Assembly: GCA_042408785.1 (NCBI GenBank) | Contig: JBHOQU010000110.1 | Span: 2,691-66,690, forward strand | DNA length: 64,000 nt | Source: Dehalococcoidia bacterium | GTDB taxonomy: Bacteria > Chloroflexota > Dehalococcoidia > JAUQQI01 | Direction: 5' to 3' | Part shown: positions 1 through 64,000 of the stretch, one piece after another | Layout of the letters: each line of letters begins with the position of its first letter | Numbering within the stretch: the stretch's first letter is position 1 | Made by a program: the position numbers and the translations under genes | Notes under the pieces: generated by a model | The model's input: only the letters and a program-made list of their open reading frames with translations | Told to the model about the DNA's origin: nothing | Database searches by the model: none

Positions 1-873
1 CCGCCTGGCCTGGGGAAAACCACCCTGGCCGGGATTATCGCCAACGAGCTGGGAGTTAACTTCCGGATAACCTCGGGGCCGGCCATCGAGCGGGCCGGCG
101 ACCTGGCGGCGATCCTCACCAGCCTCCAGCCGGGGGACGTTCTCTTCATCGACGAAATTCACCGGCTGAACCGGGCCGTCGAGGAGGTTCTTTACCCGGC
201 CATGGAGGACTTCGCCATCGACATCGTCCTGGGTAAAGGCCCGGGCGCCCGCTCCCTGCGCCTTCAGCTCAACAAGTTCACCCTCATCGGGGCCACAACC
301 CGCTATGCCCTCCTCTCCGCCCCCCTCCGGGACCGGTTTGGAGTCGTCTGCCGGCTGGATTTCTACGACCTGCCGGCGATGGTGCAGATCGTCAAGCGCT
401 CGGCCAGGATCCTGGGGGTGGAGGTCGACGAGGCCGGGGCCGAGGAGGTTGCCCGCCGGTCCCGGGGAACGCCCCGGGTGGCCAACCGGCTGCTGAAGCG
501 GGTGCGGGACTTTGCGCAGGTGATGGGCGACGGCCGCATCACCCGGGAAACGGCCCGCTTTGCCCTGGAGCGGCTGGAAGTGGACGAGGTGGGCCTGGAC
601 GAGGTGGACCGGCGGGTGCTCCGGACGGTTATCGAGAAGTTCGGGGGCGGGCCGGTGGGCCTCGAAACCATCGCCGCCGCCATCAGCGAAGACCCCGACA
701 CCATCGCCGACGTCTACGAGCCGTACCTGCTTCAGCTCGGCTTCCTCGACCGGACCCGGGTCGGGCGGGTGGCCACGCCGCGGGCCTATGAGCACCTCGG
801 CATACCCTACCCGGCCCACCGCCCGGCTCAGCCCCAGCTCTGGGAGGCCGCATCCGAGTCGCCGGCCGGGTGA
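1..873 (+). CDS. ruvB: Holliday junction branch-migration ATPase RuvB (5' end cut by window edge)
   Basis: Frame 1 from nt 1 gives the Walker [12 protein letters not shown], which continues into the listed ORF 202..873 with typical RuvB AAA+ and winged-helix C-terminal motifs; stop TGA at 871..873. Confidence 0.9.
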
Positions 874-966
874 TTTTCAGCGCCATCCGGGCGCCGGGAT
901 GGCAAAATATCTACTGCCGTTGGGCGCGCTTTGCCAGATAACCCTGGTTTTTAGGAGGAAGTAGCT

Positions 967-1404
967 GTGGCAACCCACGCCGAGCCCGAGTTCAGACAAA
1001 GGATCCAACCCCACCGCATCGACGAAGTGGTGCTGGGGGTAAGCGACCTGGAAGAGTCCCTGAGCTTTTACCAGGATTCCCTGGGCTTTGAAGTCGAAGC
1101 CGTCGAACCTGATCGCGTGATTTTCAACGTGGGCAACGCCCGCCTCATTCTAGAAAAGTTGCCCGACGGGGCGGTGGCCGAGCCCCGGGGGCAGGGCGTT
1201 CGGCTCTACTTCGCCGTCCGTGACGTGCACGGCCACTTTCACCAGGCCCGGGAGATGGGCGTGACGCCCCTTGACCCCAATGAACCCGGCTTCGTCCTGG
1301 CGGAAGAACCGGTAACCCAACCGTGGGGCTACCGGGAATACCGGATCGAGGACCCCGACGGCTACCAGCTCTTTTTCCGCCAGAAAATCGAGCAGATGGA
1401 GTAG
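967..1404 (+). CDS. VOC / glyoxalase-bleomycin resistance family protein
   Basis: 145 aa; GTG start preceded by RBS taGGAGGAag; glyoxalase-like beta-alpha-beta(3) pattern (VLGVSDLEESLSFY...GFEVE). Confidence 0.65.
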   Translation: MATHAEPEFRQRIQPHRIDEVVLGVSDLEESLSFYQDSLGFEVEAVEPDRVIFNVGNARLILEKLPDGAVAEPRGQGVRLYFAVRDVHGHFHQAREMGVTPLDPNEPGFVLAEEPVTQPWGYREYRIEDPDGYQLFFRQKIEQME

Positions 1405-1434
1405 CCGGGCCAAAAAAACCGGCCCGGGATTTTT
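1405..1434 (+). terminator. rho-independent terminator (CCGGGCC-a7cc-GGCCCGG followed by TTTTT)
   Basis: 7-bp GC stem then a T-run directly after the glyoxalase stop codon. Confidence 0.6.
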
Positions 1435-1455
1435 CAGGCGGACGGCCCTTCGGCC

Positions 1456-1484
1456 TTGACAGACATAACCGCATCCGCTATCTT
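1456..1484 (+). promoter_or_regulatory. sigma-A-like promoter for the TrmB regulator (TTGACA-17-TATCTT)
   Basis: Exact -35 TTGACA at 1456..1461, a 17-nt spacer and a 4/6 match -10 at 1479..1484. Confidence 0.4.
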
Positions 1485-1496
1485 TAAGTAGACGTT

Positions 1497-1518
1497 AGTA
1501 GTTGGCATCCCAACTACT
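1497..1518. promoter_or_regulatory. 9-4-9 perfect inverted repeat AGTAGTTGG-catc-CCAACTACT between the -10 and RBS of the TrmB gene (candidate autoregulatory operator)
   Basis: Perfect palindrome immediately downstream of the predicted promoter and upstream of RBS AAAGGAG. Confidence 0.4.
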
Positions 1519-1534
1519 TAAAAGGAGTGGGCCG

Positions 1535-2410
1535 ATGGCCGACCCGGTTTTGACCCTTCGGCTGCTGGGCTTCGCCGAGTACGAGGCCCGGGCCTATACC
1601 GCCCTTCTGCGCCGCAGCCCCCTGAACGGTTACGAGCTCGCCAAGCTCTCCGGCGTTCCCCGGGCCGATATCTATGCCGTCCTCCAGCGCCTTGAGGAGC
1701 GGGGGGCGGTGGTCCGGGTCGATGCCGAGGCCGGCGTTCGCTACGCCCCAATTCCCCCCGATGAGCTTATCGCCCGACTCCAGAGCCGCTACCACGGCCT
1801 CCTGGAGGATGCCCGCCGGGCCCTCGCCGAGCTGACGGCCCCGGCCGAATATGAATCTGTCTGGAATACCCGGGGCTATTCCGCCCTCCTCGACCATGCC
1901 CGGAGCCTGGTGGCCTCGGCCCAGGGCGAGCTCCTGGTGGGGCTTTACCCGCCGGAGGCCCAGGCCCTCGGTCCCGACCTGGGTCGGGCCGAGGGGCGGG
2001 GTGTGGGGGTCACCACCGTCTGTTTTGCCGGCTGCCCCCAGGAGTGCGGGGCCTGTCGGGGCCGGGTTTACCGCTACCGGATCGTCCCCGAGGGTCCGGC
2101 CCGCTGGCTCATCGTCGTACCCGACCAGGCCGAAGTCCTGGCCGGGGAGATCACCGGCGACCGGGAGGCCATGGCCGTGCGCACCCGCCAGCGGCTGCTG
2201 GTGGACCTGGCCGGCTGGTACCTGCGAAATAGCATCGCCCTGGCCGCCGTTCTGGCCGACCTGGATGCCCGTCTGGACGGCCTTTTGAAGCCCGAAACCA
2301 GGGCCGTTTTCCGGGCCCTGAGTCCGAAGGGGCGGCCGGCCGACTGGCTCAGCTATCTGCGCGGCCTGCTCAAAATGGGGCCGGGCATGAGGTCGGCCGA
2401 AGGGGGTTAA
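1535..2410 (+). CDS. TrmB family transcriptional regulator (N-terminal wHTH plus C-terminal sensor domain)
   Basis: ATG 1535 after RBS AAAGGAG (in frame with ORF 1502..2410); LTLRLLGFAEYEARAYTALLRRSPLNGYELAKLSGVPRADIYAVLQRLEERG matches the TrmB HTH. Confidence 0.7.
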   Translation: MADPVLTLRLLGFAEYEARAYTALLRRSPLNGYELAKLSGVPRADIYAVLQRLEERGAVVRVDAEAGVRYAPIPPDELIARLQSRYHGLLEDARRALAELTAPAEYESVWNTRGYSALLDHARSLVASAQGELLVGLYPPEAQALGPDLGRAEGRGVGVTTVCFAGCPQECGACRGRVYRYRIVPEGPARWLIVVPDQAEVLAGEITGDREAMAVRTRQRLLVDLAGWYLRNSIALAAVLADLDARLDGLLKPETRAVFRALSPKGRPADWLSYLRGLLKMGPGMRSAEGG

Positions 2411-2413
2411 GGG

Positions 2414-2710
2414 GTGGTTTCTGCCCGGAGGGCCTTTCGGCGGCTGGGGAGGGAGGTCGGGGGCTGGCCCCCCTTGATGCGCCTCGGCCTGGGGGTCTTT
2501 GCCGTCGGCGGCTCGGCCGACCTCGCTTACCATGCCGGGCTTCAGACCGCCTGGGCAATCCCGGCCGCGGCGGCTTTCTGGGCCCACCTTATCACCCTCG
2601 TCGGCATGGTTGTAACCATGCTGGGAGTCTTAACCGGGAGGAGGTGGAAGCGCAGAATCCAACAGCCCCCTAGCCCTGGTCTAGGCCTAAGAATTCCGAA
2701 GGAGGTGTAA
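2414..2710 (+). CDS. small two-TM membrane protein, hypothetical
   Basis: GTG start 4 nt after the TrmB stop; hydrophobic helices; coding-like GC3. Confidence 0.4.
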   Translation: MVSARRAFRRLGREVGGWPPLMRLGLGVFAVGGSADLAYHAGLQTAWAIPAAAAFWAHLITLVGMVVTMLGVLTGRRWKRRIQQPPSPGLGLRIPKEV

Positions 2711-2713
2711 CCC

Positions 2714-3013
2714 ATGCCTATCGGCGCGTTTATCAACGTCCTTCCGCCGGCGGCGTTCTTGCTGGTTCACCTGGTGGCCTTCCTCATCGGCGCCTACTTC
2801 GCCTACCGGGCCTTCGGGGCCGGCCTGAATACCTTCGGCTGGGCCTTCACCCTCTACGCCCTGGCCGAAATCGTCTACATGACCTACCACCTGGACATCA
2901 CCGTCTTCCTGTTCGCCCACACCATCTCCGAGGTTCTCGACCTGGTCGCCTTCGTCCTGGTCTTCGTCGCCGGGGTCCAGCGGGTTCTGGCCGGGCGGCC
3001 GGCGGCAACCTAG
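2714..3013 (+). CDS. small three-TM membrane protein, hypothetical
   Basis: ATG after RBS GAAGGAGG; 99 aa, highly hydrophobic. Confidence 0.55.
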   Translation: MPIGAFINVLPPAAFLLVHLVAFLIGAYFAYRAFGAGLNTFGWAFTLYALAEIVYMTYHLDITVFLFAHTISEVLDLVAFVLVFVAGVQRVLAGRPAAT

Positions 3014-3014
3014 G

Positions 3015-3392
3015 TTGGGGATTTTTTTGAAGCTCAGCCGGCTGCTTGTGCTCGTCGGACTGCTGGGGGTGCTGGGGGCGGCCTGTGCCCCGGCCGGGAC
3101 CACCGCCGCCCCGGTGGAGACCGACCAGGTTAAGATGGCCAAATCGTACCGGTTTGACCCCGGGGTGATCAAGGTCAGGGTCGGCGCCACGGTCACGTGG
3201 TTTAACGACGATAACTTTACCCACGACGTGAACTTTACCCGGGGCCCGGCCCGGTTTCACAGTCCGCCCCTGCGGCCCGGGGAGCGGACCTCATTCACCT
3301 TCACCCAGCCGGGAGAATACGAGTACGAGTGCAGCTTTCACCCCCAGAACATGAAAGGCAAGGTGATAGTCGAGGGGACGTCCGGCTACTGA
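3015..3392 (+). CDS. cupredoxin-fold (plastocyanin/amicyanin-like) copper-binding lipoprotein
   Basis: Signal peptide with lipobox LGAAC; type-1 Cu ligands H (FTHDV) ... C-x2-H-x4-M (CSFHPQNM). Confidence 0.7.
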   Translation: MGIFLKLSRLLVLVGLLGVLGAACAPAGTTAAPVETDQVKMAKSYRFDPGVIKVRVGATVTWFNDDNFTHDVNFTRGPARFHSPPLRPGERTSFTFTQPGEYEYECSFHPQNMKGKVIVEGTSGY

Positions 3393-3426
3393 AAAACCCC
3401 CGCCCGCCGTACACTCCTACGCCCGG

Positions 3427-3463
3427 CGCCTGGGCCCGGAAATTTCCGGGCCCAGGCGTTTTT
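3427..3463 (+). terminator. rho-independent terminator (13-bp GC stem CGCCTGGGCCCGG / CCGGGCCCAGGCG followed by TTTTT)
   Basis: Perfect hairpin plus T-run 35 nt after the cupredoxin stop. Confidence 0.75.
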
Positions 3464-3508
3464 ATCCACTTTTTGGCACGGGAGCTGTCCTGACGGGGCC
3501 GCTGACCC

Positions 3509-3538
3509 TTGACAGTCCACCCGGCCGTTGCTTAAAAT
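3509..3538 (+). promoter_or_regulatory. sigma-A-like promoter (TTGACA-18-TAAAAT)
   Basis: Exact -35 and a 5/6 -10 upstream of the SprT-like gene. Confidence 0.4.
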
Positions 3539-3585
3539 CGCGGCGTCTTGAACCCCCAAAATCAGGCTTAAGGAGAAGGGACCAG

Positions 3586-4020
3586 TTGCGGTCGGATTTG
3601 TGGCTCAGCCGGGAGCTTGACCGAATTTGGCAAACCCATTTTGCGGATGTCCCGCGGGTCAATGAGGTGGTTATTCGGTTTATGGGTAGCTGGAAAACCC
3701 GCCTCGGGGTTATTAAACTTTCGGAGTGCCAGCGGCACACCCTGATCGGCATAAACAGCCTGCTTCGGCTGCCCGCGGTCCCGCCGCTCATCGTCGAGGT
3801 GACCATTGCCCACGAACTGGTCCACTATGCCCACGGCTTCGGGTCGCCCCTGCCCCGCAAATACCGGTATCCCCACCGGGGCGGGGTTGTTGAGCGGGAG
3901 CTTCGCCGGCGGGGTCTCGGGGAGAAGCTGGCCGAGTACAGCCGCTGGCTAGAGGAGCACTGGTTCCCCCTTTACGACCACATCTGCCTCAACGGCCACA
4001 GGTTGGGTCTGGCCGTTTGA
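3586..4020 (+). CDS. SprT-like / DUF45-type zinc metallohydrolase (HExxH)
   Basis: TTG start after RBS GGAGAAGGG; motif IAHELVHYAHGF. Confidence 0.5.
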   Translation: MRSDLWLSRELDRIWQTHFADVPRVNEVVIRFMGSWKTRLGVIKLSECQRHTLIGINSLLRLPAVPPLIVEVTIAHELVHYAHGFGSPLPRKYRYPHRGGVVERELRRRGLGEKLAEYSRWLEEHWFPLYDHICLNGHRLGLAV

Positions 4021-4036
4021 CGGCGGCCGGGGGCCG

Positions 4037-4627
4037 TCAGGCCCGGCTGAGTGCCGGCAGACGCTCCAGGGTGGCCACGTTCGCGCCCTGCCGGACCATC
4101 TCCTCGATGGCCTCCTCGGAGTCGTGGGGCTTCAAGTTGACGCCCCGAATTGCATCCAGGAGGACGGTCACCTTAAAGCCCCGCTTGAGGGCTTCGAGGA
4201 CGGTCCAGCGGACGCAGTAGTCGGTGGCCAGGCCCCCAACGTAAAGGTGGTCGATGCCCCGCCGCCTCAGCCCCTCCTCCAGCGGGGTGCCGTCGGCCTC
4301 GAAGCCGTCGAAGGCCGAGTAGCTGTCCCGCTCCGGGTCCATCCCCTTGGAGATGACGACGGCCTCCCCGAGCTTTAAATCGGGGTGGAACTCGGCGCCC
4401 GGGCTCCCCTGGATGCAGTGGGGCGGCCAGACCCCGCCGTACTGCCGGAAATGCTTGGTCACCTCCGGGTGCCAGTCGCGGGAGACAAACATGGGCCGGC
4501 CGGCTTCCCGGAACCGCTCGATGTATTTGTTAACAACGGGGACAATCTTATCCCCCTCGGGGACGGGAAGGGCCCCACCGGGCATGAAATCCAGCTGCGG
4601 GTCCACGATAAGCAAGGCCTCGGCCAT
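4037..4627 (-). CDS. isochorismatase-family hydrolase (nicotinamidase/pyrazinamidase PncA-like)
   Basis: IVDPQLDFMPGGAL ... catalytic Cys in GLATDYCV; about 195 aa, typical size. Confidence 0.7.
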   Translation of the reverse strand: MAEALLIVDPQLDFMPGGALPVPEGDKIVPVVNKYIERFREAGRPMFVSRDWHPEVTKHFRQYGGVWPPHCIQGSPGAEFHPDLKLGEAVVISKGMDPERDSYSAFDGFEADGTPLEEGLRRRGIDHLYVGGLATDYCVRWTVLEALKRGFKVTVLLDAIRGVNLKPHDSEEAIEEMVRQGANVATLERLPALSRA

Positions 4628-4668
4628 CGAGCCTCACCTCCACCTGGGTTTTCTACAAAGATTTTAAA

Positions 4669-5583
4669 TCAACCCTGCCCACCGAAATAATCCGCCACCA
4701 GCCGGGCCGCCTCGGCGATGGCCTCTTCGGCCTCCCCATAGTCGGCCAGGTCGCCCGTCAGCACCACCAGGACCACCGGACCTGCCGGCAGGTAGATTAT
4801 CCCGGCGTCGTGGGCGATTCCGGGCAGGCTTCCGGTCTTGTGGGCCACCGGCAGCCCCGCCGGCAGCCCGGCGGGGATCCGGCGGTTGTCCCGCTGTCGG
4901 AGGAGCACGTCCCGCATCTGCCGGCTGGCTTCGGGGCTTACCGCCCGCCCGGTCTCAATAAGCTCGAAGATCTTGAGCACATCGGCCGGGGTGGTGGTTG
5001 CCCCCGACCAGTCGATGTGGGTGTCCGTCAGGCCGTAGCGTTTAAGGATCCCGTTGATCCGGTCAACGCCCAGCAGCTGCATGAAGACCAGGGCGGTGGG
5101 GTTGTCGCTTAAGGTGATCATTGCCTCCAGGGCCTCCCAGCCGCTTACCACATCCCCGGCGTAGTAGACGCTCCATTCGCTGGCATTTACCGCCCACTCG
5201 GGGAGGGTGATAGGGTCGTCCAGGTTCAGTTCGCCCGCCTCCACCGCCTCGAAGAGGGCAAGCATCACCCCGAGCTTGTAAAGGCTGGCGGCCTCGAAGA
5301 CCTGGTCCGGGTTGTAAGCGGCCGCCTCGCCCGTGCGCAGATTTTTGACGGCAATCCCGATGGTCCCAAAGTCGGCCGGCAGCCCGGCCACGAACCGGTC
5401 GACCCGGGCCTGGAGGATACCGCCCAGCTTTGGCCGGGGCTGGGCACTCCTCACCGGAGTCAGCGGGGAACCCACCTGGCTTTCCCGGCTCCAGAAGGGC
5501 AGACCGACGGCGGTGCCGGCGATCAGGCCGACCGCCAGCAGGAAGGCCCACCGCCGGGGCAGAGGGGGTTGCCTGCGCTTCAC
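4669..5583 (-). CDS. class A beta-lactamase-related serine hydrolase (secreted)
   Basis: Signal/TM at N-terminus; SxxK (ASLYK), SDN (LSDN) and KTG motifs in the canonical order. Confidence 0.6.
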   Translation of the reverse strand: MKRRQPPLPRRWAFLLAVGLIAGTAVGLPFWSRESQVGSPLTPVRSAQPRPKLGGILQARVDRFVAGLPADFGTIGIAVKNLRTGEAAAYNPDQVFEAASLYKLGVMLALFEAVEAGELNLDDPITLPEWAVNASEWSVYYAGDVVSGWEALEAMITLSDNPTALVFMQLLGVDRINGILKRYGLTDTHIDWSGATTTPADVLKIFELIETGRAVSPEASRQMRDVLLRQRDNRRIPAGLPAGLPVAHKTGSLPGIAHDAGIIYLPAGPVVLVVLTGDLADYGEAEEAIAEAARLVADYFGGQG

Positions 5584-6401
5584 GGCCGGTAGATGCCCTG
5601 AAAATACTCCTCCAGGGAGATTCCGGCCCGGTGGAGCTGGGTTGCCAGCTCGACCCCCACGAACCGGAAGTGCCAGGGCTCATAATCATACCCCGTTATA
5701 GCTTCCTTGCCGGGGGGGTAGCTCATTACGAACCCGAACCGGTGGGCGTTGGCCTGAAGCCAGCGCCCCTCCGGGGTGTCCGCAAAACTTTCGGTGAGCT
5801 GGTAGGTTGCCCGGGGGCTGGTGAGGTCGACGGTGGTGCCCAGTTGGTGCTCGCTGTGGCCGGGGCGGGCGCTCACCCGGACCGCCCGCGCCTCGCCCAG
5901 CACCCTCACCCAGTAGCTGTGGACGGCCGCCTGGGTCTGGTAGGACCGGTAGGCCGAGCTGACGACGATTTCCAGGCCTTCCGCCCGGGCCGCCTCGATA
6001 AGCTCCCGGAGGGGGCCGAGGGCGACCCGGCGGAGGAGCATGCCCTGAACGGTGACGGGCACCCCGGTAATGGGCACCAGGTCCGGGGGCACGTAGTCGG
6101 GGGGAAGGCTCCGCTCCCGGTTGACCCAGAGAAGCAGACCCTGGTCATCCCGGGGCGGGGTGAAGGGTGGGGCCGAAGCCTCGGGGCCCGGGGTCGCCGT
6201 GGGGTCCGGCGGCGGGGCGACCGCCGGCGGGGCGGCGGTGGCCTCGGAACCGGGCGGGGTGTCGGCCAGGCCCTGGGAACCCTGGTGGGGCCAGAGCACC
6301 GCCCCAAGGCCGACGGTGAGCACCAGGGCCGCCAGGGCAACCCAGCCCCAGGTCGGCCGGCGGGACCGCCTTCCCCGACGCGGACCGGTTGGGGGTATCA
6401 C
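5580..6401 (-). CDS. VanY-type D-alanyl-D-alanine carboxypeptidase (peptidase M15B), membrane-anchored with a Pro/Ala-rich linker
   Basis: SAYRSYQTQ ... SEHQLGTTVD ... EPWHFRF zinc-binding motifs; 4-nt overlap with the downstream beta-lactamase-like gene. Confidence 0.7.
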   Translation of the reverse strand: MIPPTGPRRGRRSRRPTWGWVALAALVLTVGLGAVLWPHQGSQGLADTPPGSEATAAPPAVAPPPDPTATPGPEASAPPFTPPRDDQGLLLWVNRERSLPPDYVPPDLVPITGVPVTVQGMLLRRVALGPLRELIEAARAEGLEIVVSSAYRSYQTQAAVHSYWVRVLGEARAVRVSARPGHSEHQLGTTVDLTSPRATYQLTESFADTPEGRWLQANAHRFGFVMSYPPGKEAITGYDYEPWHFRFVGVELATQLHRAGISLEEYFQGIYRP

Positions 6402-6499
6402 ACCTGAATCATAAGCCTACCGGCCGGCCCCTGTAAACAGGAAGCGGCCCTGTGCTAATATCAGGCGGACCAAAGGCCGACGGGTGAGGTGATTTAAAA

Positions 6500-7546
6500 A
6501 TGCGGGTCGAATACCACATCCAGGGACGGGACTTGCGGGCACTGCCCGAACTGGTCCGCCGGGTCGAAGAGGTCGGCTACGACGCCGTGACCAGCAGCGA
6601 GACCAGCCACGACCCCTTCCTGCCGCTGGTCCTGGCCGCCGAACACTCACAACGACTGCTGCTGGGCACCTCGGTCGCCATCGCCTTCCCCCGAAGCCCC
6701 ATGGTGGTGGCTTACCTGGCCTGGGATTTGCAGAAGTTTTCGGGCGGCCGCTTCGTCCTGGGTCTGGGAACCCAGGTCAAAGGCCACAACGAGCGGCGGT
6801 TCAGCGTGCCCTGGACCGCCCCCGGTCCCCGCCTTCGGGAATACATCGGGGCCCTGCGGGCCATCTGGGACTGCTGGCAGAACGGCACCCCCCTCAACTT
6901 CCGGGGAAAACACTACACGTTTACCCTGATGACCCCGTTTTTCAACCCGGGCCCCATCGAGCATCCCCGAATTCCCGTTCACATCGCGGCCGTCAATGCC
7001 TTTATGGCCCGCCTTGCAGGCGAAATCTGCGACGGCATCCGGCTGCATTCGTTTCTGAGCCCGAAATACCTTCGGGAAGTGATCATCCCGGCGGTGCAGG
7101 CCGGGGCGGCCCGGGCCGGCCGAGCCCTCGACGACTTTGAGCTGGCCGGAGCCGGCTTCGTGATTGCCGGCCGGACCGAGGCGGACCTCGCCCCCCAGCG
7201 GGAGGCGGTCCGGCGCCAGCTGGCCTTTTACGCCTCCACCCGCACCTACCGGCCGGTGATGGCGATCCACGGCTGGGGAGAGACCGTGGACCAGCTCCAC
7301 CGGCTCTCCCTGCAGGGCCGCTGGGCCGAGATGGCCGGCCTCATCACCGACGAGATGCTCGAAACCTACGCCACCATCGGCACCTACGACGAGATCGCCG
7401 ACCGCCTGCGGGAACGGTACCGCGGCCTGGTAACCTCGGTGGCCCTTAACCTGCCCCTGGAGACGGCCGAAGACCGGGAGCTGGCGAGGGAGGTCATCGC
7501 CAGGGTCAAAAAGATCGAGGCCTTCTCCGCCGCCCCGGCAAGATAA
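6500..7546 (+). CDS. LLM-class (luciferase-like) flavin/F420-dependent oxidoreductase
   Basis: 348 aa TIM-barrel LLM signature (GYDAVTSSETSHDPF..., LGLGTQVKGHNERRF). Confidence 0.7.
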   Translation: MRVEYHIQGRDLRALPELVRRVEEVGYDAVTSSETSHDPFLPLVLAAEHSQRLLLGTSVAIAFPRSPMVVAYLAWDLQKFSGGRFVLGLGTQVKGHNERRFSVPWTAPGPRLREYIGALRAIWDCWQNGTPLNFRGKHYTFTLMTPFFNPGPIEHPRIPVHIAAVNAFMARLAGEICDGIRLHSFLSPKYLREVIIPAVQAGAARAGRALDDFELAGAGFVIAGRTEADLAPQREAVRRQLAFYASTRTYRPVMAIHGWGETVDQLHRLSLQGRWAEMAGLITDEMLETYATIGTYDEIADRLRERYRGLVTSVALNLPLETAEDRELAREVIARVKKIEAFSAAPAR

Positions 7547-7613
7547 CGGCCTGCCGTCCGAACCAAGGCAATCGGGGGTATCCGGTCCCGGGCACCGACG
7601 GCCTAACGGGTGC

Positions 7614-7633
7614 TCCACGGCCAGCTGGCCGTG
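7614..7633. repeat. 20-nt perfect palindrome CCACGGCCAG|CTGGCCGTGG between convergent genes
   Basis: Self-complementary sequence; possible bidirectional hairpin, no U-run. Confidence 0.3.
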
Positions 7634-7701
7634 GAACCGCCAGGCCCCGAACTTCAGGCCCCGGGTTCGCCCCCAGGCCCTTCGCCCAGGGTCCGGCCGG
7701 G

Positions 7702-10029
7702 TTACTCCGGCCGGGACCGGCGGGCTTCGGCGATGGCCCGCAGGACCCTTTCGGGGGTGAGGGGCATATCGATGTGGCGCACGCCGAGGGGGGCAAGGGC
7801 GTCCACCACGGCGTTGACGACGGCCGGGGGCGCCCCAATGGTGCCGGCCTCGCCCACCCCCTTAACCCCGAGGGGGTTGTTAGGGGTGGGAGTCTCCGTC
7901 TTGTCGACAATAAAGGCCGGCAGGTCATCGGCCCGGGGGAGGGCGTAATCCATCAGACTGCCCGTAAGAAGCTGGCCGTTCTCATCGTAGGCAACCCTTT
8001 CCAGGAGGGCCTGGCCGATGCCCTGGGCCAAGCCCCCGTGAACCTGCCCCTCGACCAGCAGGGGATTGATCACCCGACCGCAGTCGTCCACCGCCACCAT
8101 TTTCTCCAGCCGAACCACCCCCGTTTCGGCGTCGACCCTGACCACCGCCACGTAAGCCCCGAAGGAGTAGCTTTCCTGGGGCGCCTGGAAATAGGCGGCG
8201 GCCTCCAGGCCGGGTTCGATGCCCGGGACCGGGGCCCGACTGTAGGCGGCCCGGGCCACCTGCTCGAGGGTTACCGCCCGCCCCGGGGCTCCCCGGACGA
8301 AGATTTTGCCGCCCTCATAGACCAGGTCCTCGGGGGCAGCCTCGAGCAGGTGGGCAGCCACCTGGAGGGCCTTCTGCTTTACCCGCTCGGCCGCCACCAC
8401 CAGGGCGCTGCCGGCCAGGGCCGCGCTCCGCGACCCGAAGGTGCCGATCCCCACCGGCACCACTGCCGTATCCCCGTAGCGCACCCGGATGTTTTCGATG
8501 GGCACCCCAAGCTGGTCGGCCACCAGCTGGGCGAAGGTGGTCTCGTGGCCCTGGCCGTGGGGCACCGCGCCGGTCAGAACCGTTACCCGGCCGCTGGGCT
8601 CGACCCGGACGACCCCGCTCTCCCAGCCCTGGGCCGAAAGTTCCACGTAGGTTGCCAGGCCGATGCCTAGACATTCGCCCCGCTCCCGGGCCCGGGCCTG
8701 TTCCCGACGGAGGTCGTCATAGCCCACCAGCTCCAGGGCCCGGTCCAGGGCGGCCTCGTAGTTGCCGCTGTCGTAGACCACCCCGGTGGCCGTGCGGTAT
8801 GGGAACTGCTCCGGCCGGATGAAGTTTCGACGTCGGACCTCCGCCGGGTCGAGTCCCAGCTCCCGGGCCACCGTATCCATCAGCCGCTCGGCGACGAAGG
8901 CCGCCTCGGGCCGCCCGGCCCCCCGGTAGGGCCCGGTGGGAATCGTGTTCGTGAAGACGGTCGTCACCCGGCTCCGAACGTTAGGGATATCGTAGGCGCC
9001 GACGCAGTAGACCGGGGTCCGGAGGGGCGGCATGGCCGTGCTCAACTGGAGAAAGGCGCCCAGGTTGTAGATGCTTTCGACCTTGAGGCCTAGCACCCGG
9101 CCGTCGGCGGTAACGGCCGCCTCGACGTAGTCCACCTCCTCCCGGGCCTGCATGGTGCTCAGGAGGTCCTCACTTCGGGTTGCCACCCAGCGCACCGGGC
9201 GGCCCAGCATCCGGGCCAGGTGGGCGGTGAGCACCTCCTCCCGGTAAGCACAGCCTTTCGACCCGAACCCGCCCCCCACATCCGGGGCGATAACCCGGAC
9301 CCGGTGGTCCGGGATGCCCAGGACGGTCGCCAGGGCGCTGCGAACGTTGTAAACCGACTGGGTGGAGACCCAGACGGTAAGCTCGCCGGCGGCCGGGTCA
9401 TAGGCGGCCAGGACTCCCCTGGGCTCCATGGCCACGGCCGCGATACGGGAGTGGGCAATCTTAAGGCGAACGACCCGGTCGGCCCGGGCGAAGGCCGCCT
9501 CTACATCCCCGCCCTCCCGGCCGAAGGTATAGGCGACGTTGGTGCCGAGCTCCGGGTGGACCAGGGGCGCGCCCGGCTTTAGGGCCTCTTCCGGGTCGAC
9601 CACGGCCGGGCCGGGCTCATATTCGGCGTCGATCAGCTCTAAGGCGTCCCGGGCCAGGGCCGGGGTTTCGGCCGCCACCGCCGCGACGGGCTCCCCAACG
9701 GCCCGAACCCGGTCCCGGGCAAGCAGGGGGTGGGGCGGGACCCGCATCCCCCCCACCACCCGGTTGACGGGCATCTCCCCCAGCCCGGCCACATCTTCGC
9801 CGGTTAAAACCGCCACGACCCCCGGCAGGGCCCGGGCCCGGGAGACATCCAGCCGGCGGATGTGGGCACTGGCATACGGGCTCCGAAGAAAGGCGACGAA
9901 AAGGGTGCCGGGAAGCCGGATGTCGGCCACGTACCGGGCCGCGCCAGTGATGAACCTGGGGTCCTCAACCCGCTTGGTGGGGGCGCCGATCAGCCTGCCG
10001 GCGGCGGTGACCATGCTCCAGGCCTCCAA
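7702..10029 (-). CDS. xanthine dehydrogenase / aldehyde oxidase family molybdopterin-binding large subunit
   Basis: 775 aa; N-terminal a/b-hammerhead (KRVEDPRFITGAARYVADIRLPG) and Mo-binding domains. Confidence 0.8.
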   Translation of the reverse strand: MEAWSMVTAAGRLIGAPTKRVEDPRFITGAARYVADIRLPGTLFVAFLRSPYASAHIRRLDVSRARALPGVVAVLTGEDVAGLGEMPVNRVVGGMRVPPHPLLARDRVRAVGEPVAAVAAETPALARDALELIDAEYEPGPAVVDPEEALKPGAPLVHPELGTNVAYTFGREGGDVEAAFARADRVVRLKIAHSRIAAVAMEPRGVLAAYDPAAGELTVWVSTQSVYNVRSALATVLGIPDHRVRVIAPDVGGGFGSKGCAYREEVLTAHLARMLGRPVRWVATRSEDLLSTMQAREEVDYVEAAVTADGRVLGLKVESIYNLGAFLQLSTAMPPLRTPVYCVGAYDIPNVRSRVTTVFTNTIPTGPYRGAGRPEAAFVAERLMDTVARELGLDPAEVRRRNFIRPEQFPYRTATGVVYDSGNYEAALDRALELVGYDDLRREQARARERGECLGIGLATYVELSAQGWESGVVRVEPSGRVTVLTGAVPHGQGHETTFAQLVADQLGVPIENIRVRYGDTAVVPVGIGTFGSRSAALAGSALVVAAERVKQKALQVAAHLLEAAPEDLVYEGGKIFVRGAPGRAVTLEQVARAAYSRAPVPGIEPGLEAAAYFQAPQESYSFGAYVAVVRVDAETGVVRLEKMVAVDDCGRVINPLLVEGQVHGGLAQGIGQALLERVAYDENGQLLTGSLMDYALPRADDLPAFIVDKTETPTPNNPLGVKGVGEAGTIGAPPAVVNAVVDALAPLGVRHIDMPLTPERVLRAIAEARRSRPE

Positions 10030-10096
10030 AGCTAGGTTTGCGCAAGGGGACCAACCGGACTATTATATAGCAGTCAAAGGCGCTGGAGGGACCCAG

Positions 10097-11311
10097 GTGA
10101 CCCACCACCCGACGACCGCAAGCGTTGCCGTCCCCCGGACCGGAGCCGACCGGCTTGTGCCGCTGACCGTCATCGGGAGCCACGCCGTTCAGCACGCTTA
10201 CGGCCAGGGCTTTCTGGTGATTCTGCCGGCGGTGTACGCCGGCCTGGGACTAGGGCCGCTGGAGGCCGGCCTCATCGACAGCGTCCGCAGGCTCACCGGC
10301 GGCATCACCAGCATGGGTGGGGGCCTGGTGGTGGACCGGCTCCAGCAGTACCGGGGGGTCATGCTTGCCCTGGCCCTCGGCCTGATGGGGGCCGGCTATT
10401 TCCTGGCGGCCGCTGCCCCCTCGTATCCGCTGCTGGTGCTGGCTTTCGGCCTGGCAACGGGGGCCGGGTCCCTCTGGCACCCGCCGGCCCTGAGCATCCT
10501 TTCCCAGCGGTTTCCGGGCCGGCGGGGCCTGCTCATTGCCCTGCACCGGGCCAGCGGCAGTATCGGGGACACGGTCGGCCCGATGCTGGTGGGGGTGCTG
10601 CTCCGGCTCACCGACTGGCGAACGGTCCTGCAGGGTTCACTGGTGCCGGCCGGGGTTGTGGCCGTGGGCCTTGCCCTGGTTCTCCGGTCAGCCGCCGGGG
10701 CTTCGGCTGGGGGAACGGCCGCCGCCTCCCCCAGCTTCCGGGCAGTGCTGGGGTCGCTGGTCAGGCTCTTCCGGGCGGGCTCCCTGCCCCGGCTCATGGC
10801 GGTGGCCGGCCTTAGGGGCATGGCCGACAACGCCCTGCTGGTATTTTTACCCCTCTACCTGAGCGAGGTCCTGCGGCTGGACCCGGTAACCGTTGGCTTC
10901 CACGTTTCCCTGCTGACGGGGCTGGGGATAGTTTCGGGGCCGCTGCTTGGGGGCCTTTCGGACCGGGCCGGCCGCAAGCAAGTGGTGCTGGGGGTTATGG
11001 GGGTCTCGGCCCTGCTGGCGGCGGCGATGGGACTGGTGGGCCAGGATATCGGCCTGACGGTTCTGGTGGCACTGATGGGGTCGGTCCTCTACGCGGCCAA
11101 CCCGATCCTGCAGGCGGCGGCCATGGACATTGCCGAGGGCCTCCGGCTGGAGGGGAGCATGATCGGCCTGATGTGGGGAAACAATGCCCTCTTTGCGGCC
11201 ATCTCCCCACTGATTCTGGGCCTTCTGGCCCACTTTTTCGGCCTCGGGGTGGTCTTCTGGTATGCCCTGGCCCTCTACCTGGCCGGGGCTTTGTTAACCG
11301 TTACCCTCTGA
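10097..11311 (+). CDS. MFS transporter
   Basis: GTG 10097 after RBS GGAGGGA; 12-TM pattern; the listed ORF 9539.. is an upstream in-frame extension overlapping the XDH gene. Confidence 0.7.
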   Translation: MTHHPTTASVAVPRTGADRLVPLTVIGSHAVQHAYGQGFLVILPAVYAGLGLGPLEAGLIDSVRRLTGGITSMGGGLVVDRLQQYRGVMLALALGLMGAGYFLAAAAPSYPLLVLAFGLATGAGSLWHPPALSILSQRFPGRRGLLIALHRASGSIGDTVGPMLVGVLLRLTDWRTVLQGSLVPAGVVAVGLALVLRSAAGASAGGTAAASPSFRAVLGSLVRLFRAGSLPRLMAVAGLRGMADNALLVFLPLYLSEVLRLDPVTVGFHVSLLTGLGIVSGPLLGGLSDRAGRKQVVLGVMGVSALLAAAMGLVGQDIGLTVLVALMGSVLYAANPILQAAAMDIAEGLRLEGSMIGLMWGNNALFAAISPLILGLLAHFFGLGVVFWYALALYLAGALLTVTL

Positions 11312-11382
11312 TCCGGGCCGCCTATTGCGCGGCCGGTGGTGACTGCCCAAAATACTGGTGACCCCAGATAAGGAGGTGTGTA

Positions 11383-12285
11383 ATGCGGCGGGATATCGAG
11401 TTCAATGCTGAAGGTGTGACCCTGCGGGGCTGGTTTTACTACCCCGACGACGCTACGGGTCCGGTTCCCACGGTCGTCATGGCCCACGGCTTTTCGGCCG
11501 TTAAGGAAATGTACCTGGACCGGTACGCCGAGGTGTTCAGCCAGGCGGGCCTTGGGGTGCTGGTCTTCGATAACCGGAACTTCGGGGCCAGCGACGGCGA
11601 GCCGCGGCAGGAGATCGACCCGTGGGCTCAGGTTCGGGATTACCGGCACGCCATAACCTTTGCCCGGACTTTGCCCGAAGTGGACCGGGAAAGGATCGGG
11701 GTTTGGGGCAGCAGCTACAGCGGCGGCCACGTTCTGGTCCTGGGGGCCATCGACCGGCGGGTCAAGTGCGTTGTGTCCCAGGTGCCCCTGGTCAGCGGCT
11801 ATCGGAACGTCTTGCGGCTGGTGCGCAACGACCTCATCCCTCAGCTCCGGGCCCAATTCGACGCCGACCGAGAGGCCAGGTTCCGGGGCCAACCCCCGGC
11901 CATGGTCGCGGTGGTTGCCGAGGACCCAACAAAGACACCCTGCGCCCTACCTACGCCGGACTCTTGGCAGTGGTTCACCGAGACCGGACGGACCCGGGCA
12001 CCGGCCTGGCGCAACGAGGTCACTTTAAGGTCGGTGGAGATGCTGATGGAGTACGAGCCCTGGGTGTACATCGACCGGATTGCGCCCACGCCGCTGCTGA
12101 TGGTGGTGGCGGCCAACGACGTGCTCACCCCAACGGACCTGGCCCTCGAGGCCTACAACCGGGCCCTGGAGCCGAAGAAACTGGTCATACTACCCGGCGG
12201 GCATTTTGACGCTTATACGACCGACTTTGAACTGGCCGCGGGGGCGGCCCGGGACTGGTTTGTCCAGCACCTGACCGGGGCCTGA
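11383..12285 (+). CDS. alpha/beta-fold hydrolase
   Basis: RBS AAGGAGG; nucleophile elbow GVWGSSYSGG; 300 aa. Confidence 0.7.
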   Translation: MRRDIEFNAEGVTLRGWFYYPDDATGPVPTVVMAHGFSAVKEMYLDRYAEVFSQAGLGVLVFDNRNFGASDGEPRQEIDPWAQVRDYRHAITFARTLPEVDRERIGVWGSSYSGGHVLVLGAIDRRVKCVVSQVPLVSGYRNVLRLVRNDLIPQLRAQFDADREARFRGQPPAMVAVVAEDPTKTPCALPTPDSWQWFTETGRTRAPAWRNEVTLRSVEMLMEYEPWVYIDRIAPTPLLMVVAANDVLTPTDLALEAYNRALEPKKLVILPGGHFDAYTTDFELAAGAARDWFVQHLTGA

Positions 12286-12338
12286 CGCTGACCAGCGGCG
12301 CCGAAAACCGGGAAAGCCCTGGCTGAAACCCAGGCCGG

Positions 12339-12367
12339 TTGACAAGTCGGGCGCAGAGGGGTATAAT
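12339..12367 (+). promoter_or_regulatory. consensus sigma-A promoter TTGACA-17-TATAAT
   Basis: Exact -35 at 12339..12344 and exact -10 at 12362..12367, 20 nt upstream of the GntR start. Confidence 0.55.
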
Positions 12368-12386
12368 CAGCCGAGGCACAGGATAT

Positions 12387-13112
12387 ATGATATACGGTGA
12401 TAACCTGGGGGCAGTCGGTTCCCGGGTTCGGCGGGGGCCGACCCTCGTCCAGCAGGTTTATGAGGCCATCTGTCAGGACCTGGTAACCGGCCGGCTCGCC
12501 CCCGGCCAGCGCATCGTGCTGGACCGGCTGGCGGCCGAGCTGGGCACGAGCCCGACGCCGGTTCGGGAGGCTCTGGCCCGTCTCACCCAGGAGGGCCTCA
12601 TTATCGCCGGACCTAACGGCCGCCTCCAGGTCATCGACCTGACGCCCCAGTACGTCCTCGACATTTTCCTGGTCCGAGCCGCCCTGGAGGGCCTCGCCGC
12701 CGAGCTGGCGGCGACCCGGATGGACGTGCAGGTCCTCAAGCATCTTCAGGAGGTCCTCGCCGAGGCTACGGCGGCCCTAACCGAGGGCCGCTACGACCTT
12801 TACACCCAGGCCGACGCCCTGCTTCACCGGGCCGTCGCCGAGGCCGCCGGCAATCAGGTCCTCAACCGCAACCTGAAGATGCTCTGGGTCCACGTCGACT
12901 TCATCCGGGGCTATTCCCACCGCACCGCCGGGGAGCATCTGCGGGCCTCCCACGCCGAGCACCTCCAGATTGCGGCCGCCCTGGCGGCCCGGGATCCGGC
13001 CGGCGCCCGCCGGGCGATGGAAGAGCATATCCGGGGGGCCGGGCGGCGGATCGCCCAGCTCATCGATTTCGTCGGCTGGGATTCCCGGCCCCTTCTTGAG
13101 GGGGAGACCTGA
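12387..13112 (+). CDS. GntR-family (FadR/FCD subfamily) transcriptional regulator
   Basis: N-terminal wHTH (RIVLDRLAAELGTSPTPVREALARLTQEGLI) plus all-helical FCD domain; short leader from the predicted TSS. Confidence 0.75.
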   Translation: MIYGDNLGAVGSRVRRGPTLVQQVYEAICQDLVTGRLAPGQRIVLDRLAAELGTSPTPVREALARLTQEGLIIAGPNGRLQVIDLTPQYVLDIFLVRAALEGLAAELAATRMDVQVLKHLQEVLAEATAALTEGRYDLYTQADALLHRAVAEAAGNQVLNRNLKMLWVHVDFIRGYSHRTAGEHLRASHAEHLQIAAALAARDPAGARRAMEEHIRGAGRRIAQLIDFVGWDSRPLLEGET

Positions 13113-13131
13113 CCGCCAGCCAGGAGGGACG

Positions 13132-13422
13132 ATGCAGCATAAGTTCTTGATTCACAAAAAAGGCGACCACGTGGGGGTGGCGGTGGCCGAGATCGCCGCC
13201 GGCGAGGTGGTTACCGGCGTCTTCATGGACGACGGGTCCACCATCCAGGTTCGGGCCAACCAGAACATCCCCTTCGGCCACAAGATCGCCATCCAGGCCG
13301 TTGAGCCCGGGGGGATCGTCCTCGAGTACGGGGTTCCCATCGGGCAGGCCCCACGCGGCCTGGCCGTGGGCGACTACGTGCACACCCACAATCTCAAAAG
13401 CTTGAGGTGGGCCAGGTCATGA
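13132..13422 (+). CDS. UxaA-family (altronate/galactarate dehydratase-type) N-terminal SAF-domain subunit
   Basis: ATG after RBS CAGGAGGGA; [18 protein letters not shown]...IPFGHKIA signature of the UxaA N-terminal SAF domain. Confidence 0.65.
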
Positions 13423-14576
13423 GCGCAGAACTTTTCGGCTATCGGCGTCCCGACGGACGGGTAGGCATCCGCAACCACGTGGTTATCCTCCCGGTCGACG
13501 ACATCTCCAACGCCGCCACCGAGGGGGTTGCCCGGCTGATCCCCGGCACCATCCCCCTTCCCCACCACTACGGCCGGCTCCAGTACGGGGCCGACCTCGA
13601 CCTGCTCTTCAGGACCCTCATCGGCACGGGCGCAAACCCCAACGTGGCGGCCGCCGTTGTCATCTGCATCGAGGAGAACTGGGCCCGGAAGGTGGCTGAC
13701 GGCATCGCCTGCACGGGCAAGCCCGTGGCCTGGTTTGCCATCGAGGGCCACGGGGACCTGGAAACCATCGCCCGGGCCGCCCGGCAGGCGAAAGAGTTCC
13801 TCCAGTGGGCCTCTGAGCTGCGCCGGGAGCCCGTTTCCGTTTCCGACCTGCTGGTGGCCATCAAGTGCGGCGAGTCGGATACCACCACCGGCCTGGCCTC
13901 CTGCCCGACGGTGGGGTGGGTAGTCGACCGGCTGGTGGAGATGGGGGCCCGGGTGATCTTCGGGGAGACCTCCGAGCTTACCGGCGGGGAGCACCTGATC
14001 GCCGAGCGGATGGCAACGCCCGAGCTCCGGGAGAAGTTTCTGCGGGTTTACCGGGACTACGTCGACGAGATCGAGCGGCAGGGGGTGGACCTTTTAGGCT
14101 CCCAGCCGACCCAGGGCAACATCGCCGGGGGCCTCTCCACCATTGAGGAGAAGGCCCTCGGCAACATCGAAAAGACCGGCACCAAGCCCATCGTGGGGGT
14201 TCTGGGGCCGGCCGAGGCCCCGCCCCCCGAGCCCGGCCTCTATTTCATGGACACCTCGTCGGCGGCGGCCGAATGCCTCACCCTCCAGGCCGCGGCCGGG
14301 GCGGTGGTCCACTTCTTCCCCACCGGCCAGGGCAACGTGGTGGGTCACCCCATCATGCCGGTCCTGAAAATCACCGCTAACCCCATTACCGCCCGCAAGA
14401 TGGCCGAGCACATCGACCTGGACGTAAGCGGCCTGCTCACCCTTGAACTGAGCCTGCCCCAGGCCGGTCAGCAGCTTTTAGAACTGCTCTACCGGACGGT
14501 GAACGGGCGGCTTACGGCCGCCGAGGCCCTGGGCCACCGGGAATTCGTTCTGACCAAGCTTTACCGGAGCGCCTAG
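13419..14576 (+). CDS. UxaA-family dehydratase C-terminal catalytic subunit
   Basis: ATGA start/stop overlap with the small subunit; RBS GAGGTGG; 385 aa UxaA C-terminal domain. Confidence 0.7.
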
Positions 14577-14588
14577 TCGGGGAGCGCC

Positions 14589-15497
14589 ATGATTGTGGCC
14601 GGCCCCGAGTTTTACGAGGCCGTCGAACGGGCGGCGGCCGAGGCGTACGTCAGGGCCCTCATCGACGTCCCGGCCGACGTCCGGGCCGCCCTGGAGGCGG
14701 CCCGCCGGCGGGAGATCCACCCCATCGGCAGCCGGGTCCTGGAGCTGGTGGCCCTCAACATCCGGACTGCCGACGAGCACAAAATTTTGGTCTGCCAGGA
14801 CACGGGCACCCCGGTCTACTGGGCCTTTATCGGGTCGGGGCTGGCCGTGGACGGGGCCCGGCTCGAGGCGGCCATCCGGCGGGGGGTGGAGGCGGCGACC
14901 CGGGACCACTCCCTGCGCTCCAGCATCTGCCACCCCATCACCCGGCAGAATCCCCAGACGAACACCGGCTACCGGGTCCCGGTGGTCCACTTCGAGTTCG
15001 CGGCCGGGGCCGACTGCCTGGACCTGGTGATGCTCCCCAAGGGGTCCGGCTCCGAAAACCAGAGCTTTTTAAAGATGCTCAGCCCGGCCGACGGGGTGGC
15101 CGGGGTCAGGCGGTTTATCCTGGAGTCCGTCGTCGAGGCCGGACCCAAGGGCTGCCCGCCCTACATCGTCGGGGTGGGCCTCGGGGGATCGGCCGACCTG
15201 TGCATGGTGCTGGCCAAGCGGGCCCTCCTGCGGCCCATCGGCAGCCGCAACCCCGACCCGGCGGTGGCCGCCCTGGAGGCCGAGCTTCTCGAAGAGGTCA
15301 ACCGGCTGGGGATCGGGCCCCAGGGGCTGGGCGGGGCGGTGACGGCCCTGGCCGTCCACATCGAGCATGCCTATACCCACATTTCCCAGAATCCGGTCGC
15401 CGTTAATATCCAGTGCTGGCGGGGCCTGCGGGCTGCGGCCCGGGTCTACGCCAACGGCCGATGGGAATTGCTTTCCCAATGGCAACCTGGCGGCTGA
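14589..15497 (+). CDS. class-I Fe-S hydro-lyase alpha subunit (fumarate hydratase FumA / L(+)-tartrate dehydratase TtdA type)
   Basis: EFYEAV...KILVCQDTGTPVYW...CHPITRQN motifs of the Fe-S hydro-lyase alpha region. Confidence 0.75.
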   Translation: MIVAGPEFYEAVERAAAEAYVRALIDVPADVRAALEAARRREIHPIGSRVLELVALNIRTADEHKILVCQDTGTPVYWAFIGSGLAVDGARLEAAIRRGVEAATRDHSLRSSICHPITRQNPQTNTGYRVPVVHFEFAAGADCLDLVMLPKGSGSENQSFLKMLSPADGVAGVRRFILESVVEAGPKGCPPYIVGVGLGGSADLCMVLAKRALLRPIGSRNPDPAVAALEAELLEEVNRLGIGPQGLGGAVTALAVHIEHAYTHISQNPVAVNIQCWRGLRAAARVYANGRWELLSQWQPGG

Positions 15498-16063
15498 CCA
15501 CCCCTCTGACCGAGGCTGACGTCCGGCAGCTTCGGGCCGGCGACCTGGTCTTCCTTGACGGCCGGGTCGTGGGCGTCCGGGATGCCACTTTGATCCGCAT
15601 CTTCGACCAGGGGGTTGAACCCCCCATCGACCTCTCGGGGGCGGCGGTACTCCACACCGCCCCGAACGTCCGGCGGGACGGCGACCGGTACGTCCCCCTG
15701 TCGGTGGGAACCACCACCAGCGCCCGGATGGACCGCTTCACCCGGGGCCTCCTGGAGCGGTACGGGGTCCGGGCCATCATCGGCAAGGGGGGCCTCTACC
15801 TGCCCAAAAGCCTGGAAGCCCTTAAACAGTTCGGCGGCTGCTACCTGGCCATCGTCGGGGGTGCGGCCGCCTGGCAGACCCTCCACACCGAGGCCATTGA
15901 GGCCGTCTACTGGGAGGACCTGATGCCCGAGGCCCTCTGGGTCTTCCGGGTCAGGGATTTGGGACCGCTGTTTGTGGCCATCGACAGCCACGGCCGGAGC
16001 CTCTACGCCGAGGTCGGCGCCGAGGCCCGGGCGCGGCTGGGGCAGATTCTGGGCGGGGGGTGA
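15461..16063 (+). CDS. class-I Fe-S hydro-lyase beta subunit (FumB/TtdB type)
   Basis: LVFLDGRVVGVRDATLIR ... AIIGKGG motif; start ambiguous between ATG 15461 and ATG 15479; overlaps the alpha subunit. Confidence 0.7.
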   Translation: MGIAFPMATWRLTTPLTEADVRQLRAGDLVFLDGRVVGVRDATLIRIFDQGVEPPIDLSGAAVLHTAPNVRRDGDRYVPLSVGTTTSARMDRFTRGLLERYGVRAIIGKGGLYLPKSLEALKQFGGCYLAIVGGAAAWQTLHTEAIEAVYWEDLMPEALWVFRVRDLGPLFVAIDSHGRSLYAEVGAEARARLGQILGGG

Positions 16064-17787
16064 GCGCCCTGACCGAACCGGAAACCATTACGACGGACAT
16101 CCTGATCCTAGGCGGCGGTGGGGCCGGAACCCTGGCCGCCCTCCACGCGGCCGACCATCCCAGCCTGAACATTGTGGTGGCCGTGAAGGGCCTGCTGGGC
16201 AAGAGCGGCTGCACCCGGATGGTCCAGGGCGGCTACAACGCCGTCCTACACCCCGACGACTCGGTCGAACGGCACTTCCTCGACACCCTGAAGGGCGGGG
16301 CCTTTATCAACGACCAGGAGCTGGTCTGGGTCCTGGTCAACGGGGCCCCCCGAATGGTGGCCGAGCTGGAGAACCGCTACGGCTGCTTTTTCGACCGCAA
16401 CCCCGACGGCACCATCCACCAGAAACCCTTCGGGGGCCAGACCTTCGACCGGACGGTCCACCGGGGGGACCTTACCGGCATCGAGATTATGGAGCGGCTC
16501 CGACAGGCCCTCCTGGCCTGCGAGTCGGTCCTGGTCCTCGAGGAGCACCGGGCGGTGGGCCTCCTCTGGGACCGGGGCCGGAGTCGCATCTGCGGGGCCC
16601 TGCTGCTGGACATCCGGCGGGGGCGCTTTCTGGTCGTCCGAGCCCGGGCCACCCTGCTGGCCACCGGCGGCGGGCCGACCATGTACCGGCTGGCGACCCC
16701 TTCCCGGGAGAAGAGCCTGGACGGGATCATCCTGGCCTATGAGGCCGGGGCCCGGCTGATGGACATGGAGATGGTCCAGTTCCACCCCACGGCCCTGGTG
16801 GCGCCCGGCTCGGAGCTAAACGGGGCGGTGCTGGAGGAGGGGTTACGGGGGGCCGGGGCTTATCTTTTAAACAGTCAAGGCGAGCGCTTTATGGCCCGCT
16901 ACGACCCGGAGCGGCTGGAACGCTCCACCCGGGACGTGGTTTCCCGGGCCTGCTATCTTGAGATTATGGCCGGCCGGGGCACCCCCAACGGCGGCGTCTG
17001 GCTGGACATCAGCCACCTGGGCCGGGATACGGTCGAGGCCCTCTTTCCGGGTATGGCGGAGCGGACCCGGGCGGCCGGGGCCGACCTGGCCGCCGGCCCG
17101 GTGGAGGTTTCCCCGGCCGCCCACTTCATCATGGGCGGGGTGGAGATGGATGTCCGGTGCCGGACCACCCTGCCCGGCCTTTACGTGGCCGGGGAGGACG
17201 CCGCCGGCGTCCAGGGGGCCAACCGGCTGGGGGGAAACGGGGTGGCCGAATCGACGGTTTTCGGGGCCCTGGCCGGGGACGTGATGGCCGAGGAGGTGGT
17301 GGGCGTGCCCGCCCTGGAGCCGGACCCGGCTGAGGTGACCCGCCACCTTGAGGCGGCCGCGGCGCCCCTTAAGCGGGAGGCCGGGGAGGACGCCTACGGC
17401 CTGCTGGACCGGCTCCGGGAGCTGATGTGGCAGAAGGTTGGGGTTATCCGCGACGGCCCGGCCCTCAAGGCCGCCCTGGCCGAGCTTGCCGACCTTAAGA
17501 CCCGGGCCGACCGGGTGAAGGTCGGCGGCTCCCCGGCCTTTAACCTGGAGTGGCAGCTGGCCCTCAACCTTAAAAACCTGGTCGCGGCCTCGGAGCTGGT
17601 GGCGGCCGCCGCCCTTTTCCGGACGGAGAGCCGGGGTGCCCACTACCGGGCGGATTTTCCGGAGCAGGACGACGAAAACTGGCTCTGCAACGTTACCCTG
17701 GTGCGCACCGAAGACGGGCCCCGCCTGGAAAAGCGGCCGGTCCGGCTCACCCGGTTCAATCCCTTAGCCCCGGGGAGGCGGCTGTGA
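16060..17787 (+). CDS. succinate dehydrogenase / fumarate reductase-type flavoprotein subunit (SdhA/FrdA/NadB family)
   Basis: GTG start overlapping the previous stop; FAD dinucleotide motif DILILGGGGAGTLAA; RSHT-like covalent-FAD region; 575 aa. Confidence 0.75.
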   Translation: MSALTEPETITTDILILGGGGAGTLAALHAADHPSLNIVVAVKGLLGKSGCTRMVQGGYNAVLHPDDSVERHFLDTLKGGAFINDQELVWVLVNGAPRMVAELENRYGCFFDRNPDGTIHQKPFGGQTFDRTVHRGDLTGIEIMERLRQALLACESVLVLEEHRAVGLLWDRGRSRICGALLLDIRRGRFLVVRARATLLATGGGPTMYRLATPSREKSLDGIILAYEAGARLMDMEMVQFHPTALVAPGSELNGAVLEEGLRGAGAYLLNSQGERFMARYDPERLERSTRDVVSRACYLEIMAGRGTPNGGVWLDISHLGRDTVEALFPGMAERTRAAGADLAAGPVEVSPAAHFIMGGVEMDVRCRTTLPGLYVAGEDAAGVQGANRLGGNGVAESTVFGALAGDVMAEEVVGVPALEPDPAEVTRHLEAAAAPLKREAGEDAYGLLDRLRELMWQKVGVIRDGPALKAALAELADLKTRADRVKVGGSPAFNLEWQLALNLKNLVAASELVAAAALFRTESRGAHYRADFPEQDDENWLCNVTLVRTEDGPRLEKRPVRLTRFNPLAPGRRL

Positions 17788-18503
17788 TGGGGGACCAGCG
17801 GACCATCCGGGTTGCCCGCACGGGGGAAGACGGTCGGCGACACTTCCAGGTTTTCCGGGTGCCCTGCGGCCCGCAGACTACGGTGCTCGACGGGCTCATC
17901 TACATCCACCGGCACCTGGACCGGACCCTGGCGTTCCGGTACGCCTGCCGGCAGGCGATGTGCGGGACCTGCGGGGTCGTGGTGAACGGGGTGGAGCGGC
18001 TGGCGTGCTACACCCTGCTCCGGGCCGTTCCCGGCCGGGTGGTGACCGTGGAGCCGCTGCGTCACCTGCCGGTGGTCCGGGACCTGGTAGTGGACCTGGG
18101 GCCGTTTCTGCGGACCTGGGCCGCGGTGGGGCCGGCCTTTTCGGGGGCCGCCGATGCCGCCGGGCCGGCCCAAATCCGGCCGGATGAGCCCGACCGGCAG
18201 GTCATCGACCGGCACCGGGAGTGCATCTCCTGCGGCCTGTGCTACTCGGCCTGCGACGTGGTGGGGAGCCGGCCCGGGTTTCCGGGCCCGGCGGCCCTCA
18301 ACCACGCCCTCTGCCTGATCCTGGACCGGCGGGACGGGGCCCGTCAGGCCCGCCTCAAGGCCGTGGACGGTCCCGACGGCTGTTGGGCCTGCCACGGTCT
18401 GCTCACGTGCGCCGCCGTCTGCCCCAAGGGGCTGGAGCCGGTGGCCGCCATCGAAAGGCTTAAACGGCTGGTAGTCCTCGGCGGATATGGTGCTGCGGTC
18501 TGA
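17784..18503 (+). CDS. succinate dehydrogenase / fumarate reductase iron-sulfur subunit
   Basis: 2Fe-2S (CRQAMCGTCG) and two 4Fe-4S / 3Fe-4S Cys clusters (CISCGLCYSAC, CHGLLTCAAVCP). Confidence 0.75.
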   Translation: MMGDQRTIRVARTGEDGRRHFQVFRVPCGPQTTVLDGLIYIHRHLDRTLAFRYACRQAMCGTCGVVVNGVERLACYTLLRAVPGRVVTVEPLRHLPVVRDLVVDLGPFLRTWAAVGPAFSGAADAAGPAQIRPDEPDRQVIDRHRECISCGLCYSACDVVGSRPGFPGPAALNHALCLILDRRDGARQARLKAVDGPDGCWACHGLLTCAAVCPKGLEPVAAIERLKRLVVLGGYGAAV

Positions 18504-18864
18504 AGCCGGCCGACCGGCCTACCCGTTAAGCTGGCCCCGGGCGCACCGGGCCGGGGTCTGGGCCCGGCGGCTGCAGCGCCTTACGGGGGTCTTGCTGGTG
18601 GGCTTCGCCGTCTGGCATATCTTCGGGCTGGTGGGGGCCGCCCACGACCGGGCCCGGCTGGCCGACCTGATCTTGACCCTTTACAACCCCGTCTTCCTGG
18701 GCCTTTTGCTGGCCAACCTCGGGTTTCACACCCTCAACGGCCTGCGGAGCATCCTTTTCGAGCTGGGCCTGGTGGGAGTCAGGCGGCAGGCCGGTTTGAT
18801 TCTGCTGGCGGCCGCCGGAACGGGCCTGCTGGTGGGCCTTGGGCTTCTCTGGAGGCTGCGGTGA
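18487..18864 (+). CDS. succinate dehydrogenase membrane anchor subunit (SdhC-like, cytochrome b)
   Basis: Three TM helices with a His in the first helix; operon position. Confidence 0.5.
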   Translation: MVLRSEAGRPAYPLSWPRAHRAGVWARRLQRLTGVLLVGFAVWHIFGLVGAAHDRARLADLILTLYNPVFLGLLLANLGFHTLNGLRSILFELGLVGVRRQAGLILLAAAGTGLLVGLGLLWRLR

Positions 18865-19160
18865 CGGGCGAGCGGGCCTGGTGGGTGCTGCAGCGGGTGA
18901 GCGGGGTGGTGCTGGCGGGGTCGGTGGGCCTTCACCTCTGGGCGCAGGTGGGGGGCCTTCCGGACCTTACGGCGCGGTTTTTAAACGACCTGCTTCTGCT
19001 GGTCCTGGTGGTGATTCACAGCATTCCCGGGCTGCGGACGGTAATCTACGACCACGTGGCGGACGGCCGGCTCCGGGCCTGGGCCGACCGCCTGCTCCTG
19101 CTGGGGGGCGCGGGTCTGGTCGGCTACGGAGCCTGGGGCCTCTGGGCATTTTTTACTTAA
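18861..19160 (+). CDS. succinate dehydrogenase membrane anchor subunit (SdhD-like)
   Basis: 99-aa three-TM protein translationally coupled to the SdhC-like gene. Confidence 0.5.
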   Translation: MTGERAWWVLQRVSGVVLAGSVGLHLWAQVGGLPDLTARFLNDLLLLVLVVIHSIPGLRTVIYDHVADGRLRAWADRLLLLGGAGLVGYGAWGLWAFFT

Positions 19161-19172
19161 GGAGGGAGGGCC

Positions 19173-20171
19173 ATGCGGAAGGTTAACTTTATCGCCGCGG
19201 CGCTGGTGCTTGCGGGGCTTGTGGCGGCGGCCTGCGCCCCGGCCGGGGCACCGGCTCCGGCCCCGAGTCCGGGGGCCATAAAGGCCCCGGCGAGGGTGAC
19301 CATCGCCTACCAGCCGGGCCTCGGCTACGCCCAGCTCATCATCATGAAGCGGCAGCAGGTGCTGGAAAAGCGGTTCCCCAACACTACCTTCGAATGGAAG
19401 ATCCTGGCGGCCGGGGCCCCCATCCGGGACGGGATGATCGCCGGGCAGATCCAGGTGGGGGCCGGGGGAACGGGGCCCTTCCTGGTGGGCTGGGACCGGG
19501 GCGTTGGCTGGCGGATCTTATCGTCCCTGAACCAGATGGACCTCTGGCTCATGGCGATGGACCCGAACATCAAAAGCCTGCGGGACATAAAGCCCGGGAT
19601 GCAAATCGGCCTGCCGGCCCCCGACTCCATCCAGGCGGTGGTCTTGCGCCGGGCCGCCCAGCAGCAGCTGGGCAACCCTAACGCCCTGGACCAGAACATG
19701 GTGGCCATCGCCCACCCGGCCGGGGTTCAGGCGCTGCTGGGGGGACAGCTGGCCGCCCACCTGACGTCGCCGCCCTTCCAGTTCCAGGAGAAGGATGCCG
19801 GGGCCAGGGTTGTCCTGCGCAGTTTCGACGTCTTCGGACCCCACACCTTCAACAGCGTCTGGGTGATGGAAAGCTTTTATAACGAGTATCCGGAATTCAA
19901 CAAGGCTTTTTACGAGGCCATCGTCGAGGCGACTCGCCTGATCAAAGAAATGCCCGCTGAGGCGGCCCGGCTGGTGGCCGAGGAGGAGGGGGGCCAGGTC
20001 TCGCCCCAGACCTACCGGGACTGGATGACCCGGGAGGGGATGGTCTACGATACCGTCCCCCGGGGCTTCTTGAAGTTCGCCGAATTCATGCGGAGCATCG
20101 GGATGATTTCAAAGGCCCCGTCCTCGATCAAGGAGCTGACGGTACCCCTCCTGGGCGACGCCGGTGATTAA
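19173..20171 (+). CDS. ABC transporter substrate-binding lipoprotein, NitT/TauT (NMT1/THI5-like) family
   Basis: RBS AGGAGGGAGGG; lipobox LVAAAC; 332 aa periplasmic-binding fold. Confidence 0.7.
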   Translation: MRKVNFIAAALVLAGLVAAACAPAGAPAPAPSPGAIKAPARVTIAYQPGLGYAQLIIMKRQQVLEKRFPNTTFEWKILAAGAPIRDGMIAGQIQVGAGGTGPFLVGWDRGVGWRILSSLNQMDLWLMAMDPNIKSLRDIKPGMQIGLPAPDSIQAVVLRRAAQQQLGNPNALDQNMVAIAHPAGVQALLGGQLAAHLTSPPFQFQEKDAGARVVLRSFDVFGPHTFNSVWVMESFYNEYPEFNKAFYEAIVEATRLIKEMPAEAARLVAEEEGGQVSPQTYRDWMTREGMVYDTVPRGFLKFAEFMRSIGMISKAPSSIKELTVPLLGDAGD

Positions 20172-20187
20172 CCTTTCGGGGGCCGCT

Positions 20188-20976
20188 ATGAAGCCCGTGG
20201 TGGTGGTCGACGACGTCCGGATCGAGTATGCCGACCCCGAGGGCCGCCGCTTCACGGCGGTGGACGGCGTCTCTTTCGAGGTCCGGGAAGGGGAGAAGTT
20301 CGTCATCATCGGCCCGTCCGGCTGCGGCAAAACCACCCTACTCCGGGCCATCGCCGGCTTCGTTGCGCCCAGCCGGGGCCGGGTGCTGGTGGCCGGGGAG
20401 CCGGTGCGGGAGCCGGGCCCCGACCGGGCGGTAGTTTTCCAGGAGTTCGACCAGCTCTTTCCCTGGCGGACGGTCCTGGACAACGTCGTCTACGCCCTGA
20501 CGGTGACCGGTCGGGCCCGGGGCCGGGTGGCGGTGGAGCAGGCCCGCCGTTTCCTGCGGCTGGTGGGCATCGAGGCGGCCGCCGACAAGTACCCCCACCA
20601 GCTTTCCGGCGGGATGAAGCAGCGGGCGGCCATCGCCCGGGCCCTGGCCATCGGGCCGAAGATCCTGCTTATGGACGAGCCGTTCGGGGCCCTCGACGCC
20701 ATAACCCGGACCCAGCTTCAGCAGGAGCTCAACCGCATCTGGGCCGAGACCGGCGTGACCATCATCCTGGTAACCCACTCCATCCAGGAGGCGGCCTACT
20801 TAGGCCACCGGGTCCTGGTGATGGCCGCCAACCCCGGCCGGGTTCAGGCCATCGTCAACACCGACCACGTTGACGACATGGACGGTGAGGCCTTCGCCGA
20901 AGCCACCCGCCGGCTCCGTCGCTTCCTGGGCGGGGAGGCCGAGGCCCAGGCCGCCCGGGAGGAGGGAGCGAAATGA
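20188..20976 (+). CDS. ABC transporter ATP-binding protein (NitT/TauT family)
   Basis: Walker A GPSGCGKTT, signature LSGGMKQR, Walker B ILLMDEPF. Confidence 0.8.
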   Translation: MKPVVVVDDVRIEYADPEGRRFTAVDGVSFEVREGEKFVIIGPSGCGKTTLLRAIAGFVAPSRGRVLVAGEPVREPGPDRAVVFQEFDQLFPWRTVLDNVVYALTVTGRARGRVAVEQARRFLRLVGIEAAADKYPHQLSGGMKQRAAIARALAIGPKILLMDEPFGALDAITRTQLQQELNRIWAETGVTIILVTHSIQEAAYLGHRVLVMAANPGRVQAIVNTDHVDDMDGEAFAEATRRLRRFLGGEAEAQAAREEGAK

Positions 20977-21800
20977 GGGGAGAGCTGCCCGTTGCCCGAC
21001 CCCGCCCGGTGGCGGTGCCGGGACTGCTTCGGAGTCCGTGGACCCGCCGCCTGGTGGTCCTGGTGGGTCTTATCGTTTTCTGGCAGGTCTACGTTACGGC
21101 CGCCCAGGTAAAGCCGCTGCTCTTTCCGCCGCCGACGGCGGTGGCCGAGGCCCTGGCTCGGGACCTGACAAACCTTTCCATCCCCCGGAGCACCCTGACG
21201 ACCCTGCAGTTTCTGGTCATCGGCACCCTGATCGGGGCGGCCCTGGGGCTGCTGCTGGCCGCCTTCTCCATCACCTCGCCCCTGGGCCACGACCTGCTCT
21301 CGACCCTTACGTCGGTCTTCAACCCCCTGCCGGGGGTGGCCATCCTGCCCCTGGCGATGATCTGGTTCGGCCTCACCCCCACGGCCATCATCTTCGTGGT
21401 GGCCTACGCCACCGTCTGGCCCATCGCCATCAGCACCGACATGGGCTTCCGGACGGTCAGCCCCACCCTGCAGATGGCCGCCCGGACGCTGGGGCTTAAG
21501 GGCCTGAGGCTGGTCTGGGACGTCCTCCTGCCGGCGGCCCTGCCCCACCTCACCTCGGGCCTGAAGGTGGCCTGGGCCTTCGGCTGGCGGACGGTGGTGG
21601 CCGCCGAGCTCGTCTTCGGGGTGGCCGGGGCCCAGGGCGGCCTGGGCTGGTATATCAACACGGCCCGGTATTTTCTGGAGACGCCCCGGGTCTTCGCCGG
21701 CCTGGTCATCATCTCCCTGCTGGGCATCGCCGTCGAGTACGCCTTCCGGCTGGTGGAGTTCCGGACCATCGAGCGCTGGGGAATGAAGAAGGCGGGCTGA
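20973..21800 (+). CDS. ABC transporter permease (NitT/TauT family, BPD_transp_1)
   Basis: Six TM helices; EAA-like loop; translationally coupled to the ATPase. Confidence 0.75.
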
Positions 21801-21841
21801 CCCGTTGTTTCGGGCCGGCGGCCGGGTTTATCCTTAAAAAT

Positions 21842-22939
21842 GTGAGCGAGCCTTATCCGGCAGGTGAACCGAAGCCGGGTCCCGTCGTCCTCTTCGGCTC
21901 AGGCGAAACCGGTCCGACGGGCCGACTGGCCTGCGAACGGGTTTTCGGCCGGTACCGGCGGCCGGTCCGGGTGGCAATCCTGGAGACCCCGGCCGGCTTT
22001 CAGCCGAACTCGGCCCTGGTGGCGGGCAAGGTCGCCGATTTCTTCCGCCAGCGGCTCCAGAACTTCGCCCCCGATGTGGCGGTGATTCCGGCCCGGCGGC
22101 GGGACTCCGAGCTGGGAACCAACAACCCGGTCCTGCTGGCCCCCCTGCGGCGGGCCGACGTCATCTTCCTGGGGCCGGGCAGTCCCACCTACGCCGTAAA
22201 ACACCTGGCGGACACCCTGGCCTACCGGGCCGTTGCGGCCCGGCACCGGCAGGGCGCGGCCCTGGTCCTGGCCAGCGCGGCCACCATCGCCTTCGGGGCC
22301 TATGCCCTGCCCGTGTATGAGATTTACAAGGTCGGCGAGGACCCCCACTGGCAGCCCGGGCTCGATTTCTTCGGCGGCTACGGCCTGCGGCTGGTTATCG
22401 TCCCCCACTGGAACAACCGGGAGGGCGGGGAAGAGCTGGATACCAGCCGCTGTTTTATGGGGCAGGAGCGATGGTCCCGGCTCGAGGCCCTGCTTCCCCC
22501 CGGGCTGACGGTGCTGGGGATCGAAGAGCACACCGCCGCCATCGTGGATTTCGAGCGGGGAATGGTGGAGGTTTTGGGCCGGGGGGCCGTGGTCATCCGG
22601 CGAACCCGGCAGGAGTCGACCTTTGCGGCCGGCGAGGCCTTTTCCCTCGACCTGCTCGGCCCGTGGGAAATTCCGCCGGCCGAGCGGTTTCCCATGCCCG
22701 AAAGCATTCCCGACCCCCCCGAGCCGGAGCTGCCGGCCGAGGTGGCCCGCCTGGTCTGGGAGCGGGAGGCCGCCCGGCGGGCCGCCAACTGGACCCGGGC
22801 GGACGCCCTCCGGGGTGAGCTTTACCGGCTCGGCTACGAGGTTCAGGACACCCGGGAAGGCCCCCGCTGGCGCCGGGCCGGGGAGCGCCACGCCCCCTTC
22901 CGCCCTGTCCCCGCCCCGGAAACCCTGCCCGGAACCTGA
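21842..22939 (+). CDS. peptidase S51 / class-I glutamine-amidotransferase-like domain fused to a CysRS C-terminal-like helical domain
   Basis: N-terminal S51-like region ([10 protein letters not shown], Ser in [10 protein letters not shown], His in IVPHWN); C-terminus [47 protein letters not shown] closely resembles the CysRS C-terminal tRNA-interacting motif. Confidence 0.55.
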
Positions 22940-23134
22940 CGGCCCGCCTCCCCGCCGCCCCCTTCAAGCCGGGCGATTGTGCACCTTGCACAAGCCCGGC
23001 GCGAAAATTCTGCGTTTTTTACAGGGTTCACGCCGGGTTTTCTCGGGCAATCCTAAAGTAGGGTTCGCTCTCGAGGGAGGCGCAGACGGAGGCGGCGGGT
23101 ATTCCTGGCCCTCGGTCTGGCGGCGGGTGGGCGG

Positions 23135-24525
23135 TTGGCCTGGTCTTCCCAGGTCGCGGCCGCTGAACCGAGCCCGGCGGACCTGGCCCTGGCCGTGGAC
23201 ACCGTCTGGGTGCTGGTGGCCGGCGTCCTGGTCATCTTTATGCAGGCGGGCTTTGCCCTCCTGGAGGCCGGACTCACCCGGACCAAGAACGCCGCCCACG
23301 TCGCGGCCAAGAACCTGCTCATCCTGGCGGTGGCCTCCCTCGCCTTCTGGGCCTTCGGCGCCGGCAACCCCATCTTCGGAACCTCCGGCTTCTTCATGGC
23401 GGTCCCGGCCGAGGAGGCCGATAGGGTCTTCGCCTCCCTGGCGGCCTCGGTCGTTCCCATTCCGGCAAAATATATCTTCCAGGTCGCCTTCTGCGCCGTG
23501 TCTTTGGCCATCGTCTGGGGCGGGATGGCCGAGCGGACCCGCCTCATCGTCTACCCCATCTTCGGCCTCATCTTCAGCACCCTGATCTACCCGGTCACCG
23601 CCCACTGGGTCTGGGGTGGGGGCTGGCTGGCCGGGCTGGGGATGCAGGACTTCGCCGGCTCAACCGTCGTCCACCTTCAGGGGGGAACGGCCGCCCTCAT
23701 CGGCGCCTGGCTGCTCGGCCCCAGGCTGGGCAAATACGGGCCGGACGGGCGGCCCAATCCCATCCCCGGCCACAACCTGGCCTACGCCGTTCTGGGAACC
23801 TTCATCCTCTGGCTCGGCTGGTTCGGGTTCAACCCGGGCTCAACCCTGGCGGCGGTTGGGGCCTTCTTTGCCTACGTTGCCCTGACGACCCACCTGGCCG
23901 CGGCGGCCGGGGCCCTCTCGGGCCTCTTCGGCGCCTGGGTTTTCCTGGGCAAGCCGGATATACCCATGATGCTGAACGGGGTGCTGGCCGCCCTGGTGGC
24001 CATCACCGCCGCCTGCGCCTACGTGGAGCCGTGGGCGGCGGTGGTTATCGGCGCCTGGTTGCCGGCCTGGTGATGCTCTTCACCGTCCGCCTGGTGGAAA
24101 CCCGGCTGAAGGCGGACGACCCCGTTGGGGCCTTCGGGGTCCACGGGATGGCCGGGATCTGGGGCACCCTGTCCACCGGCCTCTTCGCCGCGCCCCACCT
24201 GGTGAGCCAGCTGGGCATCGGCCAGCCGGGCCTCTTCTACGGCGGCGGCCTGACCCAGCTGGGGGTCCAGGCGCTGGGGGTTGCGGCCGCCTTTGTTTAC
24301 GTTGCGGCCGCCTCGTTTGTAAGCCTTTACGTAATCAGGCGGGTCATCGGCCTGCGGGTTGCCCCCCAGGACGAGGTGGAGGGGCTGGACCTGGCCGAGC
24401 ACGGGACCGAAGGCTATCCGGAGCTGGCCCGGGGCCAGCTCCGGCCGCCCTCGGAAGTGGTGGTTATTCGCTCGCCGGAATTGGGGTGCACAATCCCGAC
24501 TTTAAAGGGGGCCTGGCCGACTTAA
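23135..24525 (+). pseudogene. amt: ammonium transporter (Amt family) interrupted by a 1-nt frameshift near 24052..24060
   Basis: ORF 23135..24073 encodes Amt TM1-9 and ORF 24031..24525 (other frame) encodes the Amt C-terminus (DDPVGAFGVHGMAGIWGTL); the joined reading AAVVIGA|LVAGLVMLF needs one extra base. Confidence 0.6.
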
Positions 24526-25406
24526 GGCCCAGGTATTTCTGCGAGGTCGAGGCCGACCTGGATTACCCCAAAGGCCCGATTCGGGTTCCGGTTTACTGGC
24601 GCCACACCCGCCGGCCGACCGCCCCCGAAGCCTACCGGGTGGAGGTCCTCGGCTACCTGGTGGAGCGGGCGAATCCCCTGGTCCTGCGCAAGGATGTTGC
24701 CGGGGCGGTCCGGCTGTTCACGTGGCGTCGGCGGCTGCCGGCCTATCTTATCGTGGTGCCGGGCCAGGCGCTGGTGCCGGCCTACCCGTGCCGGGACGGT
24801 CTGGAAGCCCCCGTGGACGGCGGGCCGGTCTTGGCCGCCCCGGATATCGGCACCCTGGCCGTTGGGGTCCGCCGGTACCTGGGGGCGGCGGGGGTGAGGT
24901 CCGGGGCCGTCGTCGGCCGGGTCTTGCCCCGGGACCTCCGGCTCGAGGCGCCGGCGGCCGTCATCTTCAGCCCGGATGACGAGGCCGTGTGGGTGCCGGT
25001 TTTCCGGGAGGGCGGCGGTCTGGTCTGCCGCTGGCGGGGTGAGGCCCTGGGCGGGGAGGGCTACGCCGGCCCGGCGGGCCTGCTGCGCCTGCGGCGGGAG
25101 CTGGCCGCCCGGCTCGGAATGGGGGGCCTGGCGGTCTCCCTCCTTTCGGCCGAGGACCTGGGCCGGGTCGAGGCGGGCTGCCAGCCCACCGGTCTCAGCC
25201 TGACGGCCGCTTACAACGGTTCCCGGCTGAACCTCAGGGTCTGGCGCTTCGGCCCGGAGTACGTGGTCTGCCATCCGGAGGCCCTTACGGTGCACGTGGG
25301 GACGACGCCGGAGGAGCTGCGGACCCGGCTCCACGCCTGGTCCGACCGGCCGTCCGGCATCCCCGTTGCGGCGGTGGTCGGCACCTCGGACCACCGGGGA
25401 GGGTAA
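24486..25406 (+). CDS. hypothetical protein (about 300 aa), co-directional and 4 nt upstream of the flotillin gene
   Basis: Protein-like composition and codon bias; the antisense alternative ORF is Arg/Pro/Gly junk; start uncertain. Confidence 0.35.
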   Translation: MHNPDFKGGLADLRPRYFCEVEADLDYPKGPIRVPVYWRHTRRPTAPEAYRVEVLGYLVERANPLVLRKDVAGAVRLFTWRRRLPAYLIVVPGQALVPAYPCRDGLEAPVDGGPVLAAPDIGTLAVGVRRYLGAAGVRSGAVVGRVLPRDLRLEAPAAVIFSPDDEAVWVPVFREGGGLVCRWRGEALGGEGYAGPAGLLRLRRELAARLGMGGLAVSLLSAEDLGRVEAGCQPTGLSLTAAYNGSRLNLRVWRFGPEYVVCHPEALTVHVGTTPEELRTRLHAWSDRPSGIPVAAVVGTSDHRGG

Positions 25407-25409
25407 GCC

Positions 25410-26789
25410 ATGGCAGGCATCCTGGCGGTTGGCGGCGTGATCCTCATCCTGGCGGCGGTTGCCGGCGCGGTCATCCTGTGGGCGACCAGGTATGTTAAGG
25501 CCGGCCCCAATGAGGTGCTGATTGTTTCGGGGCGGACCCGCACCGTGACCGACGAGACCGGGCGCCGGTACACGGTGGGCTACCGGCTGGTGCGGGGCGG
25601 GACCTTCGTTATGCCCATCCGGGAGCGGGTCCAGCGCCTCTCCCTGGAGCTGCTCACCATCGACATTCAGGTTCCCGACGCCTACACCGCCCAGGGGATC
25701 CGCATTTCGGTGGATGCGATGGCCCAGGTGAAGGTGAGGGGCGACGAGCGGTCGGTGGCCGTTGCGGCCGAGCAGTTCCTATCCCGGCCGACGGAAGACA
25801 TTCGGCGGGTGGCCCACCAGGTGGTTGAGGGCCACCTCCGGGCCGTCCTGGGTACGGTCTCGGTTGAGGATGTTTACTTGAGGCGTCAGGAGATCGCCCG
25901 CCGGGCCCGGGAGGCGGCTGAGGCCGACCTGGCCCGGATGGGCCTGGAGGTGGTGTCCCTGACCATCCACCAGCTGAGCGACAGCGAGGGCTACCTGGAG
26001 GCCCTGGGTCGGCCCCGGGTGGCCCAGGTGAAGCGGGATGCGGTCATCGGCGAGGCCCAGGCCGAGCGGGAGGCCCAGCAGGTGAGGTTCGCCGCCCAGA
26101 CCGAGATTGAGGCCGCCCGGCGGGACCACGAGGTCCGCAAGGCCGAATTTCAGGCCGACGTGGCCCGGGTCCGGGCCCAGAGCGACCTGGCCTACGACCT
26201 GGAGCGCTACCGGGTCGCCCAGACCCTGAAGGCCGAAGAGCTAAAGGTTGCCCTCGTCGAGAAGGAGCTTCAGACCCAGATTCACGAGAAGGAGATCGGC
26301 CGCCGAACCCAGGAGCTGCTGGCCACCGTGATAAAGCCGGCCGAGGCCGAACGGCAGCGCATCGAGCTTCTGGCCCAGGCCGAGGAATACCGGCGCCGGG
26401 CCGAGGCGGCCGGAGACGCCGACGCCATCCGGGCCCGGGGCTTCGCCGAGGCCGAGGTTGCCCGCTCCCGGGGCCTGGCCGAGGCGGAGGCGATGCGCCA
26501 GAAGGCGGAGGCCTGGCGTCACTACAACGAGGCGGCCATCACGGAGATGCTGGTCGGGGTTCTGCCCAAGATCGCCGAAGCTGTGAGCAACCCCCTGACC
26601 CACGTCGAGCGGATCGTAATCTTCGCCGGCCCCGACGGCAGCGGGGGCGCCAGCCGGATCACCCGGGACATCGGCGAAGTGATCGCCCAGCTGCCGGTAA
26701 TCGTCGAGGCCCTGACCGGCCAGCGGCTCCAGGACCTGGTCCAGCGGGCGGCCAAAACCCGGACCGATACCCGGGAGCCGACCCCGTAA
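25410..26789 (+). CDS. flotillin-family SPFH/band-7 protein (FloT/YuaG-like)
   Basis: N-terminal TM, SPFH domain, long EA-rich coiled-coil repeats (AEAERQRIE...). Confidence 0.75.
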   Translation: MAGILAVGGVILILAAVAGAVILWATRYVKAGPNEVLIVSGRTRTVTDETGRRYTVGYRLVRGGTFVMPIRERVQRLSLELLTIDIQVPDAYTAQGIRISVDAMAQVKVRGDERSVAVAAEQFLSRPTEDIRRVAHQVVEGHLRAVLGTVSVEDVYLRRQEIARRAREAAEADLARMGLEVVSLTIHQLSDSEGYLEALGRPRVAQVKRDAVIGEAQAEREAQQVRFAAQTEIEAARRDHEVRKAEFQADVARVRAQSDLAYDLERYRVAQTLKAEELKVALVEKELQTQIHEKEIGRRTQELLATVIKPAEAERQRIELLAQAEEYRRRAEAAGDADAIRARGFAEAEVARSRGLAEAEAMRQKAEAWRHYNEAAITEMLVGVLPKIAEAVSNPLTHVERIVIFAGPDGSGGASRITRDIGEVIAQLPVIVEALTGQRLQDLVQRAAKTRTDTREPTP

Positions 26790-26793
26790 CTTC

Positions 26794-27208
26794 TAGGAGC
26801 GTCCCACCGCCTTCTGAACCAGGGCGCTTATCCTTGCCGCTTCAGCGGGGGTCAGCGCCGTCAGGGCAAAGGCCACCGGCCACATGACGCCGTCACCCAG
26901 GTTGGCCCGGTCGGTGAAGCCGAGGGTGGCATACCGGGTTTTAAAAAAGCGCCCTGGAAGAAGCAGACCACCTTGCCGTCCCTGGCGTAGGCGGGCATTC
27001 CGTACCAGGTGGTCGGAGAGAGCTCCGGGGCGCTGGCCTTAATAATTTCGTGGACCTGCAGGGCCATGCTGCGGTCGGGTTCGGGCATCTCGGCCACCTT
27101 GGCCAGGAGCTCCTTTTCGCCGGCCGCCCGCTTCAGCTCCCGGGCCCGCTCCTCCTTCGTGAGGCCCGTGGGCGGTTTGCCGGCGGCGCTCGGGTCTTGC
27201 TTGTCCAT
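26794..27208 (-). pseudogene. DUF1801-family (YdhG-like) protein with a frameshift in a T4A6 homopolymer run (26939..26948)
   Basis: ORF 26861..27208 reads ...[19 protein letters not shown]... (off-frame); shifting one base restores ...[49 protein letters not shown] ending at 26794. Confidence 0.5.
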
Positions 27209-27568
27209 AAGGAACCTCCCGGTCTGTTACCCAGCGTACACCAGTTCGCCCCGCAGGCGCTACCCGGAGACCGCCCGGCAGGCGCCCTTCAGGGCGGCGG
27301 GGCTCTGACCGTTGGCCGGGCGCGGGCCTCACCGTCGGGCTGACAACCCGGACTGCCTCCATTCTTCGTCGACCCGGCTTGGCCGATGCTTCCCCAAAGC
27401 CGGAAACCTGGCACGCCGCCGGGACTCGTGAAGCGGCCGGACACGGCCCCCGGCACGGCCCGGCGCCGGCGCAACCCCAGCCTGCAGGTCTGCGGCGCCA
27501 TTAACCGCCGCGCCGGGCCGGCGAAAGTCCGGATAAATCGGGCTTGCCCCCCCAGGGTTCCTGCGGCT

Positions 27569-28440
27569 TCACCAATAAGGCGGCGGCTCCGGAAGCGTCT
27601 GGCCGCACTCGCACTTTCCACCGGCCCGCTCATAGTCTGCCATGCGGCCGCACTGGGTACAGCGCATCCAGGTGGCATTGAACCGTTCACGCCCCCAGAC
27701 ACTCGTATAGCCGCCGGCCGAAAAATCCGGACCGAAGAACCTTTTCATCGCCTCGACGTGGGTGCCTTCGCGGGTCAGTCGGGCCGCGCTGGAGGCATTA
27801 TCCCAGGCGGTCACGGTTAAAAGCCGGTTACCAAAGAGAATGCCGGTCCAGCCGATGAATCCCGACATCGAAAGCATCTCGGCCGCAATCTTGCGGCTGT
27901 AATCCTTTACTTCCTCCGCTTCCTGCTCGGACCGAACCTGTATGAAGGTGACGCTAAAGGCTCCCGGCTTAGTCTTCCTGCCGCTCTGAACCGACACGGC
28001 GTAGCCGAACTGGTAGGGACCCAGGCTGTAGGGCATGACCAGGACTTGGAGTCCCAACTGGCGCGGCACTTCCCCGGCGTCGAAATATCCCCGCACCGAA
28101 TGGATTCTGCCCCCCACTACGGTGATGAAGTCCGCCCCGGGCAGGGACCGAGCGTCCGCTCGGCGGGAGGCCCTGAAAGGGGCCGGTGTTGGTGCCTATC
28201 ATCAGCCACTGAACGGCCACCTGATCATCACCGACCAGCGTCTCGCCCACGACCTCAAACGATAGGTCCGGCAATGTTTCCCACAGCCCCGAGGATAGGC
28301 CGCAATGGCTTCGCCGGTGAGCCCCTGCACCACGGGGTCATTTTACGTCCCATCCTCAGCGAAGGTTGCCATAATTCCCTTAGCATCGTGGCGGTTCCAA
28401 GCCTGAAAATACGCCTGAGCCGGTTGCAGGGCGTCCGACA
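27569..28440 (-). pseudogene. SnoaL-like ester cyclase fused to an ABM/Dabb-like domain plus C-terminal Cys4 zinc ribbon; three lesions (in-frame TAA about 28343..28345, -1 about 28283..28290, +1 about 28133..28148)
   Basis: Intact RBS and ATG at 28440 (MSDALQPAQAYFQAWNRHDAKG...); homology continues across three reading frames (ORFs 27969..28274 and 27569..28117 are pieces of it). Confidence 0.5.
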
Positions 28441-29020
28441 TCTGGGTATTCCCCTCCTTTAAGAATATTGACCTAGACACCGAGCACCATTAAACGCTAA
28501 CCCAAGATTTAACGGTCTATCCGCCATACCATTGAAGATAGCCGAGTTCTTTTTCAAGCCGCCCATTATAGACTTATTTTGCAGGATAATCTGGGAAAAC
28601 GCAATACACAAGCCTGTATGTGAGCACTCTTTGTCTCAGTTCTGACCTGACTATCGAGCACTTATTTGGTTTTAATCAAGTTGCTTGCAAGTGTGCACGG
28701 TCGAATATTCTTCCGAAGATCCTAACGATTAGCCGACAATATTACCGGATAGAACTTGCGTTCAATCTGTTCGGAACGGGCGAATTAATTTGTGCCGGCC
28801 CGCGAGCACAGGCAACAGTCCGACGACCCTCATCGTCCAGGCGGGCCAGGGTCTTGTCGGGGCCCATCTCGGGCCCGGCGTTGGCAATACGGGCGGCCTT
28901 TAAGCGGGTGGACAGCCGGGGGTGGGGTTAACCGGCGGGGCCGGTGTCCCAGGGGTATTGTTTCCCGGCCCGGGTTCTTATAGAATCTACAACAGGAATA
29001 GACCGGTTGCAGGGTGAGCG
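28441..29020. other. roughly 580-bp low-GC (about 40-50%) non-coding island; contains a start-less roughly 60-codon reading frame (minus strand, about 28760..28938) with protein-like composition, possibly a gene/transposase remnant
   Basis: Sharp compositional drop versus about 70% GC flanks; no ORF of 60 aa or more in the 28441..28620 portion. Confidence 0.4.
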
Positions 29021-29026
29021 TGGGAG

Positions 29027-29644
29027 ATGACAAATAAAGCCGACCGGACCGAGAAAGCCGATAAAAAGCGGCTCATTATCGTGGACGACGAGCCCATCAT
29101 CCGGATGGACCTGCGGGAGATGCTGACTGGCCTCGGCTACGAGGTGGTGGCCGAGGCCACCGACGGCGCCACGGCCATTACCCTGGCCAAACAGCTCAAG
29201 CCCGACCTGGTAATCATGGATATAAAGATGCCGGGCCTCGACGGCATCACCGCCGCCCGCATCATCGCCGAGGAGCGGGTCGCCCCCGTCCTGCTCCTCA
29301 CGGCCTACAGCCAGCCGGAACTGGTCGAAGGGGCCAAAAGCGCCGGTGTGATCGCCTACCTGGTCAAGCCCTTCCGGGAAAGCGACCTGGGTCCGGCCAT
29401 TGAAGTCGCCATCGAACGGTACCGGGAGCTGCAGGCCCTCGAAAAAGAGGTGGCCGACCTCAAGGACGCCCTGGAAACCCGCAAGCTGGTGGACCAGGCC
29501 AAGGGCATCCTGATGGACACCCAGGGCCTCACCGAGGCGGAGGCTTTCCGGCGCATCCAGCGGCTCTCCATGAACACCCGCCGGCCGATGAAGGAGATCG
29601 CCCAGGCCATCATCCTGGCCCACCAGCTCGGTAAGGAGCTTTGA
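29027..29644 (+). CDS. ANTAR-domain response regulator (REC receiver plus ANTAR RNA-binding antiterminator domain; AmiR/NasT/EutV-like)
   Basis: REC: LIIVDDEPIIRMDL...D(54)...KP; C-terminal ANTAR (LETRKLVDQAKGILMDTQGLTEAEAFRRIQRLSMNTRRPMKEIAQ). Confidence 0.8.
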   Translation: MTNKADRTEKADKKRLIIVDDEPIIRMDLREMLTGLGYEVVAEATDGATAITLAKQLKPDLVIMDIKMPGLDGITAARIIAEERVAPVLLLTAYSQPELVEGAKSAGVIAYLVKPFRESDLGPAIEVAIERYRELQALEKEVADLKDALETRKLVDQAKGILMDTQGLTEAEAFRRIQRLSMNTRRPMKEIAQAIILAHQLGKEL

Positions 29645-30336
29645 GCGCCCCAGGCCGGCCCGCCGGGGCCTTTCGCCTCTCGGTCCTGATCCCCGTCTAC
29701 AATGAGGTCTCCAGCATCCGGGAGGTCCTCGAGCGGGTGAGCCGGGTGCCGGTGGAGAAGGAGATTATCGTCGTCGACGACTGTTCTACCGACGGCACCG
29801 ACCGGGTCCTGGCCGACATGGCCCTCCCGGACCTTAAGGTCATCCGGCACGAAACGAACCGGGGCAAGGGTGCCGCCCTCCGCACCGCCCTTAAGGCCGC
29901 CACCGGCGACGCCGTCATCTTTCAGGACGCCGACCTGGAGTACTATCCCGAGGACTACCCCGCCCTCCTCGAGCCCATCGCCAGCGGCCGGGCCAAGGTA
30001 GTCTACGGCTACCGGGACCTCTCCACCCAGAAGCCCCTCCTGCGCTGGGGCAACCGGTTTTTAACCTGGCTCACCAACCTCCTTTACGGCAGCCGGCTGC
30101 GGGACATGGAAACGTGTTATAAGGTTCTGAGTCGGGAAGTTTACTCCCGCCTCAACATCGAATCCGACCGTTTCGAGATCGAGCCCGAAATCACGGCCAA
30201 GGTCCTGCGGTGGGGCTACGAGATCTTCGAGGTGCCGATCCGCTACTCGCCGCGCGGCGAAAAGAAGCTCTCACCCTGGAGGGATGGCCTGCCCGCCGTC
30301 CTGACGCTGGTAAGGTACCGGTTCAGGCCCGTCTAA
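29641..30336 (+). CDS. family-2 glycosyltransferase, polyprenyl-phosphate sugar synthase type (CsbB/GtrB/DPM1-like)
   Basis: TTGA start/stop overlap with the ANTAR gene; LSVLIPVYNE...VVDDCSTDGT...DADLEY (DxD) motifs. Confidence 0.8.
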   Translation: MSAPGRPAGAFRLSVLIPVYNEVSSIREVLERVSRVPVEKEIIVVDDCSTDGTDRVLADMALPDLKVIRHETNRGKGAALRTALKAATGDAVIFQDADLEYYPEDYPALLEPIASGRAKVVYGYRDLSTQKPLLRWGNRFLTWLTNLLYGSRLRDMETCYKVLSREVYSRLNIESDRFEIEPEITAKVLRWGYEIFEVPIRYSPRGEKKLSPWRDGLPAVLTLVRYRFRPV

Positions 30337-33086
30337 CCCGGGCCGACCTCCTGGCCCCCCTCCTCCTGGGCCTGGCCGTGCTCGGGGCCCACCACCGGCT
30401 CCTCGACCCCTACCTGGTCCCCTCCGGCTACGACCTGCTGACCTATTTTTACCCGTACCGGGTTGCCGTCGCCGAGGCCCTGGCCCAGGGCCGGCTGCCC
30501 CTCTGGAACCCCTACATCTTCGGGGGCTCCCCCCTCTTTGCCAACATCCAGGCGGCCGTCCTTTACCCGCCGAACCTTCTCACCCTTCCCCTGCCCCCCT
30601 TCCCGGCCTTCGTCGCCCTGATCTTCTTTCACCTGTGGCTGGCCGGCCTGGGAATGTACCTTTTCGGCCGGCTCGGGCTGGGGCTGGGGATGCCCGCCGC
30701 CCTCCTGGCCGCCCTCACCTACGGCCTGAGCGGGTTCCTCGCCCAGCAGCTGGGCCACCCCAACCAGACGGCCGCTTCCGCCTGGCTTCCCTGGGTCCTG
30801 CTGGGCACTGCCCGGCTGGTGCGGGGCGGACCCGGCTGGCTGGCCCTTACGGCCCTCTTTGTCGGGCTGCAGATTCTGGCCGGCCATCCCCAGGAGACCT
30901 ACCTCACCCTGGTGGCCGCCGGCCTCCTGGCCGCCTACGAGGCCTGGCAGGGCCGGCCCCGCCCGGTGGTTTTCCCCCTTCTGGGCTTCGGCCTGGCCGT
31001 GGCCCTCGGCTTCGGGCTGGCCGCCGTTCAGGTTCTGCCCTCCTGGGAGTTGAGCCGCCTTTCCATCCGGGGCGAGGGCCTCTCCTTCCGGGAGGCGGTG
31101 AGCTTCTCGCTGCCCCCCTGGGAGCTGCTCCGGTCCCTTCTGCCCACCTACGGGGACAACCCTTTTAACGAATTCATCGCCTACGTGGGGTTTATCCCCC
31201 TGGGGCTGGCCCTGGCCGGGGTTTTGGGGGCCGGGGGCCGGCCCCACCGTACCTACGCCCTGCTCCTGGGGGCCCTCGCCCTGGCCCTGGCGATGTCGGC
31301 CTACAACCCGCTGAGCCCGGTCCTTTACGACCTGGTGCCGGGCCTGCGGCTGTTCCGGGTGCCGGCCCGCTGGCTTTTGCTTTACACCCTGGCCGCCGCC
31401 GTCCTGGCCGGAATCGGCCTGGAGGCCGGCCTCGACAGGGGGGCCGGGGGACAGCGGGTAAAGGTGGCGGCCCTGTGGCTGGCGGGGCTGCTGGTTCTGG
31501 GGTTTATCCTTCTAAGCTGGCAGCCGGTGCTTACCCTGCCCGAGGGGCCGGCCCGGACCGTCTGGCTTCCGGCCGCGGCCCTTGCGGCCTTCCTGGCCAC
31601 CTTCTGGCCCGCGGGCCTGCCGGCCGCCCGCACCATCGGCTGGGTCCTTATTTTTGCGGCGGCGGTGGAGCTGAGTCTGGCCGTAAACGGCCTGGAGGTC
31701 ACCCGGGCCTTTCCGGCGGCCTTCCTGACGGAGGAGCGGCCGGCCCTTAGCCAGCTACGCCTCGAGCGGGAGCCGGCCGTCCTCTCCCTAGCGGACACCC
31801 GCTTCCAGCCCGGCGACTACGCCGACGTCGTCCGGGCCTGGTCCCGGGGCTACCCTGAGGCGCAGGTGGAGGAGGGCCTAATTTTCTTGAAGTATAAAGA
31901 AGCCGTTGTGCCTAACCTGGGGATGGTTTACCGGCTGCCCACCGTCGACGGCTACGACGGGGGAATGCTCCCGTCGGCCGCCTACTGGGAGTTCAAGCGG
32001 GCCTGGCTGGAATACGAGGCGGTCCGGACCGGCCGGCCCGAAATCGTCGAAAACCTCCACGCCGACTCCCAGCTCCGGTTCGACCTGGACATTATTCCCG
32101 ACTCCGCCGTCCTTTCGGGCCTGGGGGTACGGTATGTGGTGGTGGACAAGACCCGGGACCTCTGGGTCGACGGGGTTTATTACGACCTGGCCACCGCCGC
32201 CCCCCTGCGGCGGGGAGACCGCCAGGTTTACCCGCTGCCGCCGGGGACCTGGGCCACCGCCGTCGGGGTGATAAGCCGGCTGGCCCCCGAGGCCCACCCC
32301 GGCCCCGGGGAGGCCCTGGCGGCGCTGACGGTGGTTGGGCCGGGGGAGGCTTGGAGCTTTACCCTGCGGGCGGGGGTGGAGACCGGACCGGGGGCCGCCG
32401 AGGCCCGGCCGGTGAAAACCGCCGACGGCGAGGCCTATCTTAAAGTTTTCAAACTGCCCCGGCCGACCCCGGCGAGTCGGCTGGTGGTGGAGGGAGCCTC
32501 CCCGAATCGGGTCATCCTGCGGGCGTTGAGCCTGGTGGACGAGCGAACTTATGCGGTTGAGCCGGTGCCCCTCGACCCGGCCCTCAGGCTGGTCCACAGC
32601 GGCGACCTGAAGCTTTACCGGGTTCTCACCGACCGGCCGAAGGTCTACCTGGCCCGCGACTGGCAGGCCACCGCCCTGCCGGAGCAGGCCGTGCGGGCGA
32701 TGGCGCAGGGCCGGGTGGTGGTCGAGCGCCAGCTCGGGTTTCTTCCCAGCCCTTCGCCCCCCCTGGCGGGCGAGACCGTGGAGATGAGCCGGCAGACCCC
32801 CGAGGAGCTCAGGGTGCGGGTCCGCCTGCTCCGCCCGGCCCTCCTGGTTTTCGCCGAGGCCGCTTTCCCCGGCTGGACGGCCGCCGTCGACGGCCGGCCG
32901 GCGGGGCTGATCCGGGTCAATTATCTTTTCCAGGGGGTTGAGCTTCCGGCGGGCGACCACGAAGTGGCCTTCAGCTACCGGCCGGCAAGCCTCCGGCTCG
33001 GCCTGGCCGTAAGCGGAGGGTCCCTTCTGCTCTGGGCTCTGACCCTGGGCTTCGGGCTTGTGGGTGGCCGGGTCCTTAAACCCTGA
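30210..33086 (+). CDS. YfhO-family GT-C membrane glycosyltransferase (large polytopic membrane protein)
   Basis: About 950 aa; multiple TM helices then a large extracytoplasmic C-terminal domain; start uncertain (ATG 30210 overlaps the GT2 gene by 127 nt; first TM begins about 30345). Confidence 0.65.
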   Translation: MGLRDLRGADPLLAARRKEALTLEGWPARRPDAGKVPVQARLTRADLLAPLLLGLAVLGAHHRLLDPYLVPSGYDLLTYFYPYRVAVAEALAQGRLPLWNPYIFGGSPLFANIQAAVLYPPNLLTLPLPPFPAFVALIFFHLWLAGLGMYLFGRLGLGLGMPAALLAALTYGLSGFLAQQLGHPNQTAASAWLPWVLLGTARLVRGGPGWLALTALFVGLQILAGHPQETYLTLVAAGLLAAYEAWQGRPRPVVFPLLGFGLAVALGFGLAAVQVLPSWELSRLSIRGEGLSFREAVSFSLPPWELLRSLLPTYGDNPFNEFIAYVGFIPLGLALAGVLGAGGRPHRTYALLLGALALALAMSAYNPLSPVLYDLVPGLRLFRVPARWLLLYTLAAAVLAGIGLEAGLDRGAGGQRVKVAALWLAGLLVLGFILLSWQPVLTLPEGPARTVWLPAAALAAFLATFWPAGLPAARTIGWVLIFAAAVELSLAVNGLEVTRAFPAAFLTEERPALSQLRLEREPAVLSLADTRFQPGDYADVVRAWSRGYPEAQVEEGLIFLKYKEAVVPNLGMVYRLPTVDGYDGGMLPSAAYWEFKRAWLEYEAVRTGRPEIVENLHADSQLRFDLDIIPDSAVLSGLGVRYVVVDKTRDLWVDGVYYDLATAAPLRRGDRQVYPLPPGTWATAVGVISRLAPEAHPGPGEALAALTVVGPGEAWSFTLRAGVETGPGAAEARPVKTADGEAYLKVFKLPRPTPASRLVVEGASPNRVILRALSLVDERTYAVEPVPLDPALRLVHSGDLKLYRVLTDRPKVYLARDWQATALPEQAVRAMAQGRVVVERQLGFLPSPSPPLAGETVEMSRQTPEELRVRVRLLRPALLVFAEAAFPGWTAAVDGRPAGLIRVNYLFQGVELPAGDHEVAFSYRPASLRLGLAVSGGSLLLWALTLGFGLVGGRVLKP

Positions 33087-34260
33087 AGCGGTCGGCCCCG
33101 AAAACCGGGCGGTGAGGGGCGGCCCGGGGCAGGTCCGGCAGCCGGGCGTCGGCAAAGTAGGGGAAGTCAAACCGGACCTGGCCCCCGGGTTTGAGGCCCG
33201 GGACCGGCATCAGCCGGGCCGTGAGGGGCTTGCGCAGAACCGCCGAAAGGGCCGCCACATCCAGGAGGATGGCCGCAATTTCGGCCTCGGAAACGTCCTC
33301 GGGCAGCGGCACCACGTCGAGGCCGGTGCCGCAGACGGCCGAACAGGCCAGCACCGCGGCCAGGGGAAGCTTGCCCTCGGCGAACCGGCGGGCCAGAACG
33401 TTATCCTCCAGGATGGGGAGCATCAGGCCGGAGAATCCGGCCTTGCGGACCCGCAGACGGCGGAGCCGGGCGGCAACGGCGGCCGAAAGGAAGAGGGTGC
33501 CGGGACCCCCGGCTTCCCCACCCCCCAGCCGCTCCAGGGCCTCCCCGATGCTGGCCGGCGTCTCCGGGAATGGGGCCGGGGTGAGGTCCACCCCCAGGTA
33601 ACGCCAGCCCAGGCGAACGGCTAACGGCCTTACCCGCCGGCCGACCCGGGCGACGGCCTGCCGGATGGCTTTTTCCCAGGCCGCCAGCCTCGCTTCCAGG
33701 GGCTTATCGCCCCCGAAGGCTTCCACGGCCAGGTCGGCCGCTTCCAGGGCGACGGATACGGCCGGCGGCCCGCCGTCGTGGTAGGCGGCGGGCAGGAAGG
33801 GGATGCCCGGGGGGCAGTTGGCCAAAGCGGCGAACCGCAGGTTGCCGAATCCGGCTTCGGTGCGGGCGGCGACGGCCTTAATTACTCGGGCCGCCGCATC
33901 GACGGCGGCCAGGTCGACGGTGCCGTTGCGGGCGACCTCTACGGCGGCGAAGACCCGCTCCGTGGCCGCCAGCAGGTCGGCGACGGCCCCGGCCGTCCCC
34001 TCCCCCACGGCCACGGGCCCGACGGAAACGTAATCGAAGCCCAGGTTGGCGGTAACCTCCTCCAGGCGGCGGCCGAAGTCCACCAGCCGCTGGGGGCCCT
34101 GGGTGTAGGGGGGCAAGGCCAGGCGGGTAGTCTGCACCTCGTAGCCGGCCCGGGCCAGCCGCCCCCGGACGGCCGCGAGAAACTCGGGGGCAGGTTCCAG
34201 CTGGGCCGGGTCGGGCCCGGTGCCGAGGTCGGCCCCAACCGTAACCGAACGGACCTTCAC
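33076..34260 (-). CDS. DUF711 / UPF0210-like family protein (tentative)
   Basis: N-terminus MKVRSVTVGADLG resembles the UPF0210 start; Ala/Gly-rich about 390 aa protein with coding-like codon bias. Confidence 0.4.
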   Translation of the reverse strand: MKVRSVTVGADLGTGPDPAQLEPAPEFLAAVRGRLARAGYEVQTTRLALPPYTQGPQRLVDFGRRLEEVTANLGFDYVSVGPVAVGEGTAGAVADLLAATERVFAAVEVARNGTVDLAAVDAAARVIKAVAARTEAGFGNLRFAALANCPPGIPFLPAAYHDGGPPAVSVALEAADLAVEAFGGDKPLEARLAAWEKAIRQAVARVGRRVRPLAVRLGWRYLGVDLTPAPFPETPASIGEALERLGGGEAGGPGTLFLSAAVAARLRRLRVRKAGFSGLMLPILEDNVLARRFAEGKLPLAAVLACSAVCGTGLDVVPLPEDVSEAEIAAILLDVAALSAVLRKPLTARLMPVPGLKPGGQVRFDFPYFADARLPDLPRAAPHRPVFGADRFRV

Positions 34261-35978
34261 CGTCCCAGCCGCCGACCCAGCATCCGGCCCAGGGTGGTAC
34301 GCAGGTAGTTTTCGTACTGGCCGACCCGGCGGAACTTCTCGTAGCGGGCCTTAAGGAGCCGGCCGGCCGGCTGCCGTTCCAGCTCCGAAAGCTCGGCCAG
34401 GATTGCCGACCGGAGCTCCCGGGCGGTTGCGGCCGGGTCCACGTGGGCCCCACCGGGGGGCTCCGAAACCAGCCGGTCGATGAGCCCCAGCTCCTTCAGG
34501 TCCCGGGCGGTGAGCCGCAGGGCCTGGGCCACCTCGGCCGCCCGGGAGGCGTCCCGGTAGAGGATGGCCGCCGCCCCCTCCGGGGCGATAACCTCGAAGG
34601 TGGCGTTTTCCAGCATTATGATCCGGTCGGCCAGGGCGAGGGCGAGGGCCCCGCCGCTTGCCCCCTCCCCGATTACCACCGCCACCGTGGGCACCGGAAG
34701 CTCGCTCAGGGTTGCCAGGCACTCGGCGATGGCCCCGGCCAGCCCCCGTTCCTCCGACTCCAGGCCGGGGTAGGCCCCCGGGGTATCGATCAGGGTGATG
34801 AGGGGCAGGCCGAACTTCCCGGCCAGGGCCATTATCCGGCGGGCCTTCCGGTAGCCTTCGGGCATGGCCCGGCCGTCCCGGCCCGTCCGCTCCTGGCCTA
34901 TGACGGCCACCGCCCGGCCGGCGAACTCCCCGATCCCGGCCACCACGGCCGGGTCATCGGCGTAGAGCCGGTCGCCGTGGAGCTCGATAAAGCTGCTCAA
35001 AAGGTGGCCGATGAGGGTCCGGGCCGTGGGCCGCCGGACGTCCCGGGCCCGCTGAACCACATCCCAGGCCCTTTCGGCCTCCGCCTTCAGGGGCTCCTCC
35101 GCCCAGCGCCGGGCCGCCGGGGTAAAGCCGGCCCGGGCGGTGAGGAGTCGGAGCAGTTCGGCCAGGGTCGCCCGGAGCCGGGGCCTGGGCACCACCATGT
35201 CCAGCTGACCGTGGGCCAGCATGAACTCAGCCCGCTGGGCCTCCGGGGGCAGCTTCTGGCCGATGGTCTGCTCGATAACCCGGGGGCCGCTGAAGCCGAT
35301 AAGGGCCCCGGGCTCGGCCAGGACCACGTCCCCCAGGCTGGCAAAGCTCGCCAGAACCCCGCCCGTGGTGGGGTCGGTCAGAACGGAGATGTAGGGGATG
35401 CGGGCCTGGTGGAGGCGGCGGGCGGCCGCGGCCGTCTTGGCCATCTGCATCAGGGAAAGCATCCCCTCCTGCATCCTGGCCCCGCCACTGGCGGCCACCG
35501 TTATCGCCGGCTGCTTTCGACGCAGGGCCCGCTCGAAGGTTCGGGCCACCTTCTCCCCGACCACCGACCCCATGCTGCCCCCCAGAAACTCAAACTCCAT
35601 AACCGCAACCACTACCGGCTGGCCGTCGACGGTGCCGGTGCCGCTAATAACCGCCTCGGTGAGGCCCGTCCGATGCTGGGCCTCCGCCAGGCGCTCATGG
35701 TAGGAGACCCGGTCGGTGAACCGCAGGGGGTCGGCGGAGGCGAGCCAGCGGTCGGTCTCCCGGAAGCTTCCGGGGTCCAGCAGGAGGCTGAGCCGCTGGC
35801 GGGCCGAAATCCGGAAGTGGTGGCCGCACCGCCCGCAGACCCGATAGCGCTTAAAGTCCGGCTGCGACTCCAGGTCGGCCCCGCACTGGGGGCAGGCGGT
35901 GGGCTCGGCCGGGGGCCCTTCCCCGCCTTCCCGCCGGCCGAAGATCGAGGTCACCAATTGGGGCAGCCTGTCCACCAT
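34257..35978 (-). CDS. acetyl-CoA carboxylase carboxyltransferase, fused beta (AccD) plus alpha (AccA) subunits
   Basis: N-terminal C4 zinc finger CPQCG...CGRCGHH and AccD domain, then AccA domain (PTARTLIGHL...GEGASGGALAL) in one 573-aa ORF. Confidence 0.8.
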   Translation of the reverse strand: MVDRLPQLVTSIFGRREGGEGPPAEPTACPQCGADLESQPDFKRYRVCGRCGHHFRISARQRLSLLLDPGSFRETDRWLASADPLRFTDRVSYHERLAEAQHRTGLTEAVISGTGTVDGQPVVVAVMEFEFLGGSMGSVVGEKVARTFERALRRKQPAITVAASGGARMQEGMLSLMQMAKTAAAARRLHQARIPYISVLTDPTTGGVLASFASLGDVVLAEPGALIGFSGPRVIEQTIGQKLPPEAQRAEFMLAHGQLDMVVPRPRLRATLAELLRLLTARAGFTPAARRWAEEPLKAEAERAWDVVQRARDVRRPTARTLIGHLLSSFIELHGDRLYADDPAVVAGIGEFAGRAVAVIGQERTGRDGRAMPEGYRKARRIMALAGKFGLPLITLIDTPGAYPGLESEERGLAGAIAECLATLSELPVPTVAVVIGEGASGGALALALADRIIMLENATFEVIAPEGAAAILYRDASRAAEVAQALRLTARDLKELGLIDRLVSEPPGGAHVDPAATARELRSAILAELSELERQPAGRLLKARYEKFRRVGQYENYLRTTLGRMLGRRLGR

Positions 35979-36069
35979 GCCTCCTTTGCCAACGTCCGGA
36001 AGACTCCTGACTCTAGAATAGGCCGCGGCTTACTTGCTGTCAAAGCCGCCCGGCCTTATCATACCGGGG

Positions 36070-37032
36070 ATGGGCACTAAAGTCGTCTTCGGCCTCGGGT
36101 ATATCGGGTCCGAGCTTGCCCGCCGCCTCCTGCTGGCCGGCCACCGGGTTGTGGGCTTCGACAGCGGGTTCAATACCCCACCGGCCGCCTGGGAGGGCCT
36201 CAAGGCCCTGGGTGAGTTCGAGATAGTCCGGGGGGACGTGGCCGACCCGGGGGCGGTGGGGGAGGCCTTTCGCCGGGCCCGCGGGGCCGACGGGGTATTT
36301 TTCACGGCCGCCCAGGCCAGCGCCCACCCCGAGGCCGCCCCCTGGGAGTACACCGAGCGGACCAATATTGTGGGCTTTCGAACGGCCCTCGACCTGGCGG
36401 TGCAGGCCGGGGTGGGCAGGTTCGTTTACGCCAGCTCCTTAAAGGTTCACGGCTCGCCGCTGCCGGCCCGGGTGGGCCCCGAAACCCCGTACCGCTGGTC
36501 GGGGGACCCGGTCCACTGGACCCAGGCCTTTAATGAGGGCCTCCTCCGGTACCGGGCGGGGCGGGGCGGCCTGCGGGGGGTGGCGGTACGGCTAGGGGTC
36601 GTCTACGGGGTGGGGATGGTGATGCGCACCGACCCCAGGTTTATAACCGTGGTCAACCGCTTCTGCCTGGCGGCCGTCCGGGGCGAGCCCCTCCACGTCC
36701 ACCCCGAGGCCGTGGGCTACCAGGCCTTCGTCCACCTGCGGGATGCCGTCAGCGGCCTGCTGGCCGCGGCCGAACTTCCCGCCGAAACCCCTTTTGCGGC
36801 CCTCCCCCTGGCCACGGGCTTTTTTACGGTTTCGCAGGTCGCCCGGGTTGTCAGTCGGGCCGCCCGCCGGCGGGGCCTTAAGGTTCAGGTTATCGACCGG
36901 GCACCCCGGACCCGGTACCCGCGCCCCAGCCTGGAGCCCGGAAGCGGCCGGCTACTCCCGGCCCGGCCGGTGTCCCTGGCCGAGGGGGTGGAGGAGCTTT
37001 TAGACTACTGGGTGCGGAGCCTTTCCGAATGA
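36070..37032 (+). CDS. NAD-dependent epimerase/dehydratase (extended SDR)
   Basis: ATG 36070; Rossmann motif GLGYIGSEL; about 320 aa. Confidence 0.7.
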   Translation: MGTKVVFGLGYIGSELARRLLLAGHRVVGFDSGFNTPPAAWEGLKALGEFEIVRGDVADPGAVGEAFRRARGADGVFFTAAQASAHPEAAPWEYTERTNIVGFRTALDLAVQAGVGRFVYASSLKVHGSPLPARVGPETPYRWSGDPVHWTQAFNEGLLRYRAGRGGLRGVAVRLGVVYGVGMVMRTDPRFITVVNRFCLAAVRGEPLHVHPEAVGYQAFVHLRDAVSGLLAAAELPAETPFAALPLATGFFTVSQVARVVSRAARRRGLKVQVIDRAPRTRYPRPSLEPGSGRLLPARPVSLAEGVEELLDYWVRSLSE

Positions 37033-37925
37033 GGGTGCTGGTAACCGGGGCCACCGGCCTCATCGGCCGGGCCCTCATCCCGGAACTGCTGGCCGCCGGC
37101 CACGAGGTGGTGGGCCTGGCCCGCCGTCCCCGCCCGGAGGCCGACCTGCCCGTCGACGTCATCCCTGCCGACGTAACCGAACCTAACCTGGGCCGGCGGC
37201 TTCCCCGGGTCGAGGCCGTGGTCCACCTGGCCGGGTTGGCCGACGCCGGCGCCTCCTGGCAGGACCCTGCCGCCTACCTGGCCGTGAACGCCTGGGGAAC
37301 TTTGAACCTGCTCTTTTTCGTCCGGGAGGCCGGCGCCCGCTTTGTTTTCGCCTCCTCCCAGCGGGTTTACCGCCCCGGCCGGCGGCTGGCCGAGACCGCC
37401 CCCATCGAACCCCGGGACCCCTACGGCTACTCCAAGTGGGTGGGGGAGGTCTGGTGCCAGATGTTCGGCCGCCTTTACGGGGTTCCCGTCACGGTGGTCC
37501 GGTTCTTCTCGGTCTACGGCCCCGGGCAGGCCTGGACTTCCGGCCAGAGCGGGGTGCTGACCATCTTTCTGGAGCGGGCCCTGCGGGGCGAGCCCCTGGA
37601 AGTGCGGGCCCCCAGCCGGCGGGACTTCACCTACGTGGCCGACGCCGCCGCCGGCCTGCGGCTGGCCCTGGAGCGACCGGCGGCCCCGGGCCGGGTCTAC
37701 AACATCGCCACCGGCCGGGGAACCACCCTCCTGGCGGCCGCCCGACTGGTCAAGCGGCTCACCGGTTCGGCTAGCCCCGTAGTTGCCCGCCTTTCGGAGC
37801 CGGAGGAAAGCTTTGTGGCCGATATCGGCCGGGCCCGGCGGGAGCTGGGCTACGAACCCCGCTACACTTTAAGGGATGGAATCTGCGCCTATGTCGGCTG
37901 GCTCCGGGCCCGCCATCCTGCTTAA
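37029..37925 (+). CDS. NAD-dependent epimerase/dehydratase (extended SDR)
   Basis: VLVTGATGLIGRAL; YxxxK catalytic motif (YGYSK); ATGA overlap with the upstream gene. Confidence 0.7.
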   Translation: MRVLVTGATGLIGRALIPELLAAGHEVVGLARRPRPEADLPVDVIPADVTEPNLGRRLPRVEAVVHLAGLADAGASWQDPAAYLAVNAWGTLNLLFFVREAGARFVFASSQRVYRPGRRLAETAPIEPRDPYGYSKWVGEVWCQMFGRLYGVPVTVVRFFSVYGPGQAWTSGQSGVLTIFLERALRGEPLEVRAPSRRDFTYVADAAAGLRLALERPAAPGRVYNIATGRGTTLLAAARLVKRLTGSASPVVARLSEPEESFVADIGRARRELGYEPRYTLRDGICAYVGWLRARHPA

Positions 37926-38850
37926 GGCCCGGCCCGTCGGCGGCCAGGTGGCCGACCGCCTGGCACCGCCCCGCCCCGACGGCCTGGAGCTTTACCTGGA
38001 CGCGGCCGACCTGGCGGACACCGGCTGGGTCGGCCCCCTCCGGGCGGCCCTGGACCGGGCCTACCCCGACGGCTGGCCGCCTATCATCGTCGAAGGACCC
38101 CTCCGCTCCCTCGACGGGGAGTTCTTCGACGTTACCCGGTCCAGCCCCGCCGACCTGGAGGTCATAGTCCGGCTCGTCCGCATCGGCCGGGAGCTGGGGG
38201 CGGCGGCCGCCAACATCCACTGCATAAACCCGTCGGCCGACCCGGCAGCCTTCGACCCCGCAAGGCGGCGCCGGGACCGGCAGGCCGCCCTGGAGTTTTT
38301 TAACGGCTACGCCCACCTCTGCCGGGCCGCCGGCCTCGAACCCCAGGTGGAGAATGTGCCCCCCATCGTTCGCATGCGGGAGGGCCGCTACCTTGTCTCC
38401 ACCGAGGGGTTAGGCCCCGACGACTTGATTTTCTACCTGGATCGGGTGCCGGGCCTGCGGCTCACCCTGGACCTTTCCCACGCCGGCCTTTTTGTAAACG
38501 CGGTGGACATGGCCTGGGGGCTTAAGGCCGTGCCCGAGGGGGACCTTAAAAACCCGGTGGTTGTCGGCCTGCTGGCCGGCCTGCGGGAGCGCTACCGGCC
38601 CCTCACCCTGGCCGGATATGTGGAGGCGGTCTGCCCCTACGTGCTCACCGTTCACATCTCCAACGCCGCCGGCCTGCTGGGCGAAGGCCTCCCCTACCGG
38701 GATGGCTGGTACGACCTGGACGGCCCCCTCCGCCGGCTCCGGGCCTGCGCCAGGTATTTCGTAACCGAAACCGTCGAGCCCGACCCGGAGCGGGCGGTCT
38801 ACATGCGGCAGGTGCAGGCCCGGCTGATGGAGCTGGTTTATGGACGTTGA
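37876..38850 (+). CDS. sugar phosphate isomerase/epimerase (xylose-isomerase-like TIM barrel) family protein
   Basis: TIM-barrel pattern with conserved E/D/H metal ligands (ENVPP, LDLSHAG); start ambiguous (37876 or 37891). Confidence 0.55.
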   Translation: MESAPMSAGSGPAILLKARPVGGQVADRLAPPRPDGLELYLDAADLADTGWVGPLRAALDRAYPDGWPPIIVEGPLRSLDGEFFDVTRSSPADLEVIVRLVRIGRELGAAAANIHCINPSADPAAFDPARRRRDRQAALEFFNGYAHLCRAAGLEPQVENVPPIVRMREGRYLVSTEGLGPDDLIFYLDRVPGLRLTLDLSHAGLFVNAVDMAWGLKAVPEGDLKNPVVVGLLAGLRERYRPLTLAGYVEAVCPYVLTVHISNAAGLLGEGLPYRDGWYDLDGPLRRLRACARYFVTETVEPDPERAVYMRQVQARLMELVYGR

Positions 38851-39907
38851 GGGCATCGACCTCTTCGGACTGCTGGGCCGGCCGCGGCTGCCCATCCCCA
38901 CCGAAAGGGCCCTGGCCCGGCTCCGGAGCGAGCGGGTGCTCATCACCGGGGCGGGGGGCTCCCTGGGGTCGGCCCTGGCCCTCACCCTGGCCCGGGCCGG
39001 GGTTAAGGCTTTGGGCCTCTTGGACCACCACGAAAACTCCCTCTTCGAGCTCCGCCAGCACCTCGCCCAGGAGGCCCCCGGGGTCCGGGCCGACTTTTTC
39101 CTGGCCGACATCCGCCACCGCCCCCGGCTGGAGCGCACGGTCCGGCCCTGGGCGCCCACAGTGGTCTACCACCTGGCCGCCTACAAGCATGTGCCCACCG
39201 GCGAGGAGTTCCCCGAGGAGGTGGCCGCCACCAACGTGCTGGGCACCTGGAACCTCCTGGAAGTCCTGCCGCCCTCGGTGGGACGCTTCGTGTTCAGCTC
39301 CACGGATAAGGTGGTGAACCCGGCCGGGGTTTACGGGGCCAGCAAACGGGTGGCCGAGCTGATGCTGCTGGCCCGGGGCCGGGAAACCGCCACCGAGTTT
39401 GCGGTCCTGCGGCTGGTGAATACGGTGGGGGCCCGGGGTGGGGTTGTTAGAACCTTTATCCACCAGCTCAGGGCCGGCCTGCCCCTCACCGTTACCGACC
39501 CCAACATGACCCGCTACTGGGTAGCCTTCCCCGAAGCCGTCGACTTCCTCGTCTGGGGCGGGGGCGACCCGGCTGCCCGGGGAATTTTCGTCCTGGAGCT
39601 GGGCGCCCCCATCCGCCTCGGCGAAACCGTCGGGAGGCTCGCCCGAATGCTCGGTGTGGCAGACCCCGCCGTCCGCATAACCGGCCCCCGGCCCGGCGAG
39701 AAGCCCTTTGAAGAGCTCACCTACCCGGGCGAGGCCACCGAGGGGCTGGTGCCGGGGGCCATCCGCCGGGTTGTAACCCCCGGCCCGGCCGTGGATGCCG
39801 CCCGCCTGGCCGGGCTGATCCGGCGGCTGGAGTGTCTGGTGGCGGCCGGGGACGGGGCCGGCATCAGGGCGGCCCTTTTTGAAGCCGTCCGGGCCGGAAC
39901 CCCTTAA
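38840..39907 (+). CDS. CapD/PglF/WbpM-type nucleoside-diphosphate-sugar 4,6-dehydratase (short form)
   Basis: RVLITGAGGSLGSAL ... YKHVP ... CapD-like C-terminal. Confidence 0.7.
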   Translation: MDVEGIDLFGLLGRPRLPIPTERALARLRSERVLITGAGGSLGSALALTLARAGVKALGLLDHHENSLFELRQHLAQEAPGVRADFFLADIRHRPRLERTVRPWAPTVVYHLAAYKHVPTGEEFPEEVAATNVLGTWNLLEVLPPSVGRFVFSSTDKVVNPAGVYGASKRVAELMLLARGRETATEFAVLRLVNTVGARGGVVRTFIHQLRAGLPLTVTDPNMTRYWVAFPEAVDFLVWGGGDPAARGIFVLELGAPIRLGETVGRLARMLGVADPAVRITGPRPGEKPFEELTYPGEATEGLVPGAIRRVVTPGPAVDAARLAGLIRRLECLVAAGDGAGIRAALFEAVRAGTP

Positions 39908-39938
39908 ACCCTTGGGTTAGAATCTCAGGGAACGCCCA

Positions 39939-41003
39939 ATGGAAATCCTGGGCCTGGTGTTTTTCACGGCCCTGGGCCTGAGCCTGGTGCTGGTGCCCGT
40001 GGCCGCCCGGGTAGGGACCCGGCTGGGGCTGGTGGACCGGCCGCGGCCGGGGGAGGTTCAGCCCAAGCCCACCCCCCGCACCGGGGGCTACGGCATCTTT
40101 TTAGCCTTCTGGCTGGCCGTCCTGCCCACCCTGCCGCTGGTGCCCAGATTCCCCGACGAGTACCCCCGGCTTGTCGGATTTGCGGCCGGCAGTCTGGTCG
40201 TCCTGAGCCTGGCCGTGGCCGACGACCGCTACCGGCTGGGTCCTCTGCCCCAGTTCGCCGGTCAGGTCCTGGCCGGGCTTACGGCCGCCGCCTTCGGCAT
40301 CGTCATCGAAAGCGTTGCCAACCCGGCCGGCGGCCTCATTCCGGTTCCCGCCTGGCTCGCCGTGCCCCTGACGGTCCTCTGGGTCGTGGTGCTGATCAAC
40401 ACCGTCAACCTGACGGATACCATGGATGGGCTGGCCGGGGGGGTCGCCCTAATCGCCGCGGCGGTGCTCTTTGCCAACAGCTTTCTGCTGGGCCAGTTCA
40501 GCATCGCCCTACTGCCCCTGGCCCTGGCCGGGGCGGTGGGCGGCTTTCTGGTTTACAACTTCCATCCGGCCCGCGTCTTCATGGGGAGCGGCGGGTCGAT
40601 GTTTCTGGGCTACGCCCTGGCGGTCCTGGCCATTATCGGGGGGGCGAAGCTGGCCACGGCGGCGATGGTGCTGGGGATTGCGATGCTGGACGTGGCGTGG
40701 GTTTTTGTCTACCGGCTGAGCCGGGGGCGCTCGCCCTTTAAGGGGGGCGATTCGGCCCACCTGCCCCACCGGCTCCTGCGGCTGGGCCTGCCCCAGTGGG
40801 GCGTTGCCCTCCTTTACTACGGCCTCTGCCTGCTTTTCGGACTGCTGGCAGTGGGCCTTACCAAGTGGGCGAAGTTTTACGGGTTCGGGGCCCTGGCGGT
40901 GGTGGCCGGTCTGCTGTTAATCGTCCTTGCCCGGGAACGGCCAGTCCGGAGCCCGGCGGCCGGCGAGCCGGTGCCGGAGCACCCGCAGGGCGAAGGCCGG
41001 TAG
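39939..41003 (+). CDS. family-4 glycosyltransferase, polyprenyl-phosphate N-acetylhexosamine-1-phosphate transferase (WecA/TagO/MraY-like)
   Basis: Ten or more TM helices; motifs GGYGIF, NLTDTMDGLAGG (DDxxD-type), VFMGSGGSMFLG. Confidence 0.8.
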   Translation: MEILGLVFFTALGLSLVLVPVAARVGTRLGLVDRPRPGEVQPKPTPRTGGYGIFLAFWLAVLPTLPLVPRFPDEYPRLVGFAAGSLVVLSLAVADDRYRLGPLPQFAGQVLAGLTAAAFGIVIESVANPAGGLIPVPAWLAVPLTVLWVVVLINTVNLTDTMDGLAGGVALIAAAVLFANSFLLGQFSIALLPLALAGAVGGFLVYNFHPARVFMGSGGSMFLGYALAVLAIIGGAKLATAAMVLGIAMLDVAWVFVYRLSRGRSPFKGGDSAHLPHRLLRLGLPQWGVALLYYGLCLLFGLLAVGLTKWAKFYGFGALAVVAGLLLIVLARERPVRSPAAGEPVPEHPQGEGR

Positions 41004-41696
41004 GGCCAGCTGCCGCCGCCAGCGCCAGGGCTGAACCGCCAGTCTGAAGGCCCAGTCGAAGCCGGCCCGACGCAGCCAGGCCGGCGCCCGGGGGACCCGG
41101 CCGCTGAAAAAGTCGAAGGCCCCGCCGACCCCCACCCCGATTTTGGCCCCGACCCGGCCCAGGTTGCGCCAGAGCCAGAACTCCTGCTTCGGGGCGCCGT
41201 AGGCCACCAGAAGGATATCGATGGGCCGGGCGGCCTCAAGCACCCTCAGGACCTCCGCGTCGGCCTCGGGGTGGGGGGAGCCGGGGTAGGCCCCGGCCAC
41301 CTGGAGGCCCGGGTACTTGGCCTTGAGCCGGGCGGCGGCCGCCGCCGCCACCCCCGGCCCCGCCCCAAGAAAGAAGACCCGGTAGCGGTCGCCGGCCAGC
41401 CGGACCAGCCCCTCGGCAAAGTCGGTGCCGGGAACCTGCTCCCGAATCGGGTTGCCCAGGACCCGGGAGGCCCAGATCAGGCCGAACCCGTCGGGGATGG
41501 CCAGGTCGGCGCGGTTCAAAACCTTGCGGAAGGCCAGGTCCCACCCGGCCCGCATCACGAACTCGGCGTTGGGGGTGACCACCAGCCGGGGGCGGTCTTC
41601 CTCAAGCCAGCCGGCGGCCAGCTCCAGGGCCTCGGCCAGGGTGACGTCGTCGACCCGGACCCCCAGAATCTCCACCGACCTAAGCCGCCTGGCCAC
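40917..41696 (-). CDS. WecB/TagA/CpsF-family glycosyltransferase (N-acetylmannosaminyltransferase-like)
   Basis: VTPNAEFVM...IPDGFGLIWASR...GAPKQEFW motifs; 87-nt convergent overlap with the GT4 gene. Confidence 0.75.
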   Translation of the reverse strand: MARRLRSVEILGVRVDDVTLAEALELAAGWLEEDRPRLVVTPNAEFVMRAGWDLAFRKVLNRADLAIPDGFGLIWASRVLGNPIREQVPGTDFAEGLVRLAGDRYRVFFLGAGPGVAAAAAARLKAKYPGLQVAGAYPGSPHPEADAEVLRVLEAARPIDILLVAYGAPKQEFWLWRNLGRVGAKIGVGVGGAFDFFSGRVPRAPAWLRRAGFDWAFRLAVQPWRWRRQLALPAFALRVLRHRLAGRRAPDWPFPGKDD

Positions 41697-42873
41697 GGCC
41701 GTCCAAGCGGGCGTAAAGGGCTAGGGGCAGGAAAAGCCCCAGGCCGAAGAGGGCGACGGCCAGGAAGGGCGCGGTGGGGCCGGCGCCGGTGTAAATCGGG
41801 GTGAGGACCAGGGGGGCCGCCGCGCTCCCCAGAAACTTAAAGCCGTTGTAAAGGGAGGCGGCGGCCCCCCGCTCCTTCGGGAAGGCCTCCAGGGCCAGGG
41901 TATTAAGGCTGGCCCAGAAGAGGGCGTAAACCCCGCCCAGGACCGCTCCAAATACCCCAAAGGTAGGCGGGTCGGGGGCGACCCCGAGGGCCAGGTGGGC
42001 CAGAACAGCCAGGGCGATCCCCAGCGCGACCATAACCGGCCGGCCGAACCGGTCGATGCCCAGGCCGGCGAGGGGTCCTGCCAGAACCCCGGCCAGGCCG
42101 TAGAGGGAAAGGAGAAAACCGCTTCGGTCCACCGGCACCTGCCAGCGGTCGGCCAGGTAGACGGCCCAGAGGTAGTAGGTGCCGGAGACGGCCACGTAGC
42201 CCCCTGCCGAAAGGACGGCGATGGGCCAGAAGCGGGGGCTGGCCAGAACCTTTAAGGGCACCCACCACACATCCCGGCCGGGCCCCCGGGACCGGCGGTC
42301 GGCCTGGGCGCTGGCCCGGAACCAGTGCAGATAATAGGCGGCCAGGCCCAGGGAGGCCAGGGCCACCACCAGGTACGCCAGCCGCCAGTTGACGGCGGCC
42401 AGACTCCCGGCCACCACCGGGGCGGCCAGGTTCCCGGCGGTATTGATGGCCCCGAAGATGCCCATCGACCGCCCGAGGCGGGCCGGGGGGACCACGTCGG
42501 CCAGCACGGCCAGCAGGATGGGCGTCGTGAAGGCGTTGGTTATCCCCTGAAAAACCCGGCCCAGGATAAGCACTTCGACGCTGGGGGCCAGGCCGCAGAT
42601 GAGGGCGGCCAGGCCGAAGCCGGCAAACCCCCAGAAGGCGGCCCACCGGCGGGAGAAGGTGTCGGCCAGGGCCCCGGAAAAGACCTGGAAGAGGGCGAAG
42701 GGGACCATGTAGGCGGTGACGGCCAGGGAGAGGCGGCCCAGGTCGGTCTGAAGCTCCCGCTGCAGGAGGGGCATCAGGACGACCATAACGTTGCCCCCCA
42801 TGGGCCCCAGGGCCGCCCCGGTGTAGAAGATGAGGGGGACCCGGACCGCCGAAGTCCGGGGATGAGCACCCAT
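41680..42873 (-). CDS. MFS transporter
   Basis: 12-TM pattern; MFS loop motif (GALADTFSRR). Confidence 0.7.
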   Translation of the reverse strand: MGAHPRTSAVRVPLIFYTGAALGPMGGNVMVVLMPLLQRELQTDLGRLSLAVTAYMVPFALFQVFSGALADTFSRRWAAFWGFAGFGLAALICGLAPSVEVLILGRVFQGITNAFTTPILLAVLADVVPPARLGRSMGIFGAINTAGNLAAPVVAGSLAAVNWRLAYLVVALASLGLAAYYLHWFRASAQADRRSRGPGRDVWWVPLKVLASPRFWPIAVLSAGGYVAVSGTYYLWAVYLADRWQVPVDRSGFLLSLYGLAGVLAGPLAGLGIDRFGRPVMVALGIALAVLAHLALGVAPDPPTFGVFGAVLGGVYALFWASLNTLALEAFPKERGAAASLYNGFKFLGSAAAPLVLTPIYTGAGPTAPFLAVALFGLGLFLPLALYARLDGRGQAA

Positions 42874-42946
42874 CGGGATTTATTATAAATGGCGGCTGAC
42901 CGGCGGGCCTCGACGGCGCCGCCCGGACCGGGTAAGATCACAGGGC

Positions 42947-43933
42947 ATGAAAGTACTGGTTGTCGGCGGGGCAGGCTACGTCGGGAGCGTGGCCGCCGAA
43001 GCCCTCCTTGCGGCCGGCCACCAGGTGGTAATCTACGATAACCTGAGCCGGGGCCACGCCGCGGCCGCCCCCCCGGGGGCCGAACTCATCGTCGCCGACC
43101 TGGCCGATACCGCCCGGCTGGCCCGGGTGCTGGCCCGGGGTCGGTTCGACGCGGTGATGCACTTTGCGGCCCTGAGCCTGGTGGCCGAGTCGGTCCGGGA
43201 ACCCGCCCGCTATTTCCACCAGAACGTGGGCCTCACCCTCCAGCTGCTGCAGCTGATGCTGGGGGCGGGGGTGCGCCGGTTTGTTTTTTCATCCAGCGCC
43301 GCCGTCTACGGCGAGCCCCACACCGTCCCCATCACCGAAGACCACCCCACCGTCCCCACCAGCCCCTACGGGCAGACCAAGCTGATGGTGGAGGAGGCAC
43401 TGGGGTGGCTGGGACGGCTTGCCGGCCTGAGATTTGCCTCCCTGCGCTATTTTAATGCCGCCGGCGCAACGGAGCGGCTGGGGGAAGACCACCGGCCGGA
43501 AACCCACCTGATCCCCTCGGTGCTGGAGGTGGCCGCCGGGAAGCGGCCCGTTGTGGAGGTCTTCGGCCGGGACTACCCGACGCCCGACGGCACCTGCATC
43601 CGGGACTTCGTCCACGTGGCCGACATCGCCGACGCCCACCTGAAGGCCCTGGAGCGGCTGGACCGGGAGGGGCGGATCATATGCAACCTGGGGAGCGGGT
43701 CGGGCTATTCGGTGCTGGAGGTTATCGAGGCGGCCCGCCGGGTGACGGGGCGGCCGGTGGCGGTGAAGTTCGGGCCCCGACGGCCCGGCGACCCGGCCGT
43801 CCTGGTGGCCAGCCGGAGTCGGGCAGAGCAGACCATCGGCTGGCGGCCCAAGTATGATGACTTGGAAGTGATCATCGGCAGCGCCTGGGAATGGCGGTGC
43901 CGCCACCCGGACGGCTACGGTCGGCCAGACTAA
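42947..43933 (+). CDS. galE: UDP-glucose 4-epimerase
   Basis: MKVLVVGGAGYVGS...YDNLSRGH...SSSAAVYGEP...YGQTK; 328 aa. Confidence 0.85.
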   Translation: MKVLVVGGAGYVGSVAAEALLAAGHQVVIYDNLSRGHAAAAPPGAELIVADLADTARLARVLARGRFDAVMHFAALSLVAESVREPARYFHQNVGLTLQLLQLMLGAGVRRFVFSSSAAVYGEPHTVPITEDHPTVPTSPYGQTKLMVEEALGWLGRLAGLRFASLRYFNAAGATERLGEDHRPETHLIPSVLEVAAGKRPVVEVFGRDYPTPDGTCIRDFVHVADIADAHLKALERLDREGRIICNLGSGSGYSVLEVIEAARRVTGRPVAVKFGPRRPGDPAVLVASRSRAEQTIGWRPKYDDLEVIIGSAWEWRCRHPDGYGRPD

Positions 43934-44040
43934 ATTTCCATTTCGCAGTAGCCGCCTGTTCGGGGACCGGGACAGGACCCGATATCAGCCGGCCGCTTCG
44001 GGCGGGAAAACAGGGTCTTGAGGGGGACAACCGTTTTCAT
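43930..44040 (-). CDS. possible small ORF, 36 aa (MKTVVPLKTLFSRPKRPADIGSCPGPRTGGYCEMEI)
   Basis: ATG with GGGGA about 10 nt upstream; sits 66 nt downstream of the 18-4-18 inverted repeat; could be non-coding. Confidence 0.2.
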   Translation of the reverse strand: MKTVVPLKTLFSRPKRPADIGSCPGPRTGGYCEMEI

Positions 44041-44106
44041 CCGCTCAAAGTCCCCGTGGGCATGCCAGAGCTCCAGGCCGGCCGAAAGGCCCGCCCCGGC
44101 AATCAC

Positions 44107-44146
44107 CATTCTTGACATAAACGCTAAAGCGTTTATGTCAAGAATG
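44107..44146. promoter_or_regulatory. perfect 18-4-18 inverted repeat CATTCTTGACATAAACGC-taaa-GCGTTTATGTCAAGAATG, AT-rich, with TTGACA in both orientations
   Basis: Exact reverse-complement arms; AT-rich in a 70% GC background; intergenic. Confidence 0.5.
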
Positions 44147-44485
44147 CCGAACCAGAGCCCCCTGCCGGCGCAGCCGATGCCCCAGCCGGGCCGCACCCTC
44201 TCAGACCCGGCCCGTAAGCTCAACTTCGGGAAGCCCGCCCCTCATCCCGGGCCCCGACCAGAAGCCGGGCAGTCGAGAAGGCGGCCGACCTCACCCCGGG
44301 GCCGACCGAACCGTCTAAAAGGGTCCGGTTCAGGCCTCGCCAAGGGCCTGCCGGCGCCAGCTGGTCAGCTCCTCTGGGTCGAACTCCACCAGCTCGGAAC
44401 CGGCCAGCTCCCGCAGCCGGGCCTGGCGCCGGCACCGGACAAACTCCTTAAGGGCCAGCTCGATGACCTGGCTGCTCTGGAGAAC

Positions 44486-44746
44486 TTAGCCGGAGCCGGT
44501 GGGCTCGGCGGCCGCTTCGGCCGGCAGCATCTCACCTAGGATGCGCTGCAGGGCCATAGTGTGGCTGCAGATGTTCCAGGTCTCGAAGAAGTGGCAGCTG
44601 CAGTGCCACTTGCCGTCCTGAAAGCTCACGGTGTGGTAGTCGTTGTCCCCCCGGAACCGCACGGTAAACTGGACGAAGGTAACCCGGTCCCGCTCCTCAG
44701 CGTAGCGCTTGGCCTTCTCAATCTTGGAAATCAGGGCGGAATTCAT
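44486..44746 (-). CDS. SWIM-type zinc-finger miniprotein (CxC-x9-CxH)
   Basis: 86 aa; WHCSCHFFETWNICSHTMAL; the reading frame continues open for 51 more codons after its TAA (to 44330). Confidence 0.5.
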   Translation of the reverse strand: MNSALISKIEKAKRYAEERDRVTFVQFTVRFRGDNDYHTVSFQDGKWHCSCHFFETWNICSHTMALQRILGEMLPAEAAAEPTGSG

Positions 44747-44920
44747 CTAGCGCCTCCTGAAAAGTAAAAAGTCGCCGGCGAATCCTCTAACTGCGGGGTG
44801 ATGCCGGGGCTGAGAGCCCGGACCCGACCTGGCCTTTACACCCGACGGGCTGCAGCCTTTATTCACCGCAAATCCCGGTTAGATTATACCAGCGGGGGGC
44901 AGGGATCTGCGGCGGTCCTC

Positions 44921-45145
44921 TCAGTAGAAGGGATAGCGGGGCAAGAAGCCGCCCAGCATCACCAGGTCCACCAAGGCGCCTACCGGCCCGGCCAGGAACA
45001 TCAGAATGTACGCCCACCAGGGCCAGGGGTTCTGTGCGGTGATGATGATGCTCCAGAAGACGCTGATGAAACCGACGGTCAGCCAGCCGAAGATGAACTG
45101 AAGCAAACAGCCGCCACCGCGGGAATCCGGCCGTGCGGTCTGCAA
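44921..45145 (-). CDS. small membrane protein (2 TM), hypothetical
   Basis: TTG start 6 nt after the strong RBS AAAGGAGG; hydrophobic (FIFGWLTVGFISVFWSIIIT...). Confidence 0.45.
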   Translation of the reverse strand: MQTARPDSRGGGCLLQFIFGWLTVGFISVFWSIIITAQNPWPWWAYILMFLAGPVGALVDLVMLGGFLPRYPFY

Positions 45146-45275
45146 GCTTCGCCTCCTTTGTGAAAACTATCGCAAGATTATACCGGATGGGCCCGGGGCC
45201 CGCCAGCAGTCTTCGCCCGGCCCGGGGCCTTCCGGTTATTCCATAGTTTGCTAGCACATAGTAGATAGTTTGTTT

Positions 45276-45303
45276 GTAGGGGCGCACGGCCGTGCGCCCC
45301 TAC
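45276..45303. other. 13-bp perfect GC hairpin GTAGGGGCGCACG-gc-CGTGCGCCCCTAC in an AT-rich intergenic region
   Basis: Exact stem; flanked by a T-rich 5' side, so possibly a minus-strand terminator/stabiliser. Confidence 0.35.
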
Positions 45304-45386
45304 GGCCTGCCCGGTTATCCTCTGACGGTGCCTTGAAATGAGACCGGTAATAAAACTGGAAAGCCCTGCCTGCCGCCGGGTAGTGG

Positions 45387-45415
45387 CCGTTGCGGTTGCA
45401 ACGTGGTGATATAAT
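45387..45415 (+). promoter_or_regulatory. extended -10 promoter (TGaTATAAT) for the peptide ABC operon
   Basis: TG at 45407..45408 and exact TATAAT at 45410..45415; weak -35. Confidence 0.35.
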
Positions 45416-45600
45416 TAATCGCGTCTTGCGGATTTGTAGATGGGGACGGATGGGTGGCTTAAAAGGGGCGGTCCTTTGCCGGCAGGCGGCCCGCCGCAAC
45501 GGTTGCGGTTACATGCCGTGGATGGGGCGGCCGCCCCCGGACGCCCGGAGGGCTTATTCTGACCCCCTAGGCTCAAGCAAAACGAAAGGAGATTTCCGGT

Positions 45601-47256
45601 ATGCGTGAGTTAAATCGGCGAGAGTTCCTGGTCGGGATGACCGGTACCGGCCTGGCGGTGGTCCTGGCGGCCTGCGCCCCCACCCAGCAGCCAGCCCAGC
45701 CTTCGCAGCCGGCCGGCGGCCTGGCCCAGGAACAGGTCATCCGCATCCCCCTTACCGAACCGCCAACTCTGGACCCCGGCCTGGCAACGGATACCGTCTC
45801 CCTTGACGTGATCGTTCAGCTCTTTGACGGGCTGGTCGGCTTCGATGATGCCGGCAACATCTTCGGCGTCCACGCTGAGAAGTGGGACGTCTCCTCCGAC
45901 GGGATCACCTACACGTTCTACCTCAGGCCCGGCATCAAGTGGTCCAACGGCCGACCCATCACCGCCCAGGACTACGAGTGGGCCTGGAAGCGCAACATCG
46001 ACCCGAAGACGGCCTCCGATTACGCCACCACCCTCTTCCCCATCAAGAACGCCCAGGCCATCCACGAGGGCAAGGCCGACCCCCAGACCCTTGGGGTTCG
46101 GGCCCGGGACGACCGGACCCTGGAGGTGACCCTCGAGGCCCCGGCGGCCTATTTCCTGCGGCTGGCCTCCACCTGGACGATGTTCCCCCTGCCCCGGGAG
46201 GCTATCGAAAAATACGGGGACAAGTGGACCGAGGCGGGCAACATCATCACCAACGGCTCCTTCAAGATGGCCTCCTGGCGGCACCAGCAAGAGATCGTCC
46301 TGGAGCGTAACGAGGACTACTGGGGCAAGAAGCCGACCCTTCAGCGGGCGATTTACCGGATCTTCCCCGAGGGGGCCGAGGAGCAGGTCCTGGCCGCCTA
46401 TGAGAATGACGAACTCGACGTGGCCCGGGGCATACCGCCGGCCCAGGTGGACCGAATCCTAAATGACCCCAAATTTAAGGACCAGATCAAAATCTTCGAC
46501 CAGTCGGGGACGATGTTTATCGCCGTCAACAACCGGCGGCCCCATCTGAGGGACCCGCGGGTTCGCAAGGCCCTAGGGATGACCCTGGAACGGCAGGTGC
46601 TCATCGACCGGGTGCTGAAGGTGGTGGCCAAGCCGGCCTACTCCCTCCAGCCGCCCGGGATTATGGGCCGCAACCCGGACATCTGGCCGAAGGAGGACGT
46701 CGAGGCGGCCCGGCGGCTCATGGCCGACGCCGGCTACCCGAACGGCCAGGGTTTCCCAGAGATCACCTTTGCCTACAATACGTCGGCGGCCTGGAAGGCG
46801 CTGGGCGAATACCTCCAGCAGCGCTGGCAGCAGACCCTGGGCATCAAGGTCAAGCTCCAGGAGATGGAGTGGCGGGTGTTCCTGCAGTGGCGCCGGACGC
46901 CCGAGGCCAGCCAGACCTACGACGTTTACCGGGGCGGCTGGCTTTCGGACTATGAGGACCCGAACAACTGGTACAACGTCCTGTGGGACTCGGCTGAGGA
47001 CCCCGGTATGTTCAACCTGGGCTGGAAGAACCCCGAGTACGACCGGATCGTCCGGCAGGCCCGGGCCGAGCTGGACCAGCAGAAGCGGGCCCAGCTTTAC
47101 GCCCAAGCCGAAAAGATCCTGGCCGACGAATACCCGGCCATCCCGGTCTACCATTACGGGGCCCGGCACCTGGTAAAACCGTGGGTCAAGAACTGGACCA
47201 TCTCCCGGATCCTGGGCTTTGCACCCCTCCGGGACGTCCAGATCCTGGCCCGCTGA
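45601..47256 (+). CDS. peptide/nickel ABC transporter substrate-binding lipoprotein (SBP family 5, OppA/DppA-like)
   Basis: RBS AAAGGAG; lipobox VLAAC; 551 aa. Confidence 0.85.
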   Translation: MRELNRREFLVGMTGTGLAVVLAACAPTQQPAQPSQPAGGLAQEQVIRIPLTEPPTLDPGLATDTVSLDVIVQLFDGLVGFDDAGNIFGVHAEKWDVSSDGITYTFYLRPGIKWSNGRPITAQDYEWAWKRNIDPKTASDYATTLFPIKNAQAIHEGKADPQTLGVRARDDRTLEVTLEAPAAYFLRLASTWTMFPLPREAIEKYGDKWTEAGNIITNGSFKMASWRHQQEIVLERNEDYWGKKPTLQRAIYRIFPEGAEEQVLAAYENDELDVARGIPPAQVDRILNDPKFKDQIKIFDQSGTMFIAVNNRRPHLRDPRVRKALGMTLERQVLIDRVLKVVAKPAYSLQPPGIMGRNPDIWPKEDVEAARRLMADAGYPNGQGFPEITFAYNTSAAWKALGEYLQQRWQQTLGIKVKLQEMEWRVFLQWRRTPEASQTYDVYRGGWLSDYEDPNNWYNVLWDSAEDPGMFNLGWKNPEYDRIVRQARAELDQQKRAQLYAQAEKILADEYPAIPVYHYGARHLVKPWVKNWTISRILGFAPLRDVQILAR

Positions 47257-47263
47257 CCGACCC

Positions 47264-47295
47264 GGGGCGGATGGGCTAAAAAGCCCATCCGCCCC
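47264..47295 (+). other. intercistronic 13-bp perfect hairpin GGGGCGGATGGGC-taaaaa-GCCCATCCGCCCC
   Basis: 8 nt after the oppA-like stop; no U-run. Confidence 0.5.
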
Positions 47296-47325
47296 CCCAA
47301 TCCTTTCGGAGGGCGCAGGTCGGAA

Positions 47326-48249
47326 GTGTGGAAGTATGCGCTTAGAAGGGTTTTGCTCTTAATCCCGACCCTGCTTGCCGTCTACACCCTGGTTTTCATC
47401 CTCTTCCACCTCACCCCGGGCGGACCCTGGGATAAAGAGCGGCCGGTTCCCGAGTCGGTCCAGGAGTATCTAAACGCCAAGTACGGGCTGGATAAGCCCC
47501 TCTGGCAGCAGTACGTTGACTACCTGGTTGGGGTCGTCACCCGGTTCGACCTGGGGCCGTCCTATAAATACACCCACCTAACCGTCCGGGATATCATCGG
47601 CCAGTTTTTCCCCAACTCCATCCAGGTCGGCCTCATCGCCATGGCCGTCGCCGTAACCCTGGGGATCACCCTGGGGGTCCTTTCGGCCATCAAGCAGAAC
47701 ACGTTCCTTGACTACGTGCTTATGTTTTTTGCCATCTTCGGGGCCACCGTTCCCACCTTTGTCATTGGGCCCCTCCTGGTCTGGCTGGTGATTTTAACGC
47801 TGGGGGTCGGGCTGCCCACCGGCGGCTGGGGCACCCCCAGGCACCTGTTGCTCCCGGTCATTACCCTGGCCCTCGGGCCCATGGCCGTCCTCGCCCGGTA
47901 CACCCGGTCGTCGATGCTGGAAGTTATCCGGGCCGACTACATCCGGACGGCCCGGGCGAAGGGCCTGCCGGAGGGGGTCGTCATCGTCCGCCACGCCCTC
48001 AAGAATGCGCTTATCCCGGTGATAACCGTGGCCGGGGTGATTCTGGCCGTGGTGATTACGGGCTCCTTTTACGTGGAGTTTATCTTTTCCATCCCAGGGA
48101 TCGGCCAGTACTTTGTAACCAGCGTCAGCAACCGGGACTACCCGGTCCTTATGGGTGTCTCACTGCTCTTTGCCACCGTTATCGCCGTGATGAATCTGAT
48201 CGTCGACCTGGCGTATGGGTTCCTCGACCCGAGGATCCGCTACCAGTAG
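47326..48249 (+). CDS. peptide ABC transporter permease (OppB/DppB-like)
   Basis: Six TM helices; BPD_transp_1 EAA motif region (IRTARAKGL). Confidence 0.85.
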   Translation: MWKYALRRVLLLIPTLLAVYTLVFILFHLTPGGPWDKERPVPESVQEYLNAKYGLDKPLWQQYVDYLVGVVTRFDLGPSYKYTHLTVRDIIGQFFPNSIQVGLIAMAVAVTLGITLGVLSAIKQNTFLDYVLMFFAIFGATVPTFVIGPLLVWLVILTLGVGLPTGGWGTPRHLLLPVITLALGPMAVLARYTRSSMLEVIRADYIRTARAKGLPEGVVIVRHALKNALIPVITVAGVILAVVITGSFYVEFIFSIPGIGQYFVTSVSNRDYPVLMGVSLLFATVIAVMNLIVDLAYGFLDPRIRYQ

Positions 48250-48276
48250 CCGGCCGGAACGGAGGTTGAAACGACC

Positions 48277-49251
48277 ATGACTGCCGAAACCCCATCCCGC
48301 CCCGGGATGGCCGCCCCGGAAGCGGTCCTGCCGGCCCGGGGGCCGACCAGCCTCTGGGCCGACGCCTGGCGTCGGCTCCTGCGCAACCGGGCGGCCGTAG
48401 TCGGCATGGCCTTCATCGGGTTCATGTTGCTGGTGGCCGTCTTCGCCGACCTTATCGCCCCATACCCCTACTGGCAGCAGGACATCACCAACCAGTTCCA
48501 GCCGCCCAGCTGGGAGCACCCCTTCGGAACGGACCACCTCGGCCGGGATGTTTTAAGCCGCCTGGTCTACGGGGCCCGGGTTTCCATGGCCGTCGGGTTT
48601 ATCGTCCAGGCCATCATCGTCCTTATCGGGGTGCCGGTGGGGGCCATTGCGGGCTACTTCGGGGGCAAAATCGACCAGCTCCTGATGCGCTTTGTGGACA
48701 TCATGTACTCGTTCCCTGACCTGCTTTTGATCATCATCGTGATGACTACCCTGCGGGCGGTCACCGGCCGGGAGAACGTAAGCAGCATACTTTGGCTGAT
48801 GACCCGGGCCGACGACCTCTTCGGCGGCCTCCTGGGGGTCTTCATTGCCCTGGGGCTCACCAGCTGGCTTACGGTGGCCCGGCTTGTCCGGGGCCAGATT
48901 CTCTCGCTGAAGGAGCGGGAGTTTGTCGAAGCCGCCCGGGCCGTGGGCGCCGGCCACTTCCGGATCATCCGGGCCCACCTGGTGCCCAATACCCTGGCCC
49001 CCATCATCGTGGCCGTAACCTTCGGGATCCCCAATGCCATCCTGGTCGAGGCGGCCTTAAGCTTCATCGGCCTGGGGGTCAAACCCCCGATGCCCTCGTG
49101 GGGGCTTATGATCCTGGACGGGTACCGGGCGATGCGGGCCTATCCCCACCTGCTCCTCTTTCCGGCCGCGGCCCTTTCCCTCACGGTCTTAAGCTACAAC
49201 TTCTTCGGCGACGGCCTGCGGGATGCCCTCGACCCCTGGATGAAGCAGTAG
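48277..49251 (+). CDS. peptide ABC transporter permease (OppC/DppC-like)
   Basis: OppC N-terminal region plus permease core (EAARAVGAG). Confidence 0.85.
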   Translation: MTAETPSRPGMAAPEAVLPARGPTSLWADAWRRLLRNRAAVVGMAFIGFMLLVAVFADLIAPYPYWQQDITNQFQPPSWEHPFGTDHLGRDVLSRLVYGARVSMAVGFIVQAIIVLIGVPVGAIAGYFGGKIDQLLMRFVDIMYSFPDLLLIIIVMTTLRAVTGRENVSSILWLMTRADDLFGGLLGVFIALGLTSWLTVARLVRGQILSLKEREFVEAARAVGAGHFRIIRAHLVPNTLAPIIVAVTFGIPNAILVEAALSFIGLGVKPPMPSWGLMILDGYRAMRAYPHLLLFPAAALSLTVLSYNFFGDGLRDALDPWMKQ

Positions 49252-49303
49252 GCTTGTTAAGGCCGTCCTGCCTGTGCCAAAATGGTGGCAGGGGGGACCT
49301 CCC

Positions 49304-50407
49304 ATGCGGATTCTGGCCGTTGACGTCGGGACCGGCACCCAGGACATCTTGCTGCTCGATTCCGAACAGCCCGTCGAAAACGCCGTCCAGCTCGTATTGC
49401 CGTCGCCGACGGTAATCGTCGCCGAGCGGATCCGGGAGGCGACCCGGGCCGGACGGCCGGTCTTCCTTACGGGCCGGATGATGGGCGGCGGCCCCTGCCA
49501 CTGGGCGGCCCTGGACCACATCCGGGCCGGCTTCCCCGTTTACGCCACCCCGCCGGCGGCCCAGACCTTCGACGACGACCTGGCCGCGGTGGAGCGGATG
49601 GGCGTCCGGCTCGTGGCCGGCGAGGCCGAGGTCCCCGAAGGGGCGGTGCGCATCGAGCTCCGGGACTTTTATTACCCGCAGATCCTGGCGGCCCTGCGCC
49701 TCTTTGGGGTCGAAGGCGAGCCCGATGCGGTGGCCGTGGCCGTTTTCGACCACGGGGCCGCCCCGCCCGGCTACAGCGACCGCCGCTTTCGGTTTGAGTA
49801 CCTGGCCCGCAGGCTCCGGGAGGCCGGGAGCCTGAGCGGCTTCGCCTACCTCAAGCCCCACATCCCCGAGTTTCTCACCCGGCTCCGGGCCGTGGCCGAC
49901 TCCTTCGACGGCCCCCAGCCCCTCCTGGTGATGGATACCGGCCCGGCCGCCATCCTCGGCGCCCTGGAAGACGAGCGGGTGAGGACCCCTCCCGAGCGGC
50001 TGGTGGTGAACGTGGGGAATTTCCACACCCTGGCCTTTTACCTGCGGGACGGGGAGGTTCTGGGGCTCTTCGAGCACCACACCGGGGAGCTGGACCGGGA
50101 AAAGCTTGAGGCCTACCTGGAAAAGCTGGCGGCCGGGACGGTGACGAACGACGAGGTCTTTGCCGACATGGGCCACGGGGCCCTGGTTTTCGAGCCGCCC
50201 CGGCGCCGGGCCGGAGAGGTGCTGCTGGCCGTTACCGGACCCCGGCGGGGGCTGCTCAGGGGCTCGCCCCTTCGGCCCTATTTTGCCGTCCCCCACGGGG
50301 ATATGATGCTGGCCGGCTGCTTCGGCCTGGTCCGGGCCTTCGCCGACCACCATCTTCCGGTCCGGGAGGCCTGGGAGCGGGCGCTTAGACTGAGCGCCGT
50401 GGGCTGA
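49304..50407 (+). CDS. ASKHA-fold (actin/Hsp70/sugar-kinase superfamily) protein, DUF1786-like
   Basis: MRILAVDVGTGTQDILLLD phosphate-1 motif; second ADENOSINE-like motif VMDTGPAAILGA; ATG 49304 after GGGGGGA. Confidence 0.5.
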   Translation: MRILAVDVGTGTQDILLLDSEQPVENAVQLVLPSPTVIVAERIREATRAGRPVFLTGRMMGGGPCHWAALDHIRAGFPVYATPPAAQTFDDDLAAVERMGVRLVAGEAEVPEGAVRIELRDFYYPQILAALRLFGVEGEPDAVAVAVFDHGAAPPGYSDRRFRFEYLARRLREAGSLSGFAYLKPHIPEFLTRLRAVADSFDGPQPLLVMDTGPAAILGALEDERVRTPPERLVVNVGNFHTLAFYLRDGEVLGLFEHHTGELDREKLEAYLEKLAAGTVTNDEVFADMGHGALVFEPPRRRAGEVLLAVTGPRRGLLRGSPLRPYFAVPHGDMMLAGCFGLVRAFADHHLPVREAWERALRLSAVG

Positions 50408-50412
50408 AGGCC

Positions 50413-50901
50413 GTGAGGTCGGCCCTGAACCGCTACTCCTTGTTCTGGGCGGCCGGACTTATCGCCGGCATCGGGGTTTTTGCCAACCTGGTGGCCGGCC
50501 CGAGCCCGGCCCGGGTGCTGGTTCCGGCCGGGCTGCTCCTTCTGCTGGCCGCCTACTACCGGGTGATGCGGACCGGGCCCGGCCGAGTCACGGCCGCCGA
50601 AATCGAGGGCCGGCTCCGGTCCGGCCGGCCGACCCTGGTCGAGGTTTATTCGGATTACTGACTGATGTGCCTTACGGTGAAGCCCGTCGTCGACGGGCTC
50701 GAACGGGAGCTGGCCGGCCGGGCCCAGGTCTTGCGGGTGAACGTGGCCGAACCGGTCGGGCGGGAGCTTTTCTCCCGGTGGAACCTGGAAGTGGTGCCCA
50801 CGCTCCTAGTCTTCGACGGCGCCGGCCGGGAGGTCTACCGGGCCACCGGCTTCCCCGACCGGGGGGCGCTCTTGAGGGCCCTGAATGTTCAGTCCACGTG
50901 A
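50413..50901 (+). CDS. membrane-anchored thioredoxin-fold protein with in-frame TGA (50659..50661) at the first Cys of the CxxC motif; candidate selenoprotein (U-L-M-C)
   Basis: ORFs 50413..50661 and 50665..50901 share a frame and are separated only by TGA; joined product aligns to thioredoxin (VEVYSDY-U-LMC ~ FWAEW-C-GPC; VVPTLLVFDG ~ IPTLLLFKNG); hairpin 50682..50698 downstream. Confidence 0.5.
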
Positions 50902-50914
50902 GGAGGGCGACCAG

Positions 50915-51343
50915 ATGCCGAAACCCTTTCCCCACGAGACTCCCCAGCCGGACACCTTCGTCGGCCGCCTGGGAATCCGGGTTACCGGGAGGGGCGAGGG
51001 CTTTGCCCGGTGCGAGCTGGAGGTGGAGCCCTGGTTTCTCAACCACCGGAACGGGGTGGTCCACGGCGGGGTTATCTTCAGCCTGATGGACACGGGCACG
51101 GCCGCGGCCGTCCACACCGTTATGGACCCGGGTGAGGTCTGCTCGACCATCGAGCTCACGGCCACCTACCTGCGGGCCGTCCGGAGGGGGCGGCTGGTGT
51201 GCGAGTCCCGGGTTCTGCGCCGGGGCAACCGGGTCGTCTTCCTCGAGGCGGAGGTCTTTAACGACGGGGAGCTGGTGGCGAAGGGGCTCGGGACCTACTA
51301 TGTAACCCGGGAAAGAGGTCGAGAAGCTGCCGAAGTTCCGTGA
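50915..51343 (+). CDS. PaaI-family hotdog-fold thioesterase
   Basis: ATG after RBS GAGGAGGG; HRNGVVHGGVIFSLMDTG motif. Confidence 0.7.
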   Translation: MPKPFPHETPQPDTFVGRLGIRVTGRGEGFARCELEVEPWFLNHRNGVVHGGVIFSLMDTGTAAAVHTVMDPGEVCSTIELTATYLRAVRRGRLVCESRVLRRGNRVVFLEAEVFNDGELVAKGLGTYYVTRERGREAAEVP

Positions 51344-51995
51344 CCTCCCGGTCCCAGTACCGGCTTGAGCCGTAATCGGGCCGCTGGTGGGGCAGGCTCA
51401 CCCGGACGGCGAACATCCCTAGGGCCGCGGCCGCATCCAGCTCCCCGAAGCCGCCGTCGGCGACGAAGGCGGCCTCGGTGGGTCCGACCCCAAGCCCCTT
51501 TAAGGCGAGTTCAAAGATGGCCGGGTCCGGCTTGAGCAGGCCGACCTGGCAGGAGAGGACCACCGCATCAAACCGTTCCCGGAAGCCGAGCCGGTCGATG
51601 GGTTGGGCGGCGAGGGGCGAAACGTTACTCACCAGGCCCAGCCGGTAGCCCCGCCGGCGGAGGACGCTGAGAACCGTCCTCGCCCCGGGGTAGGGGCGCA
51701 CGGCCCGCCGTCGGGCCAGCTCTTCAAGCCCCGCCGCCCGGACCACCGCCCCGGGCGGGGCCTGCCGCCCCAGGTCGGCCAGAACCTGCCGGACCAGCTC
51801 CCCGGCCGACCGGAACTGCCCGGTCATGAAGGCGTCGATGCGCCGGCCCCAGGCTTCAAAGTAAACCTCCGGGGCCAGTCCCAGGATTTCGGCCGCCCGG
51901 CGCCTTAAGGGGTCGGCCTTCCAGGCGTCCAGGTAGGCCAGGGTATCGTAGAAGTCAAAAAGGACCGCCCGAATGGTTCGGCCGCCAGGGTTCAC
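51258..51995 (-). CDS. HAD-superfamily hydrolase (subfamily IA)
   Basis: Motif I VLFDFYDTL, motif II LVSN, motif III K...D; 86-nt convergent overlap with the PaaI gene. Confidence 0.7.
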   Translation of the reverse strand: MNPGGRTIRAVLFDFYDTLAYLDAWKADPLRRRAAEILGLAPEVYFEAWGRRIDAFMTGQFRSAGELVRQVLADLGRQAPPGAVVRAAGLEELARRRAVRPYPGARTVLSVLRRRGYRLGLVSNVSPLAAQPIDRLGFRERFDAVVLSCQVGLLKPDPAIFELALKGLGVGPTEAAFVADGGFGELDAAAALGMFAVRVSLPHQRPDYGSSRYWDREVTELRQLLDLFPGLHSRSRAPSPPAPRR

Positions 51996-53215
51996 AGGGG
52001 CAGCGGTTCGTCGGGTTTGACCACCGGCACCTCCACCGGCCCGGGACGGCCCGCAAGCAGGCCCGTCCCGGTATTTAAAATTACCACCCGGCTCCCGGGG
52101 GAAATAATCCCCTCATTCGAAAGCCGGTCCAGGGCGGCCACGGCCGCCGCCCCCTCGGAGCAGAGGCTGAGGCCCTCCACCGACGCCACCAGGCCGAGGG
52201 CCGCCCCGGCCTCCGCGTCGGTCACCCCCACCGCCCAGCCGCCACTTTCCCGGACGACCCGCAGGACGAGGAACCCGAAGGGAGGGTTAAAAACCCGAAG
52301 CTCCCCGAACGAGGCATCGCCATCCGCCCAGGGTCGGCAGTCTTCGGCCCCCTCGGCCAAGGCCCGAACCACCGGGGCGCAGTCGGCCGCCTGGACGGCC
52401 ATCAGCCTGGGCTTCCGGCCCGGGATCCACCCCATCCCCTCCATCTCCTGGAGGCCCTTCCAGAGGCCGACGATGTTCACCCCGCTTCCCACCGGGCAGA
52501 CCACCGCATCGGGCGGCCGCCAGTCCAGCTGTTCGTAAAGCTCATAGGCTAAGGTCTTTGCCCCTTCCAGCTGGTAAGGCTCTTTAAAGGCCGAGACGTT
52601 GAACCATCCGGCCGAGGTGGCTCCGAGCTGGTCGGCCAGGCGGCCGGCATCCCCAAGCCGGCCGGCCACGAGGACCACCCTGGCCCCAGGGGTAAGGGCG
52701 GCCCTGACCCAGGGCAGCGGGGCGTCGGCAGGCATAAGCACCGCCAGGCTCAGACCGGCCCGGGCGCAGTATGCCCCCCAGGCCGCCCCGGCGCTTCCGG
52801 CGGCGGCCAGAACCAGGCGCCGGATGCCCAGCTCCTTCGCCCGGGAGGCCCCCACCGCCGCCCCCCGGGCCTTAACCGTGCCGGCGGGCAGCCGCCCCTC
52901 ATCCTTGACGTAGAGCTCGGCCAGCCCCCATCTCTCCCGGAGGCGGTCCAGGCGGACCAGGGGTGTCCAGCCCTCCCCCAGCGTGACGACCCCGGCCGGG
53001 TCCTGAACCGGGAGAACTTCCCGGTAGCGCCAGAGGGAGGTGGGCCGACCGGCCAGGTCGGAGGGCCGGAAGCGCCGGCCGGCGGCCTCCAGGTCATAGC
53101 GGGCCATGAGGGGCCCACCGCAGCCCGGACAGAGTCCCGCCAGACGGTCAGGCGGGCATTCGGCGCCGCAGCGGCCGCACTGGAGCCCGTCCAGACACGA
53201 CCAGGTCAGGCTCAT
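51992..53215 (-). CDS. threonine synthase-like PLP-dependent enzyme with N-terminal zinc ribbon
   Basis: CGRCGAEC...CPGCGG ribbon; PLP-lysine region (TVKARGAA); Gly-rich PLP phosphate loop. Confidence 0.7.
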   Translation of the reverse strand: MSLTWSCLDGLQCGRCGAECPPDRLAGLCPGCGGPLMARYDLEAAGRRFRPSDLAGRPTSLWRYREVLPVQDPAGVVTLGEGWTPLVRLDRLRERWGLAELYVKDEGRLPAGTVKARGAAVGASRAKELGIRRLVLAAAGSAGAAWGAYCARAGLSLAVLMPADAPLPWVRAALTPGARVVLVAGRLGDAGRLADQLGATSAGWFNVSAFKEPYQLEGAKTLAYELYEQLDWRPPDAVVCPVGSGVNIVGLWKGLQEMEGMGWIPGRKPRLMAVQAADCAPVVRALAEGAEDCRPWADGDASFGELRVFNPPFGFLVLRVVRESGGWAVGVTDAEAGAALGLVASVEGLSLCSEGAAAVAALDRLSNEGIISPGSRVVILNTGTGLLAGRPGPVEVPVVKPDEPLPL

Positions 53216-54420
53216 TATCCCCCACCGCCGAGGTTGAGGGCCAGGCCGATGTAGCCGGCCAGGCCGTCCACCAGCTCCGCCAGCCCCACCCGCTCCTCAT
53301 AGGTGTGGGGCAGGGCATCGTCGCCGGGGGCAAACCCGAGGGCAACCGTTCCCACCCGGGCGAAGTGGCCGGCGTCGGTGGTGAACCGCCAGTAGTAGGG
53401 GGCGGCCCGGTCGGGGAAGAGGTCGGCCAGCACCTTGAGGGCCCGGCGGGCGTAGGGGTTATCGGCCGGGGTCTCGAAGTCGGGCATCTCATCGGGGAAG
53501 CTCACCTCGACGCCGGTGTAAGTCGTCTGCCGGACCTCGAGCAGTCGGACGCTTCCGGCGGCCCCGGGGTCGAGGCCCTGGGCGAGCAGTTCCTGCAGCC
53601 GGCCGATAACAACCTCGGCCCGCTCCCCCGGCACGTTCCGCCAGTCCACGAACAGGGTGGCCTCCCCGGGAATGACGTTGGTGCTTGCGGTGTCGGTGGT
53701 GTAGAGGGTGGGGGCGCAGGAGGAGGTGCCGAAGACCGGGTGGGAGGCTCGCTCCACCTCAGAAAGGCTTAAGATGAACCGGGCAAGGCTGAAGTGGGGG
53801 TTTACGGCCAGTTCGGGGGCAGAGGCGTGGGCCGACCGGCCCACCACCCGCACGGCCAGCTCGAGGCGGCCCCGGTGGCCCAGGGCCAGGCGGTTGCCCG
53901 AGGGCTCCCCGAAAACCCCGACTTCCGGCCGGAAGTTGGCGGCCAGGAACCTGCTCCCCGCACCCCCGATTTCTTCCATCACGACGGCCGCCACGTAGAG
54001 GTCCCCCGGCGGCCGGAGGCCGGCCCGCCTCAAGGCCCCGCCGACGTAAACCTGAGCGGCCAGGGCGGCCTTGGTGTCGCAGGCGCCCCGGCCCCACAGG
54101 TAGCCGTCGGCGATGACCCCGGCGAAGGGCGGATGGGGCCACCTTTCGGGATTGCCGGGGTCCACGTGGTCCATGTGGGCGTTGAGCATGACGGCGGGGC
54201 CGCCTTCGCCCCGGATCACTCCCAGGACGTTACCCACCCTGTCCCGCCAGACGTCGTCGTAGCCGAGGGCTTTGAGCTCGGCCTCCACCAGGTCGGCAAC
54301 CCGGCCCTCGTCGCCGGAGGGGCTGGGGGTCTGAACCAGGCGGCGGCAGAAGTCGATCACGGGCCCCTCCAGGCTGCGGGCCAGCCCCCGAATCTGGTCC
54401 GGGGTGAGGATCTGTGCCAT
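53215..54420 (-). CDS. M20-family metallopeptidase / deacylase (ArgE/DapE/YgeY-like)
   Basis: HMDHVDPG and GRGACDTKAA metal-binding motifs; about 400 aa. Confidence 0.75.
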   Translation of the reverse strand: MAQILTPDQIRGLARSLEGPVIDFCRRLVQTPSPSGDEGRVADLVEAELKALGYDDVWRDRVGNVLGVIRGEGGPAVMLNAHMDHVDPGNPERWPHPPFAGVIADGYLWGRGACDTKAALAAQVYVGGALRRAGLRPPGDLYVAAVVMEEIGGAGSRFLAANFRPEVGVFGEPSGNRLALGHRGRLELAVRVVGRSAHASAPELAVNPHFSLARFILSLSEVERASHPVFGTSSCAPTLYTTDTASTNVIPGEATLFVDWRNVPGERAEVVIGRLQELLAQGLDPGAAGSVRLLEVRQTTYTGVEVSFPDEMPDFETPADNPYARRALKVLADLFPDRAAPYYWRFTTDAGHFARVGTVALGFAPGDDALPHTYEERVGLAELVDGLAGYIGLALNLGGGG

Positions 54421-54527
54421 GCTGGGCGCCCTCCGGTTTTTTGGGGAAGTCCCCAGCCATTATGGGGGCCGGGTCGGCGGCCTGTCAAACCAGCCGACTC
54501 TTCAGCCCAAGAGGGCCCCCGGTCCCG

Positions 54528-56903
54528 TCAGGGCGGCCGGAGGCGGAAGACCCAAACCCCGGCCTGGTGGTAGACGGGCTCAAATTCCGGGCGGCCCAGG
54601 AGCTTCCCGGCCGTGAGGGGGCCGCCCCGCCGGCCGATAAACACGTAGTCGACCTTTAAGGCCCGGAGCTCGGGGATAAGCCGTCCCCAGTCGGCCGGGC
54701 CGGCGGCCAGCTCCCGGGCAATCCGGTTCCGCCGGGCAAACTCCTCGGCCGGCAGGTTCCCGTAAAGGAGGGTGGGCAGAAGGGTGGTCCGGCCGGCCGC
54801 GGCCGGAAGCCAGAAGCCGGCGTCGGCCCCGGCGTAGAACCCCGGCCGCCACTGGAACCCGTTGATTAGAAACCCGGCGTCCGGGGGCGTGTTCGCCCGG
54901 ACCCAGACCAGGGCCGGCAGGTCGGCCGGATGGACCAGCACCAGCTCCGGGTTAACGGCGGCCAGCTGACGGCCCACCTGCGAACAGCAGGCCACCAGCA
55001 CCAGGGTCCCCACGGCCGGCAGGCCGACCTTGCCCCCCAGTCGGACCCGGTCCAGAAGCCAGGCTACGGCCGCCCCGGCCGGCGCCAGGGCGGCCAGCCA
55101 GAGGGAGGCGGCCACGGTTACCCCGTCGACGACGTTGGGGAGGGGCGATGGGACGGGCAGGGCACCGGCCAGAAACCCGAGGCCCAGAAGAGTGAGGCCG
55201 AGGGCCAGCGCATCGGACCGGGCCCGCCTTATGCCGGCAAGCAGGGCCCCCAGGGCCAGGAGGAAGACGGCCCCGTCGGGCCAGCGGGCCACGAGGTCCC
55301 AGGGGAAAGGCTCGGAGTCTGGGCCAGCCTGGAGGCTGGCCCGGACGGCCGGAAGCAGAAACCGGCCGGCGGCCAGGCCGAGCCAGGGGAGGGCCGGAAG
55401 AAAGCCCCCCAGGGCCAGCATAAGCCTCGCCCCCAGCCGGGAGTGGGGGCCTGCGCCCTTCCAGGAAAAGGCGGTGAGCAGTAACAAAAAGAGGCCCGCC
55501 ATCACCAGCAGCCGGTAGTGGGTCAGGGCCAGGCCGGCCAGAAGGATGCCCCCGGCGCCGGCGGCCCGGTCGGAGCGGACCCAGTCCCGGCCGGCCAGGA
55601 GGACGGCCGGCAGGAGGTCAAGGCCGGCGGCCAGGCTGAACCGGCTCCACGAAAGCAGATAGCCGGGGAAGGTCAGGATCAGCCCGGCCAAGCCGGCCCC
55701 CACCAGCCCGGCCCGGGCATCGGCCGCCCACTCCCGGACCAGCCAGCAGGCCAGGACCGCCGACCAGGCGCTCAGGAGCTGTCCGGCCAGGCCGATGGCC
55801 CCGGCCGGCTCTGCGCCGGTTATCCGGGCGATGAAGGCGGCGTGGACGTGGAACCCGAAATGGTAAAAGGCCGGGATCTTCACCTCGGGGCCGTAAGAAT
55901 CGGGGACCCGGTTGGCCTCGAGAATCTTTCGGGTGATCAGGGCGTGATGGGGCCCGTCAACCCAGGGGGTAAGGGCCAAGTCGCCGAGGGGATAAAGCCT
56001 GACCAGGAGGGTAAGGATCAGGACCGCCCCGAGGAAAAGCCCCTCAGCCGGGTCCGGGGCGGTTCCTGGCGGCCTAAAGGACCGGCCTCGGCGGACGGCG
56101 GCCGCCCCCGCCAGCCCCACCCCGAGGCCCAGGCCGGCCTCAAATGCCGGAAGACCGCGCACACCGGCCCAGTAATAAACCAGGGGCCAGAAAGCCAGGC
56201 TGAAGCTGCTGCCGGCGGCCAGCCGCCCCGTAAGGCCCGGTGTTTCGGGCCAGCCCAGGAGGGCCGAGATGCCCAGGCCGGGCAGGAGCCAGAGGCCGAC
56301 TGCCATGGCCGCGGCCGGAATATCGTTGAAGCTCCCGGCAACGGCTGTGACCAGCCGGCCCGGGTCGGGCCGGTAGTAGGCCCGGAAACGCAGACTTCCC
56401 GGGACGGGAACCCCGTCCGCCGCAAGTTGGCCTTCCGGGTAGGGGTCGTCCCCGGCGGCCGCCACAAGGCCCGGGGGGAGCGGTTCCCCGCCGGCGGCCG
56501 CCACCAGCCGGTAGGGTCGACCCGCCGAAGCGGGCTGGGCCGCAAACCTGAGGGAGACAGCGGTCGGCCCCGAGGGCCCCCCGAGGGCGACGGGGACCGA
56601 GGCCAGCTCCCGGCCGTCTGCTTCGGCCGCCAGCCGAACCGTGAGGGTCTGGCCCGGTCTTCCGGCTCCCGGATTGACCAAGATGTCCACCCCGGCCAGG
56701 CCGTCCCGCCCGGGGGTGAAGGTCTGCTCCAGGCGTCGGACGGTCGGGACTTCCGGGAGCCAGCGGTCGGCCCGAACCTGCCAGGCGAAGGGGTCCGGGA
56801 TTTCGGTGAGGCCAGCCTGGAGGGCTAAGACTCCGGCGGCCAGCACGCCGGCCCAGACTGCCCAGCGGCCGAGGGTTTTAAGGGCCGGGGTGGGGCGGGG
56901 CAT
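54528..56903 (-). CDS. large polytopic membrane protein (about 790 aa) with N- and C-terminal extracytoplasmic domains; possible GT-C-type glycosyltransferase
   Basis: Ten or more TM helices; no recognisable catalytic motif by eye; lies next to sugar-nucleotide genes. Confidence 0.45.
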   Translation of the reverse strand: MPRPTPALKTLGRWAVWAGVLAAGVLALQAGLTEIPDPFAWQVRADRWLPEVPTVRRLEQTFTPGRDGLAGVDILVNPGAGRPGQTLTVRLAAEADGRELASVPVALGGPSGPTAVSLRFAAQPASAGRPYRLVAAAGGEPLPPGLVAAAGDDPYPEGQLAADGVPVPGSLRFRAYYRPDPGRLVTAVAGSFNDIPAAAMAVGLWLLPGLGISALLGWPETPGLTGRLAAGSSFSLAFWPLVYYWAGVRGLPAFEAGLGLGVGLAGAAAVRRGRSFRPPGTAPDPAEGLFLGAVLILTLLVRLYPLGDLALTPWVDGPHHALITRKILEANRVPDSYGPEVKIPAFYHFGFHVHAAFIARITGAEPAGAIGLAGQLLSAWSAVLACWLVREWAADARAGLVGAGLAGLILTFPGYLLSWSRFSLAAGLDLLPAVLLAGRDWVRSDRAAGAGGILLAGLALTHYRLLVMAGLFLLLLTAFSWKGAGPHSRLGARLMLALGGFLPALPWLGLAAGRFLLPAVRASLQAGPDSEPFPWDLVARWPDGAVFLLALGALLAGIRRARSDALALGLTLLGLGFLAGALPVPSPLPNVVDGVTVAASLWLAALAPAGAAVAWLLDRVRLGGKVGLPAVGTLVLVACCSQVGRQLAAVNPELVLVHPADLPALVWVRANTPPDAGFLINGFQWRPGFYAGADAGFWLPAAAGRTTLLPTLLYGNLPAEEFARRNRIARELAAGPADWGRLIPELRALKVDYVFIGRRGGPLTAGKLLGRPEFEPVYHQAGVWVFRLRPP

Positions 56904-56918
56904 CCCGCGGCCGAGGGT

Positions 56919-57946
56919 CTAGGCCGGCGGCCGACCCCGACGCCGGCCGAGCTCGGCCTTCAAAAAGTCGATGGGCGGAACCGGGGTCGGGTCGACCCCG
57001 TTGAGGAGTGCCAAGTAGTAGCTGAACCAGTCGCCCAGGACGGTCAGGTACATCATCCGGGCCAGGCGGGAGGCGCCCTGGGCGGCCGCAAGCCGGGGCT
57101 CGTGGCCTTCCCGCCGCAGAAGCTCGGCCGTAACTTCCAGCCGGGCGTCCAGCTCGGCCGATTCGCCCGGCGAGGCCAGCCCGACCACCAGCACCGCCTC
57201 CCGGGCGGCCGGCGGGTGGGCGTAGCCGACCACGGCGTTGTGGTTAAGCTCGGGCAGGACCTCGAAAAAGGCCCAGGCCTTCGAGTTTTCGTTAATCTGG
57301 GTTTTCCAGCGGCGGGCCACCGGCTCGAGGCTTCCGCCCCCGTAGACGACCACGACCCGGCCGTGGGCGGCCCGGGCCAGGGCCTTGGCCGGGTTGGGGC
57401 CCTCCGGGGTTTCCGGCCGGACGGCCCCAAGCAGGCCCGAGGCCACTTCCCGGGCCTCCACCACCTCGGGGCCGAGGTCGGGCCCGATTTCGAGGGCGGC
57501 CAGGATGCCCAGCAGGGGAAAGAGGCTGTAGGCCAGGGCCGCCCGGGGCGGGGCCTGGTAGCTGATCTTAAAAACGGGGTAGCCGGCCGCCTCGGCCCGC
57601 CCGGCCAGCTCCCCGCCGCGGGTCAGGGCGACGACCCGGGCCCCCGCCCGCCGGGCCCGGTCAAAGGCGCTTAGGGTTTCTTCGGTATTGCCCGAATAGC
57701 TGGAGGCAACCACCAACGTCTCGGGACCGACAAAATCAGGCAGACCGTAGTCCCGCCAGACCAAAATGGGCACTCGGCACCGGTCCCGGAGCAGGGCGGC
57801 CACGTAGTCGCCGGCGATGGCCGAGCCCCCCATCCCGGCCACCACCACCTGCCGGACGTGCTTATACCCGGCCGGCAGGGTCAGCCGCCGTCCAGCCTCA
57901 TAGGCCGGGGCGAAATGGGCCGGAAATTCCAGCAGGCGGCCCAGCA
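56919..57946 (-). CDS. bifunctional phosphoglucose/phosphomannose isomerase (SIS domain)
   Basis: Start taken at ATG 57946 (MLGRLLEF...); the 80 codons upstream in ORF 56919..58190 are S/T/P/W-rich off-frame read-through; SIS motifs GMGGSAIAGD, SYSGNTEET. Confidence 0.7.
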
Positions 57947-58011
57947 TGTCGCCCCGGTCTAAGGTCCGGCAGCCTTCGGCGGAATCCCAGTTGACGTCCA
58001 CGGGCCGATGC

Positions 58012-59439
58012 CTAAATTCCCAGCCGGTCCCGGGTCTCGGCCAGGAGCCGGCGAAGCTTTTCGGGGTCGTCGGTTTCCCCGTAAATCCGCAACAGGGGCT
58101 CCGTTCCCGAAAACCGCACCAGCACCCAGGAGCCGTCGGCCAGGCAGAACTTGTAGCCGTCGGTGGTGTCGAGCCGCTCGACCCGGACACCGGCGATTTC
58201 GGCCGGCGGGTCGGTCTGGAGCCGGGTTTCGACCTGGGGCCGGGTGTCGGGTTCGAGCTGGAGGTCGAGCCGGTCGTAGAAGTGGGGCCCGACCTTGCTG
58301 AAAAGATACTCGACCAGCTCCGAGGGCCGGCGGCCCAGTTTCACCATCAGGTCCAGGAAGAAAAGGCCGGCCAGGATGCTGTCCCGCTCGGGCAAGTGGC
58401 CCCGGAAGGCGTAGCCGCCGCTCTCCTCGCCCCCGCAGATGGCGTTCACCTCGAGCATCTTGGGGGCGACGTATTTAAAGCCGACCCCGGTCTCGTAGAC
58501 GGGGACATTGTGAAGCCGGCCCAGCTTTTCCAGCATGGAGCTGGTGGATATGGTTTTAACGATGGGACCCCGCCAGCCCCGAACCTCGAGCAGGTAGAGG
58601 GCCAGCAGGGAATAGGTTCGAAGCTGGTCGACGAAGCGGCCGTGCTCGTCGCAGACCCCAAGCCGGTCGGCATCCCCGTCGGTGGCAAGGCCCACATCCG
58701 CCCCGACCTCCCGGACCTTTTCAAAGAGGGCGCCCAGGTTGCGGGGGATGGGCTCCGGGTTTATGCCGGGGAAGAGGGGGTTCCGCTCCCCCCGGATCTC
58801 CACGACGGTGGTTCGGCCGCCGGCCAGGTCTGCCAGCCAGCCGGCCCCGGACCCGTACATGGCGTCGGCCACCACCCGCAGGCCGGCATTGCGGATAGCT
58901 TCCAGGTCGACCAGGCCGCCCACCTGCTGGCGGTAAGCATCCCCGGGGTCGAAAAGGACGACCAGCCCCTCCCTCTCAGCGGCCGGGCGGGAGAGCCGGC
59001 GGATGCGGCCCTCGGCCTGGGCGTCGGCGATGCGCTGTTCCAGGTCGGCCAGCACCTCCGGGGCGGCCGCCCCCCCGTAGGCGCTGCGCACCTTGAAGCC
59101 GTTGTACCGGGCGGGGTTGTGGCTGGCGGTGACCATTACCCCCGCCCCGGCTTTGCGGCTGATGATTCCGAACGAGACCACCGGGGTGGGGTTGGGCCGG
59201 TCGGTCAGGTAGGCCCGGATGCCGTTTCCGGCCAGCACCTCGGCCACGGCCGCGGCGAAGTCCTCGGACTCAAACCGGGTGTCGTAGCCCACAACGACCC
59301 CGTGGAAGTGGAGGCCCTGGTCCTCCAGGTACTCGGCCAGACCCTGGGCGCAATAGCGGACGTTTTCAAAAGTATAGTCCTCGGCGATGATTCCCCGCCA
59401 GCCGTCGGTGCCGAATTTGATGGGCGTCTTTGCGGTCAT
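58012..59439 (-). CDS. phosphomannomutase/phosphoglucomutase (alpha-D-phosphohexomutase)
   Basis: Active-site TASHNPARYNG; Mg loop DGDADR; sugar-binding GEESGG. Confidence 0.8.
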   Translation of the reverse strand: MTAKTPIKFGTDGWRGIIAEDYTFENVRYCAQGLAEYLEDQGLHFHGVVVGYDTRFESEDFAAAVAEVLAGNGIRAYLTDRPNPTPVVSFGIISRKAGAGVMVTASHNPARYNGFKVRSAYGGAAAPEVLADLEQRIADAQAEGRIRRLSRPAAEREGLVVLFDPGDAYRQQVGGLVDLEAIRNAGLRVVADAMYGSGAGWLADLAGGRTTVVEIRGERNPLFPGINPEPIPRNLGALFEKVREVGADVGLATDGDADRLGVCDEHGRFVDQLRTYSLLALYLLEVRGWRGPIVKTISTSSMLEKLGRLHNVPVYETGVGFKYVAPKMLEVNAICGGEESGGYAFRGHLPERDSILAGLFFLDLMVKLGRRPSELVEYLFSKVGPHFYDRLDLQLEPDTRPQVETRLQTDPPAEIAGVRVERLDTTDGYKFCLADGSWVLVRFSGTEPLLRIYGETDDPEKLRRLLAETRDRLGI

Positions 59440-59454
59440 CTCGGCTCCCTCCCC

Positions 59455-60504
59455 TCAGACCCGCGCCCGCCAGTAGTTGAGCAGGTCCAATAGCGTCTGT
59501 TCGAAGGGAATCCGGGGCTCCCAGCCGGTGGCCTGGCGGAACTTGGTGACGTCGGCCTGAAGGATTTTAACGTCGGAGGGCCGAAGCCGGGCTGGGTCCT
59601 GCCGGACCTCGATCTTGACCTCGGTAAAGGACAGCAGGATGTTAAGCACGTCGCCCACCGCCCGGGCAACCCCGCTGCCGATGTTATAAACCTCCCCCGG
59701 CTCACACTTTTCCAGCGCCAGCCAGTACGCCCGAACCATGTCCCGGACGTCGACCCAGTCCCGCTTCGAGGAGAGGTCGCCCACCAGGATAACCGGGGGG
59801 CGTTTGCCGGCCTCGATTTCGGCAATCTGTTTGGCAAAGTTGCTGGTCACCAGGACGTGGCCCCGGCGGGGACCGGTGTGGTTAAAGCCCCGGGTGACGA
59901 TATTTTTAAGGCCAAAGCTGCGGAAATACTGGTAGGCCAGCATCTCCTGGGTGACTTTGCTTACGGCGTAGGGGCTTAAGGGGCGGAGGGGATTGGTCTC
60001 CTTTATGGGCAGCTCCTCGGGCTTTACGTAGCCGTACTCCTCCGAGGAGCCGGCGATGTGGATGCGGGGGTCCAGTTTCTCCCGCCGGACCGCCTCGAAT
60101 ATGTTGAGCTGCATGAGGGCGTTAAGGCGGATGGTCTCGGCCGGGGCGTTCCAGGAGGTGGGCACAAAGCTCTGGGCGGCCAGGTGGAAGATACGGTCGG
60201 GGCGGACGGCGGCGATGATGTTGTGGGTGGAGAAGGGGTCGGTCCAGTCGGCCTCGATGAGATTCAGGACGCCCGGCCTGGCCTGCTCCTCGACGAGCCT
60301 CCGGACGACGTCGGGGCTGTGGAGGTTTCCGCCTTCGGCGATGAAGTTGAGCCGCCCGCAGGCCTGAAGCTCGGCCAGATTCTCCAGCCGGCTCCGCCAG
60401 CGGTAGGTGCCGAAGACGATAAGATTGGGGTTTTCCACCAGGTATTCGGCCAGGTGGCTCCCGGCCATTCCGGTCACACCCGTAATCAGAACCCGCAATG
60501 CCAA
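59455..60504 (-). CDS. GDP-mannose 4,6-dehydratase-family SDR (Gmd-like)
   Basis: VLITGVTGMAGSHL; YAVSK catalytic motif; clustered with ManC and an Rmd-like gene. Confidence 0.65.
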   Translation of the reverse strand: MALRVLITGVTGMAGSHLAEYLVENPNLIVFGTYRWRSRLENLAELQACGRLNFIAEGGNLHSPDVVRRLVEEQARPGVLNLIEADWTDPFSTHNIIAAVRPDRIFHLAAQSFVPTSWNAPAETIRLNALMQLNIFEAVRREKLDPRIHIAGSSEEYGYVKPEELPIKETNPLRPLSPYAVSKVTQEMLAYQYFRSFGLKNIVTRGFNHTGPRRGHVLVTSNFAKQIAEIEAGKRPPVILVGDLSSKRDWVDVRDMVRAYWLALEKCEPGEVYNIGSGVARAVGDVLNILLSFTEVKIEVRQDPARLRPSDVKILQADVTKFRQATGWEPRIPFEQTLLDLLNYWRARV

Positions 60505-61580
60505 CCTCCGGAGCTTGAAAAAGTTCTGGCCTGGCCAGCGATCACGGCGCCCGGGTCGACACGGGCTCCGGGCTTAAGCCTGACGCCGGCTCCGATCTCC
60601 GCGTCGTCGCCGACCACCGCGTCCTCCACGACGGCCCCGGGTCCGACCCGGCAGCCCCGCCCGACCACCGAGCGGACCACCCGGGCCCCCGGGCCGACCA
60701 GGACGTCGTCCCAGATGACCGTTTCCCCCAGCTCCGCACCGCCCCCCACCCGACAGCGGTCCCCCAGAACCACCGGCCCGACCCAGCGGGCGCCGTCCAC
60801 AACACAGCCCTCGCCCAGGTAGCAGGGAGCCCCTTCGAGGGGGTCCAGCAGGGGCGAGCGGACCTTTCCGGTCAGCAGGTCGAAGTTGAGCCGGCGGTAC
60901 TTTTCGGGCGTCCCGATATCTATCCAGTAGCCCGACCAGCCAAAGCCGTAAAGCTTTGCCCCAGCCTTGAGCAGGGCCGGAAAGAGCCCCTGCTCGAACT
61001 GGTAGAAGACCTCAGGGGGAACCAGCTCCAGCACCGCCGGGTCCAGGACGTAAATGCCGGCGTTTATAAGGTTTGAGGGAGCGGTCCCCGGGGGCGGCTT
61101 CTCGACAAAGGAGTTCACCCGGCCATCCTCAGCCAGCTCAACAACCCCGTACTGGCTGGGGTCGGCCACCGGCACCAGCCCGAGGGTCACGGCGGCCCCC
61201 GCCGACCGGTGCAGGCCGATGAGCCGGTCAAGGGGCAGGTCGGTGAAGATGTCCCCGTTTAAAATCAAGACCGGCTCGCCCCTTGGAACGGACATGCGCA
61301 CGGCGGCCAGCCGGGCGGCCCCGGCCGTCCCCAGGGGGCGGTCTTCCACCGAGTAGACCAGCCGGAGGCCCAGGGCTTCCCCCTGGCCGAAATAGGCCTG
61401 GATCCGGTCGGGCAGGTAGCCCAGGGCCAGGGCCACCTCGGTTACGCCGTAGCCGCTCAGGTAGGCGAGCAGGTGGGCCAGGTAGGGCCGGTTGAGGACC
61501 GGCACCATGGCCTTCGGGGTGGTGTAGGTGAGGGGCCTCAGGCGGGTGCCCTCACCCCCAACCAAGATTATTGCCCTCAC
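60486..61580 (-). CDS. mannose-1-phosphate guanylyltransferase-type sugar nucleotidyltransferase with C-terminal left-handed beta-helix
   Basis: GTG 61580 after GGAGGGAGG (GTGA overlap with the upstream stop); ILVGGEGTRLRPLTYTTPKAMVPV; the listed ORF's N-terminal 89 aa are off-frame extension. Confidence 0.75.
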   Translation of the reverse strand: MRAIILVGGEGTRLRPLTYTTPKAMVPVLNRPYLAHLLAYLSGYGVTEVALALGYLPDRIQAYFGQGEALGLRLVYSVEDRPLGTAGAARLAAVRMSVPRGEPVLILNGDIFTDLPLDRLIGLHRSAGAAVTLGLVPVADPSQYGVVELAEDGRVNSFVEKPPPGTAPSNLINAGIYVLDPAVLELVPPEVFYQFEQGLFPALLKAGAKLYGFGWSGYWIDIGTPEKYRRLNFDLLTGKVRSPLLDPLEGAPCYLGEGCVVDGARWVGPVVLGDRCRVGGGAELGETVIWDDVLVGPGARVVRSVVGRGCRVGPGAVVEDAVVGDDAEIGAGVRLKPGARVDPGAVIAGQARTFSSSGGWHCGF

Positions 61581-62536
61581 GGCGCCTCCCTCCGAAGTTT
61601 TGCCCGCCAGAATTCTAGAACCTCGGCCAGGCTCTGCTCCAGGGGTATCCGGGGCTCCCAGCCCGTGGCCGCCCGGAACTTGCCGGCGTCGGCGTAGACC
61701 TCCGGGACGTCCAGGGGCCGGAGGCGGGCCGGGTCGGGCACGACCCGGACGGGAACCCGGCTCTGGGCGCACAGCCTTTCGAGCAGGTCCCCGACCCGGA
61801 CGGATACCCCGCTTCCCACATTGTAAACCTCCCCGGGCCGACAGCACCGCATCGCCAGGATGTAAGCCCGAACCATATCCCGGACGTCGGTGAAGTCCCG
61901 CCTGGCCTCCAGGTTCCCGACCCGAACCTCGGGCGGGCCCAGCCCTAACTCGGCCGCGGCAATCTGGCGGGCGAAGCCCGAGACCACAAACTCGGGGCCC
62001 TGCCCGGGGCCCACCTGGTTGAAGGCCCGGATGCGGACCACCGGCAGGCCGTGACTTAAGAAAAACTGGTAGCCTAAGAAATCCTGGGCGATCTTGCTCA
62101 CGGCGTAAGGGTTCGTGGGCCGGAGGGGATTGTCTTCACGGATCGGAAGCTCCTCGGGCTTTACCAGGCCGTACTCTTCGGCGGAGCCGGGAATGAGGAC
62201 GTACGGCCGCTGGCCAGTGGCCACCAGGGCCTGAAGGAGGCTGAGCTGGCCGCCGACATTTACCCGGAAGGTCTCGGCCGGGTCCTCCCAAGACCTGGCC
62301 ACCGAGGAGGAGGCGGCCAGGTGGAAGACCCAGTCGGGCCGGACCTCGGCCACCAGGCGGCCCACCTCGGCCGGGGCGGTCAGGTCGGCCCGGCGCAGGC
62401 GGACCCGGCCGGCGAGCTCGGCATCCTCGAGGGGGCGGCGGTGAATAACCCCCCAGACGTCGATGCCCTCGGCCAGGAGGGCGCGGGCCAGGTGGGTGCC
62501 CACAAAACCGGCAACGCCGGTGACCAGCGCCCGCAT
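61577..62536 (-). CDS. GDP-4-dehydro-6-deoxy-D-mannose reductase-like SDR (Rmd-like)
   Basis: MRALVTGVAGFVGTHL; YAVSK; operon with the gmd/manC-like genes. Confidence 0.6.
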   Translation of the reverse strand: MRALVTGVAGFVGTHLARALLAEGIDVWGVIHRRPLEDAELAGRVRLRRADLTAPAEVGRLVAEVRPDWVFHLAASSSVARSWEDPAETFRVNVGGQLSLLQALVATGQRPYVLIPGSAEEYGLVKPEELPIREDNPLRPTNPYAVSKIAQDFLGYQFFLSHGLPVVRIRAFNQVGPGQGPEFVVSGFARQIAAAELGLGPPEVRVGNLEARRDFTDVRDMVRAYILAMRCCRPGEVYNVGSGVSVRVGDLLERLCAQSRVPVRVVPDPARLRPLDVPEVYADAGKFRAATGWEPRIPLEQSLAEVLEFWRAKLRREAP

Positions 62537-62560
62537 CAGGTGCCGGGAGATGGGGTCGGT

Positions 62561-63814
62561 TTAGTCGGCCAGGAAGCGGGCGTAAACCGGCTGTTCGGGC
62601 TCGTCCCGAAGCCCCGCCGCCTCCCGAAGCAGTTCGGCCTTATCCGTCTCCTCCCAGGGGGCGTCGATATCCGTCCGGCCGAAGTGGCCGTAAACGGCGG
62701 TCGGCCGGTAGATGGGCCGCCGGAGCCGAAGGTCCCGGATGATGGCCCCAGGCCGCAGGTCAAAGTGCTGCTGGATAAGCCTGATGATTTGCTCGTCGGG
62801 GATTCTGGCGGTTCCGAAGGTTTCCACGCTGATGGAGACCGGACGGGCCACCCCGATGGCATACGCAATCTGCACCTCAACCCGCTCGGCGATGCCGGCG
62901 GCCACCAGGTTCTTGGCCACATACCGGGCGGCGTAGGCGCCGGAACGGTCGACCTTGGTGGGGTCCTTGCCCGAAAAGCAGCCGCCGCCGTGGCGGGCCA
63001 TTCCGCCGTAGGTGTCCACCATAATCTTGCGGCCGGTCAGGCCGGCGTCCCCCATGGGACCGCCGATGACGAAGCGGCCCGTCGGGTTGACCAGAAACCT
63101 GGTCTCCGGGCTGAACAGCTTGCGGGGTATAACCTCCTCGACGACCGCCTGGATTATATCGTCCCGAAGCTGCCGCTCGTGGACGCCCGGACGGTGCTGG
63201 GCCGAAACCACCACCGTCTGAACCCGCTGGGGGATCCCGTGGGAATACTCGACGGTAACCTGGGCCTTGCCGTCGGGGAGCAGGTAGGGGAGGATGCCCT
63301 TTTTTCGGACCTCAGCCAGCCGGCGGCAGAGGCGGTGGGCGAGCATGATGGGCAGGGGCATAAGCTCCGGGGTCTCGGTGCAGGCAAAGCCCACCATCAT
63401 TCCCTGGTCGCCGGCCCCGAGGCTTTCCAAGTCCTCTTCGGTCTCACCCAGCTTGGCCTCGAGGGAGCGGTCGACGCCCAGGGCGATATCCGGGGACTGC
63501 TGTTTGACCGAGACGATGACCCCGCTGACGGTGGCGTCGAAACAGGCCTCGGGGCTGGTATAGCCCACCTCTCGGATCACCCGGCGGGCGACCTCCGGGT
63601 AATCGACGGGGTGGGTGGTGGTGATCTCACCCACGATGATTACCAGTCCGGTGGTTACCGCCACTTCGCAGGCCACCCGCCCGTACGGGTCGTGGGCGAA
63701 GACCTCGTCGAGGACGGCATCCGAGATCTGGTCGCAAAGCTTATCCGGATGCCCCTCGGTGACCGATTCGGAAGTAAACAGGAGCGACGGGGCGCGCATA
63801 AACGTCGTGCTCAT
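62561..63814 (-). CDS. metK: S-adenosylmethionine synthetase
   Basis: [14 protein letters not shown]; GGGAFSGKD P-loop; DxGxTGRK; 417 aa. Confidence 0.9.
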
Positions 63815-63911
63815 CGGTCAAACTCCTTTAAAAGATTTACCCTCACTGCGGCCGACCGCCGCTTAATGCAATCCTCCCCCTGACGGCTTGGGAACTTTGA
63901 GGAACCGAGAA

Positions 63912-63933
63912 CCGCTGAGAAAATTCTCTGCGG
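63912..63933 (-). terminator. riboswitch expression-platform terminator (CCGCAGAGAA-uu-UUCUCAGCGG then U-rich tract) in the metK leader
   Basis: 10-bp stem with one mismatch followed by UUCUCGGUUCCUC on the minus strand, between the S-box 3' half and the metK start. Confidence 0.4.
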
Positions 63934-63939
63934 AGCCGG

Positions 63940-64000
63940 GCCTCTCATCTCGTCCGAACCTTTAAAGGGCTCGGACCGGAGTTGGCACCTTTTCCGGGCA
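63940..64000 (-). promoter_or_regulatory. SAM-I (S-box) riboswitch, 3' portion only (5' half lies beyond the window end)
   Basis: Minus-strand GGUGCCAACUCC (63989..63978) and P1 3' strand GAUGAGAG (63949..63942) in the canonical order upstream of metK. Confidence 0.55.

What the first reader, a model, noticed from the sequence alone, without database searches (positions are those of the whole stretch)
50413..50901. Candidate selenoprotein: membrane-anchored thioredoxin-fold protein with TGA at the first CxxC cysteine
Two annotated ORFs (50413..50661 and 50665..50901) are in the same frame and are separated by exactly one codon, TGA at 50659..50661. The concatenated product is a coherent protein: an N-terminal TM helix followed by a thioredoxin fold. 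The TGA falls exactly where thioredoxins carry the nucleophilic Cys: ...TLVEVYSDY-[TGA]-L-M-C-LTVKP... versus Trx ...LVDFWAEW-C-G-P-C-K.... Downstream, VVPTLLVFDGAGREVYRATG aligns with the Trx cis-Pro loop GIPTLLLFKNGEVAATKVG. A U-x-x-C redox motif is the most common selenoprotein architecture. A hairpin GCCCGTC-gtc-GACGGGC (50682..50698), with G and U in its loop, starts about 20 nt after the UGA, which is the right zone for a bacterial SECIS element. The alternatives are a Cys-to-stop mutation or a sequencing error in an ordinary thioredoxin-like gene.
Basis: partly seen in the sequence, partly recalled or inferred. Interest (0 to 1): 0.75.

Follow-up and report, generated by a model that had tools for sequence, protein, structure and literature searches.

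The report
Membrane-anchored thioredoxin selenoprotein gene (UxxC)
The two small "genes" at 50413-50901 are almost certainly one gene for a membrane-tethered thioredoxin-like enzyme whose catalytic residue is selenocysteine, encoded by an in-frame UGA; this is a real but fairly ordinary kind of bacterial selenoprotein that annotation pipelines routinely cut in two.

Summary
An in-frame TGA (50659-50661) sits exactly where homologues and solved thioredoxins carry the nucleophilic Cys of CxxC. The same TGA is kept in four other species of the same Chloroflexota/Dehalococcoidia lineage (78-90% aa identity), in a 99.7% strain variant, and in eight more distant, non-identical Anaerolineae-type sequences. 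Both halves are under purifying selection (dN/dS 0.10-0.40). An 8-bp hairpin with a G-U-N loop starts 19 nt after the UGA (loop at +27) and meets the published bacterial SECIS consensus. Synonymous variation is suppressed over it. Three of its 8 pairs show compensatory double changes, and three Cys-form homologues lack it. A syntenic relative carries a tRNA-Sec (Rfam 79 bits) 8 kb away. selA, selB and selD could not be checked for this genome. About 70% of the best family representatives in public protein sets are ~75-aa fragments that begin just after this codon, so the family is widely mis-annotated. UxxC thioredoxin-fold selenoproteins are a well-known kind and Dehalococcoidia are known to be selenoprotein-rich, so this is a new member of a known kind. 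No curated NCBIfam model covers this subfamily. Function beyond "thiol/selenol-disulfide oxidoreductase at the membrane" and the topology remain inferred.

The parts
50413..50901 (+). Complete selenoprotein gene: GTG start, 162 codons including UGA-Sec at codon 83, true stop TGA at 50899-50901. It lies 6 nt after the DUF1786 gene and just before the 4HBT thioesterase gene.
   Evidence: orthologues read through at the same codon
50440..50493 (+). Predicted transmembrane helix 1 (aa ~10-27), preceded by the family motif N-x-Y-S
   Evidence: hydropathy scan; family alignment; AlphaFold model of Cys homologue P0271 has helices 9-27 and 32-52
50515..50559 (+). Predicted transmembrane helix 2 (aa ~35-49)
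50611..50871 (+). Thioredoxin-fold domain (aa 67-153), which spans the UGA
   Evidence: Pfam PF00085, 33 bits, E=6e-8; PDB thioredoxin alignments; model and Foldseek
50659..50661 (+). UGA read as selenocysteine (U83), the attacking residue of the U-L-M-C redox motif
   Evidence: aligned to the first Cys of CxxC; conserved as TGA in 13 distinct relatives
50668..50670 (+). TGC, resolving cysteine C86 of UxxC (invariant in the family)
   Evidence: invariant column in alignments A1 and A7
50681..50699 (+). Bacterial SECIS-type hairpin: 8-bp stem (A-GCCCGUC / GACGGGC-U) and apical loop G-U-C at 50689-50691. The stem starts 19 nt after the UGA and the loop 27 nt after it. It overlaps the codons for K-P-V-V-D-G-L.
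   Evidence: 97% of cells paired, 3 of 8 pairs with compensatory changes, 0 of 500 shuffles reach the covariation score; consensus from PMC13188914
50797..50799 (+). CCC, the cis-proline of the thioredoxin active-site loop (P129, invariant)
   Evidence: invariant in A1 and A7

Best explanation
50413-50901 is one gene for a 162-residue selenoprotein: two N-terminal membrane helices followed by a classical thioredoxin domain with active site U83-L-M-C86.

Inferred from the established bacterial Sec pathway: during translation, SelB carrying GTP and Sec-tRNA(Sec) binds the hairpin at 50681-50699, which lies in the mRNA 19-40 nt downstream. It delivers selenocysteine to the UGA in competition with release factor 2. 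When decoding fails, an 82-residue membrane peptide is released.

Inferred from the family: the mature enzyme is a membrane-tethered thiol/selenol-disulfide oxidoreductase. The selenolate of U83, at the N-terminal tip of the active-site helix, attacks a substrate disulfide or another oxidised sulfur or selenium species. C86 then resolves the mixed bond into an intramolecular selenenylsulfide, which an unidentified reductant recycles.

Shown here: the single domain is split by the UGA; the codon is a Sec/Cys pair across homologues; the UGA is conserved under purifying selection; there is a covarying SECIS-like hairpin; and there is a tRNA-Sec in the lineage. Inferred only: actual Se insertion, substrate, redox partner, and which side of the membrane the domain faces.
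For: (a) The TGA column holds Cys in 24 of 25 full-length homologues with the same NxYS, TM and Trx architecture. It aligns to the first Cys of WCGPC in solved thioredoxins.
(b) The TGA is retained in 4 other species of the lineage (L003-L006, 78-90% identity), in a strain variant (L001), and in 8 distinct Anaerolineae-type sequences (L008, L010, L011, L013, L014, L015, L017, L022).
(c) dN/dS is 0.10-0.40 for both the N- and C-terminal halves, with dS up to 0.87.
(d) Pfam PF00085 matches across the stop. In the AlphaFold model of Cys homologue P0271 (pLDDT 92.5), strand beta1 (encoded upstream of the TGA in the window) and the active-site helix belong to one Trx domain. The best PDB matches are classical thioredoxins.
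(e) Hairpin: synonymous variation is suppressed in codons 84-106 (5 of 20 sites vary, against 56 of 89 elsewhere, p=0.003). 97% of cells pair, against 21-44% when the partner is slid. Three of 8 pairs have double changes (G-C to A-U twice, C-G to U-A), and 0 of 500 shuffles reach the covariation score. In the window's clade it is more stable than synonymous-codon resampling predicts (p=0.01-0.04). Sec forms encode Arg as AGG with Pro as CCT, which keeps the stem (L015, L022), whereas Cys form L021 encodes the same PVVDR with CGC, which breaks it. Cys forms pair only 4-5 of 8 at these columns.
(f) The hairpin meets the published bSECIS constraints: 3-9 nt loop, 4-16 bp stem, G in the first two loop positions (G[G|U]N), and 16-37 nt from UGA to loop (PMC13188914).
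(g) tRNA-Sec (anticodon UCA, G73 discriminator, 6-bp D-stem, long variable arm; Rfam RF01852 at 79.2 bits against 47) lies on the syntenic contig L005.
(h) Dehalococcoidia MAGs are among the ten most selenoprotein-rich bacteria in BSepDB (PMC13326102).
(i) TGA is the commonest ordinary stop in the window, so it is not a reassigned codon.
Against: No selA, selB, selD or tRNA-Sec is in the 64-kb window, and the rest of this genome could not be searched. The tRNA-Sec evidence comes from a relative, not from this organism. Part of the hairpin is forced by the conserved peptide KPVVDGL: resampled controls still average about -8 kcal/mol, and in the Anaerolineae clade the excess stability is not significant (p=0.03-0.29). 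Folding the 81-nt region as a whole is no better than shuffles (z=0.33). The Cys-form control has only three sequences, one of which has an unrelated strong hairpin nearby. The covariation rests on 13 related sequences. There is no protein-level evidence of selenium.
Confidence: 0.9

Rival explanations
1. Pseudogene: an ordinary Cys-containing membrane thioredoxin that suffered a TGC/TGT to TGA nonsense mutation and is decaying.
For: A single-base change from a Cys codon gives TGA, and Cys-form homologues exist.
Against: The same TGA is kept across lineages separated by dS up to 0.87, and at only ~50% aa identity in Anaerolineae. There are no frameshifts or further stops, and dN/dS is 0.10-0.40 in the part downstream of the stop as well as upstream. 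A dead gene would not keep its 3' half under selection.
Confidence: 0.02
2. Sequencing or assembly error in an ordinary thioredoxin-like gene.
For: None beyond prior plausibility for a metagenome-derived sequence.
Against: An identical TGA is found in two separate Logan assemblies from different runs, one a strain with 21 differences over 7.9 kb, and in MAGs from unrelated studies.
Confidence: 0.005
3. Two genuine small genes: an 82-aa membrane peptide and a separately initiated 78-aa thioredoxin fragment.
For: Gene callers annotate them this way, and an ATG lies two codons after the TGA in the window.
Against: The first in-frame start after the TGA is not conserved: it falls at +2, +5 or +26 codons, as ATG, TTG or GTG, with no Shine-Dalgarno sequence. 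In most lineages the fragment would lack both redox residues. The TGA cuts between strand beta1 and the active-site helix of a single domain. Full-length Cys forms show the two parts are one protein.
Confidence: 0.02
4. The UGA is read through but not as selenocysteine, for example as Cys by a Sec-like tRNA or under selenium limitation, or as Trp by near-cognate suppression or a variant genetic code.
For: The sequence data show recoding, not the chemical identity of the inserted residue. One AT-rich homologue (P0046) is recorded with W at this column, probably a code-4 gene call. That Cys can replace Sec on tRNA-Sec when selenium is scarce is my own background knowledge, not tested here.
Against: TGA is the main ordinary stop codon in this window, so there is no code change. 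The tRNA in the relative is a canonical tRNA-Sec by Rfam and has a G73 discriminator. The hairpin matches the SelB-type SECIS consensus. Trp at the nucleophile position would give a dead enzyme, yet the gene is under selection.
Confidence: 0.04

Closest known systems
Sec-containing thioredoxin (Trx selenoprotein; PF00085, UxxC; e.g. Treponema denticola, Geobacter, Carboxydothermus; Zhang et al. 2006 PMC1794560; list in PMC13188914)
   Same: Thioredoxin fold, Sec at the first (attacking) position of UxxC, Cys-containing homologues, SECIS hairpin just downstream in the coding region. The window protein passes the PF00085 gathering score, and its modelled homologue superposes best on classical thioredoxins.
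   Different: It has an N-terminal membrane anchor (two TM helices here, one in the Anaerolineae forms) and the family motif NxYS. The active-site dipeptide is L-M, S-A, S-S or P-P rather than G-P. It scores far below the TrxA equivalog cutoff (TIGR01068: 40 against 96.8 bits). It is found mainly in Chloroflexota.
"Thiol:disulfide interchange protein" selenoprotein family (PF13098, UxxC; Kryukov & Gladyshev 2004, as listed in PMC13188914)
   Same: UxxC motif in a Trx-like domain. The C-terminal fragments of this family carry precomputed PF13098 hits, and JGI names several of them thiol-disulfide isomerase.
   Different: The joined window protein reaches only 18.1 bits on PF13098 (cutoff 27). 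I could not obtain the reference sequence WP_011366075.1 to compare directly, so whether they are the same family is untested.
Membrane-tethered Trx-like oxidoreductases of the cell envelope (DsbD gamma domain, ResA, CcmG/DsbE, TlpA)
   Same: A Trx domain held at the membrane. There are weak sequence and structure matches to DsbD-gamma. Most two-TM relatives have a positively charged inter-helix loop, which predicts an extracytoplasmic Trx domain.
   Different: No model of these families is reached (DsbD 21.7 against 330 bits; dsbE 18.9 against 123 bits). The fold lacks the TlpA/ResA insertion and matches plain thioredoxins better. The charge distribution in the window's own clade predicts the opposite orientation. 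No ccdA/dsbD-type partner is nearby.
Bacterial SECIS elements (E. coli fdhF type; consensus model in PMC13188914)
   Same: A stem-loop within the coding sequence directly 3' of the UGA, with G-U at the start of the apical loop, an 8-bp upper stem, and the loop 27 nt from the UGA, inside the 16-37 nt range.
   Different: The apical loop is minimal at 3 nt (7 nt in L022), there is no evident bulged U, and the loop lies a few nucleotides further from the UGA than I recall for fdhF (background knowledge, not tested). No Rfam family matches it.

Membership tests
Bacterial selenoprotein gene (UGA-Sec plus bSECIS) | In-frame UGA at a position occupied by Cys in homologues (a Sec/Cys pair) | tested here: met
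   Cys in 24 of 25 full-length homologues; Cys codons TGC, TGT, TGC in L019-L021; aligned to the first Cys of WCGPC in PDB thioredoxins
Bacterial selenoprotein gene (UGA-Sec plus bSECIS) | UGA and both flanking coding parts conserved in orthologues under purifying selection | tested here: met
   13 distinct relatives with TGA; dN/dS 0.10-0.40 in both halves
Bacterial selenoprotein gene (UGA-Sec plus bSECIS) | SECIS stem-loop downstream: 3-9 nt loop, 4-16 bp stem, G in the first two loop positions, 16-37 nt from the UGA | tested here: met
   8-bp stem, G-U-N loop, 27 nt spacing, gap-free register in 13 sequences, covariation at 3 of 8 pairs; consensus quoted from PMC13188914
Bacterial selenoprotein gene (UGA-Sec plus bSECIS) | Sec machinery (selC tRNA-Sec, selA, selB, selD) in the same genome | tested here: inconclusive
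   None in the window. tRNA-Sec lies on the syntenic contig of a 78%-identical relative. selA, selB and selD could not be searched in this genome. The lineage is known to use Sec.
Bacterial selenoprotein gene (UGA-Sec plus bSECIS) | Selenium actually incorporated at the UGA | not testable with these tools
   Needs 75Se labelling or mass spectrometry
Thioredoxin family (Pfam PF00085) | Score above the Pfam gathering threshold | tested here: met
   33 bits against 23.5, residues 67-153, with U83 replaced by C
Thioredoxin family (Pfam PF00085) | Trx fold with CxxC/UxxC at the N-terminus of the active-site helix, and a cis-Pro loop | tested here: met
   Model of Cys homologue P0271, pLDDT 92.5: strand 75-80, C84 and C87, helix 85-100; invariant P129; Foldseek top hits are thioredoxins, TM 0.71-0.86 on target length
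Thioredoxin TrxA equivalog (TIGR01068 / NF006898) | Score above the curated cutoff; WCGPC active site | tested here: not met
   40.4 bits against 96.8 and 22.1 against 138; the motif is Y-U-L-M-C
Curated NCBIfam Trx-like selenoprotein families (SaoT NF040730, HUIPC NF047660, TsoB NF045694, DsbG-like NF041057) | Hit above the model cutoff | tested here: not met
   Only TsoB appears, at 18-21 bits against 805, and only for relatives; the others give no hit at E<=0.01
Thiol:disulfide interchange protein selenoprotein (PF13098, UxxC) | PF13098 domain with UxxC; homology to the reference sequence WP_011366075.1 | tested here: inconclusive
   PF13098 at 18.1 bits against 27 for the joined protein; weak precomputed PF13098 hits on many fragments; reference sequence not available for comparison
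DsbE/CcmG/TlpA/ResA envelope thiol-disulfide oxidoreductases | Score above the family cutoffs; Trx fold with the characteristic insertion; extracytoplasmic domain | tested here: not met
   TIGR00385 at 18.9 bits against 123; the fold matches plain thioredoxins best; the topology prediction is contradictory

The most novel reading that the evidence does not exclude
This may be a distinct, so far uncatalogued selenoprotein family centred on Chloroflexota: a membrane-tethered thioredoxin that is Sec-containing in most of its members. Its SECIS would be written into, and co-evolve with, the conserved KPxVDxLE segment of the active-site helix, so that RNA pairing dictates amino-acid and codon choice (Arg as AGG, Val to Ile coupled with GAC to GAT). 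If the domain faces outward, as the charge pattern of most relatives suggests, it would be an extracytoplasmic selenol oxidoreductase in a largely single-membrane phylum.
Probability: 0.3. Interest if true: 0.45.

Novelty: new member of a known kind. Interest (0 to 1): 0.3.

Why it matters
It corrects an annotation: one 162-aa redox enzyme in place of two hypothetical mini-proteins. It also shows the same error is systematic. About 105 of the 150 best cluster representatives and all 120 best indexed hits are ~75-aa fragments that start just after the Sec codon, and NCBI and JGI label them as short "thioredoxin family protein". Recognising the family adds a widespread member to the selenoproteomes of Dehalococcoidia and Anaerolineae. 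It also offers a compact, well-conserved SECIS example in which the constraints of protein coding and RNA structure can be separated. It does not change how Sec decoding or thioredoxin chemistry is understood.

Tried and rejected
(1) The search for homologous proteins with the joined protein gave nothing; a profile of fragments was needed.
(2) The exhaustive search and the structure tool refuse the joined sequence or one containing a stop. I therefore searched with the C-terminal half and modelled a Cys homologue instead.
(3) The search for related loci with alignments failed for lack of a conserved 7-10 column stretch.
(4) A first hand-typed DNA pattern had a miscounted run of N and matched nothing.
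(5) Rfam gave no hit for the hairpin or the region at gathering or permissive thresholds. No bacterial SECIS family matched; the low-scoring hits there are noise.
(6) Folding the 81-nt stretch as a whole is no more stable than shuffles (z=0.33). Only the local hairpin, tested by covariation and codon resampling, is informative in this 69% GC sequence.
(7) Looked for Sec machinery among the window's genes with Pfam in six batches and in L005: none. The adjacent in-frame ORF pair at 59457 (-) is two ordinary genes, GDP-mannose dehydratase and phosphomannomutase.
(8) The positive-inside analysis did not settle topology.
(9) Mukai et al. 2017 (PMC5424206) was checked as a possible source for a UGA-to-Cys rival and proved irrelevant.
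(10) BSepDB supplementary tables are not held, so I could not check whether this subfamily is already listed there.

Full report
**1. The observation**

The sequence is as described. ORF 50413..50661 ends in TGA at 50659-50661. The same frame continues CTG ATG TGC and stays open to a TGA at 50899-50901. Both parts have the codon-position composition of real genes in this 68.6% GC window (GC3 0.87 and 0.90).

With Cys in place of the stop, the 162-residue product matches Pfam Thioredoxin PF00085 above threshold over residues 67-153, that is across the stop. phmmer against the PDB aligns "vysdyClmC" with "fwapwCgpC" of solved thioredoxins, so the TGA lies on the nucleophilic Cys. Window-wide scans for in-frame TGA with coding signal on both sides give no other credible site. 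TGA is the commonest normal stop here (26 of 48).

**2. Relatives**

An exhaustive HMMER search with the C-terminal half found 535 relatives. About 105 of the best 150 representatives are proteins of 66-105 aa whose first residues align to query positions 1-19. They begin just after the TGA position ("MCL..", "MGCL..", "MAKP..", "VDGLE.."). About 30 of the other hits, of 113-180 aa, share this gene's architecture, and the rest are longer or multidomain proteins.

The full-length forms share the architecture: the NxYS motif, one or two TM helices, then "..YSxY-C-xx-C-xxxKPxVDxLE..". In the alignment the TGA column is Cys in 24 of 25. A profile search of the indexed collection gave 749 hits. The best 120 were all 68-89 aa, and the few that carry an organism name come from Anaerolineae or Chloroflexi MAGs, where NCBI labels them "thioredoxin family protein" or "hypothetical protein". 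Matching 82-aa N-terminal fragments also exist.

**3. DNA of relatives**

- Four species-representative genomes keep TGA at the same codon, with everything else in frame: Chloroflexota ERB_22_2, Dehalococcoidia H24_334 and H81_820, and Chloroflexota QQ.bins.59, at 78-90% identity.
- Two Logan assemblies also carry it, one a 99.74% strain variant.
- Pairwise dN/dS is 0.10-0.40 for the part before and the part after the TGA, with dS up to 0.87.
- Eight further distinct sequences of the single-TM Anaerolineae type (about 50% identity in the C-terminal half) all read "..YS[ND]x-TGA-xxC-L[LM][AS]KP..".
- The first possible start codon after the TGA varies (+2, +5, +26 codons) and has no ribosome-binding site.

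These data exclude a sequencing error, a decaying pseudogene, and two independent genes.

**4. The RNA element**

In 13 non-identical sequences the 75 nt after the UGA align without gaps. Columns 23-30 pair with 34-41 (window 50681-50688 with 50692-50699) around a loop G-U-N.

- Among the five closest species, synonymous sites vary in 5 of 20 codons between 84 and 106, against 56 of 89 elsewhere (Fisher p=0.003).
- Across all 13 sequences, 97.1% of cells form pairs, against 21-44% when the 3' partner is slid by 1-3 columns.
- Three of the 8 pairs carry double changes, and 0 of 500 shuffles reach the covariation score.

The double changes are instructive:
- AAG..CTC to AAA..TTA (L008).
- Val-GTC..GAC to Ile-ATC..GAT (L014, L017).
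- Pro-CCC..Gly-GGG to Pro-CCT..Arg-AGG (L015, L022).

Cys-form L021 encodes the same PVVDR with Arg as CGC, which breaks the stem. The three Cys-form genes I could read pair only 4-5 of 8 at these columns. Resampling synonymous codons from each locus's own usage shows the core hairpin is more stable than the peptide alone dictates in the window's clade (p=0.01-0.04). The effect is weaker in Anaerolineae (p=0.03-0.29).

The element fits the published bSECIS model: 3-9 nt loop, 4-16 bp stem, G[G|U]N at the start of the loop, and 16-37 nt from the UGA (PMC13188914). Here these are 3 nt, 8 bp, G-U-C and 27 nt.

**5. Sec machinery**

The window has no tRNA genes, no Rfam hits and no sel genes. Contig L005 comes from a 78%-identical relative with the same gene order: DUF1786, this gene, 4HBT thioesterase, HAD, a PLP enzyme, M20 peptidase. 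It carries a tRNA-Sec 8 kb downstream (ARAGORN; Rfam RF01852, 79.2 bits against 47). That tRNA has anticodon UCA, a G73 discriminator, a 6-bp D-stem and a long variable arm.

Published work reports selenoproteins in Chloroflexi (PMC1794560) and Sec formate dehydrogenases in Dehalococcoidia single cells (PMC5736913). It also places two Dehalococcoidia MAGs among the ten bacteria with the most selenoprotein genes (PMC13326102). selA, selB and selD in this particular genome remain unchecked.

**6. What the protein is**

An AlphaFold model of the closest traceable Cys homologue (P0271; pLDDT 92.5, pTM 0.84) has two long helices (9-27, 32-52) and then a helix, strand 75-80, helix 85-100, strand, helix, two strands and a final helix. 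C84 and C87 sit at the N-terminal tip of helix 85-100. Foldseek places the domain with classical thioredoxins (rmsd about 2 Å, TM 0.71-0.86 on target length), followed by DsbD-gamma.

In the window, strand beta1 ("PTLVEVY") is encoded before the TGA and the active-site helix after it, so neither ORF can fold alone. NCBIfam has no model that reaches its cutoff: thioredoxin TIGR01068 scores 40 against 96.8 bits, and no curated selenoprotein family hits.

**7. Mechanism**

Inferred from the established bacterial Sec pathway and thioredoxin chemistry: SelB with Sec-tRNA(Sec) is recruited by the hairpin and inserts Sec at codon 83. The selenolate attacks an oxidised substrate, C86 resolves the bond to a selenenylsulfide, and a reductant regenerates the enzyme.

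The partner and the topology are open. Seventeen of 25 two-TM relatives have a strongly positive inter-helix loop, which puts the Trx domain outside. The window's clade has the opposite charge pattern. In Anaerolineae the gene lies next to, or a few kb from, a CsoR-like repressor, an AhpF-N-like Trx_3 protein, a thioredoxin-reductase-like flavoprotein and a ferredoxin, which would fit a cytoplasmic reductant.

**8. Comparison and novelty**

UxxC Trx-fold selenoproteins (Trx, thiol:disulfide interchange protein, DsbA-like, Prx-like and others) have been catalogued since 2004-2006. This gene is a member of that kind.

Not documented in anything I could search:
- this membrane-anchored subfamily itself;
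- its dominance of Sec forms in Chloroflexota;
- its consistent truncation in public annotation.

I could not check BSepDB's tables.

**Verdict**

This is a genuine selenoprotein gene (confidence about 0.9). It is a new member of a known kind, of modest interest (0.3).

Noticed in passing
window 23135-24525 (+): An ammonium transporter gene (PF00909) is split into two overlapping ORFs, 23135..24073 (profile positions 1-282) and 24031..24525 (282-399). This looks like a frameshift: a pseudogene or an assembly indel.
   Followed up: no
L005 9355-9451 (-): A canonical tRNA-Sec (anticodon UCA, Rfam 79.2 bits) sits between an ABC-transporter ATPase gene and a zinc-type alcohol dehydrogenase gene, not next to selA or selB.
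   Followed up: yes
L010 4328-6650; L011 4300-6308; L013 4395-6609; L022 2633-5623; L017 8564-11301: There is a recurrent redox cluster near the Anaerolineae Sec-Trx genes: a CsoR-like repressor (PF02583), a ~215-aa Thioredoxin_3/AhpF-N-like protein, a ~330-aa Pyr_redox_2 flavoprotein and a small ferredoxin. In L017/L018 the flavoprotein gene overlaps the start of the Sec-Trx gene by 4 nt, and a 348-aa multi-thioredoxin protein follows. This is a possible redox partner.
   Followed up: partly
protein P0046: A 166-aa homologue from an AT-rich organism has Trp at the Sec/Cys column (..QSEY-W-IAC..). This is most simply a TGA translated under genetic code 4 by the gene caller, that is another Sec form.
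   Followed up: no
window 54528-56903 (-): A 791-aa ORF has a strong coding signal but no Pfam domain at E<=1e-5. It is conserved in strain L001.
   Followed up: no
L005 1056-1140 (+): ARAGORN reports a 'tRNA-???' with a two-base anticodon inside the N-terminal coding part of the Sec-Trx gene. Rfam does not confirm it at gathering threshold, so it is probably spurious.
   Followed up: partly
window 7702-10029 (-): A xanthine-dehydrogenase-family molybdenum hydroxylase large subunit (PF02738, PF20256). Some enzymes of this family use a labile selenium cofactor (my own background knowledge), which would be a second selenium-dependent trait. Nothing here tests it.
   Followed up: no
window 50413-50559 versus family members: The charge distribution around the two TM helices in the window's clade (N-terminus +2, loop 0-1, after TM2 +3) is the reverse of most two-TM relatives, whose loop carries +2 to +6. 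The predicted orientation of the thioredoxin domain therefore differs within one family.
   Followed up: partly
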